Shown: positions 1 through 64,000 of the stretch, piece by piece
Position numbering within the stretch: the first letter of the stretch is position 1
Layout of the letters: every line of letters begins with the position of its first letter
Assembly: GCA_964187785.1 (NCBI GenBank)
Contig: OZ076417.1
Location: 2,418,001 to 2,482,000, forward strand
DNA: 64,000 nucleotides
Direction of reading: 5' to 3'
Source: Amphiscolops sp. MND2022
Lineage: Eukaryota
Translations under genes and position numbers: made by a program
The notes under the pieces: model-generated
Told to the model about the DNA's origin: nothing
Seen by the model: the letters and a program-made list of their open reading frames with translations, nothing else
The model's database searches: none

Positions 1-89
1 TGTTAAAATCACCAAATTCTCAACTGAACGATGCCCAATTTGGGGACGATGAATCACTGAAAGAACTTGTTCGTAGAAAGAGACATACT

Positions 90-3000
90 ATGGGAGATCA
101 AATTGTTTTGCTACCCCACCAAACAACTGTCAATTTTCTTTTGAAGGATGAAGGGGTTGATAATATTTGTGATGTACTCGATGAAGCTTTTGCAAAAATA
201 ACTAGGGTATCCAAAATGAATGTCAGTTTTGGATACATTCTCTCAAACAACGAAACTGGCGAATATCGGTACTACTACTCAAGTGACAATACAACAGTCT
301 TACCCAAACCAAAGCTAGTAGAAAACTTTGAACAATTCAAACTGTTAAAACAAGAAATTTTCAGCACTGACTTCATTGAAAAATTTACAAACTTTCGCGA
401 TAGCACAAAATGGACTTTCTTCTGTTTAACCAACGTCTCTCTACATGCCACACACTTGTCACGCCTGCCAATGGGCAGCACCGATCAAGATGTAATAGAT
501 ATTCCGGATTTCATCAAATCTGCAAGGAGTGTGTGGACACTTACCCAGAACAAATCCACAAAAAGATGTCATAATGATAATCTTTGCGTTTTTCGTGCCT
601 TGGCTGCCTTCCAACAAAACTCCATGCATGGATTGGAAACTAAAACAATGGAGCTTTTCCAAACGTAAATTCGCGGAGTGCAAAAGAACGTTCAAGATTT
701 TACCGGTATTGAGTTGACGTACCTGCCAGACGTTGAAAAGTTTTGTTCTTGCGCCATCCGAGTGTTTTCAGCTGAGCTTGATGTAAATAATGTAGTACAA
801 GGTGAATTGTTATACCGAAGTAAAACGTTGGAAATGGACATGCAATCCAACTTTGTTGATCTGCTTCTAGTCGATAATCACACTTGTCTAATCCGAAATC
901 TTAATGTATTTTTTCGACGATTCAAGTGCATCAAGTGTGAACAGTACTTTTTACGACTGTTTGATTTGAATCGCCATCTAAAGTCATGCTCGGAAAAGTC
1001 AGATCACTCCTATCCAGGTGGGAAATACACGCCCACTGACACTTTTTTAACGACGCTAGAGACCGTGTTTGATGTTTGTGTTCCGCATGAGCATAGATTC
1101 TACAAGTCTTTTGTTACTTTTGATTTTGAATCCATTTCGAGACAAAAGTCATCATCACAGCAAACAAATGGATTTGATACCAACCAAGATGATTGTTTCA
1201 TCAAGACGAAAAAATTGGAGTTTACTCACCAACATATTCCCGTTTCGGTTGCAGTATATCAAAACATTACAACAGACGAATCAGCTGCAAAGTGGCTAGT
1301 GGAAGAAGACCCTAACGTTTTGGTAGACAAGTTTGTAGACTACTTAATGGACTTGTCCCTCAAAAATATCTCTCACCAGCGACAAAAGTTTTTACCCTAT
1401 CTAGAACAAATTGATGAAATGTTATTAGATTTTGAACCTGATGACACCATGGGAGAGAACACACACTCAGATGATTAAGAAGCTGCTCTGAACGAAACCA
1501 CTACCGCTACTACTACTGTGTCCAGCACACAGCAGAGATTGCACAGATTCCTGAAAAGAACATGAACACAGTTCTTACAATACATTGACCAGCTACCAAT
1601 TGTTGGTTTCAATAGTGGATTCTACGATTTGAACTTGATAAAGCCATACCTTTTAAGGTCGCTACAGCGTTTCGTTAGCTTGTCATCCATCAAGTGTATT
1701 AAACGAAATACTCGCTTCTTACTCCTTTCGACACCAAACCTGCGCTTCATGGACTGTAGTCATTTTGTTGCACCTGGTACATCATTAGACAAGTTTTTGA
1801 AAGCTTATGGTAGCGAAGTCAGCAAGTTTTTCTTTCCTTACGAACATCTCACCAGTTTTGAAATTTTACAAGAACCTTCATTACCACCCTACGAATCGTT
1901 CTTTTCCTCACTGAAGAATGAAAACGTTTTGGAGAACGAGATTAACAGTTTTGTTCGAAACGGTGGCAGCCTCAACGATCCAAGTAGACCAAAGACAGGG
2001 TTGGAAGTATATGAGGACATTAAACAAACATGGGACCACGAAGGGTTTCAAACAATGATGGATAATTTACAATATTACAATAACCTTGATGTCTATCCCC
2101 TCCACAAGGCTGTGACCAAAATGGCCCGTTTCTATGAACAACACTCGATTGACTTGCTGAAGGAAACTCTAACACTCAGTGGTGCGGTCAACAAAATTTT
2201 ACATCGATCAAACAAAGGCGAAGGAATTTTTTTGTTCAATTATAAAAACAAGGATTTGTATCAAAGTGTTCGAAACAACATTGTTGGAGGGCCAAGTATA
2301 GTGTTTAGTCGTTACGAAAAAACTAATGAAACTGTAATCAATGATGAAAAAGTCAAATCAATAGTTGGTTATGATGCCAACGCTTTGTATTTGTCTGCTA
2401 ATGGTGGGAACATGCCAACTGGACCTTTGACTCATTACGTGTGCAAAAGCTACAACGCTCTAGTTTCCGAAAAAAGTAAATTTTTACAAGCCGAACGACA
2501 GTCTGTTGCTTTTATCTCCAAACATCATCACGACCGAAACCCAAGTTGTTCAGTGACCACTCGTTTCACAAATATGCGCCACCAAGTTAGAACACTCGTT
2601 CCCGATGCTATCTGTGTGTCCTGTAAAACTGTTTGGGAATTTATGGGATGTTATCATCACGCCCATGACTGTATAAGTTTGGTTAGTTGACAAAATTTAA
2701 ATTTTGAAACAATGAATCATACACTTTTTTTGAAGTGCTTCAAACTGCTAAATGTTTCAGCCGCCTCTAATTCATGGAAAAACACCGGCAAAAATACGTG
2801 AAAATGACCAGAAGCGTACGGAAGTAATTCTAAATGCAGGATTCCGTGTGATTGAGCAATGGGAGTGTCAATGGAATCAGCTTAAAGAAACAGACCCCGA
2901 AATATAAGAGTTTGTGAGAAAACTTGATTGTCTACCACAAAAGTTTTCAACGTTGGAGACGTTTCTCAATGCAGTTTGGAAAGAAAAGTCTATGGAATAG

Positions 3001-4168
3001 CTGAAATTGACATCCACGTTCCAGATCACTTGAAGGAACACTTTAAAAACTTCCACCCATCTTCAAAAATACAACTGTCGAGAGGCAACATCTTTCCGCG
3101 GAAATGCAAGATTATGCCAAAGAGTTCGGTTTGATGAAAAACGGTTGGAAATGTCTTGTCGCCAGCTACTTTGGAGAAAAGATAATGTTATCTACCGACT
3201 ACATCAAGTGGTGTTTAGAACATGGTTTGGTTGTAACAAAATGCTACCAGTTTCTTTGTTACAAAAAAGCACAACCCTTCAAAGATTTTTTGGATTTTGT
3301 AACAGAAAACAGGCGTCGAAGAGATGTAGACAAGTCGCTCAGTGTGATTGCAGAAACATCCAAACTTATTGGAAACAGTGCATATGGCATCCAACTCATA
3401 AACAAATCAAAATTTCAAAACACGCTTTTTGTTGATGAAAGAAAAGTTGATCAAAAAATCAATTCTCCGAAATTCCGGTCCTATGACATTGTGGATGAAA
3501 AAATATACAAAATCAACATGGCTAAAAGAAAAATTGTACACGACGAACCCATTCTCGTTGGTTTTACAGTACTAAACAATGGAAAACAAAGAATGTTGGA
3601 GTTTCGTTACGACTTTCTCGGAAGAATTATGAGACCAAGGTCTTTTCGGGCTATAGAGATGGACACAGACTCTTTCTACATGGCTTTGACGGAAAACGAT
3701 CTATACGAATGTTTCAATGAGGTCGCGAAATCACAAATGCAAGAAAATGCAAAGCATTATCATGAACAAGAAGATTGCTATCTACCAAAGGCTCAACTGA
3801 ATTTTCTAACACGAAGCTGCTGTAAAGAACACGGTGCAATGGATAAAAGAACACCTGGACTTTTCAAAATTGAATGGAAAGGAACGGAAATGATTTGTCT
3901 CAACAGCAAAACCTACTGTGCATTTAACGAAAACAACAAAAAGTTGAAAATGGCTCTTAAAGGAAGCAACAAAAATATAGAGTCGCCATTGGAAAGATTT
4001 AAATCTGTCTTGTTCAACAAAGTACCCTACGAAGGAACTAACAAGGGATTTCGCTACTACCGAGGAAACATGTTCACATATAAACAAAACAAAATGTCTA
4101 TAACATATTTTTATTACAAACGATTTGTGCATGATGATGGTGTTACAACATCCCCAATAAATGTATAG
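90..4168 (+). pseudogene. Protein-primed family B DNA polymerase of Polinton/Maverick (adintovirus-like) type, broken by stops and frameshifts
   Basis: Co-linear motifs across ORFs 90-668, 678-1478, 1629-2690, 2928-3134 and 3104-4168: ExoI FDFES, ExoII GFNSGFYD (just before 1629), ExoIII YNNLDV, NIVGGPS, Pol-A YDANALY, Pol-B KLIGNSAYG, Pol-C MDTDS, TPGLFKIE, CLNSKTY. Also a C2H2 finger (CIKC...HLKSC) and a Vsr-like insert (PDA...EFMGCYHH...EQWECQW). Confidence 0.9.
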
Positions 4169-4412
4169 GGTAACTCCGAAGTTTTTTCTCTATAAAACTG
4201 GTTTGAATATTTTTGTTTTTTTTTCTTTCAGTTTCGACGAAAGCTCATCAACTTTTCAGAAATGGCTAACAATGAATGGACACCACCGACTCGAAAAAAT
4301 ACAACTGTTCCTCCTACTGTTTTTCGCAAAGAGAAAAAGAGGACGAGACAAGCAATTATTGGTTTAGGTAAACATTTAAACATAATCCAACCAGAGGTGA
4401 AATATAGTCCAA

Positions 4413-5085
4413 TTGCGAGCTTGTATTAATGATGTTGCAGACACACCTCTTGGTGATGACAGCACAGTTAGTCAAAAAAATACTGCCCTTAACAATAACA
4501 AACAAAATAAAGTGTTGTTTCCGGACGATGCTGCGGAATACCAAGTTGACGAATCAGAAAGGAACCTCTTGGAGAAATTGTTCATAGAAGAAGATAAAAA
4601 CAAGGTCGCATGGTACTTTGAGGATGATAAAGCTGATGGTAACAACAAGCCATCCACAAGTAGCTATCTTGAACAAAGTTTAAAGGTAATCTTTGCTTTT
4701 TCTTGCTGTAAAATTCTCTGACATGGACAAGGTTAATTTTCTTTAGAACACTGATAATTTGAACATGGAGGAACTTGAATTGCTGAAAAAAGTGGAACTG
4801 CTCGAAGACAAAGTTTCAAAAGCTACAACCTCAGATTTAAAGAAACAAGTGAGAGTAGCTGAATTTTGTCCCCTGTCAGTATTCAATTCACTAATGTTTG
4901 TAAAGCTTTTTACTTTTATTAAGAAAATGCAAAACAAAACTTGCACGTTTGCTGAATTATTTCCTGACCTGGTTGACTCGTCGGGACAGCCCTTGATAAC
5001 AATGGAAGACTTAGAGACTGCAAAAACGCTGGCTCAACAGTTTGAATTAGCGTCTCGGAAAAGAAAAAATCCGTCAGACTCGTGA
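4413..5085 (+). CDS. Small, probably spliced hypothetical gene downstream of polB
   Basis: ORFs 4413-4721 and 4759-5085 can be joined through the donor AAAG|GTAATC (~4686) and acceptor TTTCTTTAG|AAC (~4746). No recognisable domain. Confidence 0.3.
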
Positions 5086-5184
5086 AAAAAGGTAAAAGAG
5101 TTTTCAAAGTTTGGTTTTCATTTCATTCAGCCTGAATTCATAAAAATATTTTTCCTTCCAGATTCTTCGACATCATCATACATA

Positions 5185-5400
5185 CTACTCATCATCAATC
5201 ATCCAGTCTTGCAAAATGTCGTCAATTTGTTGAACTTGATCCAGCCATGACAACAAGCGTTCAAACAGTTCTGCAACCTCAACATTGAGATGCATCAGAC
5301 CATCATCACCATCATCATCTTCGTCAAATGACACCATTGAATTATAACCGCTGTCTGTTGCAAGACTGTCCGAATCATTACTCAAATTTTCAATATCCAT
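5185..5400 (-). CDS. Short acidic hypothetical protein
   Basis: 71-aa ATG ORF, very D/E-rich, starting on the left side of the 147-bp repeat. Confidence 0.25.
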   Translation of the reverse strand: MDIENLSNDSDSLATDSGYNSMVSFDEDDDGDDGLMHLNVEVAELFERLLSWLDQVQQIDDILQDWMIDDE

Positions 5401-5667
5401 AAATCTTTAAATTCGAAGTAGTATTCACGAAAACACTAATGTAGAGAATTTACATTTTTCGCTTTGAACCAACAGTGTTTTTTGTCGAAAAGTAGCCCTT
5501 GCACAAATACTAGGAAAGAATATTGAGGATTTTCTGAGGCTCAAACCTGGATACCATCAGATCCCACTAGAAGGAAGAAGGCAAGATAATTAGGATTTGT
5601 GCAAAGTACTACTTTATCACCAAGAAAAATATCTTTATTTAGACTCAGTTTTTGCTCGGCTCAATGG

Positions 5668-6100
5668 AAAAAACCATTCCACTTTTGTTAGTCGCTTTTT
5701 TGTCAACCAATGAAATGTAATGATTGATGACGTCATTTTAAATGTTTTTTTTTGCATTCGGTTATGTCATTGTGTCGCAATCATGACGTTATTTGAAGTC
5801 TGCGTTCTTTTTAACAAAAACCATTCCACTTTTGTTAGTCGCTTTTTTGTCAACCAATGAAATGTAATGATTGATGACGTCATTTTAAATGTTTTTTTTT
5901 GCATTCGGTTATGTCATTGTGTCGCAATCATGACGTTATTTGAAGTCTGCGTTATTTTTAACAAAAACCATTCCACTTTTGTTAGTCGTTTTTTTCGTCA
6001 ACCAATGAAATGTAATGATTGGTGACGTTATTCTAAATGTTTTGCATTCGGTTACGTCATTGTGTCGCAATCATGACGTCATTTGGAGTCCGTGTTATGA
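5668..6100. repeat. Tandem repeat, about 3 x 147 bp, with CCAAT and CRE-like (TGACGTCA) motifs
   Basis: CCATTCC anchors at 5674, 5821 and 5968. TGACGTCA at 5728, 5875 and 6074. Unit 3 is more diverged. Confidence 0.95.
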
Positions 6101-6134
6101 CCATATTCGGTTAATCAATTTGCTCTGAACTATA

Positions 6135-6956
6135 ATGCCGCGTACTTTTACTACTATCGTGAACATGCGTGTTTGTGGGAGACACAACTCAGAGCTCAAG
6201 TACGTGTGCTATGATGACAGAGAGGAAATATGCGAAGAATGCTGGAAAAGCACTCACATCGATCACAGAATAGAACTCATTGAAATTTATAAATGGAAAC
6301 AACTCTGTTCGCCTTGGGAGCTCAGATCGTTTCAGGTTAGTTCACTTTGCCTCTAATAATGAGGGATCAAAGAAACTTTATCTTCAGGAATAGAACAACC
6401 GAAAATCATTCCACATGCTAAATAAATTGTGCTTCATTTCGAACAAGATAATAGGAGCCAGTGGAATGCGATAAGTCTATTCAGCCATAGAGCATTACAG
6501 TGCATAGACAAGCTAAATTTCTACAGTACAATACCTGAGGTATAATAAGAAACAACATCAAAACTCGCCCTCAATTTTTTTACAGGAGTTGCGCGAGTTT
6601 TGTCTAGAAGCAGCCGGTGTTTTCGGTGGAGGAGCGAAATACTTCCTGGAGAAGCAGGAACGGTATACCCAGATTGCAGACATGTGTCTTTCTCTTCAAC
6701 AGAAACAGTCAAGACTTGACAATCAGTTCCAACGAAGACATCTCGACAAGAGTGAGCTACTATAGTTTCATTCGAAAAGTTGTATGATACAGCGGAAACT
6801 TTTAGTACTCATGAATCTTTCCTTCAGATGATGAAGACATAGCGCAGTTAGAGCTTTACATTGAACAAATCAAAGCGGAGTTGATGAAATTGGACGCAGA
6901 CTCGACGGAATTGGATGCACTATTAGCTGAACTCAAGCGAATAACTGAGCAAACAG
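6135..6956 (+). CDS. Spliced B-box zinc finger + coiled-coil (TRIM-like, RING-less) gene; 3' end not determined
   Basis: Exon 1 (6135-6335) encodes CGRH-x7-CYDD-x4-CEEC-x4-HIDH, a B-box2 pattern. Exons 6586-6751 and 6828-6956 have canonical GT/AG ends and compatible phases (0, then 1), and encode heptad-like helical sequence. Confidence 0.65.
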
Positions 6957-9900
6957 GTAGGAATCTGCTAAAGCAGAAACATGGATTGCAAATCGTGTGC
7001 AAATACCATGCCCTCTTTTTTCTTAGAAAGGAGCGTGGGCGTCAACTGAATCATTTTTACAATCACAGGAAGTTATCGCTTCGTTTTATTTTCATTTGTC
7101 TCGCACACTTAATATGCGGAAGATGAAAAATATTAATCAAGGTTCTAAATTATTCCTGTTGGGCGCGCGCTGATTTGTTCCAGGTATAAGATCTAATTTA
7201 TTGCGTTTTGCGATCTACACAGAGTCACACTTTTATCATTGTGTCTGCTTTTTTCGATGAAAAAGAACAAAGAATTAGTTTTCTGGGTTTTCTTCAGCCT
7301 CAAAGCGCAGTGTGGATTTTTTCAGCTACTTCGACTTTGTTGGTGGTTTTATGTCGTTGTGGGGCTAATCTGAAAAGTATCTGATACTATTTTACAAACA
7401 TAGACAGTTTCAGCTCCTCCTTTTGGGTTTTATCGCCAATAATCCACGCGGTTTTTTGTTGTGTTCAGATAACTGATGAAAACTTCCGGAAGAAGATAAT
7501 GAAAGAAAAACACTTGAAATGAAAAAATGACATTCGAAATCATCAAGAGGAACATTAAGTGAGAGTAGGTGAACAAAAAGAACATTAGGTGAACAAAAAG
7601 AACACAATATCTACTTGCCGTCTCTGGGGGGAAGAAGTTGATCGAACGATGTTTTATGGAAAGATGGCCACAAATTCACATCAATGCTGGATACTGGTGC
7701 TTCATCTTCAGTCATTCACCGAAGTTTTGTCAACAATGATCCTGATTTGAAATCTAAGTGTAGTGCGTCGAGACGGATGAGATACTATATTCATATTCCG
7801 GAGGGAAGGTTGAGATTAGGCAAAAAACTAGCTGCTCAACTGACGGTGAGCAAAAAGCAAGCAGGAACTGTCTTTAGAATGGCAGAGAAGGATGAACCAA
7901 TCCTTGAAATGGACGCCATCTCTAAGCTTGGTCTGGTGACATTAAATGTTGATGCTATTGTTGTGGTGAAGAACGATGTGGCCGAACAACTGACAATCGC
8001 CCCGATGCGAAACCGAGATTCCTGAAGCCTAGAAAGTTTCCGTATGCACTTGAGGCACCGGTGCAACAAGAGCTGCAACGCTTATAAGATGCTGGAATTA
8101 TCGAGTCAGTCACCAGTAGTGAATGGGCACTGCCTATGGTCGTTGTTCACAAGCCTGATGGTCGAGATCGTTTGTGCGGAGATTTTGAGACCTCTAGCAA
8201 TCCGTTTATAGATTCACCCGTAACTGCTGGCCTGGAAGTAGAGGACACGCTTGCAAAGCTAGCAGGAAACAAGGTTTTGTCGAAAGTTGATGTTAAAGAT
8301 GCTTATTTGAAAATTCGTCTTGATGAATCATCCCAGTTGCTGACAGTAATTTCTACACCGCTCGGATTGTTCAAGTACAAGTTCTTGCCATTCGTTGTCA
8401 AATCAGCACCTCACATATTCCAAACTCGAATTCGAAAAGTACTCTATAGATTACCATCTGTCTTTTACCACTTGGATGACGTATTTATAGCTGCAACGTC
8501 ACAAAACAAGCACGATGCAACGCTTACTGAATTAAAAAGACGACTTGTCGAAGTTGAGTTACCAATGAACGAAACGAAATCCTACAACGACCTACAATCT
8601 AAGTGAAGTTTATCATCTGGGTTACAAAACTCGCGCAAATAAAATTTTACCTTATGACCGAAAAGTGACCAGCTTCAGAAACATTCCAGAGCCAGAGACT
8701 ACAAAACAAGTAACGCAATTCGTTTCTGCCGTTGCGTTTTACGCAAATATTATCCCTGGATTCTCTGATATAGCACAACCGCTACGTGATTTAGTTAAAG
8801 CTGAAAATTTTGATTGGAAGGATATTCATACGAGAGCATTTGTTAGACTCAAGGATAAACTTTGCAACAAAGTTCTCAAAGCATTTGATCCTGAGCAAGA
8901 CGTAGAGTTATGCTGCGATGCCTCTTCTGTCGCAGTTGGTGTAGTGCTTAGCCAAGGCGGAAGACCTGTGTTTTTCAATAGCAAGACATTATCAAAGGCT
9001 GAAAGGAATTACTCTCAGTTAGATCGTGAAGGTTTGGTTTCTGTGTATGCCGTTAAGCGCTTGCACAAGTAGGTTTTTGGTCGTCGATTTCGCATAATTA
9101 CTGATCCCAAACCCCTTGAATATATCTTTAAACAGAATGGATGCAAATCTGCTCAGGCAAATCAACGTTGGTCCGTCTTTCTGTCACACTATAACTTTGA
9201 GATCGTTGGGAAGCGAACCCAAGAAATCCCAGTAGCTGATTTGCTGTCTCGTCGAGCTACCCACGGACGGTCACACATTTGACATTGGCTCAGCGGACAT
9301 TTTTTACGAACCAGAAAATGACATCCGCAAACAAATAGTTAACAGTTTTGAGAATTCTAAACAATTCGAACAGCTAATTGGATGGCCCAAAGTTTTGAAA
9401 AGTATTTCTAGTTGTTTACGACCTAATCATCGCGTATAGTCGGAACTTATTTTTCACAATATAGAAATTTTCACTTTATAGAAATGGGCGTTTAGTTAAT
9501 CCTAAACCCCTCCGTGCTACAATACTTGAACACCTCCATTCATCGCACGTGGGAATTGTCAAAATGAAAACGTTGGCTCGTTCTCGTTACTGGTGGCCTA
9601 ACATTGATGAAGACATTGGATCTATCTGTAAATTGTGTAAAGATTGTCAAAAATTCAACAAAGTTGCTAAGATCGGTCAGAAAATCAGTTGGAGGTCAAA
9701 TTCATCACAATTCGAACGCATACACAATGATTACGCTGGTCCCATTGAAGGCAGCTTTTTTCTACTTGCCCTTGACGCACAGTCATCCTTTATGTTTGTT
9801 TATCGTACAAAAACCGAAACTGCATCTGAAACCCTTTGCAAGTTGAAAGAACGTTTTGGCCTTGTTGGATTACCAAAGTGTATTGTCTCCGATAATGGAC

Positions 9901-10236
9901 CTGCATTCCGCGCTGATGTATTTAGACAATATTTTTTAAATCGTGGTGTCGAGCGATGGAACTCTCCAGTCGCACACCCAAAAAGCAACGGGCTTGTTGA
10001 ACGGCTTGTCGGAAATTTCAAAATACATATGAAACTAACATAGGAGAAAGGGGATATTGACAGTCGAACTCATAGTTTTCTATTAAAAGACCGACAGGCC
10101 GCTGTTCACGATGGGAAATCATCATCTTTGATTTTCAACTCCACTCCAAAATGCCTATTAATATCACTTCGCCAGGCACGCCGATTCTGTATCCGGAATT
10201 TCGAATGAATTTACCCCCTGTATTTGAAGATGGCGT

Positions 10237-11385
10237 CAGGGTTGCCAAACAGTAAACCCAATTAATTGGGGAAAACCCAATTAGTTGTACAAATAGTGGT
10301 ACCCAATTACAAATACCCAACAAAAATAGCGAATGGACCCCAAATACCCAACCCAATTATCAATTACACCAAACCCATATATCCAATTAGTCGAAAGTAT
10401 CCCCCAAATACTGACCACCACAGCCGATTACCGAATTGACTGTTAGAAAAAAATTCTGCAAACCTTTTGCAATATTTCCTAGATTTTCAATCTTTTCTTC
10501 CTCGATATTCGTGAGGTTGAAAAGTTAGTATTTTAGCATTTATTTTAAAAATATTTGAGTTGATATTGACTATCTGCTTGTCGTAACGTCTAAAGCGCAC
10601 AGTGCTAAGAGGCAAAATCTATGATTGATGATTTGTCTTTGATCATTGTAGTCAGTACGTTAAAATATATTGGTGATATTGCGCCGAATTTTGCGCCTGT
10701 CTTCAGATGGCGGATGAAAATTCATATGTTACAGAGATTGTTGATGCTCCTGTCGGTTATGACACTGATGAAGGAGATGAGGATGTTTTGGAGAATCCTG
10801 TATAACAGAAGAAATTGAAAGGTAGTGAAGGGAAGCTAAATCGATCCAACAACGAGATTCATTCCAAATTTTTCTGAGACTTTGTTAATGGCTGAAAGAC
10901 TGATAAGGACATGTGCACTAAGTGCTCTCAAGTGATAATCAGTGTAAGCTTTGGAAGGAGTTCAATGCGGACTCATTGGAATGCTTGCAAGGATCGATCG
11001 ATCAGAGTGGAAAAGGCAAACAAGGTCGCATTCAGTTACCACAAGATCCAAATCCTGCAGTTTCCGTTAAGCAGAAAGGAACAGACGAAGTCACCCATTA
11101 ACATTTCATATTGTTTTTCTACCATGATGTCATTGAGAAAAGTTAATATTAAAACATCTCATATTGTTGGTTGCACATTCCTGTATGTTTCCATGCTCTT
11201 CTGAATTTCGTATTTGTTGGATTCGGTCCGCTAAATTTTTTTCTGGAACCCAATGTTACCCCATAATACCACGAACCACCCAAATACCAAACCAAATAGT
11301 GGTTGTACTCGAAATACCAAATACCCAAATCGTGAATCTGCAACCCAAACCCAAATATCATCAACCCAATTAATTGGCAACCCTG
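10237..11385 (+). mobile_element. Non-autonomous hAT-like DNA transposon (internal deletion derivative)
   Basis: TIRs CAGGGTTGCCAA (10237) and TTGGCAACCCTG (ends 11385). Degenerate 8-bp TSD GATGGCGT/GCTGGCAT (6/8). ACCCAA-rich subterminal arrays at both ends. Confidence 0.8.
10707..11204 (+). pseudogene. N-terminal transposase remnant with BED zinc finger
   Basis: ATG at 10707 is in frame (three internal stops) with F..DF...CTKC...SMRTHWNAC, a BED-finger-like pattern. No DDE domain remains. Confidence 0.6.
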
Positions 11386-11747
11386 GCTGGCATAGCAATA
11401 TCGACAACTGGTCGTTCATGTGTCAACCTGTATAACCCAATCACTAATAAATCTGTCACACGCCATTTGGACCGAACTAAATCGATGGAATCATCAACAC
11501 CTGTGTTCAGTAAAACTGAAAATCCGGTTACTGAGTCGCCCAGTAGTTCTCGTTTCGTCAGCTCGCCGAGGACACCAGTTCCTGATTCTATTCCTGCCGA
11601 GTCTAACCCCGACTCTGAACCGGTTATGTCACCTGCTACCACTACACGCACACCCACTGAGAACAACCGTGATATTATTTCTGCTCCAGATTCAACTGAG
11701 TTACGTCGTTCAAATCGAACAATTCGAAAGCGGATCCGGTTTAGGAT

Positions 11748-13690
11748 GTCACTTCTTGATCACATAGTACATAATGATTGCGTAAACAATCTTGAGTTTG
11801 GTGTCATCAAAACCAATATTACAGATCATTTTGCAACTTATTTCTAATTGGATATAACAAACTCTCAATCCATTCGTTTTCAACAAACCAGGGCAACAAT
11901 GCCATTTCTTCGAAATGGGTATCATAGAGAGAAATACCTAAACTACTTAAGGCCTTGTCTGGAACTGTCAAATTTAGAACAGGAGGTCGAAAGGTTAACT
12001 GAAAGTCTAGCAGATGCACTCACAACAGCCGTCAACGTTTTCAATTTCAAAGAAAAAATAAAGGTTACAAAATCAAATAAACCTTGGTTTGACAAGGATG
12101 TAAAGAAAAGGATAATCCGACGAAATTTCGCGTTTAACAGATAAAAGCGATATCGCACTCCGTCTAACAAAACTAAAGACACGAAAATCAGAAATCGCAT
12201 CAGCTAACTCATGCGGTCGAAGAAACGAGAATACTTTGATGATCGACTTACCCGTTTCTTGAATTCGACAAAACACTTTTTCAACGAATTGAATCGACTA
12301 ACTGGTAGACAGAAGAAGAAAAGTAACTTCATAATCGCAGACAACAAAATCAAATTGAACACCGATGATTGTGCCGTTTCAAACGTGTTCAATGAGAAGT
12401 TCGTTTCGATAAGCAAAACTTCAGCTTATCGAAACGAAGGATTATTCAAACATGAGAAATCTCTCTTTTTCTATCCAACTGATTCCCTGGAAATCTCTAA
12501 AATTGTACGAAACCCTAGGAACCATAAAGCGGCCGGATTAGATGGGCTAACTGCTGAAATTTTAAAGGTTAGTCTTGATGTGATTTGTGATAGTCTGACC
12601 TAGCTTATTGCACATGACGAAGTCAATGTGCATTGCAGTCCAGCTAAGTAAGTTTTCTTTCCACTATAGTCAACTTCATAATGAACGCCTTTTAGAAAAA
12701 AGCCAAAACCCCAGGGAGATTCGCACCTGCAGCCTCCCGATTGCACGGCATAAGTGTTGACCACTGTGCCGTTATTGAACAATGTTGAACAAAGTTGAAC
12801 AAAGTTGGACGTTATTGAACAAAGTTGAACTGTTGAATATATACGCATGCGATTAAATATATACGATTTTCGGCCTTCGTCTAGCCATGATTCGTCTTCC
12901 TCATGTGTTGCGAAGCACCGCTTCGCCTCTGTGTCAACAAATCATTATCAAGAGGTGTTTTCCCAAAAAATTTGAAAACTCCGAAAGTGGTTCCAATCTT
13001 TAAATCTGACAAAAAAAGCAATTGTGAGAAATATAGACCCATATCAATTTTATCGGTTCTGAGCAAAGTCTTTGAGCGGGTAGTTTTCGAGAGACTGTAT
13101 AAATTCATGCAAGTAAACAATCTTTTCTATTGTCGTCAATTCGGATTCAGATCAAAAATGAGTACACTGCTTGCACTAACGGACATACAGGAACTGATCC
13201 GGAATTATGCTCATATTGATGTATCCTGCATGCTATTAGATCTGAGAAAAGCTTTTGATACGATAAATCATGAAATCTTGTTATCCAAATTAGAGAGCTA
13301 TGGTGTGAAAGGTATTTGTTTAGAATGAGTCAGGTCATATCTCAATGATCGTACCTAATGCGTTGCTATTAATAATCAGTTTTCAAATACCCTAGCTGTT
13401 GAGTGTGGTGTACCACAAGGATCGATTCTAGGACCGCCTATACTTCTAACATACGTCAATGACTTTCCAAGCTCTTGTGATGGTATTATACCAATCTTGT
13501 ACGCATATGATACTAACTGTGCCTATATCCGACTGAAAAATGCTGTCGAAACTTCAAGATGAAGTTGAGCATATACCGTCGTGGATGGCAAAAAATAACT
13601 TGAGCCTTCATTCTGGAAAGACTGAGCTTGTGCACTTCTTGAGCTGTCGGGATGAAAATGTGAAAAAGGCAAATACTATCATATCTGTGG
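11748..13690 (+). mobile_element. Non-LTR retrotransposon (LINE; CR1/L2-like) ORF2 fragment: APE C-terminus plus RT
   Basis: LLDHI...TDH (APE end), KPWF, AAGLDG, KVVPIFK, YRPISILSVLSKVFE, QFGFR, LDLRKAFDTINH, GVPQGSILGP. Multiple stops. Confidence 0.88.
12601..12925. repeat. Unclassified insertion (about 325 bp) in the LINE RT, with (TTGAACAAAG)n-like micro-repeats
   Basis: Splits the expected LINE sequence DSLT|LCVNKSL. About 10-bp repeats at ~12770-12840. No TSD seen. Confidence 0.45.
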
Positions 13691-13691
13691 C

Positions 13692-15692
13692 AGTGGAGAA
13701 CGTGCATTTCGTATGTGACGGAAAATCGTTTCGACAGGTTGATGATCTTGCCATGGGTTCGGCTTTGTCCGTGGTTCTGAGCAACATTTGGCTGCACGGT
13801 TTTGAAAATGATCTGTAACGTCAAGCTAACAGCTACATTCTAGAACCGGGACAATGCCCAGGTTGCCTCAACAAGAGACCAGTGTCTTATATCAACCTAA
13901 ACATCAGTTTTTGGTCCCAAAAGGTCTCAGTAGGGACTTTTTCAAGACGTCGTGGAGACTCCTCATTTTAAAGCTCCGTGGCGACGTGCCGGCACACTCA
14001 AAGTCCGTACACGTCCCACAAGCACGTAAAAACTTATCCTAAGGTTCCTGCGTGTATCTACATACCTCTGAGGTCCAAAACAGGGGTTTCAGCTACAGTA
14101 CATTAATTTGCAGAATCATGTAAATAACAGGTAGAAAGTGGATCTAGTAGATCCAGCACCATCATTAATCTGCAAATTTCCAATAATAACAAACAGGAAA
14201 TAAACAAGATTTTGCATATTTGGCTTATTCATCTAGTTCTTCGGGTATCTGGGATAAGCCATCGATGGGTTCTATACCTTTTTCTTGTCTTCAGAGGCAA
14301 TCTTCTCGTTGAGACGACACAAACCGCTACTTTCGGTCCTCTGAAGGTCCTTCTGAAATTTTTATTCTTCGGTGTCGGGGGTCTGTGTGTCTTTTTTGTG
14401 TGTCCTTTTTGTCTCTTTTTGCGATTTCAAAGACCTGCAAGGTCGGCCATATTGACTCGCACACTTTCTGCTTCTTGAACGAAATTTTGCAACGTTGGCT
14501 GGACGTTACAATCTGAAAAATGAAACACCAATGAATCCAAACAATCGGCCGAAAGAGAACGTTTTCCCCTGTGGACAGTGCCGACAGAACGTGAACGCCA
14601 GCGACACGGCCGTATGTTGTGATGGAATCAACTGATAAAAAGACACTGATGAGCAGTTAGGAAGATTTTTGGCTCCGTGGTTGCTCAAAGGAAGCGCCAA
14701 AGCAAGCAAAAATCTTTTACAGATACATAGACGACATCCCGAGGACAGTCAAAGTCACCGACATGAAAGGACTCTTCAACATGGCGAATGCGCTCCATTG
14801 TAATCAGGAGTTCACGATAGAAGAAGAAAAAGAAAGCTCCATTACATATTTAGACATTTAGACATGCTAATCCAGAGGAGAAGGGATAACACACTCAGGT
14901 CCCGGTGGTACACAAAACCGACCGACACGGGCCTAATGATGTATTACCAGAGTTTTGCCCTGGTAAAATACAAGCGAAATGTAGTGGAAGAGACAGTGCA
15001 TAGAATAAATCAAGCAACATCTGAATGGGATGAATTCACGGCAGGTATTGAAAAAGCCGAGAAGATATTCGAGAAAAATAAAAATCCACAGTTCTACAGT
15101 CAAATCGTGAGGAACACAGTGTCTAAGATTGTACAAAAAGAAACAGTTGAACAAGAATGCCACACAAAAATCTGATCCTCTTACGACACGACCCACGCTA
15201 ATGCTTCAGTACAGAGGTAGAGAGAGTGACCACTTCGCGAGACAACTAAGAAGCCAGAATGTCTCAACAATCTTCACTACGAGGAAACCCAGAAGTTGCC
15301 TGCCTAGCCTGAAGTCGAAAGTCGTGAAATCGCTCACCAGTCGCGTAGTATATCGTATTCAATGCCCAGGGTGTAATTCCTGCTATGTCGGCCAAACGGC
15401 TAGACATCTGACTACAAGACTGACGGAACACAAGCGACGGACTTCACCCTTGGAAGCCCACTTCTCGGACTGCAAAGTGGCCCTAAGTCTGTCAATGCCG
15501 AAATTTTTGACTCGTTTGGACACCAACAAACTACTTGCGCTTGAGGCACTTTACATCGCGAGATTAAAACCAGGCCTCAATCAACTGGATAGGTATCGAT
15601 CGCGCGAGTTGGCCGTGAAGATGTAGGTGTTGAAGATTCGTTTCTTTCTCTACACATCAGCATGTTAAACTGAATATTCATTCGCACATCCA
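13692..15692 (+). mobile_element. Penelope-like element (RT + GIY-YIG), 5' truncated; its 3' end continues after 27410
   Basis: RQVDDLAMGSALSVVLSNIW (PLE RT motif 4), KIFYRYIDDI (~14710-14740), WYTKPTDTG, then the GIY-YIG domain. Confidence 0.88.
15129..15626 (+). CDS. Penelope GIY-YIG endonuclease domain
   Basis: VVYRIQCPGCNSCYVGQTARHLTTRLTEH...LEALYI...PGLN. Confidence 0.85.
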   Translation: MYKKKQLNKNATQKSDPLTTRPTLMLQYRGRESDHFARQLRSQNVSTIFTTRKPRSCLPSLKSKVVKSLTSRVVYRIQCPGCNSCYVGQTARHLTTRLTEHKRRTSPLEAHFSDCKVALSLSMPKFLTRLDTNKLLALEALYIARLKPGLNQLDRYRSRELAVKM

Positions 15693-15850
15693 TGTTGTAT
15701 ATACTGATTTATGCCTTTATTATATATTGTTGTAATTGACCTTTGTTTTGTTTTAGATGTCGATGTCCCTTTGATATGTGCTTTGATAACTTCCGTCTAC
15801 AGAATACTAACCTTTATAGAAAAGCGTTTTGATCAACGAGAAACACGACA
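15693..15850 (+). repeat. Gypsy-2 5' LTR (158 bp)
   Basis: TGTTGTATA...ACACGACA. Matches 20602-20653 joined to 27300-27405 with about 5 substitutions. Confidence 0.95.
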
Positions 15851-15852
15851 AT

Positions 15853-15870
15853 TGGTGTCCAGACCAGGAT
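15853..15870 (+). promoter_or_regulatory. Gypsy-2 primer-binding site
   Basis: TGGTGTCCAGACCAGGAT, 2 nt after the LTR, shaped like the complement of a tRNA 3' end. The tRNA species was not identified. Confidence 0.75.
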
Positions 15871-15886
15871 TCATTTCAAAGTTAGC

Positions 15887-16480
15887 ATGCTCAAAATTAT
15901 TGCTGCCAGTTCCTTGTACAACTCAATTGAAGAACTTCAAATCAAGTTGCGTAAACAACTACGAGAACTCGTCCACGCCGGTCCCGATTTTAGCCTGAAC
16001 CCAGAGTCCGTGAACAAGTCAAAAGACGCTTACAACTATCTAAAGTCCGAAGAACTGAGAGATACGAGAATAATCCTGTGGCACGATCTGATTAACAATA
16101 CTATCACACCCCACAAAAGTAACAACTATCAACCGCAAAGTGTAAATCAGCTGGTGGCTTCATTGAGAAGTCTAACAAACTTATGCGGCATAGTTTATTG
16201 CCAACGTACAGGGTCCCCGAATATTTTTGAAGACCTGAGAACATTGGACTGCCCAATCATCCAAGTCACGACAGATATTTTGAGCAAGTCAGAGCAGCGC
16301 AGTGAAGTACTCGTCGAGAAGTACAAAGCCTTACACCAATCCAGCGATCTCGAACTCAGACCCCTAGGTGTAGTTTTACATTTTTATCCGAACCTGCGGA
16401 AGATCTTGAAAACAAGAGACACCAAGCGAAGAACTCACGAGCAACGAAGAGAGGCTAAGAGAAAAAGAGAAGACAACTAA
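15887..16480 (+). CDS. Intact extra ORF (ORF0, 197 aa) upstream of gag; SGNH/GDSL-hydrolase-like by eye
   Basis: ATG 16 nt after the PBS and no internal stops. Spaced motifs IIAASSL / HAGPDFSLN / IILWHDLINN / ALHQ resemble SGNH blocks I, II, III and V. Confidence 0.55.
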   Translation: MLKIIAASSLYNSIEELQIKLRKQLRELVHAGPDFSLNPESVNKSKDAYNYLKSEELRDTRIILWHDLINNTITPHKSNNYQPQSVNQLVASLRSLTNLCGIVYCQRTGSPNIFEDLRTLDCPIIQVTTDILSKSEQRSEVLVEKYKALHQSSDLELRPLGVVLHFYPNLRKILKTRDTKRRTHEQRREAKRKREDN

Positions 16481-16578
16481 AGGTGAGCTTTTAGAGTCTC
16501 GGACTCAGAGCCGCTGTTGTTACCTCTTTATAGCTTTTCGAATTAAAGGTGAGCTTTTAGAGTTTTGGACTCAAAGCC
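16478..16578 (+). promoter_or_regulatory. Twin 35-bp direct repeats forming similar stem-loops between ORF0 and gag
   Basis: TAAAGGTGAGCTTTTAGAGTyTyGGACTCArAGCC at 16478 and 16544, with 3 differences. Confidence 0.6.
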
Positions 16579-16638
16579 CCCTTAGTAATTCTTAGCCATT
16601 AAGACTCAAATTGTTCGAATCGTGTTTTTTTCAAGTCA

Positions 16639-19600
16639 TTGCCAAAATCAACGGGTAAACCGGAATTGAACCTCAAGGAACCCGATCAAGCACTTATGTG
16701 GCTCAAGGCGTTCGAGGCGCGAGCGCGTGTTGAAAAGGAAAGGGACATCGACGCAACACCTGGAACTAGTGGACCGCCAGCTGTTGCTGCCATAGCAAAT
16801 GATTATCAGGTGACTGATTTTTTCATGAGCCAATGCGGCCTCGAAGCGTTGATAAAGCTCAGTAGCCTCGTCGCGCCCAGAAACATTGAAGACATGAAAA
16901 TCATAGACATTCGTAAGGATCTCATAAATTACTTGAAGCCACAAGAGAGACTGGTGGTTGCAGAACGCACTGTCTTCCTTCAGATGTCTCAAGGGGGAGA
17001 AGAAGCAGAAACCGACTACCATGCTAGGCTCCGAGAGGCTGCGCGTTATTGTAAATTTGTCGATCTCAAAGCTTCTCCGGATACTGAAGCTGAAATGATC
17101 CGAGAACAATTCATCGCCGGACTACGAGACAGCGAATCAAAGCTCAAGTTGCTTGAAGCACTCAGAGCAAACGACATTTTGACTGTGGAAGAACTGCTTC
17201 AGCTTATTCGATACAGAACCCAGGCCAAGAGATTTGCTGAGAGCTCAGTTCATCAGTCAACTTCAAGTGTAGTGGCATATGCGGAAAAACGTGGCCCCAA
17301 TAATAAAAAAAGATCTGAGTCGCCGTCAGAAGCCAGAGCAGTGTGGACGATGTGGACGAAAGACATTCCATTTATTTTATGAGTGCCCTGCCAGGGATGA
17401 AAAGTGCCACAATTGTTCGAAGCAAGGACACTATTCCAGAATGAGCAAAGCTAAAAGACAAGAAGCCTCGCGAACTGAGGGGAAAACCTATCGAAAATCA
17501 AATGCATCAGTGTACCATACTTGTGAAGAACAAGAATTCGAAAATTCCGCCTCGTCTGAGGAAACCATGTATTATGCAGAACAAGTCGCAACTGTAGAAG
17601 AAGTCCATCACATTGGAAGCAAAGCTGAATTTCATAGCATCAAGATAAATGGCCATGACGTTCGAATGCAGAACGACACTGGATCTTCAGTGACCATTAT
17701 TTCAACAAAAATTTGGCGGGAAATTGGCTCTCCTACCTTGAGCACTAGCCCCGATGGATTGAAGCATATGATGGACACAGAATGCTTTATATTGGTCATC
17801 TAAAGTGTGAAATCCCTTGGGAAAAGAAAATTCATAGCGTTGACGTTGCAGTTATCGAGTCCGAGAAAGAATTCGGATTGATAGACAGAGACGTGACCCG
17901 AGTTGATCACATTCACAACGCGTCTCAGTCTGATGTAAAAGTCTTGCTTGCAATTAAAGGAGTTAAAGCCACTATCAAACTAAAGCCTGACGCAAAACCT
18001 GTTTTCTGTCGCGCTCGAAAAGTTCCACTTGCCATTAAGACCAGGTCAATATTGAATTGGCGAAACTTCAGGCACAAGGAATCATTGCCCCAGTCGACCC
18101 AGGAGGTGTCATGAATGCCTCGCCAGTCGTGTGGCAAAGGAAGAAAGACGGATCTTTCGGCTTTGTGCAGACTTCAAAATTCATGTGAGCGATAAGATCA
18201 TGACTGAAGACTACCCCCTTCCCGACATGGAAACATTATTTCACGAGCTGGAAGGATCAAAGTTTTACGTCAAGATTGACTTATCATCTGCTTATTACCA
18301 AATAATGCTGGATGATGCAGCGCAGGAAACTTGTGTCATCAACACAACGCTGGGTCTCTTCAAGTTACTCAGACGACCTCAAGGAATGACAAATGCATCC
18401 GGAATGTTCCAGCGAACAATCGAGAACACTCTCAAAGGATTGGCTGGAACTATCTGTTTCCAGGACGACGTACTGGTACACGGAAGAACAAAAAGTCAAT
18501 GTGAGAAGCGTTGGAGGCAGTTCAGGATCGCCTGAAAGACAAAGGGTTCACCACAAACGAAATCAAGTCTGGAAATGTCATGGAGAAAATCACTTTTCTC
18601 GGTTTTACAATTTCAGGAAGCGGGATTGAGCCCGATGATTGCCTTGTCAGTAAAGTCAGGAAAATCCATCCTCCTCAAAGTGTTAACGAAGTCGAACAAG
18701 TTTGTGGATTGGTCAACTTCTACGGCCGGTTCATCTCAAACTTCACGTCGAAAATTGCCCCAATATCTGATCTGAGGAAGAAGTCGGAGGCTGAGTTCCA
18801 GTGGACCGACAATTGTCAACGTGCATTCGAAAGGCTGAAATCTGAGCTAGTATCGAAACCTGTCGTTCAGCCCTATTCTCTGAAAAAGGAAGTAACAATC
18901 ACGACTGATGCGTCTGAGAAAGCTATTGGCGGAGTCTTATCTCAAGAGGGGCACCCTGTAATTTATGTATCGAAGACATTGTCTCAAGCTGAGCAAAGTT
19001 ACTCTAACATTGAGCGAGAAGCCCTAGCGATTGTTTTTGTGGTAAAACGCTTGAAGCAGTTTTTACATGGCCGGAAATTCAACCTCGAAACTGATCATCG
19101 TCCCCTGGAATTCATATTTGCTCCAAACAAGGAACTCCCAAAAACCGTATCAGCAAGAATCACAAGATGGGCAATTTCGCTTATGGCCTTTGATTATGAG
19201 ATTAAATACAAAGAAGGTTCCTCGATTCCTCATGCTGACGCCATGAGTAGGCTGAAATCCGATTAGGATGACGACGATTGCAATCTAGTCGACTACTCAA
19301 GTTCCAATCTTGATGAATTCTGTGTTCATTATGCCGAGCATAAACTCATTCCATTCGAAGAGTTGAGGAGTGAATGTGAACGCGATGAATTGGCCAAGCG
19401 AATTATCAGGCGGGTAATCGATGGCCATTGGAAAGCATGTACTCAAGTAGAGAGTATTTTCGAGAAAGTATCTGGTTTGCTCACAGTCGAGAACGGGCTG
19501 CTGTACAACGGAACTAGACCTTACATTCCACCAAGAATGCGAAACATCGTAAATGGAAGGAGCCCATGACACGCACCCTGGTGTCCAGGCGACTAAGAAC

Positions 19601-20580
19601 ATGGTGAACCTAATGTCTTGGTGGCCTGGGGTTGGAAAGGATGTTGAAAAATTCATAAGTGCCTGCTCTGAATGTGCAAAAATCCGACCACGAACTGAGA
19701 AATCGATCGATACTTGGCCAGATGCACAACCATATGAGAGACACCACATGGATTGGGCTTATATTCAAGAAGTAGACAACATTCTTATCATTGTCGACGC
19801 GGGTTCTGGTTGGATAGAAGTGTTCATATGCGGCGATCGGCCCACGGAAAAAGTCATACATTGTCTGTCCGCCATTTTTGGGAGATTTGGGGTCCCACAC
19901 ACTTTAGTTTCCGACAATGCAAAAGAATTTATCAACGACAAAGTTGTCACGTGGTTACAGGCTCAAGGCTGCATCAAATTAGAGAGCCCAATCCACAATC
20001 CAAGGAGTAATGGACTTGCCGAACGGGTTGTGCAGACTAAAGAAAGCAATGAGGGCATGGAACTTGTCTCTTCGTGTCAGTTTCCATGCATTTCTGCAGC
20101 GAGTCCTGTTCACACACCGTAACACTTCTTCCGTGAGAGGGAAGACTTCCTCAGAAGTTCTGCTTGGAAGGAAAATGCGACTTCCTGCTGTCATCAATTA
20201 TCCCATCGGAGAGCGCGTAGTTTTTCGTGCTGGACCTCACACTGAATCTTTTCCTGCGAGGTATGTCGTTCGGAAGGGCAATAATACAGCATGGCTCACT
20301 AAGGAAGATTCAGACGGGTCCGAGAGAACAATTCTAGCAAGTACTAGTCAAATTGCTCCCTTTGCCAGTCCAACTATCGCTGCCCCTGATCTAGTGACGG
20401 CTAAATCAACTACAGATGGTACTACGACCACAGGCGTGGCGTAACAAACTTCGACATGCGTTTCTAGTAGAGGCCCGTCTTTGGTTGTAGAGTCTTCTAC
20501 TACTCCCGAGGTCCCGCTCAGGAGGTCTGCACGAGTAAGGAAACCGAACCCGAAATTAAACGACTTCATTTGCAAGTAGC
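16639..20580 (+). pseudogene. Gypsy-2 gag-pol (gag, zinc knuckles, PR, RT, RH, IN), frameshifted
   Basis: CGRCGRK..HL..CPA and CHNCSKQGH; DTGSS; RLCADFK, IDLSSAY, FQDDVL; DASEKAIGG, YSNIEREAL; HDTHPG, SWWPG, MDWAY, SDNAKEF, SNGLAER; LRRSARVRKP tail. Confidence 0.92.
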
Positions 20581-20591
20581 TATAAACTCTT

Positions 20592-20653
20592 GGAAGGGGG
20601 ATGTTGTATATACTGATTTATGCCTTTATTATATATTGCTGTAATTGACTTAT
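20592..20653 (+). repeat. Gypsy-2 PPT and left part of the 3' LTR
   Basis: GGAAGGGGGA, then TGTTGTATATACTG at 20602. Confidence 0.9.
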
Positions 20654-23600
20654 TATAGAAACCTCTATTTGTAGAAACAGTGTTAATAAAACATTTATTT
20701 CATACAATGATCCTCTGAAATAAAATGACACTTTAAAAATACATCTATACATTTTACGAACTGTTATAATAGAGTTTACGACATTGTACATCTACCTTCC
20801 CCTCTCCAGTCCGAACTGGTCGTAGTAGATCGGGGAGGACTGTCACAGTCGAATGTAGTCCCCAAGTCTCACAGGGGGTCGCTTTTCCCTCTGGGATCGT
20901 CTGGGGGGAGTCCGTGGGTTATCCGGGGGGTCTTTGCTAGAGGTGACTCGTTGGGTAACCCAGTTTCATTAAGTTTATCACAACATCTGGCCTCCTTGTC
21001 GGGTGATCCAGCAGAAAGGATGTGGGGCATGATATCTTTGTCCAGCAAAGGCTTGTTCTCATCTCCGAGAGACTCATTTGGTGGGCAATTGAACTTGAGT
21101 GGTGCTTTGATTGTAACTGCCGGTGTCTCTGGGGGGAATATGGGACAGTTTGCCTCATTGACTTATTTGGGGGGTGTTGTGTGAACTGTGCATCGGTCAG
21201 AATTTGACGCTTTGTTTCCGGTTGCAGTGTTTGCGGCTTTGCTTTAGGTGGATCTTGTGCCTGTTCTGGGTTGGTTCGTTGATTCACCGGAGACAGATTC
21301 TCGGCGTTGTTGAGAGTTTTCAAAGGTTGGATGGTGTGGGTAGTACCGGGTATGTCCACAACAATCTTGTCGAATTTCCGTAGAAATTTCCGATTCCAGA
21401 GAGTAACTCTGCCCGATCCATCCACTTTGACGGCGTATTGGTCAAACTGTTTCACCTCGATCACTAAGCCGGTTCGATCCCATCGCAGTGGATGGTTACC
21501 TGTCTGGTTCTGGAAAAAGACCCGGTCGCCAACTTTAAGGGGTTGTATCCGTACCGTGTGTTCGGTGAGGCGTTCAGCATTTCTGACATTTCTAGCACGC
21601 ATTGCTTCTTCCCTGGCTCGTGATGTTTCTATCCAGGTGTTGTGAGGTCTGTATGAACCAGGCAGAATGGGGATGAAGTCCTTTATGGGTCGTCCAAAGA
21701 TCATTTGTGCTGGAGATAAACCGGTATCGCGGTCAGGGGTGTGGCGGTATTAAAGCATGCCTCTTTGAAATTTGTCGAGGTTGATCTCGCCGTTCGGGCC
21801 AGTGTTGTCCATGAGCATGGGCTTGCAGGTCTTGACCCCGAGCTCGGCGCGACCATTTGAGTGGGCAAGTGCAACAGATGAGAGGCGGTGATGGACACCC
21901 CAGTTTGACAACAGTTGTTGTGTCTCATCGGCCGTGAATTCAGGTCCGCCATCTGACGATAGTTCGTCTGCAATGCCGTATGTAACGAAAATTTCGCGTA
22001 GGCATTTTATAAGACCTGAAGAACCATCTCGTGATTGCTGCACAATCGGCCAACCAGAATAGCGGTCCACAACCACCATGTACTTGCAGCCCTTGTATTT
22101 GAAGTAATCCGCACAGATGCATTGGAAGGGTAAACTGGTTGCTGGGCCGCGAGCGGAGGGCCATGTGGTTGACTGGGCGCACGCTCGTTGCATGACCGGC
22201 ACCGAGCTCTCAAGTTTGCAATAGCCAGCGTAATGCCCGGCCAAAAGACGCTAGATTCAGCCCTGGACGTCATGCAGGAGACACCTTGATGAGCAGAATG
22301 CAGTGTGTCTAGGATAAGTGCTCTTAGTGGTGATGGGATAACAGTCCTGTTGTTGTATAAAGTCACTCCATCTATTGTGCTGAGTCCATCCCTGAATTGG
22401 AAGAATTCTCGTATACCCTGAATTCTCGGGCAAGATCCAATCGTGAGGTAATGCCCTGGAAACCGTCTTCGATTTTTTTGCGAGGGTGTGTTATCGGACC
22501 TCCGCCCATGTAACAGCGCGAATGTCGCCGAGATTGGTGGCCGCAGCAACTACAAGCTTTTCTTCCAGATCAGCTGATGTGTCGGGTTCCCACGTCATGG
22601 TAGCCTCAGGAAGACGGAGACGCGGTTCAATACAAGCGATGGAGTCCGACTCCTCGAAATCACTATCCAAGGGAAGTTTTTTGCATCACCAGTGGGTTTC
22701 CTCGAGTTTGCATCAGGCGCCTTTTGTTTCTGTCCAGGTATATGGATTCCACCGTGTCGGAGCCAAATACAAACTTTTCGGGATTCTGAACAATTCCGTG
22801 TCGACCGCAGATGTCTAGCCAACGACATGTTTGAAAGAAGCTTTCTTCGAGGGTGTCTGCCTATAAGCATGTGTCATCGATGCATTTGGTTTTGTTGGGG
22901 AAGTCATTGACAATCTCGTCTAATCTTCTGGTGTATCCGTCCTGTGAAGCAGCGTAGCCCTGTGGACAAGTTTTGTATCGGTACCGACCCCATGGCGTGA
23001 TGAACGTGGTGAGGTGGCGATCTTCTTCTCGGATTGGTACACTGTGATACCCGTTCCAAGCATCAGTAATTGTCTTCTTGGTCCCTGCAGGTACCAGCGT
23101 TGCTTGGTGAAACGGGGTTTGGGTGTGATGTGTTTCACGAACAGCATGTTTGTTGAGCACCTGCATGTTCACTGTGCGTCGTGGTTTGCCGTTTTTCTTC
23201 CGAGCCGTGACCATTCGATGGCACCGGGTAACCGGTTCTCCAACTGGGACAGCCTCCAGAACCCCGAGTTTGACATCTCTGTCGATAGACTCCTTCACTT
23301 CCTGTTGCCAGTGTAGAGGGACTGGAATGGGTTTGTGGACTGCAATCGGCTTGGCTTCGGGGTCGACGTGGAGTTCCAACGGCGGGCCCTCCATCAGAGG
23401 GAGTGTTTGGCATTCGCAAGTGTTGAAAGTGCTGGATCGGTATCTGTCTAGTATCCAATTCTGGAGAGCGGTCCGGTTGGCGTCCGTTGCTGGGAATGGT
23501 AGGGCAGTTGGTAATGGTGGCGGCTTGGTGCGTATGGGGCAGGAGCAGTCCGCTCCTCGTCGCGTGGGCTTGCTGCAGCTGAACTGACTGACATGAGTTG

Positions 23601-24909
23601 CTGAGTGGCTGATCCGATTCGCGGGAAGTCGCTCGTGATAATTCCCAGTGTTGTACAGGCTTCCCGACTCAAGTATGCACCTTCTATCACGTCGGTCACA
23701 TAGCATATTTGTGCTGTCTCGATTACTTTGCCAGAACCCGACTTTCCGGACAGTCGTAGGACAACAGCCCCTAGAATTGGGATGACATCACGATTCACCG
23801 CCGACATTTTTGTTTTCACGGGTATGAGGTTCAATTTTTTGAAACCCAGTTTGTGGATGATTTTGATCCCAACTAAGACAGATTGACAACCAGTATCAGC
23901 CGTCATGGCTATCGTAATCTGGCGTGTCCTTGTGTGAAGGCGGTACCCTAGCTCCTCGTAGTCTTTTGTATGAGCGCGGGCGGTAAGAGAAACTGTCGGT
24001 TGTGGCGGTGACCGCCTTGCGATCCAGCCGTTTCTGTCGTCGAAAATGTGGTGGTCAATGACGACCGCCTGTTGACCTGTTTTATGAGAAATGACCGTGC
24101 AGGCTACCGAGATGTTGCACATTTTGTGAAAGACAGTGTTGGATTCATCCACATCCTTCGTTGTGTTTCCACCAATCTTTTTGGGTTTAGACCTACAGAC
24201 GTTGGCGAAGTGGTTCCTATTGCCACACTTTGAACAAATTTTGTCCCAGGCCTTTTTTTTCTTCTTCCTAGCCTGTTTCGCGGCCATCACCATGGCCTGG
24301 TTTTCCACAATTTCGGCATTTGACTACGTGTTGGTCTTTGTCCGTCTGTTTATACGAGGATACTGTCGCAGCACTCGGGTTCTGGAGAGTTGCTTGTGAT
24401 CGTTTACCAGCTTCTTTGGACTCTATAAACTTGATCGTGTCTTTCAGGGTCATGTCCTGGTCGTTATGTCCCAGTACATCTTGCTGGATGTCGCTGTCGC
24501 CAAGTCCTCTAATGAGAGCGTCACGACCATGTCGTCAGTGTAATTAAGTGCTTCAAATGGGTTGTGAGAGCAGTTTTTCGAGAACTTGCAGATCTTAGCT
24601 TGACCTCGTAAGCGAGCGGCAAAGCTCCTAACACCCTCCTCTCTGTCCTGTTTCATTGTCAGGAGAGTCATCCTGCTCACCATGGCGTTCTCAGCCTTCA
24701 CGGCTAGAGTCTTGATTGCTGTCAGAGCGTCTATCTCGGTTGCCATGGCGATGTTTGAGTGAGAGCGGTGGAGGTCCTTGCGTAGACTGTCTTCACAACA
24801 TTCGAGGAACTGTAAGGTGGCATCATGGTCGGCTATGCGTGTGGCAGTCTTGTAGGCGTCCCATCTGGTGATGAAGTACTCCCAGTCTTCACTCATACTC
24901 TCTTTGGAC

Positions 24910-26680
24910 GGGTGGCTGTAAACAGGTCGAATTTTTCTGGTCGAAAGGACAGAGGTCGAACCTTTTGATCGAATTGCAGGGATCGAATGGAGTGCAGTCG
25001 AATTTGATCGAAGCCTTCGGGTCGAAAACGTTCTTTGTTTGCCTCAAGTCGAATTTTAGCCCTAAACTTTATTTCAAAAATTAGATTTATGCTGCTACCA
25101 GTTTATTCAATTATGTTTTTTTTCAGATCACTGTATATGGCGGCACCGGACAACCCTGCTAATTATCGAAAAATGGAAGGCACGTCAAAGAACACTACTG
25201 TATTTGTGGCGGACGATAATTATATTTACACAAAGGACAAAGTCAAAGGTATTGCAATCTATTTACGCTGTGCTGACAGACGCAATGGCTGCCCGGGCAC
25301 TGCTTCTATAGTGAATGGAGTCTTGATTATTTCACGTAAACACGATCACGAAAGCAGTGCTAGTGAAGTAAGAAACCGAGAAGCCAAAAGCAGACTTAAA
25401 AATCTGGCTGAAACAACTCGCGAGCCACTCAAATCAATCCACGACAACGTTTCGAGGGAGATGGGAGGTATTGATGTCCCCTTGACGCAGGCGGAGTCGG
25501 CGATGAACAAGCGACGACGTCTATCTCAACCACCTGTTCCGTCTACGATTGCCGAATTTAGAGAGGCTCTTGGTGACTACGGGCCCTATCGGGGACAGGT
25601 TGAAAACGGAGATAAACTTGCCCTCGTCTTCGCTGGCGACAAGGGGATCTGGCTTTTGGCACGTGCGAAAGAAAGTATCCATGTAGATGCCACATTTAAA
25701 GTTGTACCTCCAGGTTTTTATCAGCTATTGGTTATACATGTTTTGAAGGACAATGCCGTTTTGCCCGCAGTTTATGTGTTGATGACGGCTAAGACAAGGG
25801 TTTTATATGATGGCGTATTTGAATTTCTTAAGACTCTTGTTCCTGATCTGAAGCCCGAACGCTTTGTGAGCGATTTTGAAGTGGGGTTGCAACGATCACT
25901 TAATCACGTATTTCCTGACTCTGTTATTCAAGGGTGTTACTTCCATTATTCTCAAGCAATCTGGCGAAAAGCGAACAAGATTGGTGTTATTTCGGCTGTT
26001 CGCAGTGCAGAAGCGTACTTAAAACGGGCCGGACATCATATTTCGTTGTTGAGATTCAAGCGGAGTTACGATCTTGAATGAGATGATATCACTCTAGCAA
26101 ATAACACGGTTCTGCCTGCAAGTTCCGGTACCAGAGGCGTATATTGGAAGGCTCCTTTGCAAGTCGGTTATATTCAACTGCAAAATAATGATAATCACGA
26201 GGACTCAACAGATGAAACCGAGTCAAGTGGGGATGACTTCCCCAGGCCAGTACTTCCAGTGAACCCGTTAACCGTCGTGCAATTGCATTGGCCTGTATGC
26301 GATAAATGCAAAGAAACCTTAAAAAACGGGCCAAATTCATTTCGATAATTTTAATTGCGATAGATTTGAAACCAAGCATTCCATTAAACGTGAAACCAAG
26401 CATTTTGTTATTTCGTGATTTTAATGATTCACAATGTTCTGAAATTGATTTTTAATGTGTATTTTGTTTTTGAGGATTACAGAAATTCATTTCTAACGTT
26501 CATGGGAGACTTTTCTAGAAAATCGACCCGAGGAATTCGATCTGCGGCAATTCGATTTGTTTCCCAAAAATCAAAATTTCGATCCGAGTTGTTTCGATCC
26601 CATTCAAAAATTTGGTTATGTCGACCCGAGGACTAACTCTGATTTTCGATCCCGTTCCTTCGACCTATTTCCGCCCACCC
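24910..26680 (+). mobile_element. Mutator-like (MULE) DNA transposon
   Basis: Perfect 9-bp TSD TCTTTGGAC (24901-24909 and 26681-26689). 22-bp imperfect TIRs (GGGTGG...AGGTCGAA, 18/22). TCGA-rich subterminal arrays. Confidence 0.93.
25137..26081 (+). CDS. MULE transposase, C-terminally truncated (FLYWCH-like finger + MULE DDE domain)
   Basis: YIY...YLRC..RRNGCPG...HDH; VDATFKVVP..FYQL; SDFE; GCYFHYSQAIWRK. Confidence 0.85.
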   Translation: MAAPDNPANYRKMEGTSKNTTVFVADDNYIYTKDKVKGIAIYLRCADRRNGCPGTASIVNGVLIISRKHDHESSASEVRNREAKSRLKNLAETTREPLKSIHDNVSREMGGIDVPLTQAESAMNKRRRLSQPPVPSTIAEFREALGDYGPYRGQVENGDKLALVFAGDKGIWLLARAKESIHVDATFKVVPPGFYQLLVIHVLKDNAVLPAVYVLMTAKTRVLYDGVFEFLKTLVPDLKPERFVSDFEVGLQRSLNHVFPDSVIQGCYFHYSQAIWRKANKIGVISAVRSAEAYLKRAGHHISLLRFKRSYDLE

Positions 26681-27145
26681 TCTTTGGACACTTTTGGGCG
26701 AGACAATTTGTCGGGTTTGGCCTGTTGACAGGCGCCGGGGGCATGTGAATACCCGTGCACCGTGAAAAGTGCGATGGCTTGAGCCGCTTCAATATCCCCC
26801 GTGGCGTAGGTACATCCTTCAATGGGGCTATTGAGCACAACCATGGCTGGCGGACACGTTCACTGGTTTCTTTTCTGCTTGGAGCACACGATACGTGATG
26901 CTACCAAGGTAGATATAGAACGGGTTTAAAGTACACTATACGTGATACTTTAAGGACAAATAAAAAGAATACGCTTGAAGCACACGACACGTGATACTAC
27001 AAGGTGATATTCATGAGCGATACAATTGTAGCTCCGATCCAGTTCAGGCTTTGTTAGGAATAAGATGCAAAGGAACGAACTAACGGGAAAAGGATCTTTG
27101 TAGATCGCAGAAGTTGCTCGTCCACTTACTGAGAATAGAGGATCA

Positions 27146-27294
27146 TATAGAAACAGTGTTAATAAAACATTTATTTCATACAATGATCCTCTGAAATAAA
27201 ATGACACTTATACAAAATACAAAATCTTATAAAAAATACAAAATACATCTATACATTTTACGATCTGTTATAATAGAGTTTACGACATTGTACA
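27146..27294 (-). repeat. Gypsy-3 5' LTR
   Basis: TGTACAATG... on the minus strand. Matches 20670-20790 apart from an AT-rich indel of about 28 bp. Confidence 0.9.
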
Positions 27295-27405
27295 CTTATG
27301 TTTTATTTTAGATGTCGATGTCCCTTTGATATGTGCTTTGATAACTGCCGTCTACAGAATACTAACCTTTATAGAAAAGCGTTTTGATCAACGAGAAACA
27401 CGACA
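27295..27405 (+). repeat. Right part of the Gypsy-2 3' LTR
   Basis: Resumes the LTR sequence and ends ...ACACGACA, followed by the TSD. Confidence 0.93.
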
Positions 27406-27481
27406 ATCCATTGCGCCAATCGGAATTTCTATGTCCAATTGTTTTATATATCATTTCATGAGTTTTTGTTTTGTTTCAGAT

Positions 27482-27527
27482 GATTTTACTGATGATGGCA
27501 ATATCCTTGCCGAAAACGTTTTAATTT
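27482..27527 (+). ncRNA. Putative minimal type I hammerhead ribozyme of the Penelope 3' pseudo-LTR
   Basis: CTGATGA (27489), stem II GGCAA-TATCC-TTGCC, GAAA (27512) and a palindromic AACGTT stem III. Stem I is short or degenerate. Confidence 0.55.
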
Positions 27528-30502
27528 ACCATTGGAGTTTATCTGATTTTTATACACCAAAGAAAATTAACTTTTTCTTCTTCTTCTTAGGGACGAATGA
27601 ATAGCTTATCCCCAGTGAGATTAAAACTGACGTGGAGGAGATATGATGTTTGATATTCGATTTTATATATTGCGATTTGCACCGTACTTGATCTGATATT
27701 GTGTATATTTTTCAGAGCTCTAAGATGTATATCGATTCAATGCTTAACTGACGATTATTCTTATATTTGTGGTTTTTCTACCCAGTGTTTTAGTCTGAGC
27801 TTCCATTGCATAGCCATACACCACATTCAAGACCGGCGTGGTGGCAGATTTCGTGACGATGCGACAGGAGGAGTCAAGTAAACGAGCATCTGAAACGTTA
27901 GGTACACGAGCGGTTGTAAGGTACTTAAAGTTATTTTTAATGTTATTTATTGAAGTGCTGTTTCAAGTTTGGAGACGAAATTGAAGTCGTCTAGGTGCCT
28001 GAAACGCTAACAGAGCTGCGAATTTGAGGTCTAATCAAGAACAACTGATTGGTGAAAAAACTATTGTCCGTCTTGCGAAGGCATAAAACAGAAAATAAAT
28101 ACGTTCTATCATCAATAGTGTATGTCTAGCCTATTTCGACGGAGATATGAATATTAAATAGGCGAGGAGGGACGGTAGTCAAATCAGTGACTAATAACAA
28201 TTGGGGAGAAATCTAGCATCGCCTACACTTGAACGATTGTCTACGAACTAGGAGCTTGTAAAGTATTCAGCAAGTTCTTACTCTCAGACTTCTTCAGAGC
28301 AGGTTGCTCTACAAATTGTAAAATATCCAAATGTGGGTTGACTTTGAGGTATTGTAAATTCATTTTCTTTCTACTCTCTTCCACGCTCTATGTGGCCATT
28401 TCCTTCCTTGCGATATGCCTAAAATCTAATCAAGTCTCTGGTACCATCGCAATCACTTTCAAGATTTTTAGGGAAAATTTTCCTTATTGAGAATCTTGAA
28501 ATGAGCGTGAAAAGCACTTTTGCAATTGTTTCACACCCTGAGCTGAAATCTTAAAAACTGTGTAAAGGTTGTGTTGAAAGGGAGACAAAACTGTACAATT
28601 CTGTTTTGAGTTCAATCACTCCACCGATCAAATGCTTCTTTCTTCTCATTGAATCGTTGTGTTGCAAAATTTGACCAAGTGCTTAGAACTCTCATAACAC
28701 GCTATTGACACATTAATGGATGACGTCATTGACTTAAATGAATGAATATGGGTTTTTTGAAATTACTTCGTTGTTTACAGCAGAAGCGTTGAAGAAGAGA
28801 ATTGGAGAGGAACTGAATGTCAAAAGAGCAGTGGCACCCGCAAAACAGGCGCCATCCACTTTTACTGGGCTTTTTGTTAGGAACGAACCAGAGAAGGAGC
28901 CAACTATCCCCGTACCAACGGAAACCATCATTGCATTTGGTGACAGTGGGAAGAATGAGATCTGGAGAAGAGGGACAAACAAATGGACCAAGTGGGAGAT
29001 GGGCAGAGACTGTGGGAAGTGGTTTGCTTGTGTTAAGGCTCATTCAAACATTTACTTAATTGGAGGGTGGAGAGGTGAAGAACAGTATTCCACAGAAACA
29101 GACACTTATGACATGGCAGGGGAACAGTGGTCGAAGGGCCCTCAACTGAATGAGGCACGGTTAGAAGTTTAAACTAGGCAGATTGAAACTGGTAAAGCTT
29201 TTTTCCTTTCAATAGCTGTTTTCAATACCTCTGATTCCATGCGAAAAACATTCATCCTTCTCACACATACATACCCATTTCCCAAGTTTTCACTGCCCTT
29301 TTTAGCCAACATTCCCAAAGTGAAGACGTCGTACTGTTGAAGACAACGCTGATTCATGGCTTCAAACCGATATACTTCAAATTCACAACTTTCAATATCA
29401 AATTTTTGGGGACTTCACTTCAAATACCCACATTAAAGAACAAATTCAAACCTATCCATTCTTGAAAGTTTTTTTTCGAAATAAGTATCAACTGATTGGG
29501 GATAGCAGGTTTCAAGATCCTTTTGTTGATGTTCCCTCACAATCCCCCAATGATGTACTTCTTCGTTTCAAAGCCAAAACTGAAAATGAACGCCCTTCCT
29601 TTTAAAACCTACTCTACTTTCCCGTTAATCACTTAAATATGATCAAATGAGTATCAATAAAAGTCTTGAGCTACCACCTCCAGTTCGACATTAGTGAACA
29701 TACACTCCTCACCAACCTCCATCACTTGAAACAAACTCTGAAAGAGGATTTGACATCGGACCCCTCCACGAGAATATATTCAACGCGCCAAAGTCCTGTC
29801 GCGCATCAATCATAACCCGAAACGACCACCACGCAAGGTAATTTCCCCTCCAGAGAAGCATGTCATGAAAGAAATTGAGGTACTTTCAGGTACTGCTAGT
29901 GATGGTCCAAAACTGAACGTTTCACAAACTACCTTGAACCAAACCTGAATTTTTGCAGGTGACTTCGAAGGTTCTTACCATGCTACAACTGACTTATTCA
30001 ACAAAGAACCGAAAACAGTAAGAGCAGATGAAACAGCAGCTACTGACCTAGAACCTGATGGAAGTGAACTGCCCTTCACACACATGGGCTTCCAAACGGA
30101 ACAGATATTGGATCGGAGCGATGTGTATCTTCATCACAGTGCGATGTTTGCGATAACACTTCAAGAAAAGCAAGCTTCATTATAACCCCATGGCACTCCT
30201 ACGGCACCAAAGAAAACGAACCTTGACATGATGTGTTCTGGTCCAATGACCTGTTCACTGATGCAATGAAATAATCAAGCGATTGAGTCTTATGATGTAA
30301 GAGTGGTTCAAGTTGTTGCATGCAAATAATGTTTGACATTGTGCGGCAGCCTGTTTCGACAGGGACAACAGCCAAATTATTGTCGTTGGTGGATACAACG
30401 GCAACCCTATGAATTCTGTGGAGAGGCTCAAAGTTGATGGACAGGGAAGACCGATAGGGGAATGGGAACAAATGAAGAAATCCATGTTGTCTGAGAGGGA
30501 CG

Positions 30503-30860
30503 TGTGTGCTGCTGCTTTACTTGATGACAAGTGAGTACAGTAAAAACTTCAATTCGCAAATTTGTTGTTCTCCAAATTGGTCAGTGCCAAATCATGAACG
30601 ACGGCACGTAGTGGAACTAAGAAAGGAGTAGAGACAGTTGTGATCAAAGGTTTTGAATGAAGAAAGACGAAGGGTCAAATCAGTTGACTTATTTTGCTCG
30701 AGGTAGTTAATTTAGAAATGTAGATTTGAGGAGTTAGTACCTCAAAAGCATTTGCAAAGGTCAGTACTTCAAGGAAGACGACTAACTGTGCTGCAGTGCC
30801 TGGTCTTTTTAAGAAAAAGCAGAGGTGAAGAAGTCATATTATGCGCCTGAGGTGGTTATG
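30503..30860 (+). repeat. Host sequence (Kelch exon end + intron) duplicated directly on both sides of the BEL array; second copy at 44334-44690
   Basis: About 358-bp direct repeat with about 5 differences. Confidence 0.95.
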
Positions 30861-31089
30861 TGTTGAGATCTAAAGAAGAAAAATTCGAAGCTCGCATGTC
30901 ACTTTAACAGCAATCTGAACGTTTCAACCAATCATATTCATTCACGTGTAACTTCTCTAAACATTTGCTTTTCCATTCAATTTCAATCACACTTTTGTCA
31001 AACTCTCACTAGAAAGTTGATTCTTTTCCCTCTTCCTCTCTTCAACTCAATAGAAAACTGAGATTCATTCAAATCTCAATTAGTAAACA
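30861..31089 (+). repeat. BEL LTR (first copy)
   Basis: TGTTGAGATC...GTAAACA, followed by a PBS at 31095. Confidence 0.9.
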
Positions 31090-31094
31090 TTTAT

Positions 31095-31116
31095 TGGTGC
31101 CGCTATCGACCCGGGA
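31095..31116 (+). promoter_or_regulatory. BEL primer-binding site, tRNA-Phe-like with a central bulge (also at 37082)
   Basis: TGGTGCCG-CTATCG-ACCCGGGA versus the tRNA-Phe PBS TGGTGCCG-AA-ACCCGGGA, recalled from memory. Confidence 0.6.
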
Positions 31117-31124
31117 ACAGAAAC

Positions 31125-32823
31125 ATGACAGAAGCATTACGACGAACAAGGGCAGGACACATCGGTACAATTACCTGTGTCGAAAACAAAACGAGGCAGA
31201 TCTTGGAAAAAGATCCATCGTTACTTACAACTCTAGAGTTAGCTACATTACGATGCAGTTTAACAAAATGCAAGGAACAACAAACAAAACTAGAAACGTT
31301 GAATCAACAAATTAACGAAGCAATGACAGCAGCAGAAGTAGAGGAAGATGCATTTCAAGAGGAAAGAAATCCAGTAGATGAAAATGATCTAAAAATCTGT
31401 ACAATCATCGATGCGTTGCAATTCGTCATCGACGCCGCAGCCACCAGGCCGGAAACAACTGAGGATGCTGCAGAACCAACAGCACCACCTGCACCAGAGT
31501 ATAGCCACGCGCCCATTGGACCGAAAAAGCCCACTACAAAATCTCGCACCGTTCTTCGACAAAGAATTCAACGTTATTCGGGTCGGAGCTCGACTCGGAC
31601 AATCACCATACTGCGAAAACAAGAAATTTCCAGTATTAATCTCAAAGAACTCATCACTAATACCACTCATCATTCGTCATTTTCATGAAGCGTCGCTTCA
31701 TGGAGGGGGGCAACTAACCCTCAATTTGATTCGTCAAGAGTTTTGGATTGTCAATGCCAAGCCATTAGTCAATCAATTATCAAAGAATGCATCACATGCT
31801 TTCGATTTAATACAACTCCTCCAGTCCAACTAATGGCCGATCTTCCAACCGAGAGAGTAACCCCTTCACGACCTTTCACACACTGTGGAATTGACTTTGC
31901 CGGACACTTCCTAGTGAAGAATGGAGAAACAGAGAACAAAGTCTACATAGCCATCTTCGTTTGTATGAATACAAAAGCAGTGCATATGGAGTTAGTCTCA
32001 AGTCTCTCAAAAAATGACTGCATAATGGCTCTGAATCGCTTCATTGCCCGCAGAGGAATGCCTGCTAAAATACTTAGCGATAATGGAACCAACTTCTTGG
32101 GAGCAAGGAATGATCTGATCAAGCTCAACGTACCACTAGACAAAACTGATCGTGACAATTCATTGATAACATTTGTCAATCAACGAAATTGTGAATGGAT
32201 CACAATCCCACCACGAGCTCCACATTTTGGTGAATCTGGGAAGCCGCAGTGAAAAGCATGAAGCGACACTTGCGGAGAGTGGTTGGCAAACAAATCTTTT
32301 CATATGAAGAATTTCTCACAATCATCAATCAAGTTGAAGCTGCCTTGAACTCCAGGCCGATATCACCTCTCTCAAATGATCCCAATGATCCACTAGCCCT
32401 CACTCCAGGCCATTTCCTCATTGGAGACACTCTAATGTCAATGCCGTCAGGAGCACCTTCAAAGAGCAATCCAGTACAAAGATTCCGTCTAGTCAAAAAG
32501 ATTCAAGAAGATTTCTGGAAGTCTTGGAAAAGAGATTACTTGACCGAGCTTCAAATACGAAAAAATGGTTCGTGAATGGCCCAGAAATCCGCGTTGGTGA
32601 TATGGTGCTGCTAGCAGAAGACAATGAAGCACCACTGCACTGGAAAACAGGCCGAGTGATCGAGATTTACTCTGGCAATGATGACATCACACGAGTCTGC
32701 AAAGTCAAGACCACTTCCTCGACTTTGATACGACCCGTCGTGAAACTACGAAAGCTACCGATTACCTCTGAATCAGCTACCACCCCTGCGACAACTGCCG
32801 GTGTTGGATACGTTAGTGTCTGA
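31125..32823 (+). pseudogene. Deleted BEL copy: gag N-terminus fused out of frame to integrase
   Basis: The junction at 31510-31512 (CGC microhomology) removes the sequence corresponding to 38451-41918. Confidence 0.9.
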
Positions 32824-32872
32824 CATCATAATTCACTTACCTTTCATTGAAAGAGGCCACTCTTCCTCAAAC

Positions 32873-33425
32873 AAAGTGGCACCCCTATGCCCCAAATGAA
32901 TTTTCGGGCAGAATTTCCTTACCACCGCTTCAGTTAGATATTCATACAAACGATTTTACTTATGAAAGCGTTTGCATGACATTTTATTTAACTGCAGTTC
33001 AGCTATTTCATCATTAATTACCTAGCAAAGGGTCCACTTTTTGTTAAACAAAGTGGCACCCCCATGCCCCAATTCAAAATTTGGGCAGAATATCGGTACT
33101 ACAGCTTCGCCTGTATCCTGCCGGTTCCAAATTTGGCATCGTTGCGCTTCTAGCCCTATTAGTTATCTCTTATGTTTGAAAAACTTACCTGAATTGGACT
33201 AAAAGTTCGTCGTTCGACTTCATACTAAGTGGCACCCCAGTGCCCCAAGGCAGATTATGACCTCGAAATTGCACTCAGCACCTCGCAAATTTACCCCTGC
33301 GATTCGAATTATGCCTCAACCCTGCCTTATTAACGCAAGTATTCGTTGTACTCATTTCAACAATTAATTCTCTGTTACTTTGTATTATACTTCGCAATAC
33401 AAAGTGGCACCCCGGTGCCCCATAA
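32873..33425. repeat. Degenerate 4 x ~176-bp array anchored by AAGTGGCACCCC(N)2-3TGCCCC; also at 35045-35600 and 43281-43830
   Basis: Anchors at 32873, 33050, 33226 and 33401. The sequence between anchors is highly diverged. Confidence 0.85.
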
Positions 33426-33660
33426 CGAGTTATGGAGCAAAGATTGCCTTGATTACCCTCCCTAATACTCATTACGCCTCGTACTCATGCCTTTCGGATC
33501 ATCGTTGAAGAAAAAACAGCAAAAAACAGTTTATTTGTATTTGTATTGAAACTTTCATTACATTACCTGTTGCATTATTTCAAGTTTACATGCAATGATT
33601 TGAAAGATTTACCAAATATAGTGCTTACCTATCGAGGAGCAGCTATTGCTTGTATAGCCA

Positions 33661-34995
33661 CACCAGAGTATAGCCACGCGCCCATTGGACCGAAAAAGCC
33701 CACTACAAAATCTCGCACCGTTCTTCGACAAAGAATTCAACGTTATTCGGGTCGGAGGTCGACTCGGACAATCACCATACTGCGAAAACAAGAAATTTCC
33801 AGTATTAATCTCAAAGAACTCATCACTAGTACCACTCATCATTCGTCATTTTCATGAAGCGTCGCTTCATGGAGGGGGGCAACTAACCCTCAATTTGATT
33901 CGTCAAGAGTTTTGGATTGTCAATGCCAAGCCATTAGTCAATCAATTATCAAAGAATGTATCACATGCTTTCGATTTAATACAACTCCTCCAGTCCAACT
34001 AATGGCCGATCTTCCAACCGAGAGAGTAACCCCTTCACGACCTTTCACACACTGTGGAATTGACTTTGCCGGACACTTCCTAGTGAAGAATGGAGAAACA
34101 GAGAACAAAGTCTACATAGCCATCTTCGTTTGTATGAATACAAAAGCAGTGCATATGGAGTTAGTCTCAAGTCTCTCAAAAAATGACTGCATAATGGCTC
34201 TGAATCGCTTCATTGCCCGCAGAGGAATGCCTGCTAAAATACTTAGCGATAATGGAACCAACTTCTTGGGAGCAAGGAATGATCTGATCAAGCTCAACGT
34301 ACTACTAGACAAAACTGATCGTGACAATTCATTGATAACATTTGTCAATCAACGAAGTTGTGAATGGATCACAATCCCACCACGAGCTCCACATTTTGGT
34401 GGAATCTGGGAAGCCGCAGTGAAAAGCATGAAGCGACACTTGCGGAGAGTGGTTGGCAAACAAATCTTTTCATATGAAGAATTTCTCACAATCATCAATC
34501 AAGTTGAAGCTGCCTTGAACTCCAGGCCGATATCACCTCTCTCAAATGATCCCAATGATCCACTAGCCCTCACTCCAGGCCATTTCCTCATTGGAGACAC
34601 TCTAATGTCAATGCCGTCAGGAGCACCTTCAAAGAGCAATCCAGTACAAAGATTCCGTCTAGTCAAAAAGATTCAAGAAGATTTCTGGAAGTCTTGGAAA
34701 AGAGATTACTTGACCGAGCTTCAAATACGAAAAAAAATGGTTCGTGAATGGCCCAGAAATCCGCGTTGGTGATTTGGTGCTGCTAGCAGAAGACAATGAA
34801 GCACCACTGCACTGGAAAACAGGCCGAGTGATCGAGATTTACTCTGGCAATGATGACATCACACGAGTCTGCAAAGTCAAGACCACTTCCTCGACTTTGA
34901 TACGACCCGTCGTGAAACTACGAAAGCTACCGATTACCTCTGAATCAGCTACCACCCCTGCGACAACTGCCGGTGTTGGATACGTTAGTGTCTGA
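33661..34995 (+). pseudogene. Second deleted BEL integrase copy
   Basis: Same gag-to-IN junction. ORFs 33912-34772 and 34744-34995. Confidence 0.9.
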
Positions 34996-35802
34996 CATCA
35001 TAATTCACTTACCTTTCATTGAAAGAGGCCACTCTTCCTCAAACAAAGTGGCACCCCTATGCCCCAAATGAATTTTCGGGCAGAATTTCCTTACCACCGC
35101 TTCAGTTAGATATTCATACAAACGAATTTACTTATGAAAGCGTTTGCATGACATTTTATTTAACTGCAGTTCAGCTATTTCATCATTAATTACCTAGCAA
35201 AGGGTCCACTTTTTGTTAAACAAAGTGTCACCCCCATGCCCCAATTCAAAATTTGGGCAGAATTTCGGTACTACAGCTTCGCCTGTATCCTGCCGGTTCC
35301 AAATTTGGCATCTTTGCGCTTCTAGCCCTATTAGTTATCTCTTATGTTTGAAAAACTTACCTGAATTGGACTAAAAGTTCGTCATTCGACTTCATACTAA
35401 GTGGCACCCCAGTGCCACTAGGCAGATTATGACCTCGAAATTGCACTCAGCACCTCGCAAATTTACCCCTGCGATTCGAATTATGCCTCAACCCTGCCTT
35501 ATTAACGCAAGTATTCGTTGTACTCATTTCAACAATTAATTCTCTCAGTTACTTTGTATTATACTTCGCAATACAAAGTGGCACCCCGGTGCCCCATAAC
35601 GAGTTATGGAGCAAAGATTGCCTTGATTACCCTCCCTAATACTCATTACGCCTCGTACTCATGCCTTTCGGATCATCGTTGAAGAAAAAACAGCAAAAAA
35701 CAGTTTATTTGCATTTGTATTGAAACTTTCATTACATTACCTGTTGCATTATTTCAAGTTTACATGCAATGATTTGAAAGATTTACCAAATATAGTGCTT
35801 AC

Positions 35803-36800
35803 CTATCGAGGAGCAGCTATTGCTTGTCGCCTGCCACCACAACGACCCTTGCCAGTCGCCTTCCTCCACTCCTCCGAGACCTCCTGTTGTGATGTTGGCA
35901 ACTCGATGTACCACATCGAGCAAGCATACCCCTCCTCCACAATTGTTATGACACTGTGGGCCCAGGCATACGGTAAGTACAGTGTCTTGGAGCTGTCTAG
36001 AACACAGTACAGAATTTGCTTCTTCTGCGCTGGCGACAGATTCCGCAGAAACCGCACAGCCTCAGAAAAGCCCTCCTCAGAGTCGTTCGCCCCTGCAAAC
36101 CTCTCTAGCTGCGACCCAGTGTTTCCAGGATGACACAGCAACCATAGCTTTCTCCCCCTTACTAATGATAGCAAGGAGTCGGCTGTGTCCAAGAGATCAT
36201 AGTGGAAGGCACGAAAAGATGAACCCTCCACTTGAATTACTCGAATTGGCTGCTGGACACTCCCCGGCCACGAACTCACTGCCTCACCATCCTTCAATTG
36301 CCGGTCCCCTCGGGTCTTGCTGGGATGATCCGGACAATTTCTGGCCGCAGTGCCCTCTGTTAATCTCGAAGTGGCCACGTAGTCCACCGATGTGGTCTCC
36401 AACAGCTCCTTCTACAATAAAACATTCAGATAAACCCACAATTCAATCAAGTGTATTTGCAGTACTACTTCAACCAGATCGAAGTTTTCTCGAAGTTTAT
36501 TTATATACCTTTACATCCTCTGGCAAATCCACGAATTGGCCCTCCAACACAGCTGCCTCCCTCCTACTGGACAGGACCTGCTCTGGGGACTTTACTGACA
36601 ATGGAGTCAGACCGACAGCGCCGCTGACGACATCACCCCAGAACCCCTCGAGCGTCTCTGGATCCAGCCTCTGTTTTCACCCTCCTCGATGGCCTCTCTC
36701 TCAACTGCCCAATTGGTGGCCGACGACGTGCTCGCCCCTCCCTCTCCCGATTCTCCGAATCGCGGTCAACTTCAACTGTAAGATGATCATATTCACTCAT
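35803..36800 (-). CDS. Antisense, spliced JmjC-domain (Fe/2-oxoglutarate dioxygenase, histone-demethylase-like) gene inside the BEL 3' region
   Basis: Exon 36411-35803 is open for 202 codons: FHYD (H at 36204, D at 36198), LVRGRKLWLL, CVL...TLYLPYAWAHSVIT (H at 35958). Intron 36508-36412 (AAG|GTATA...TTGTAG|AAG). The upstream exon from 36808 has ATG 36800 but needs one frameshift. Confidence 0.8.
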
Positions 36801-36849
36801 GACTCGATCTGAAAGATTAAAGTAAAATTATACTTCAAGGCCGCCGGAA

Positions 36850-37076
36850 TGTTGAGATCTAAAGAAGAAAAATTCGAAGCTCGCATGTCACTTTAACAGC
36901 AATCTGAACGTTTCAACCAATCATATTCATTCACGTGTAACTTCCCTAAACATTTGCTTTTCCATTCAATTTCATTCACACTTTTGTCAAACTCTCACTA
37001 GAAAGTTGATTCTTTTCCCTCTTCCTCTCTTCAACTCAATAGAAAACAGATTCATTCAAAGCTCAATTAGTAAACA
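36850..37076 (+). repeat. BEL LTR (second copy, shared between tandem units)
   Basis: Preceded by PPT-like AAGGCCGCCGGAA and followed by the PBS and gag. About 5 differences from the first LTR. Confidence 0.9.
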
Positions 37077-37111
37077 TTTATTGGTGCCGCTATCGACCCG
37101 GGAACAGAAAC

Positions 37112-38162
37112 ATGACAGAAGCATTACGACGAACAAGGGCAGGACACCGGTACAATTACCTGTGTCGAAAACAAAACGAGGCAGATCTTGGAAAAAGATC
37201 CATCGTTACTTACAACTCTAGAGTTAGCTACATTACGATGCAGTTTAACAAAATGCAAGGAACAACAAACAAAACTAGAAACGTTGATCAACAAATTAAC
37301 GAAGCAATGACAGCAGCAGAAGTAGAGGAAGATGCATTTCAAGAGGAAAGAAATCCAGTAGATGAAAATGATCTAAAAATCTGTACAATCATCGATGCGT
37401 TGCAATTCGTCATCGACGCCGCAGCCACCAGGCCGGAAACAACTGAGGATGCTGCAGAACCAACAGCACCACCTGCACCAGAGTATAGCCACGCGCCCAT
37501 TGGACCGAAAAAGCCCACTACAAAATCTCGCACCGTTCTTCGACAAAGAATTCAACGTTATTCGGGTCGGAGCTCGACTCGGACAATCACCATACTGCGA
37601 AAACAAGAAATTTCCAGTATTAATCTCAAAGAACTCATCACTAATACCACTCATCATTCGTCATTTTCATGAAGCGTCGCTTCATGGAGGGGGGCAACTA
37701 ACCCTCAATTTGATTCGTCAAGAGTTTTGGATTGTCAATGCCAAGCCATTAGTCAATCAATTATCAAAGAATGCATCACATGCTTTCGATTTAATACAAC
37801 TCCTCCAGTCCAACTAATGGCCGATCTTCCAACCGAGAGAGTAACCCCTTCACGACCTTTCACACACTGTGGAATTGACTTTGCCGGACACTTCCTAGTG
37901 AAGAATGGAGAAACAAAGAACAAAGTCTACATAGCCATCTTCGTTTGTATGAGTACAAAAGCAGTGCATATGGAGTTAGTCTCAAGTCTCTCAAAAGATG
38001 ACTGCATAATGGCGCTGAATCGCTTCATTGCCCGCAGAGGAATGCCTGCTAAAATACTTAGCGATAATGGAACCAACTTCTTGGGAGCAAGGAATGATCT
38101 GATCAAGCTCAACGTACTACTAGACAAAACTGATCGTGACAATTCATTGATAACATTTGTCA
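37112..38162 (+). pseudogene. Third deleted BEL copy (gag N-terminus/integrase), truncated by a switch back to gag
   Basis: Same CGC junction at ~37496. An 11-nt filler CAACATTCAAT lies at 38163-38173. Confidence 0.88.
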
Positions 38163-38173
38163 CAACATTCAAT

Positions 38174-41100
38174 GAGTTAGCTACATTACGATGCAGTTTA
38201 ACAAAATGCAAGGAACAACAAACAAAGCTAGAAACGTTGAATCAACAAATTAACGAAGCAATGACAGCAGCAGAAGTAGAGGAAGATGCATTTCAAGAGG
38301 AAAGAAATCGAGTAGATGAAAATGATCTAAAAATCTGTACAATCATCGATGCGTTGCAATTCGTCATCGACGCCGCAGCCGCCAGGCCGGAAACAACTGA
38401 GGATGCTGCAGAACCAACAGCACCACCTGCACCAGAGTATAGCCACGCGCTCAAGCTTCCTAAACTATCATTACCAACTTTCTCTGGAAAATACAGTGAA
38501 TGGCTTCCATTCTTTGATCTTTTCATGGAAACTGTGGATGCCAACAAATCCCTGAGTGATATTCAAAAGCTCCAGTACTTGAAGACATCACTCAAAGATC
38601 AGCCTGCAAGATTACTTGCTCACTTACCAGCAACAACCGCTAACTATGAAGTCGCCAAGGATCTTCTAAAAGAGCGTTATGCAAACAAGAGGATGATTAT
38701 CCGCACACACTTGGAAGCTATAATCAAGTATCCGCCACTACAACGTGAGTCATCAGATCAATTGAGAAAGTTAGCTACTGTTTTTCTTGAAAATTCCTGG
38801 GCATTGTTAGCTCTGGGTCAAGACTCTAGTGAATGTGACTATTTTTGGGTTTATATAATCTCAGAAAAGTTAGACCCTGAAACACGCAGACAATGGGAAC
38901 TCAGCAACACAAGCGACGAGCCACAGACAATGAAAGAGCTGACAAAGTTTTTGGAAGAAAGAGCACGAGCCCTCGACTTCTCAAATTCACCAGCAGCAAC
39001 CAAACAAGACAAAAGTAAAAGAGAATTACAAAGTTATCACTCGCGCGAAAATACTATTCTCGACTGTCCAAAATGCAACGGAGCGCATGCCGTTTACAGC
39101 TGTGAGCAGTTCAAAGACCTTTCAATAGAAGAAAAGGTTGACTTTGTCAAATTAAAAAATTTGTGTTTCAATTGTCTGAGGTCCGGGCACTCTATTCAAG
39201 AGTGTAAGTCCAAATCTACTTGCCGCACATGCAAAAAACGGCACAATACGCTGCTCCACCGCCCTACGATGCCATCTAGCCACCAAGCAAGCTCGCAATC
39301 ATTTCTGGGGCATGGGGGTGCCACTTCATGTGACCTCACTCTGTTGCCAACAGCAATGGTACAAATCAAAACAAACTCTGGCAAGGTCGCATCACTTCGT
39401 GCACTCCTAGATAGTGGTTCCCAGATCAGCTGCATTACAAAAAAGAGCCGCGACCGCTTGGGGTTGAAATCACGACAAGCAAGTGTCAGTGTCACAGGTA
39501 TTGGTGGAAATCTAACAGCAAAGTCAGGATCAATTGTGTCAATTCAACTCACTCCGCCAAATCATCAGACAATTTCCACAACAGCTATTGTACTAGATCG
39601 TGTTGCAAACCAGCTGCCAAGCTATCCAGCAACCAACCGAATCCTCACTAGCATGAAGTACATCACTTGGGCAGATCCCAACTTCACACGCCCTGGTGAG
39701 GTAGACATGATACTAGGAGCGGATGTCTACGAACAAATCGTCGGACAAGAAAAAAGGACTATCACAAAAGATCTATTCGCTCGCAACACACTGTTTGGAT
39801 GGGTTGTATCTGGCCGTACAAAGCAGCAATCATCGAGTTCCATTCCAGTCAACAGCTTTCACATCTCATTAGATGACCAACTCAAAAAATTTTGGGAATT
39901 GGAAGAATTACCAACAACTAAACACTTGACGCCCGAGGAAACAGCATGTGAAAAACTCTACGAAGAGACGACCAAATTCATCGACAATCGCCTGGTAGTG
40001 AATCTTCCATTCAAGAAGTCAGTCGAGCTAGGTGACAGTCTCGAGCAAGCCAAGAGGAGATTCAGCTACCTGGAAAGAAGACTTGATGCCAAACCAGATC
40101 TACGCAAAAGGTATTAGGCCTTTATCCAAGAATTCCTTGATATGAATCACATGGAGGAAGTACCACAACACCAAATGCAACGTCCTGCGAACCAATGCTA
40201 CTACTTACCCCATCACTGCGTCTTTAAAGAAGACTCAACAACAACCAAGTTGAGAGTAGTCTTCGATGGGTCAGCAAAAACCAGCAACGGTATCTCGATC
40301 AACGAAGCTCTCATGGTCGGACCAGTCGTCCAAGGTGACCTCTTCGCCATCATCACACGATTTCGGTTCTACAAAATCGCACTGACAGGAGATGTAGAAA
40401 AAATGTACCGACAAGTAGGACTCAGAGAAGAAGACAGAGATTTTCATAGAATCTTGTGGAGAGAGACATCATCATCACCATTGAAGCACTTTCGTCTGAC
40501 GCGAGTGATCTACGGTGTATCATGTGCAGCTCATCTCTCAACAAGAACACTCGTCGAAATAGCAAAGCGAACTCAAAAACCTCATGTGGCCAAAGCTCTC
40601 AAACATTCCTTCTATGTTGATGACTATCTTGGAGGAGCTAACTCTCTTGAAGAAGCCCACCAGCTCCTCACAGATCTTCGTCAAGAACTCCTACACTACG
40701 GGTTTCCCCTCAGAAAGTGGTCTTCTAACAGTCAAGATCTCCTAAAGTCCATCGACAAGGATCTACGTACTGAAAACGACGAATTGAAACTCTTCAGTGA
40801 AGATTTCAAAGTGAAGGCTCTGGGAATCAAATGGACACCGAATTCTGACGAATTCATTTTCAAAAGTTCATTGGACCCACCGCAACAGCTAACTAAGCGC
40901 AATTTGCTCTCAGCCACGTCAAAACTATTTGACCCACTAGGTTGGCTAGCACCCATAGTCATTCAATTCAAAATTCTCATGCAATAAACTTGGGTCAGAG
41001 GACTCAATTGGGACGACGAGGTTCCCGATGATCTCAAGCAGCTCTGGACAGAACTGCGCTCAGAACTTCCAGCACTCAATCAACTAAAGATCCCACGATG

Positions 41101-43231
41101 TGTGATGAAGAACACAATTGCCAATCTACAACTACATTTCTTCTCTGATGCGTCAGAGAAAGCGTACGCAGCAGTCGTATATTCCAGAATCACAGACGAC
41201 ATTGGACACGTCAACGTCACTCTACTTTGATCGAAAACACGAGTAGCTCCAGTAAAAACCGTCTCACTACCACGACTCGAACTTTGTGGTACCGAATTAG
41301 CCGCCAAACTTGCATCAACAATGGTGACAACTCTAGAAATCATCAAATCTGACATCTCACTTCACGCATGGACCGACTCAACCATCGTGCTACAATGGTT
41401 AGCACAATTACCAAAAACATGGTCAACCTTTGTTGCTAATGGAGTTTCACATTCAAACAGTGCTTCCCCGATCAGCTTGGAAACACGTCTCATCCATAGA
41501 CAATCCTGCCGATCTAGCTTCACGCGGATGCATTGCCTCACAATTGGTCCTGACGGAACTGTGGTGGAAAGGACCTAATTGGTTGTCAGGTGCTGAAACA
41601 TCATGGCCAAATAGCTTTCCTGAAGTTACCAGAGATGTACCCGAACAGAGAACCAATGCGCAAATCCTCACAACCACCACAGCAATCAAAGAAAATGCCA
41701 ATTTCATCGACTTCAAGCGATACAGTAATTACAATAAATTACTCCACGTGACAGCACACGTCATTCACTTCGCGAAGAAGCTCAAAAAGCACGTGCAAAC
41801 TCCAAAAGTCGACTCACCCCTTCATCCAGTGAACATTGCTAAGGCGAAATTCTTGCTACTTCATCATGACCAATTACAGAACCTTCCAAAGGAATACATA
41901 ACTTTACAATCAGATCGCCCATTGGACCGAAAAAGCCCACTACAAAATCTCGCACCGTTCTTCGACAAAGAATTCAACGTTATTCGGGTCGGAGGTCGAC
42001 TCGGACAATCACCATACTGCGAAAACAAGAAATTTCCAGTATTAATCTCAAAGAACTCATCACTAGTACCACTCATCATTCGTCATTTTCATGAAGCGTC
42101 GCTTCATGGAGGGGGGCAACTAACCCTCAATTTGATTCGTCAAGAGTTTTGGATTGTCAATGCCAAGCCATTAGTCAATCAATTCATCAAAGAATGCATC
42201 ACATGCTTTCGATTTAATACAACTCCTCCAGTCCAACTAATGGCCGATCTTCCAACCGAGAGAGTAACCCCTTCACGACCTTTCACACACTGTGGAATTG
42301 ACTTTGCCGGACACTTCCTAGTGAAGAATGGAGAAACAGAGAACAAAGTCTACATAGCCATCTTCGTTTGTATGAGTACAAAAGCAGTGCATATGGAGTT
42401 AGTCTCAAGTCTCTCAAAAGATGACTGCATAATGGCTCTGAATCGCTTCATTGCCCGCAGAGGAATGCCTGCTAAAATACTTAGCGATAATGGAACCAAC
42501 TTCTTGGGAGCAAGGAATGATCTGATCAAGCTCAACGTACTACTAGACAAAACTGATCGTGACAATTCATTGATAACATTTGTCAATCAACGAAATTGTG
42601 AATGGATCACAATCCCACCACGAGCTCCACATTTTGGTGGAATCTGGGAAGCCGCAGTGAAAAGCATGAAGCGACACTTGCGGAGAGTGGTTGGCAAACA
42701 AACCTTTTCATATGAAGAATTTCTCACAATCATCAATCAAGTTGAAGCTGCCTTGAACTCCAGGCCGATATCACCTCTCTCAAATGATCCCAATGATCCA
42801 CTAGCCCTCACTCCAGGCCATTTCCTCATTGGAGACACTCTAATGTCAATGCCGTCAGGAGCACCTTCAAAGAGCAATCCAGTACAAAGATTCCGTCTAG
42901 TCAAAAAGATTCAAGAAGATTTCTGGAAGTCTTGGAAAAGAGATTACTTAACCGAGCTTCAAATACGAAAAAATGGTTCGTGAATGGCCCAGAAATCCGC
43001 GTTGGTGATTTGCTGCTGCTAGCAGAAGACAATGAAGCACCACTGCACTGGAAAACAGGCCGAGTGATCGAGATTTACTCTGGCAATGATGACATCACAC
43101 GAGTCTGCAAAGTCAAGACCGCTTCCTCGACTTTGATACGACCCGTCGTGAAACTACGAAAGCTACCGATTACCTCTGAATCAGCTACCACCCCTGCGAC
43201 AACTGACGGTGTTGGATACGTTAGTGTCTGA
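38174..43231 (+). pseudogene. Near-complete BEL/Pao gag-pol (gag, CCHC x3, PR, RT, RH, IN) with a few stops and frameshifts
   Basis: ORFs ending at 40117, then 40142-40987, 41430-42983 and 42932-43231, carrying the BEL motifs listed above. Confidence 0.93.
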
Positions 43232-44035
43232 CATCATAATTCACTTACCTTTCATTGAAAGAGGCCACTCTTCCTCAAACAAAGTGGCACCCCTATGCCC
43301 CAAATGAATTTTCGGGCAGAATTTCCTTACCACCGCTTCAGTTAGATATTCATACAAACGAATTTACTTATGAAAGCGTTTGCATGACATTTTATTTAAC
43401 TGCAGTTCAGCTATTTCATCATTAATTACCTAGCAAAGGGTCCACTTTTTGTTAAACAAAGTGGCACCCCCATGCCCCAATTCAAAATTTGGGCAGAATT
43501 TCGGTACTACAGCTTCGCCTGTATCCTGCCGGTTCCAAATTTGGCATCTTTGCGCTTCTAGCCCTATTAGTTATCTCTTATGTTTGAAAAACTTACCTGA
43601 ATTGGACTAAAAGTTCGTCGTTCGACTTCATACTAAGTGGCACCCCAGTGCCCCAAGGCAGATTATGACCTCGAAATTGCACTCAGCACCTCGCAAATTT
43701 ACCCCTGCGATTCGAATTATGCCTCAACCCTGCCTTATTAACGCAAGTATTCGTTGTACTCATTTCAACAATTAATTCTCTGTTCCTTTGTATTATACTT
43801 CGCAATACAAAGTGGCACTCCGGTGCCCCATAACGAGTTATGGAGCAAAGATTGCCTTGATTACCCTCCCTAATACTCATTACGCCTCGTACTCATGCCT
43901 TTCGGATCATCGTTGAAGAAAAACAGCAAAAAACAGATTCTTTGCATTTGTATTGAAACTTTCATTACATTACCTGTTGCATTATTTCAAGTTTACATGC
44001 AATGATTTGAAAGATTTACCAAATATAGTGCTTAC

Positions 44036-44333
44036 CTATCGAGGAGCAGCTATTGCTTGTCGCCTGCCACCACAACGACCCTTGCCAGTCGCCTTCCTCC
44101 ACTCCTCCGAGACCTCCTGTTGTGATGTTGGCAACTCGATGTACCACATCGAGCAAGCATACCCCTCCTCCACAATTGCTATGACACTGTGGGCCCAGAC
44201 ATACGGTAAGTACAGTGTCTTGGAGCTGTCTAGAACACAGTACAGAATTTGCTTCTTCTGCGCTGGCGACAGATTCCGCAGAAACCGCACAGCCTCAGAA
44301 AAGCCCTCCTCAGAGTCGTTCGCCCCTGCAAAC
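44036..44333 (-). pseudogene. Truncated second copy of the JmjC C-terminal exon
   Basis: Near-identical to 35803-36100 (YVWAHSVIA versus YAWAHSVIT). Confidence 0.85.
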
Positions 44334-45744
44334 TGTGTGCTGCTGCTTTACTTGATGACAAGTGAGTACAGTAAAAACTTCAATTCGCAAATTTGTGTTC
44401 TTCAATTTGGTCAGTGCCAAATCATGAACGATGGCACGTAGTGGAACTAAGAAAGGAGTAGAGACAGTTGTGATCAAAGGTTTTGAATGAAGAAAGACGA
44501 CGGGTCAAATCAGTTGACTTATTTTGCTCGAGGTAGTTAATTTAGAAATGTAGATTTGAGGAGTTAGTACCTCAAAAGCATTTGCAAAGGTCAGTACTTC
44601 AAGGAAGACGACTAACTGTGCTGCAGTGCCTGGTCTTTTTAAGAAAAAGCAGAGGTGAAGAAGTCATTTTATGCGCCTGAGGTGGTTATGTTTCAAAATG
44701 GTGTAAAAAAAAAACATTTTTAACCGAGAAATAAGTTACGAAGATGTTGAAGCTACGATGTGTAATTTTCGAGTATTGACCAAAGTTCGAAAGATGGTTT
44801 CAGTGCTTTTCTCATAATAGCTGACGGACCAATTGACCTTTGGATGTTGTTTCAATCGCCATCTAGAAGACACCTGACAAATTTGAAATGATAATCGAAA
44901 GTTGCTGAGGAGACGTTTTATCAAGATTGAAAACATTTCTCTTGTCACAAACGTTAGATCCATTTTCAAATTGCCTGTTCTTCGGGAATCGGGCCTTTCT
45001 CACATACTAATAGAGAAAAAACACGACAGGTTTTAGAAAACGCTACAGAGTAAATGAACAGTGTGCACAGTGACACATTATATCGTAGTAGCCTTTGAAT
45101 TATTTTAATGAAATAACTTTTGGGCCACCGTTTTCCAGGATGTTTGTGTCAGGAGGATTTACAACTAATGGACGTTACAGTGCAACTGCCTCTGTGGAGA
45201 TGCTTGACTTGATGACTGCAACCGCAGAGTGGACGCAGTGTGCCTCTTTGCATGAGAAGAGAGCGCATAATGCAATGATTGCATTCAAAAGCGAACTGTT
45301 TGTGTTTGGAGGTTGGAATGGTACAAACAAGAATCGAGAAACGTACACGTGGACTCTCGAAACCGCCAGGAAGTTGAATGTTTTTGCTTGTCTGCTTTTT
45401 AAACCGTTTTTATATTGATCAATTTTTAATCTCAGCGAAAAATCTTGATGTTGAAATATTAGGGTAAAAGTAGAGATGTTTTCGTTTCGAGGTTAACGTA
45501 CGTAAATGAAGAACTTTTGTTAGTAAGAATGAACAAACGTGGTATTTTTAGTCGGCGTTTTCGAAGAAAATCCCGACTCTTACAGTGACTAGTTTTTTTT
45601 CGTCAGTTCAACGCGAAACGTCCACTTTTTGTGCATTAATGCACATTTACCAACTTTTACCATATGTACTTAGTACTTCATTTTCAACGCATCCAAAGCC
45701 TCTAACATGAGATAAAAAGCCATTCCAAAGCAGAAGGGTCCACT

Positions 45745-46053
45745 TTTTTCGACACTAAGACTTTCCTCCTTTTTTCGGCACTGTGAGACTGATTTTTTTC
45801 AGATTTTTTTTATTGTTCCTCCAATCAATTTTCCAACAGAATGGATGTTCAAAAAACCCCAAAGCGTCCCCCTTTTACATTTTTTGGCACTATGCGACTT
45901 ACCGGAAAGTTCAAAAAAAATTCGGAATTTTTTTTCTCAATTTTTAGTTTTTTGAGAGCTTTTGTTGTCTCCAGTTGTAGAAAAAGTGGTTTTCGTTTTC
46001 GAGTCTTTTTGAGCCTTAGATATGGCGCCGACGTGGGCCGTTCCCGGCTTGTT
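45745..46053 (+). repeat. Dispersed non-autonomous repeat family (copy 1), ending GCCGAC...CCCGGCTTGTT
   Basis: Homologous to 55490-55933 (+) and ~61690-62290 (-). Internal subrepeats TTTCGGCAYTGTGAGAC and CCCAAAGGGTCCCCC. Confidence 0.7.
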
Positions 46054-48122
46054 TTTGAAAAAAAATAAGGGTTTCTTTGGTTTTGACAACAACGATCTTT
46101 GGTGATGTCGTTGTGTTCTTTGTAATCTTATGAGTGGTATATACCTAGGAGGACTTTCTACAAATGGGGAGTAGAGTAAATTAAGTTCATCAAACCTTTG
46201 TGAAAAGAATGATTGCGCTTTTAATTAACAATGGAACCATTGAAATGGATTGCTGCAACAAAATATAGAATTGAAGAAAAGTAGTTTACCTGAATAAGTG
46301 AAGATTTTTCAATTACTAAGGGAGGTACTTTCAAATAATTGGCCCAAGGAATCAAAATTTTGTAAAACGTTGGATATATGTCTTTATTTACATGTACAAT
46401 CATTTTTGTATAATATCAATTGAATTTGTCACTGTCGCCATTAATCCTAGGTTTGATACACAATGAGACCTTTATGGAACTTTTCTGTTTTTTTTCCACA
46501 GGTACACTGCAGTCAACAACACTTGGCAGAAGATTTCTAGCATGCGAGTGCCGCGTTCCTTCTGCGGAGTAAGTTTGGCGGAAGACAGAATCTATGTGGT
46601 GGGCGGCTGGTGTGCCGAAGATGAAGACAAAATGACAGTGGAGGTGTACAATCCTGACAGAGATGAGTGGACTGAAGTGAGTAGCGATTGGTTTCTTTTG
46701 TTCTCTTAGTTTTTGCGCTTTTCGGATGAAATTTCGCCGACACTTACAGTGGAAATGTTTTGTGAGATGACTGACACCTTCTTTTGTGAAGATCCGTTTT
46801 TTACGAGTTAATAGCATAAGATCTAAACAAGGAGCCTTGGGCGAAAAACTTCTGAGAATTCAAATTTTATCAGATGTTCAACAAGTCCTAAAACATTTAC
46901 CTTTAAAATTTTTCACCAGAAAGTTTATCAAAATTGAACTAGAGGTCACCTAGAATTCGTTTTAATGAAAAAAAAACGATGATGATAAAAATTTGCCCCT
47001 TTTTGTTTTCGCTCTTTTTGTCGTATTACTGTTGCCAATTAGACTCGCTAGCTTTTGACGGCCGTTGCAGCAAAGTCTTGTCGCAAACTCCATTGGCATC
47101 TCAATGAAAGATTGATGCTAGACTAGCGTATTACTTCATTTGGTAGGCGCCGCAAGCGACCCTCAGACTGAATTGCAGTTGCGGAAAAAAGACGCTCTAT
47201 GTCTACGCCACTCCCCGAAAAGCAAAGGTTGTCTGTATGTACGTAGGTACACCTTGTGAAATGTTATTTCATAACTGAATTATTAACTGAAATCGTTGAA
47301 AAAATTAACTGTAACTGATTAGTTATTTCTTTATTTATTCAACTGTAACTGTAACTGAAATTAGAAATCAATTCAGTTGCTAACACTAATGCTAGTTTTA
47401 AAATGCTTTCGGTTGCTTTTGAGGACATTTCGATATGAAATTTGTTGCAGGGTCCGCGAATGACGACGGCCACAGAAGCTACTCAATGCGTCAGCTGGTG
47501 AATTCAGGGAATGAAATTTAATTGTTTCTGCTAGCTCTAATTTTTCCACTGGAAGTGAATGGCCAAAATCTTTCATGAACAATATCGTGACAAAATCAGA
47601 GACCGAACGAAATAATCTGAGAACTTGTTACTAATCTATCACTGGCCAAATCATTTCCTTTGTATTGGATCTACTTGATTATTTGATGTTCAATCTGTAA
47701 TTCAGGAGTTGCAGCGAATCACTACTAGAGAAAAACGTTCTGAAACGATTTTGAAAGGGAATCGAAACACAAAAATTGAAACATTTGAAGGGTGAATTTG
47801 TTTTGAAATCAAAAATGCGATCAAGGTTGCCAAAAAAGGTGTGATTCAACTGACACATCCCGAACTATTTTCTGCAGTTTTTGAGAAGTGCTGATTATAA
47901 AAGCTGATATTCCTCAGTTTCTAAATGAACAGAATACCTGTCTGTCCTTTTTCTCCTTAGCAATTCTTGATACTGTTCTTGAATTCAGCAAGTATCCAAT
48001 TCAGTAATCTGCAGTAATTCCGATGAATACTTTTTCAACGTGTCATTTTATTGTTGCATTTTATTGCTATCTCTCCATATTAACTGAATTATAAACCCAA
48101 CGAGCTAGAACGTCTCATTGTA

Positions 48123-48752
48123 CTAACCAGGATTTCATCTTGGATATCTTGGATCTTGGAAATCTTGGTACGATCTTGGATCTTGAATATCTTGGCAAGA
48201 TCTTGGATTTTGTCTTGACATCTCGAAAAATTACGATAACGTATTCTGGCTTCCAAAACTCTGACGAGAAATCTAATAACTCCTCAACTGTTTAAGACTG
48301 AGAAAGGCGAATGTATCAACTGAAAGGTCATTTCAAGGGCTTTTCAAAACTTGTAATTTATCACTTCTATAGATTCTTGAGACGGGGAAAATGCTCTCTA
48401 ACGACCAGAGCCACTATCGGAAAGTTACAAAGGAAACACCTAAAAATCAGGAAATTTTTGTAAATTGATACCTCTAGCTTTCTTTAAACCTGTTTCAAGA
48501 GCCTTATTACTGCTAGAAACAGCGGTCAGCTCGAGGCTTTTCTGACCCCGTTGTTTACGACAGTTTGCAATTGCTAGATCAATTTAATCACTCCCTAAAT
48601 AAGATTCTTAGATTTCCAGTCGAAATATCCAAGATGAAATCCAAGATCTTGTCAAGATTTCCAAGATGATCTCCGATTTCTTCGAAGATCTTCCCAGAAC
48701 GTGCAAGATCTTGGAAGTTCTTGGCAAGATATTCAAGATTTCGAACGCTGGG
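48123..48752. mobile_element. MITE/foldback-like element with opposed TCTTGG and CCAAGA motif arrays
   Basis: GGATTTCATCTTGGATAT (~48128) is the exact reverse complement of ATATCCAAGATGAAATCC (~48624). Many AAGATCTT motifs. Confidence 0.45.
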
Positions 48753-49339
48753 AATGCTCTCAGTTGGTTCCAAGCATTCGCGAAGAACTATTCAAAGACA
48801 AGCTCTTTGATCAAGAAATCGAAAGTTTATTGGAGTTCCTAAATGAAAGAAACGATTTTGGGTTTTTACGATTTTATTTACGCAGGAGTTTATAATTTTC
48901 ATTTTGAGTAAGTTAAACTTTGAGATTGTACAACGTTGTACGATTGAGCACAAATTATTCATTTTCCCTCCTGTAACAACTATTGTATTCGGCATCGACA
49001 AGGCATGAACGTCAAGCGTCAGACAGATTTGTTTCCTCGAAACTGAAGATCAATTCAAAAGCATTTAGGACATTTCCATACAATTTGAAAGGGTTACTTC
49101 CAATTGACTTTGTAATGAGTTTTCATTGAACTTTCATTGATGTTGATGTCTGGTACACTTATAAATAATGATTTGATTTTCATTCGTTTCTTCAAAATTT
49201 CTTGATCAAGATATTGTTTTCTGTTAATGATAGCTTTTGATGACATTTAATTAAACACTGATTCTGTTTGTTTTCCTTAAATCTGCCAAAAAAATTTTCT
49301 GTCATTTATGCATCGTTTCGAGATATCCCGCTACTCATT

Positions 49340-49528
49340 TTAATGGATTGTTTCCCATCCCATATAACAATCAAGATTTAGTTTCAAGTTGGTACCTTTT
49401 TCGTCAATAATTGTCATCGTCATATCGACGAGTGGGAAGTTTACCGTGCCGTTTGCAGAGTCCAGTACTGCTTGGTGATTTCGCATGAGCTTCAGGCCGA
49501 ATATTGGAAAAGAGGTCTTAGATAACAC
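49340..49528 (-). pseudogene. Retroviral-type aspartic protease C-terminal remnant
   Basis: FPIFGLKLMRNHQAVLDSANGTVNFP resembles the ILG.DFL...a.ID...G.L motif. Confidence 0.4.
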
Positions 49529-50184
49529 TGCCCATGCGTCAGTGAATGTGTAGGATAGTTTGAATTGTATTCATTTGTAGCCATTGTTCCAGTTGGGAGT
49601 TTGCGCCTTCTATGTTAAATAGCGGTCGCGGGTGTTCCTTGATGAAGCATCGTCGTCACGTTGCTTCATCGTTTTTTTTCAGTAGGTGTCATGCCCGGAA
49701 CAGCATGAAGGTTGACTACACTTATCGCCATTGTGTCGCTTCCAATTACGGGCTATCAGTCGTCAATGGGTATATGTACCAACTTCAATACTCATCATTC
49801 CACCTTATTTGAAACTACATGCAGATATTACTGGAATAACCAGTCATTTGTGTTCAAAACCTTGCATTTCCATACCATCGCAGTATCATGTAGTACATCC
49901 AATCCCATTTTTACTATTAGTAACCCATGTAGTAGTGATTAAGCCTTGTTGCTATTTCATTTAAACAAACATCCGTACATGTACGACTGGATCACACAGT
50001 CATCGTATTTCATCTTTTCAATTATCATCTTGTCCTTGAGCGCAATAACAATGTAAAGTTACCATTACGAGCAAAGTACACAGTCGTTACTTTAAACCCA
50101 GATTAGTGAAATTAGTGTACTCGAAAGTAGGTGCTAAAGCTACTAAAGCGTACAGTAGTAGTGCGATTACCAGTAAGTTATTTG

Positions 50185-50800
50185 GTTGCCACGGCGACCT
50201 GAGCACACTGTCGTTCTTTTCACCACAATTGTAATGGTTGCTAAATTAACACCTGTCTGTTGATAGCGCTATAGTTGGCAAATACTGAAGGTGATGAGAC
50301 GCTGGAAATAGGAAAGAGTAGCCATTACAACATTTTGTACCCAATACGTTCAGTTGCTATTTTGCTCAGTAAAATCACATAAAATCCTCAACTTTCGTAA
50401 ACTTCACTCAGTTATGTCTACTTACTAACAATTAAACCTTCAATTCTCCGTACTTTTTATTCATATGGTAGTTACCAGATCTCAAACCAACAGGAATAGT
50501 TTACCAGAACCAGAAACAATGATGGATAACGAAAGTGAATCAAACGTACCCGAAGTACTCTCTAGAGCCAAATGGTTGAATTTGATGAAGGTGACGTACT
50601 AAATAGAAATACTAATGTAAAACACAATAACAGAGAACGAAGGTTTTCTGACATGAGTCGTCAGATCGGTGAAATAACAAATATTGTACTATCTCTTACT
50701 GAAAGGTTATCCTCTAATACCAGAGAAGGGAACGGTTTAAATACGCTATCCTTTGACCCTAACGGCCGCTCCGTAGAATGGCTAATTTCAACGGCGGTAG
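50185..50800 (+). mobile_element. Decayed LTR-retrotransposon 5' end (PBS-like sequence and gag start MVVTRSQ)
   Basis: TGGTTGCCACGGCGACC at ~50183, ATG at ~50466, then a frameshifted helical ORF 50572-50982. Confidence 0.35.
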
Positions 50801-51206
50801 TTCTCGTCGTCTTTTTGAGGGTGAGGCTGGTAAACAAAGTCCCCAGTTCGATCCCTGGTAATCTTTTTCTCACCCATAGCTTCAATCAATATTATCACAT
50901 TCTCACCTTATCACCTAATATTATAACTAATCTTTCTAAACTACCTTCCTTCGGCTTCATTCGGAGTCTCGCATTCCTCTAGTCGTGACTACAGATGTGT
51001 CCAACTTTCTCTGAACAGGCGGGTACTACTAATGATGTTTCTAGCTTGTTTCATCAAAACGCTCTGTCAATTTTATTTAGTGTTAGTCAATTTGGGTCCC
51101 TTAACTTCTAGGTGTCAAGATCCCAGTTCTTCCAGAGATTTCACAACTACAGTCTTGAGTAGTCACCTCTTTTGATTCATGTGAATTCATGTTATTTGCA
51201 TTAAAA

Positions 51207-51455
51207 GCGTGGTAAAATTGATAAAGTTCTCAGCTGCTCTAAAATTAGAACGGCCTCTTAATGAAACCTGCAAAACTTTGCGGCGCAGAATTGTCGCCAA
51301 ATTTAGGATACATCTTATAGGCAGCTTGATGATATTAATTTGCATCAGTGAAGTTTTAATGCATGGACGTTTCCTTGAGAATTTTTTAAAATCATGAAAA
51401 ATTAGCTTGGTAGCCTACAAAAACTTGTAAAATGGTCAAGCAGTTCCAACCAGGG
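51207..51455. repeat. Dispersed repeat with an inverted second copy at ~59100-59347
   Basis: About 250 bp aligning as a reverse complement with many substitutions. Confidence 0.8.
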
Positions 51456-52201
51456 AAACCAATTTTTCACAAACCTCAAATGCATCTTCCCTATTTTATG
51501 TGACTCAAAAGACAAATCAGATTATGTGTTTACTTTTTGTTCTAAAAGAAACATGAGCGCACTCAGGTTATTTGATTCATAGTGTCTTTCCAAAACTGAA
51601 ATAAAACTTGTTCAAAACTTTTCACGCTTCAATTGGAACTGAAACTTTTATTGAGCGTTCCTTGGTGTTGTTATTTTCGAATTGACTAAGTTATTGATTC
51701 CAGTTATTGAAAGTCTCCGTTGTTGAATGTTTGTTATTGAAAGGTTATGGTACAGAAAGAATTTAAATTATCAAACAGGACAACTTTTTTGATACGTTTG
51801 ACGTTTCGAAGCAATTGTGTTGAACCAACTAATTGAGCGTAATTGTGGTAAAATGGGCATTTTAACAATCTTTCACTTCATGCTGAGAGGTCCCTTAATG
51901 ACTTTTTCCATCAACTTTATTAGTCCTGCGCATAATGTAATTGATCGGAGTAAATGGTGAATCAAACCACGGCAGGTAAATACCTCGTGAATCAATCATC
52001 GAATTATCAAATATCCTCTTGCCGCAAAGTTTCATCATTCTGCGTGGTTTTCAAAACTATCTCAAAATCTCAATGAAAGATCTTGAATCTCAAGTATTTT
52101 TGAACAAAAACCAAGATTTCTGAAAACTACAAGTTTGATATGTCAACAAATTATTAGAAAGGTTGTTGTTTTGTTAGACATAAATATGAAGTGTTTTGAC
52201 T

Positions 52202-52783
52202 CTAAGGATTTTGACCCTGTGGATCATTGTCGTTCTGCGGGTTTTGGTCATCTTGGGGATTTTGGTCTTCAACAGGATTCTGATCTTCTACAGGATTCTG
52301 ATCTTCTACAGGATTCTGATCTTGTACAGGATTCTGATCTTCTACAGGATTTTGGGTGTTTTGGTTGTCTGGGGGATTTGGAACGTTTCTGGAAGCTGCG
52401 CTGGGTCTTACGCGCACAGGTACTGGCACCCATCCCAGAAAAAACTTTGGTTCAAACTTGAGATACCCTTTGGACCTGAATTCAGCGCGAACTTCACTTC
52501 TGATATCATTGATGTCGCTCTGTGTCGCTCCTCGGGGGGTTTTCTCAACCACTTTCCTATTTATGACTTCCTCCAACTGACGAAGACCCAAAGTGATGCC
52601 ATCTTCCATTGCTTTCTTCAGAGACGCGTCGATGTTGTCTATTCTCCGGGCAGGTAGATTGTCAAACAACCCGGAACGGGCCAAGCCATGCGCCATCTTG
52701 TTGAGAAGCAGGGATTCCACTGCCATTCCATTCAATCTGTCCGTTAGCAACTTGCCGCTAGTCGCAATCAGACGGCATGTCAA
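52202..52783 (-). CDS. Orphan exon/ORF with a C-terminal (DQNPVE)n repeat
   Basis: 193 codons open. Candidate acceptor TTCTTTCCAG at ~52797. The 18-bp repeat preserves the frame. Confidence 0.45.
   Translation of the reverse strand: MTCRLIATSGKLLTDRLNGMAVESLLLNKMAHGLARSGLFDNLPARRIDNIDASLKKAMEDGITLGLRQLEEVINRKVVEKTPRGATQSDINDIRSEVRAEFRSKGYLKFEPKFFLGWVPVPVRVRPSAASRNVPNPPDNQNTQNPVEDQNPVQDQNPVEDQNPVEDQNPVEDQNPQDDQNPQNDNDPQGQNP
52272..52351. repeat. 18-bp minisatellite ACAGGATTCTGATCTTCT x about 4.5
   Basis: Units at 52272, 52290, 52308, 52326 and 52344. Confidence 0.97.
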
Positions 52784-54129
52784 AGTCGTAAAGCGGCTGG
52801 AAAGAATTGTTTGGAACTCAGTTTAATCCCGGGTCTCCTTTTTTTAAGAATGGACCGTACAAAAGATTCAAAAGAGAGATAACACCAGTTGAATAATTGA
52901 AATACGAGTCCGTTGTATAACAGTTTATTTGAGTTCTTTCACCGGTAACGCGTATTGAAAGGAGGGATCCTTTCTGTTAAGCTGTCAAGTGAAAATATCA
53001 CTGAATTAATAATAAGAACCAATCAACTTGCAGTATTTTATATCTCTGACTGCAACTGAAACTCATCGGTGATACTGGTGGGGAATACATTTTCGGCCTT
53101 ACTGTAGGGGGTGGGAATTAACAGAAAAGATCCGAACGTGATTCTAGCTCGATTGGACGACCGCTCATGTGGAATTTTTGAATTCTTGGCGTTAAGTAAT
53201 ATCCCATTATTTTTGCGCGAAGCACAGATTATAGATTGAACAAATCTTCAGACATCCCAGGATGCGTAAGTCAGTAAAAACAGCTGAAAAGGTGAATTTA
53301 GTGTATTTCGTTAATGCTTTTCGTATAAGACTTTTAGAAAGAGTAGAGTAAATTTGGTTGTTTGAGCTCAGTAGAATTTGAGTCAACAAAGCGATTGACT
53401 CATTCGGCTAAGATAAAATCAATCGCTTAGAGCGAACTTTCCTAAGTTTTCTTTTTGTGCAAAATCAAGAGGTATGTAAAAAAACACCACCCCCTGTCCC
53501 GGAGAACTACCGAACCGATCCCGCTGAAATTTGGCACACGCATACCTGAGCTGTTATGCTACTCGTCAATGAAAACGAAACCGAGCCAGTACCCCCGGTA
53601 CCGGGCTATTAGCACCGGAAGTGACCTAGGTCGACCCCTACGAACTCGTCGGCGAAGCACGGAATAAGTCATGCTATATATGGAATTGGTAGCTCATAGG
53701 ATTTTAAGCCGTTTGCGAATAAATTCGGATCTCTACGATGCGTGTGGAAGGAGCACGGACCTATGTAAACAAACCCTGAACGTTATGTAAATAGCCACCA
53801 GTTGACCCGAGGATCATGAAACTTGCCTAAAATGTTCGCCTAGCTACCCTAAGTAATATACATGAAAGATACTTTAATCGGTCCACGACCCAACGAGCCT
53901 CCTGAGTATTGCTTGTTTAAGGCACGCGGGACCGGAGGCGCGGGTCCGACTGATAATTGACATCTGACTTTGGCTTGTAATACCTCAAACGAACGGGAAT
54001 AACGAATCTACTCCGAAAAAGAAAGTTTTTTTCCGAAACGACAAGAGCAAGTTAACAGTTCATCAAAAATGGGTCAAACAGGAAACAAAGCGTCCTCGCG
54101 ATCAGATCGAAAAAGATTGAGGCCTTACA

Positions 54130-54660
54130 AATTCATCATACAAGTCAATATACAGCAAGATATTGGAGGAGCTCAATATCGGGAAAACTATCACAAATCA
54201 GTTTTCGGGAATCTGCAAACTGATAAAGCTTTCCTAGCATTCCAGTTTGAGCCTTGAAAGATTGTTTGAACATCGTGGCGAAACCGCTACAGTTTCTTGA
54301 TAATGCTTTCATTTTTGGAGGATATTTCCCACATGAATTGAAACAAGCTCTAACGCCAATCTTCACGAGTCGCGATACAGAAGATCCGAAAAGTTACCGA
54401 CCTCAATTACCTACAGCATCAGCAAAACTCGTCGAGAAAGAGAAAAATTGCTGAATATCTCAGTTGGAGTTTAGAAAGAAAATGTCTACATCTGATGCTT
54501 TAATTTTTGCCACTGGAATTACTTGGAGAAAAATGGTGACGATAAACAAGTAGCAGCTGCTTGCCGTGGTCTATCAAAAAGTTCGATTCAACTTCCCATG
54601 AAGTTTTGCTGCACAAGCTGGAGAAACTCAATTTTTACAAAAATTCAATCTCCATGATCT
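54130..54660 (+). pseudogene. Highly decayed LINE RT fragment
   Basis: FPHELKQA..PIF...DPKSYRP; QLEFRKKMSTSDA; LSK.FD..SHEVLLHKLE, spread across frames. Confidence 0.6.
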
Positions 54661-55489
54661 GAAATTTTCCAACAAGTCGGACCCAGTGGGAATTGTTGAA
54701 CATCCAGACGATACTTTTTCTTCACTGCCAATGAAGAAATAGAAGTAGAAATCATTCAAATAGAAAGTTTCAAAGGAAACGCAATTACGTATTTTTCGGA
54801 AGTCATCAATTGAAGTTACATGCTACTAAAACTGAATTGATCATTTTCTCCAGAAAACTGAAAAGTCACGAAATTAATTATAAATCAACTGTTTCAAATC
54901 CAAAAGTTAGCCAAACCGAAATGAGTTGATACCTTGAAATGCACTTGGATGAGAAACTCACCTCTGATATTGAGTTTGAAACTATTCTCAAGTAAATGCT
55001 TCACGGCATTAAAACTCTTTCTTCAATATTTTTCCTGTCTTTTCTGGTACTTGAACATCTGACAGTTGGCCAACATCTGATACTTGATCAACAATTAAGG
55101 TTTGTTGTTCTTCTTCTTTTTAACATTTCCAATTTTCCTATTTCACGTGTAAATTACCTCTCTAAAATGGACTTTTGAAGCTTTATATCGTGAACTTTTC
55201 ATGGGAATTTAGTGTTTTTTAGGTTATCACACATTGATCCCACAATTTTTTTGAGATGAAAACAGTGCAATGATAGCACGTGTTTTTGAATGGAACGTCT
55301 TATCGAAATTGGTGGTGTTATAAGCACCGGCCATACGACACTTTACTCCGCAAGGGTTTTGCGTTTTTATTTAAAAATGTCTGTTCTGTTTTTATAGTGG
55401 ACGGTTCATGAAGTGGAACGCGACTATGATAATGACTCTTTTTTTCAATCCACACAACTGACCAAAATGGTTCTGCAAAGTTCAACGAT

Positions 55490-55933
55490 ATTTTATGGTG
55501 TCAAATTGAACCATTTGGTCTAGCGACTTGAACCAAAAAGGTTTTTCGTGTTTTCTCGCGTAACGTACAGTACCGAGCGAGACTAAATGGTTCCCTTTTC
55601 AGTTTTTTTGGCATTGTGAGACTTTTTTTCGAAAAAATCCCGCCTTCTATTTTTTTATGTTTGGCGACAGAAGCGATGTTGGAAAATCCCAAAGGGTCCC
55701 CCTTTCAGTTTTTCGGCATTGTGAGCCTTTTTTCGAAACCCAAATCCCCACTTTTCTGATGTTTTGCAACAATGAATGTTGAAAAACCCGAAAGGGACCC
55801 CATTTTAGCGCTAATTCGGTCAATATTTTGGGTTTTTCGGGTACTATAAAAGAATGAATACTTGAGACTTTGAAGTCCTTAGCTATTTTTGAGCCTCCGA
55901 TATGCCGCCGACTTATGCCGTTTCCGGCTTGTT
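55490..55933 (+). repeat. Dispersed repeat family (copy 2)
   Basis: Same terminus (GCCGACTT...CCGGCTTGTT) and subrepeats as copy 1. Confidence 0.75.
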
Positions 55934-56655
55934 CAGGTATTCAATTCATTTTTTGTCCTTTGAGACGCCGATGATTTTGTCTGTGAGATGTTGCACTTTT
56001 TGGAACAATTGACATGCCTGCTCAAAATAGCCGACGGTCTTTGGTGTGGCTGGGGCCTTCTGAGAATTGCAGTGGGCAGTTTGTAATCAGGGGCTATCAA
56101 GTTTTGACCTATTAACTCTTGGGTCAGCGGACAACCTCTGGAAGTTCTTATCGCTTCTTTTTCCTCGGCCGTCAATCTTTTCATTCCAGACTTCAGGGCA
56201 TCGTTGATGCTTATTGGCGTGTACGCTAATGGAGGTTTATCAGTTCTAAAACAAGACCAGTTCTGAAATTGGCCACCGTAAATGAACGAAAGCTCTCTGG
56301 CTGTATAATCCAGGGCGAAATTACAAGCAGGCACTTTTTTCAGAACTGTTACCAACTCTTTGTGAATTTGTTTCATCAGGTTATAAACATGGCGATCATT
56401 GCAGATCAGAATTTTGTATCGGTCGTCGCTCATAGGGGGGTAAATAGCCAGAGAATGACGTTCCAGTTCATTTTCTAGTAAATAGTCGAAAGCCGCTTGG
56501 TTTCCCTTGTTGCAAAACTCAGTGTAGAAAGTGTTGACAAGCTCCTTGTACAAAGTAAGTTCTCTGCAAGCGTAGACCAGAAAATCTCTGTCGTTGAAGT
56601 CGAAAAACATTGAGTGGTATCGTCCTTCCCCACACATCCGGTAGTCCTGAGCCAT
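55933..56655 (-). CDS. Intronless orphan ORF (240 aa)
   Basis: ATG-initiated, protein-like composition, no recognised domain. The stop coincides with the end of the adjacent repeat. Confidence 0.45.
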   Translation of the reverse strand: MAQDYRMCGEGRYHSMFFDFNDRDFLVYACRELTLYKELVNTFYTEFCNKGNQAAFDYLLENELERHSLAIYPPMSDDRYKILICNDRHVYNLMKQIHKELVTVLKKVPACNFALDYTARELSFIYGGQFQNWSCFRTDKPPLAYTPISINDALKSGMKRLTAEEKEAIRTSRGCPLTQELIGQNLIAPDYKLPTAILRRPQPHQRPSAILSRHVNCSKKCNISQTKSSASQRTKNELNT

Positions 56656-58274
56656 TTTTGTTTGTTTCCTTGGTTACTTGGTTTTGGAGTATTCCTCCAA
56701 ACAAGGTTCTCATCCAAAAATTCCTCTTCCGGTGCAAAAAACTACCGGAATTGTTGCCAAAATTTTTAATATTCCCTCATATTTCCGTTCACTCTTCACA
56801 TATTTGAAAAGTTCTTGTTCGCCTGCATTTTTACAATAAATCCTGTAAGAATCTTACCATAAACCTTATGATTGAGCGACAGTTTTTTTTTCTAACTTCA
56901 AAGATTCTCTCTTGAAATTCTGGGCAAAATCGTGCATAATCTTGGCGTTCTTATCTTAATAACAATCTCGCTCACATTCTCATCAAGGTCTCAACAAAAG
57001 TGCAAGAATACTTCCAGCATTTTCAAAGACTTTTCAAACACTGGGTTTGAATTGTCTCCAGTTTCAAGATTTCGAAGACAAACTGCCCTTTTAAAAAATT
57101 TTGAGTCTAGGCTTATACTCAGGTTTCCGTAGTTGCTCAATTGATTTTATGGTTGATATGACTGTTACAACAGAAAAAAAGTTACCTACTACAAAAGGAA
57201 AAATGCTTACTATTTTGTGTAGCATTTTTCGGTTTTGTTTTTGCACTACCCACGTTGGAGGAAAAGAAGCTTGTTTTCAGTATCACTTTGTTGTTGCTGA
57301 TTGGAAGGAGTTTCAAACTGTTCTGTTGAGCGTCATTCGTCATTGCATTGACGTTTTACTCTTTTTTGGTTGCATCATTTCAGAATGGACAGTAAGCACA
57401 GAAGTCAAGTCTGTCGAATCTCGTTCACACTCCACTGCTATCTGCTGCTACACAATGGGTTGGGTTCTTCAGAGTTTCTGATTCATTCAATGCTGTCAAA
57501 CTACACCGTTAAGTTACAAATCCAAGATAAATTTTGGCCTTTATAGTGCTTGCAAAATTCATCTGTCGACGCGTTTTCAAGAAATGTGCCCAACTTTTAC
57601 AGGGTTTAGATTTTTTTCCCGTCCGAGCTCTGACTAGTCAACGTTTTGTCAGAAACTTTGCTTGAAGCGACACAATACAAATAACAGATGAGGTTGCAAG
57701 AAATAATGATTTCTGATGTCTTTTGAAAGTTTCAACCGATTTCGAGAATTTGAGTGTAATTATTGCGTGAATGTGATTTGCTAATCACAGTGTTGTGTCA
57801 GAGGCGATGAGTATACAAAGGATTCCACATAAGGACATAACGCTCAAAAAAGATTCATCTAAATTTGATATTTGCTTTCAATTTCGGAAGAAGTTGCTAT
57901 TTGGAGCAAACTAACAATTTGTCGGATATTTTCCAGAACCGTACTTTAACACGCAAAATACGATAAAAACGGGCGAAGGCCAGCTACCTGTGACTCAAAT
58001 TAGAAGAGTAAAACAAATGATGTTTTCCAAATTTTTAGTTCATACCAATCTGGCTTCTAACATTAAAATGAGCCGAAAACAGATTTAAAGAAAACGAAAA
58101 CAAATCCATCTTTGTTGGCATTTCTTTGCTTTGTCGATTTCACTCTTTCTTCAGTTTTCGAACCGTTCGCTAACTGACAATCCACTATTCCTTAGTCACC
58201 TGACACTGAGGTCATGCTATTATTTATTTTGTTTTCACTGCCCCAGTTTTCGCTTTCAACCCGTGACGTAGGTT

Positions 58275-60496
58275 TCAAAAGATTCCAAGCAACGGTTCTC
58301 TTAGAGAAGCAGACCTTATAGGTCTACTATAAGAGGCACGGTTCCTCCGGTCAGTGGTAGTTGTCACACCTAGAGCCGTGTCCAATTCGTCTTGGTCCCA
58401 GATCGTGAACTTTTGCATGTCTTTTGCGTAGGGAAAGTAAATGTAGCTCACTTTGTTGTTGCAACGGATGCACACAATTCTTTCGTCTTCGTCGGCCGTA
58501 TTGACAACTATCGCCTACAAGCAGTGATGAAAGACAAAGTAGAAAAACGAAAACATTAGGTCATGATTTTTTTCCGTGCAATTGATTTGAACCCAGTTCA
58601 AAAAAACTTGAAAAAATGCAGTTTTCTGCTTTCTTTAGTTGCTTTTCTCTATATCATACCATTTTTGAAGAGTTTGGTTGCGAATGATGTTAAGACTGAA
58701 GAGAAGGGTGAATCTTATTGCTGTTTTTTGAGATGTTTAGTTCTGTTTTTTCGACAAGATTTCTCAACTTTCAGTTGTACAGAGATTGTACAGACGGTTA
58801 AGACAGCTAATACGGCTATTACAATAGTCTGAGAAAATGCTGAACCTTTATTTGTGAGCAATAATTTAGACTGCATGTTAACACAGCTACCATTTCACAT
58901 GGTGATTTCTGTGAATCTGTATATTTTTGCATTAATTTAGGGAAGTAGAAAGAAGAGATGAATCTTTAACATCGCCGCCTAACAGATTCTGATGATGTTA
59001 ATTTTATAGCGAACAAGTAGGGAATCGAAATTTCATCCTCAATATTTGCAAAGAAGAACTCTGTCGCATGTAAAAGATAGTAAATGAAAAGATAATAAAC
59101 CCTGGTTGGAACTGCTTGAACTTTTTACATGTTTTTGTAGGTTACCAAGCTAATTTTCCATGATTTTATAAAATTCTCAAAGAAATGTCCATGTATTAAA
59201 TTTTCACTGACTCGATTTAATTTTATCAAGCTGCCTATAAAATGCATCTTAAATTTGGCGGCAATTCTGCGGCGCGATGTTTTGCAAGTTTCATAAAGAC
59301 GCCGTTCTAATTTTGAAAGCAGCTGAGACCTTAATCAATTTTACCGTCAATTTTTTCAATCAATTTTTTCAATGCAAACAAATTTCAGTCACATTATAAG
59401 TTTCAAAGTAGCGTCATATTCAGCGTGCTATTTGGCTAACGGTGATTACAAAAGGTACTTACATGAGAAACTTACGCGTGAAAACAAAGTGATCGCGGTG
59501 GTGAAGAAGTGGAAATGTTTTCAGTTTTAACTCAAATAGTGAAGGCTGCATTGTAATCCTACAAAATGTTTCCATGCACGGTCCCGGAATTTTCCATGTT
59601 TTATAAAAAATTAGCCTGCATGTTTCCATGCAGCATGTAAAAAGTTCAAGCAATCTCGACTAGGGAACCCCCTATCAGAATTATATATAACCAACTTTCT
59701 GGATGCAAAAGAATTGAATGTCTCCAGGAGATGAAGAAGTACCCGCCTACTAAACAAGCGTTAAAATTGGGAGGCAAAAGTTACAAAATGATGTCCCACT
59801 TGCCATATAACTAGTAAATACAATCGATGAAGTATTAAATTGATAAGTTTATTCGTTATTTGCAAACCTATGTTTCAAGAGCTCAAGCACACTGTAGAAT
59901 GCTTACTCATCTGATTTTCACATAACCCGGATGACAGCCGAATTCAGAGATTATTTTGTTTCGTCCAATTCGTTTTTCACAAATCAAGGTTACGTTTATT
60001 TCTTACTTTATTGTAGCTTTTAATCGAAAACTAATATGCGTAATATTTGCCATTGAAGGTTCAATGGAGTGTATTAGAAAGGTATATAATGTATTAATAC
60101 CTGTCTATGTCTTATTTAGTTTGCAAATCAAGTTTTCTTATTATCATTTTTTCTAACTATAGAAACAACATTCATTTCCTGACTCATCACTGCCCACTCC
60201 ACTAATTGCATATTCAAACTTTCGAGCCCTTTGTATTTATCACAAGACTGTATTTGAGCTCTACTTGACATTTTGCGGGCGGACTATCAGCTTTACCTTT
60301 ATGTATGTTTTTCCCCAGCAGCCCAGTTTCTTGAGTCGTGGCCCCAGCACCGGTGCGTCCAGTAAGCCAGTGTTAGTGCTGTAGTACTTGTACACTAGGT
60401 AGGGGGCCGCGTGGTTCCACTTGAACGTCTTGTCACTCAGATCAGGAATAGCCGCCGCCTTCGCTCCTCTTTTGTATCCTGGAACAAACAACAGCC
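58275..60496 (-). CDS. Possible two-exon fragment of an unknown host gene (60496-60295 and ~58506-58275)
   Basis: GC-richer open segments bounded by TTACAG| and AAG|GTAAAG, plus a candidate downstream acceptor. Confidence 0.3.
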
Positions 60497-60759
60497 TGTA
60501 ATTCAAGTCTCTGCTATGCTACATTCATGCAAGGCTAATTCGGTACAAACATTGATTAGCTCCGATTTTTTAGCACACTTCTACTGCAAAGTTTTCTACT
60601 CCATTGATTGAGGAACGCACTTATTATTTTCCGCCCACATATAATGAGGGGAAAAATCATGATCTGTGATGCATTTGTTTTCCAAATTCTGCTAAATCTC
60701 CACGCTCCATCACTTGACTACTTTAACTACTTGACTATTTTATATAGTCATTTGACTAT

Positions 60760-60815
60760 TTAGTTACTTGACGCAGTTAGTAGCAGACGCGAGGTCGCGG
60801 GTTCGAACCCGGGCT
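60760..60815 (+). repeat. tRNA-derived SINE-like head (Pol III B-box)
   Basis: GGTTCGAACCC at 60800-60810 in a T-arm-like context. No complete cloverleaf. Confidence 0.4.
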
Positions 60816-61689
60816 GATGTGTTGTTTTGAGCGGAAAATATCCGGGTGCTTAGCGGGCGTCTTGTTACTATCATCTTTTGTCTCGAAAACACGAACCGTT
60901 TTCAAACCAACCCAATGCTGTTGAAGTCAGAGCGACAACTATGACCAACTGTAGGAACACACTACTTCTATGTGGCAACATTTTGATCTTGTGAAGATTC
61001 CTGAAAAGCAAACAGTTCTATATCGGTCTTTGAGAACTTTTGTAGCGTTTTTTGTCATCAATATACTTTGGTCCTTGATGAAATTTCAAAGGTATCCGAA
61101 TTTATTCTTTCCTGCGCTTTTCTATGAGCGACGATTTTTTCCTTCTATATCTATATCTTCCTTACTGCGCTTATGATCACGTTACTCTGATCCATGGTTA
61201 TCCTGACGTTTCATTACATTAGTTATCCTTCCGCTCTTATTTTGTATCGCTGATTATAGGAAGAGCTAATTGAAGGAAACTCATTATTATTTTCATCGAA
61301 TTGCTGAAAGATGTAGTATTATTGCAATGTAATGACAAGGAATTACGAAACGTTTTGCAGAAAAAAATGTAGATATTGTTGTATTCTACGACTGAGTAAC
61401 TATGAAAGGGGAAAAGTTTTAGTTAAAATTTTCAATTTTCGTACTGTAACGTAAGCAACGGTATCACAAAATGAATGTATTTAGTCTAAGTTAATTTTGA
61501 GTTTGTTGACTAGCAACTCTTATAGTCTTCTAGACTAATGTTTATGAACAGAAGCTGTATATGAATGAATGTTTATGAACCGTATAACAGTTATTAAAAT
61601 GTGAAAACACCAGTTCAAAACTTGAATATGATGCATACCAAAACAACTGGTTGAGCAACAAAATCAATTTCGAGACTTTCTCTAAACTT

Positions 61690-62290
61690 AAGCGAAGCGT
61701 CGAAACGTTGTCAGAGGTTTGTTGGAGATGTCGTTGCAAAATAATCTGATATGATTCAAACAGATGTGAATGTGAATATTCTGAGAAACGAGTGGCGCGC
61801 CGGGGCTCGCTAGTGCGAGCCCCTGGCGCGCTAAAGTCTCACAATGCCGAAAAACTGAAAGGGGGGACCCTTTGAGGTTTTTCAACATCCATTCTGTCGC
61901 AAAACATGAAAAAAAATGAAGAAAACAAAAATTTTTATTTTCGGGAAAAAATCTCACAATGCCGAAAAAAACAGAAAGGGGGGACCCTTTGGGATTTTTC
62001 AACATCCATTCTGTCGCCAAATATCAAAAAATGCAGGGGGGACCCTTTGGGGAAAAAATTTTTCGAAAAAAAAGTCTCGCAGTGCCGAAAAAAATGAAAG
62101 GGGGATCCTTTGGTCTCGCCCGGTATGGTATGTCACGCGGAAAAACAGGAAAAACCTTTTTGGTTCAGTTCGCTAGACCAAATAGTGCAATTTGGTGCAA
62201 TAATATTTTGTAGAACTTTCAAGAACTATTTTGGTCAGTTCGTGTGGATAGAAAAAAAAGAGTCACTATAATAGTCGCGTTTCACTTCAT
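61690..62290 (-). repeat. Dispersed repeat family (copy 3, inverted)
   Basis: The reverse complement of 62061-62210 aligns with 55490-55640. Confidence 0.75.
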
Positions 62291-63059
62291 GAAGCGCCGA
62301 CTAAAAATAAGTACATAAGTTTTTACTGTCAACATCAATTGGCGCATAGAGCACTATGGTCCTAAAATGATTCTGTTTTTTTTACTATAGCCAAAAAAGA
62401 TTCTTTGAGCATAACCCTTGGTGTAGTAAGTGTTATACGGTTGATCCGAAAATACCTCTACTGAGCTTACGGGACCTAAACTGCAGACATTCCAGAACTC
62501 TATTGACATTATATTATTTCAAGGTTGTACGGCATTTTGTTAGGTTAGCCAGAGTAGCATACGGGATTTCAAAAAATATATTCTTAGTAAACTCTATTTT
62601 CCGAGTACCTAGTCTTAGATTATAACAGTAAATTCATGCAACCGCAGCTTCGTCAAGTTTTTGGAAGTAGAAAGTGTACCAAAGTTTACTCGGTCAGAAA
62701 AAGTGTTCATGATAGAATTGATTACTTGCCTAGCAGATGCAGTATTTATTGTCTGTATCAGGTCTCTTTTTGAAAGAAAACCAGAAAAGCATACAACAAA
62801 AACAAAAGAATAGGAAATTTTTTTTCATGAAAATTTCACCTCTCAGACTAAGTGAAACAAAAGTTACAATTGCATAATATGAGCTCTGTCAAAGAACGAC
62901 TTACTGTTCGATGTTGATTTGAATAATGGGATGTTATACTAACATGAAGTGTTCAATAATTTCCAGATTTTATTTTGAAAAGCGGGGAAACTTGTCAGTT
63001 TTTTACTTGATATTGGTTGAATTATTCTAAATGAAGATATGATGTGCATGTAGAGAACT

Positions 63060-63400
63060 AGTTCTAATGGATCTGAAAGATCCAAGCAATCTGGAACAAA
63101 AATGACAAATTAAAATCAGTACTTAGCCCGGTCTTGAAGGACTGCCATTTTTGCACTGGATTTAAAAAACAAGAAACCGGATTTTTGCTTCATTACCTAA
63201 TCACACAACTGCGTCTCAAGAAAAAACATTATCATAAAAAAATTACAGCCATTTTTCAATCAATATTTACACGGATAATGAACAAGCGAGGAACGGCATT
63301 TGTCTGTTTTGATTTGAAAGCAAGTCTTGATTAGGTCAGTTTTGATTCGATGACCGCGTCAACTTTGCAGTTACTGTTAGCGGACAATTTCAGTACACAC
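63060..63400 (+). pseudogene. Very decayed LINE RT fragment
   Basis: DLKDPSN...; GTAFVCFDLKASLD, resembling RT motif A. Confidence 0.35.
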
Positions 63401-63849
63401 GGTGTCAAAAAGAACCCTTAAATTCCACTCTGGTCATTTGAAGTACCTCGAACCAATTTTACGTAGATTTAACAAGTTGGCTGTTGATGCATCCAACTAA
63501 CAATCGTAGATTTGAGAGGAGCAAAAATCAGCAAGAAGAGCCCACCTTACTTGAGGATTCTTCCTGTGAGCAAATATCCAAAAAACGACATAGCAAAATC
63601 ATTCACTACAGAGTCAGCTTGCATTTATAGCTCAACTTTTTCAGAATTAAAGGTGACCAAAAACGTTCAAGGTAAAACTTTTTAGAGGGTTTCTACTTAC
63701 GGAAAGATTTTGGAAGCTTAGAGTAAACACTTCACGAACAAACTCACTTCCACCATTTCAAGTATCTTTCGACGTAATCGTGGATTGCAAACCCAAGTGC
63801 TCCTTTTTCCAAAGATTGTCTTTTTCTCTAACAAACTGTAAATCAAAAC

Positions 63850-64000
63850 CATGAGCAAATACAAAGGGCAATAAGAGAAGCTATTAATGAGCAAATTCTA
63901 CCTCAGATACAAGCGTCACTTATGTCCTTTAAGGAACAACGATGGAATCTGCCTTGTGAGAGACCGGAACGGAAGTCTGAAGATGCCTTCGACCGCAACC
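63850..64000 (+). mobile_element. Possible LTR-element gag N-terminal remnant running off the window
   Basis: Helical EQIQRAIREAINEQILPQIQASL segment. Confidence 0.25.

Follow-up and report, generated by a model that had tools for sequence, protein, structure and literature searches.

The stretch of DNA analysed here (the window: 64,000 nucleotides of contig OZ076417.1 from Amphiscolops sp. MND2022) carries, between pol and the LTR of a BEL/Pao retrotransposon, an antisense frame that an earlier, sequence-only reading had taken for a JmjC protein. The locus raises the question of what this frame encodes, whether it belongs to the retrotransposon, and what a retrotransposon might gain from it. 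The minus-strand frame of 202 codons is indeed open over the interval claimed, and it turns out to be the second exon of a two-exon gene (Table 1). As judged from the family alignment, the full gene comprises 300 codons in two exons, separated by a GT..AG intron and joined in frame. Exon 2 reads ...SSFRAFHYDLLDTADSLLSLVRGRKLWLL...SKTLYLPYAWAHSVITIVEEGYACSMWY... and includes the motifs FHYD, RGRKLW and LPYAWAHSVIT. Two stretches 5' of exon 2 are also conserved at the protein level in diverged families, where the two halves of exon 1 form one open frame running from the ATG to the GT donor. A TATAA motif lies 32 nt upstream of the JmjC ATG, which is directly preceded by a pyrimidine-rich ...TTTCAG that is conserved across families. 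This TTTCAG may mark the acceptor to which a 5' exon within the LTR is spliced, or it may simply be complementary to the polypurine tract.

Table 1 Window coordinates of the JmjC-like gene and of the surrounding pieces of the element
Feature	Position	Strand	Remarks
JmjC-like gene, exon 1	36509..36800	minus	ATG 36800-36798; 98 codons in intact copies; 292 nt here
JmjC-like gene, intron	36412..36508	minus	97 nt, GTATAT...TTGTAG, phase 0
JmjC-like gene, exon 2	35803..36411	minus	202 codons and stop 35805-35803; JmjC core
Landmark residues of exon 2			H70, D72, K88, H152 (exon-2 numbering)
Candidate poly(A) signal AATAAA	35704..35709	minus	96 nt past the JmjC stop codon; motif only
Element piece 1	30862-33653		LTR, gag start, then jump to 3' part of pol
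Element piece 2	33661-37076		3' pol, spacer, complete JmjC region, LTR
Element piece 3	36850-44333		Begins at the LTR of piece 2; internally duplicated gag-pol; cut inside exon 2 at the equivalent of 36100
BEL/Pao pol, 3' part (integrase and DUF5641) of the copy with complete JmjC	33661..34995	plus	Pol stop at 34995
Non-coding spacer	34996..35802	plus	~800 bp, pol stop to JmjC stop
LTR	36850..37076	plus	TG..CA, 227 bp; TGG... primer-binding site at 37082
Truncated second exon 2 (L030)	44036..44333	minus	Equals 35803-36100, C-terminal 99 codons; joined to 359-bp local duplication
Remnant of exon 2 3' end	33629..33653	minus	25 bp, at rearrangement junction; homology ends 33653 = 35827

Twelve other sequences are ~98% colinear with the window through pol, the ~800-bp spacer, the JmjC gene and the LTR up to its end at 37076; they represent 11 further independent loci, because L006 and L012 are one locus. 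When the 13 sequences were aligned, the window copy was found to lack 2 nt of exon 1 between 36673 and 36675 (GTGAAA--ACAG), a deletion that shifts the frame and is found in none of the other 12. The collapsed read contigs of the sequenced sample (four DNA-like runs, one sample) carry two extra bases at this place, recorded as 'TA put in behind 36673'. Among the sequencing runs found to contain the gene, none is registered as RNA, and their contigs show no spliced joint. An explanation of the interruption in exon 1 by a very short intron or by programmed frameshifting between its halves was considered and rejected, the interruption being a private 2-nt deletion of the window copy. Because of this frameshift the window copy cannot make the protein. 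On its sequence, it is a fresh pseudogene inside a rearranged cluster of element pieces.

Self-comparison of the 28-48 kb region resolved this cluster into three pieces of the element. The JmjC gene follows the pol stop and precedes the LTR, exactly where it had been placed before, and that LTR is shared, ending the JmjC-bearing copy on its 3' side and beginning the following copy of the cluster on its 5' side. Within the spacer, two imperfect repeats of 82 bp lie at 35022-35103 and at 35199-35280. The entire cluster is bracketed by a 359-bp segment (30503-30861, 44334-44691) that is absent from every other copy of the element; the possibility that its occurrence at 44334-44691 represents a variant 3' end of the element without JmjC was rejected, since it is local flanking DNA duplicated at both cluster ends. 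The C-terminal end of the gene had been said to recur in all three copies of the 3' region. This is literally true, but only one of the three is complete, the second being half an exon and the third a 25-bp remnant, and it is really the other genomic copies that prove the gene to travel with the element.

We examined the predicted protein by profile searches and by structure prediction. Against Pfam, window exon 2 matched Cupin_8 with an E value of 7.4e-6 and 26.5 bits, 0.9 bit below the gathering cut-off of 27.4, and gave a weak match to JmjC_2 (11.7 versus a cut-off of 22). Several relatives had no Pfam match of any kind; close database relatives do carry PF13621. A single-sequence search of solved structures returned weak matches to PHF8 and JMJD7, and a protein language-model search placed exon 2 among JmjC/Cupin_8 clusters with a score of 0.96. 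The family profile was more informative. Against PDB sequences it matched PHF8 (7.6e-9), KDM7A (5e-7), PHF2 (3e-6) and the C. elegans enzyme ceKDM7A (9e-4), and against 1.84 billion representatives it retrieved 41 proteins, none of them a named host JmjC. The AF2 model of the full-length relative P0023 had a pLDDT of 90.1 and a pTM of 0.86 and consists of one domain spanning residues ~35-283, so that the part encoded by exon 1 belongs to the fold; the model of window exon 2 had a pLDDT of 81.8, with the core above 84. As modelled, the encoded product adopts the JmjC double-stranded beta-helix fold. The check that the sequence-only reading had proposed, by JmjC profiles and AlphaFold, thus came out in favour of the fold through the family profile and the AF2 models, the window frame itself falling short of the Pfam Cupin_8 cut-off.

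The iron ligands and the 2OG lysine, the catalytic set of a JmjC oxygenase, are in place as well. The FHxD, G-R-K and W-x-H motifs of the element protein align with the iron and 2OG residues of PHF8 ('FHID', 'GEK' and 'GWIHAV'). Among 36 family members, the iron ligands are retained at H70 in 32, at D72 in 34 and at H152 in 32, and the 2OG lysine K88 in 35. The motifs, the profile alignment and this conservation together uphold the JmjC layout, with its HxD...H triad and 2OG lysine, that had been recognized in the window. The further 2OG contacts, Thr and Tyr, are changed. In PHF8, KDM2A and FIH, a Thr located three positions ahead of the first His contacts 2OG; 28 of the 36 members have Arg there, and the Tyr position is occupied by Ser, Thr or Cys.

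Members of the KDM7 subfamily (PHF8, KDM7A/KIAA1718, PHF2 and C. elegans KDM7A) are the best, and the sole significant, profile matches among solved structures. In these enzymes a PHD finger at the N terminus recognizes H3K4me3 and sets the position of the JmjC domain. The element protein differs from them in having no PHD finger, a size of only ~300 aa, 10-20% identity, Arg in place of Thr, and a retrotransposon as its carrier. Of the earlier assignment to the KDM2/KDM7 (PHF8) type, the KDM7 part is borne out by the sequence profile and by the window exon model, all 22 best Foldseek matches of which are PHF2, PHF8 or KDM7A, but not by the structural scores of the full-length model. With P0023, VIA-align gave Z-scores of 14.3 over 220 residues for PHF2, 14.2 for PHF8, 13.9 for KDM2A, 13.8 for ceKDM7A and 13.8 for FIH, values so close that the demethylases and the hydroxylase FIH tie structurally.

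This tie bears on the first alternative, in which the element-borne JmjC protein is a protein or RNA hydroxylase like JMJD5, JMJD6, JMJD7, FIH or TYW5 that aids replication by a route other than chromatin, acting on a protein of the host or of the element, or on a tRNA. Most small proteins with a JmjC domain and nothing else are hydroxylases, and the element protein is similar to this group in size (~300 aa), in single-domain architecture and in structural scores; Pfam detected no PHD, Tudor, CXXC or other reader domain in the window exon or in the full-length relatives. The Foldseek matches of the P0023 model point the same way: its top matches are solely JmjC proteins (JMJD5, FIH, KDM7A, PHF2 and KDM2A), with JMJD5 and FIH first, and TYW5 and JMJD6 rank high among the Swiss-Prot models. 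Nevertheless, the profile match to the hydroxylases is not significant. Outside the KDM7 group the family profile gave no significant match among PDB sequences, JMJD7, KDM2A, JMJD6 and NO66 all having E values of at least 0.04, and the matches of the window exon model, all to the KDM7 group, likewise argue against a hydroxylase. Moreover, gag and pol form a single frame in an intact copy of the element, which leaves a TYW5-like effect on frameshifting without obvious use. On this evidence we consider a hydroxylase rather unlikely.

A second alternative keeps the chromatin target and dispenses with catalysis: the JmjC fold would act as a scaffold to which other proteins bind and would disturb heterochromatin with no demethylation involved. 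A precedent is the JmjC protein Epe1, which restrains heterochromatin in S. pombe (PMC6576747). The replacement of Thr by Arg near the first iron ligand, a departure from the active KDM2/7 enzymes, would fit such a factor. However, at each of the iron ligands and at the 2OG lysine, 32-35 of the 36 diverged members have the catalytic residue, which argues for retained catalysis, and a non-catalytic factor of this type appears improbable.

It is also conceivable that a piece of a host gene was captured once and has since been carried as neutral cargo of no use to the element. The state of the young copies could be read in this way. Only six of the 13 family sequences are fully intact, with ATG, exon 1, GT..AG intron and exon 2; the window copy and six of the other 12 are broken. 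Of the private substitutions, 26 are nonsynonymous and 8 synonymous, where the numbers of sites predict a neutral ratio of 684:216, and the substitutions shared within the young family (7:3) are indistinguishable from neutral, being too few to have the power to show selection. Yet no defect in the seven broken sequences is shared by two copies (there are two distinct 2-nt deletions, a 1-nt deletion together with a stop, a change of the donor GT to GA, and three different stops), and the neutral ratio of the private substitutions fits decay after insertion.

Comparisons between subfamilies argue against neutrality directly. For exon 2, the Nei-Gojobori method applied to clean subfamily pairs gave dN/dS values of 0.19-0.31 (Fisher p 6e-5 to 9e-8), equal to those of the integrase, for which the same element pair gave 0.32. 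Exon 1 is weakly constrained between close subfamilies (omega 0.7-1.0) and is constrained at depth (p <= 2e-4). The suggestion that dN/dS be computed has therefore yielded purifying selection on the JmjC core, of a strength like that on the integrase, and not neutral evolution.

The organization of the gene has been preserved over a similar depth. The gene occupies the same place, with identical intron position and phase, in families at ~50-57% protein identity (L016, L017, L021, L023, L025, L043 and L045). The intron has GT..AG borders in six of these seven lineages, the donor being AT in L023, and this conservation lends indirect support to splicing of an antisense transcript. In the remoter relatives P0023 and P0030 the gene is a single frame of 283-293 aa with no intron; intact frames of the intronless type, 327-328 aa long, are present in the same genome. 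At 24-35% identity the gene is intronless and yet has been kept, which again speaks against neutral cargo. Taken with the selection on its core, this conservation makes us disfavour the neutral explanation, which we regard as highly improbable. For an intron to last in a retroelement, it must escape splicing from the genomic RNA, a condition that fits the antisense orientation of the gene; this orientation would account for the survival of the intron during passage through the sense genomic RNA.

To establish whether the gene is a regular part of the element, we turned to its copies throughout the genome. A six-frame search of the 1.07-Gb genome returned at least 150 matches to exon 2. Four full-length copies were checked, each lying within a single fetched stretch; they are 7.34-7.51 kb long and have 5-bp TSDs and LTR pairs identical at 225-228 of 228 positions (98.7-100%). 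In one copy, a single gag-pol frame of 1757 aa contains, according to Pfam, DUF1759, an aspartyl protease, RVT_1, Peptidase_A17 (Pao), Integrase_H2C2 and DUF5641, a set of domains that identifies the carrier as a BEL/Pao element. One polyprotein, short TG..CA LTRs and a 5-bp TSD, as found in the family copies, are likewise characteristic of BEL/Pao. The JmjC gene is present in all four checked full copies. It is also retained in a 2.4-kb internally deleted derivative that has its own TSD and consists of an LTR, the PBS, the last ~40 nt of pol, the spacer, the JmjC gene and an LTR. Two such derivatives were at first candidates for independent insertions; this was rejected, as their flanks are 99.3% alike, indicating one locus assembled twice or two alleles. 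The notion that the gene belongs to the host or to another transposon nested beside the BEL/Pao element, to which the rearranged window locus with its hard-to-read boundaries lends some colour, is refuted by the position of the gene inside TSD-flanked LTR pairs in the four full copies and in the derivative.

Association of the gene with pol ends extends beyond the young family. Among the matches listed, a complete exon 2 stands next to at least 13 of 16 near-identical pol ends, the exceptions being the two rearranged copies of the window and one other place, and a convergent JmjC match lies within ~1.3 kb of at least 19 of 24 pol ends at ~70% DNA identity. BEL/Pao families of this genome and of other assemblies with merely 25-60% JmjC identity carry the gene too. 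Public contigs of other assemblies show the same convergent layout of pol end and JmjC gene, with relatives at 55%, 49%, ~35% and ~24-30% identity. In another assembly a distant member (L052) lies antisense between LTR-like repeats 12 kb apart and adjoins a pol with RVT_1, RNaseH and rve; it may be one example of a Gypsy-type carrier, or may be nested there. The proposal that the JmjC segment travels with the element is thus borne out by about 12 independent insertions, ~98% identical and with the gene at the same place, and a one-off insertion is ruled out. The presence of the gene inside TSD-flanked copies at independent loci, its retention in diverged lineages and the purifying selection acting on it support the view that, in a BEL/Pao clade, it is a fixed component maintained by selection.

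The best explanation of the locus is, in our view, an accessory gene of a recently active BEL/Pao family. Very probably, as its sequence indicates, this gene of two exons and 300 codons, which runs antisense in the interval from pol to the 3' LTR, encodes an Fe(II)/2OG oxygenase with a JmjC domain alone, is inherited with the element, has been kept across a deep clade with its core under purifying selection, and is represented in the window by a fresh pseudogene. Capture of the gene from a host is plausible. We infer that intact copies would yield a spliced antisense mRNA and, from it, a catalytically active Fe(II)/2OG oxygenase. For the explanation as a whole, in which the element-borne oxygenase acts as an anti-silencing demethylase, we find the case evenly balanced.

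As to how such a protein might act, the KDM7 enzymes, its nearest relatives, remove H3K9me2, H3K27me2 and H4K20me1, so that countering silencing by methylated histones would be the most economical use for a retroelement. An antisense transcript would start in or near the 3' LTR and then be spliced. The resulting protein, both termini of which are basic, would enter the nucleus and remove repressive histone lysine methylation (H3K9me2, H3K27me2 or H4K20me1) in the manner of KDM7/PHF8, and the loss of these marks would weaken host silencing of the element. By analogy with the known enzymes, we regard this route as a realistic possibility whose chances fall somewhat short of even. More tentatively, and on the same analogy, a deep animal clade of BEL/Pao elements may, through a spliced antisense transcript, produce an active histone lysine demethylase that erases the H3K9 and H3K27 methylation laid down by the small-RNA-guided silencing of the host.

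A handful of routes by which transposons escape silencing are known. One is provided by VANC of the Arabidopsis VANDAL transposons, a transposon-encoded factor credited with undoing the epigenetic silencing that the host imposes on its family. VANC, from a plant DNA transposon, binds DNA in a sequence-specific manner; it has no known enzymatic activity and no known homology to the element JmjC. Closer in kind are fungal DNA transposons (Kyakuja-Dileera-Zisupton and others) that encode TET/JBP dioxygenases, presumed to act against silencing (PMC12730594). Like them, the BEL/Pao family is a mobile element that carries a gene for a predicted Fe(II)/2OG dioxygenase from a class of epigenetic erasers. 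The TET/JBP enzymes differ in acting on DNA bases and in belonging to another superfamily, and they are carried by DNA transposons and Helitrons of fungal hosts; the authors of the TET/JBP survey state that no retrotransposon encodes TET/JBP (PMC12730594). In its position, the JmjC gene resembles the extra open reading frames of other LTR elements, such as the plant aORFs (PMC7264820) and those of Retand (PMC11963269) and of bdelloid rotifer elements (PMC5408684), which also lie between pol and the 3' LTR, are sometimes antisense and are kept within lineages. Unlike these, it encodes a protein with a clear enzymatic fold, has a conserved intron and is carried by an animal BEL/Pao element. In the literature searched, no JmjC case was found among the plant aORFs, Retand or the bdelloid elements, and a full-text search found no published JmjC gene in a BEL/Pao or any other LTR retrotransposon, in agreement with the earlier statement that no such BEL/Pao element had been described.

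We found no earlier report, in the literature searched, of a retrotransposon with an enzyme of histone-demethylase type, the class to which the element protein is predicted to belong. If the demethylase reading is true, this would be the first chromatin eraser encoded by a retrotransposon. The element is also an example of how a retroelement can carry an intron-bearing gene when that gene is antisense, and it supplies a compact natural JmjC protein of ~300 aa, the substrate of which can be determined. Young, TSD-flanked BEL/Pao copies with a conserved and selected JmjC gene make it possible to test directly whether an animal retroelement edits chromatin or proteins to its own advantage.

The three pieces of the BEL/Pao element in the window are bracketed by a 359-bp direct duplication (see table below). 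Because this segment is found in none of the other element copies retrieved, the cluster is the product of local rearrangement or duplication and not of three insertions. Within the third piece, the start of gag is duplicated and an integrase segment lies inside it. The gag-start/pol junction of this piece is found again at window ~31510, which suggests that a single deleted derivative was copied locally.

In the spacer that separates the stop codons of pol and of the antisense JmjC gene, every copy carries an imperfect 82-bp repeat pair, which likely falls within the 3' UTR of the antisense gene. At the other end, a pyrimidine-rich ...TTTCAG lies directly 5' of the JmjC ATG and CCTTGAAGTAT adjoins the LTR (window 36801-36849), and both occupy the equivalent place in the diverged families L016, L017, L021 and L023, being conserved between families at ~55% protein identity. 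They could serve the antisense gene as a splice acceptor or promoter, or could represent the polypurine tract in complement.

Among other copies of the ~98% family, a 2.4-kb internally deleted derivative consists of an LTR, the PBS, the last ~40 nt of pol, the spacer, JmjC and an LTR, with a 5-bp TSD (TGAGC). Since the flanks of its two records are 99.3% identical, these are one locus, with the JmjC gene intact in one version and a stop in exon 2 in the other. Two already-broken copies from different subgroups, L009 and L013, share a CAC-to-CAG change in the codon of the distal His iron ligand (H152Q, exon-2 numbering; family-alignment column 896, window ~35956).

Some distant relatives of the JmjC protein are encoded by intronless genes. 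The window's genome contains many intact intronless frames of 309-328 aa with 43-66% identity to one such relative, P0030, some of them in tandem. Seven short contigs of the Tara Oceans marine metagenome (L046-L048), which come from several samples, all encode another such relative, P0023 (283 aa), in identical form; hence a carrier of its gene family is abundant in plankton samples from the ocean. Pol is absent from these short contigs.

A ~12.5-kb unit bounded by direct repeats carries, in antisense orientation, a further distant member of the family, P0040 (Cupin_8, E 2.9e-5). The unit also contains two other, unassigned ORFs (434 and 771 aa) and a pol of Gypsy type (RVT_1, RT_RNaseH, rve). 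Carriage of JmjC may extend beyond BEL/Pao elements.

Coordinates of the repeats, element copies and intronless frames (G000, genome of the window; C-numbers, its sequences)
Feature	Position	Remarks
359-bp direct duplication	window 30503-30861 and 44334-44691	copies 98.3% identical; flank whole three-piece cluster
Duplicated gag start, third piece	window 37221-37499 = 38174-38453	whole affected span 37221-38453
Integrase segment within gag start, third piece	window 37494-38162 = 41916-42585	
82-bp imperfect repeat pair	window 35022-35103 and 35199-35280	79% identical, 177 bp apart
Further 82-bp repeat pairs	window 32850/33027 and 43258/43435	
2.4-kb derivative, two records	L006/L041 (C2:53.02 Mb) and L012/L042 (scaffold C727)	
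Intact intronless frames, examples	G000:C13:2907994-2908857; C3:34336274-34337140	
Tandem intronless frames	C10:40045239 and 40051619; C3:57295449-57301359	some of set
~12.5-kb unit bounded by direct repeats	L052:6139-18653	contig of another assembly
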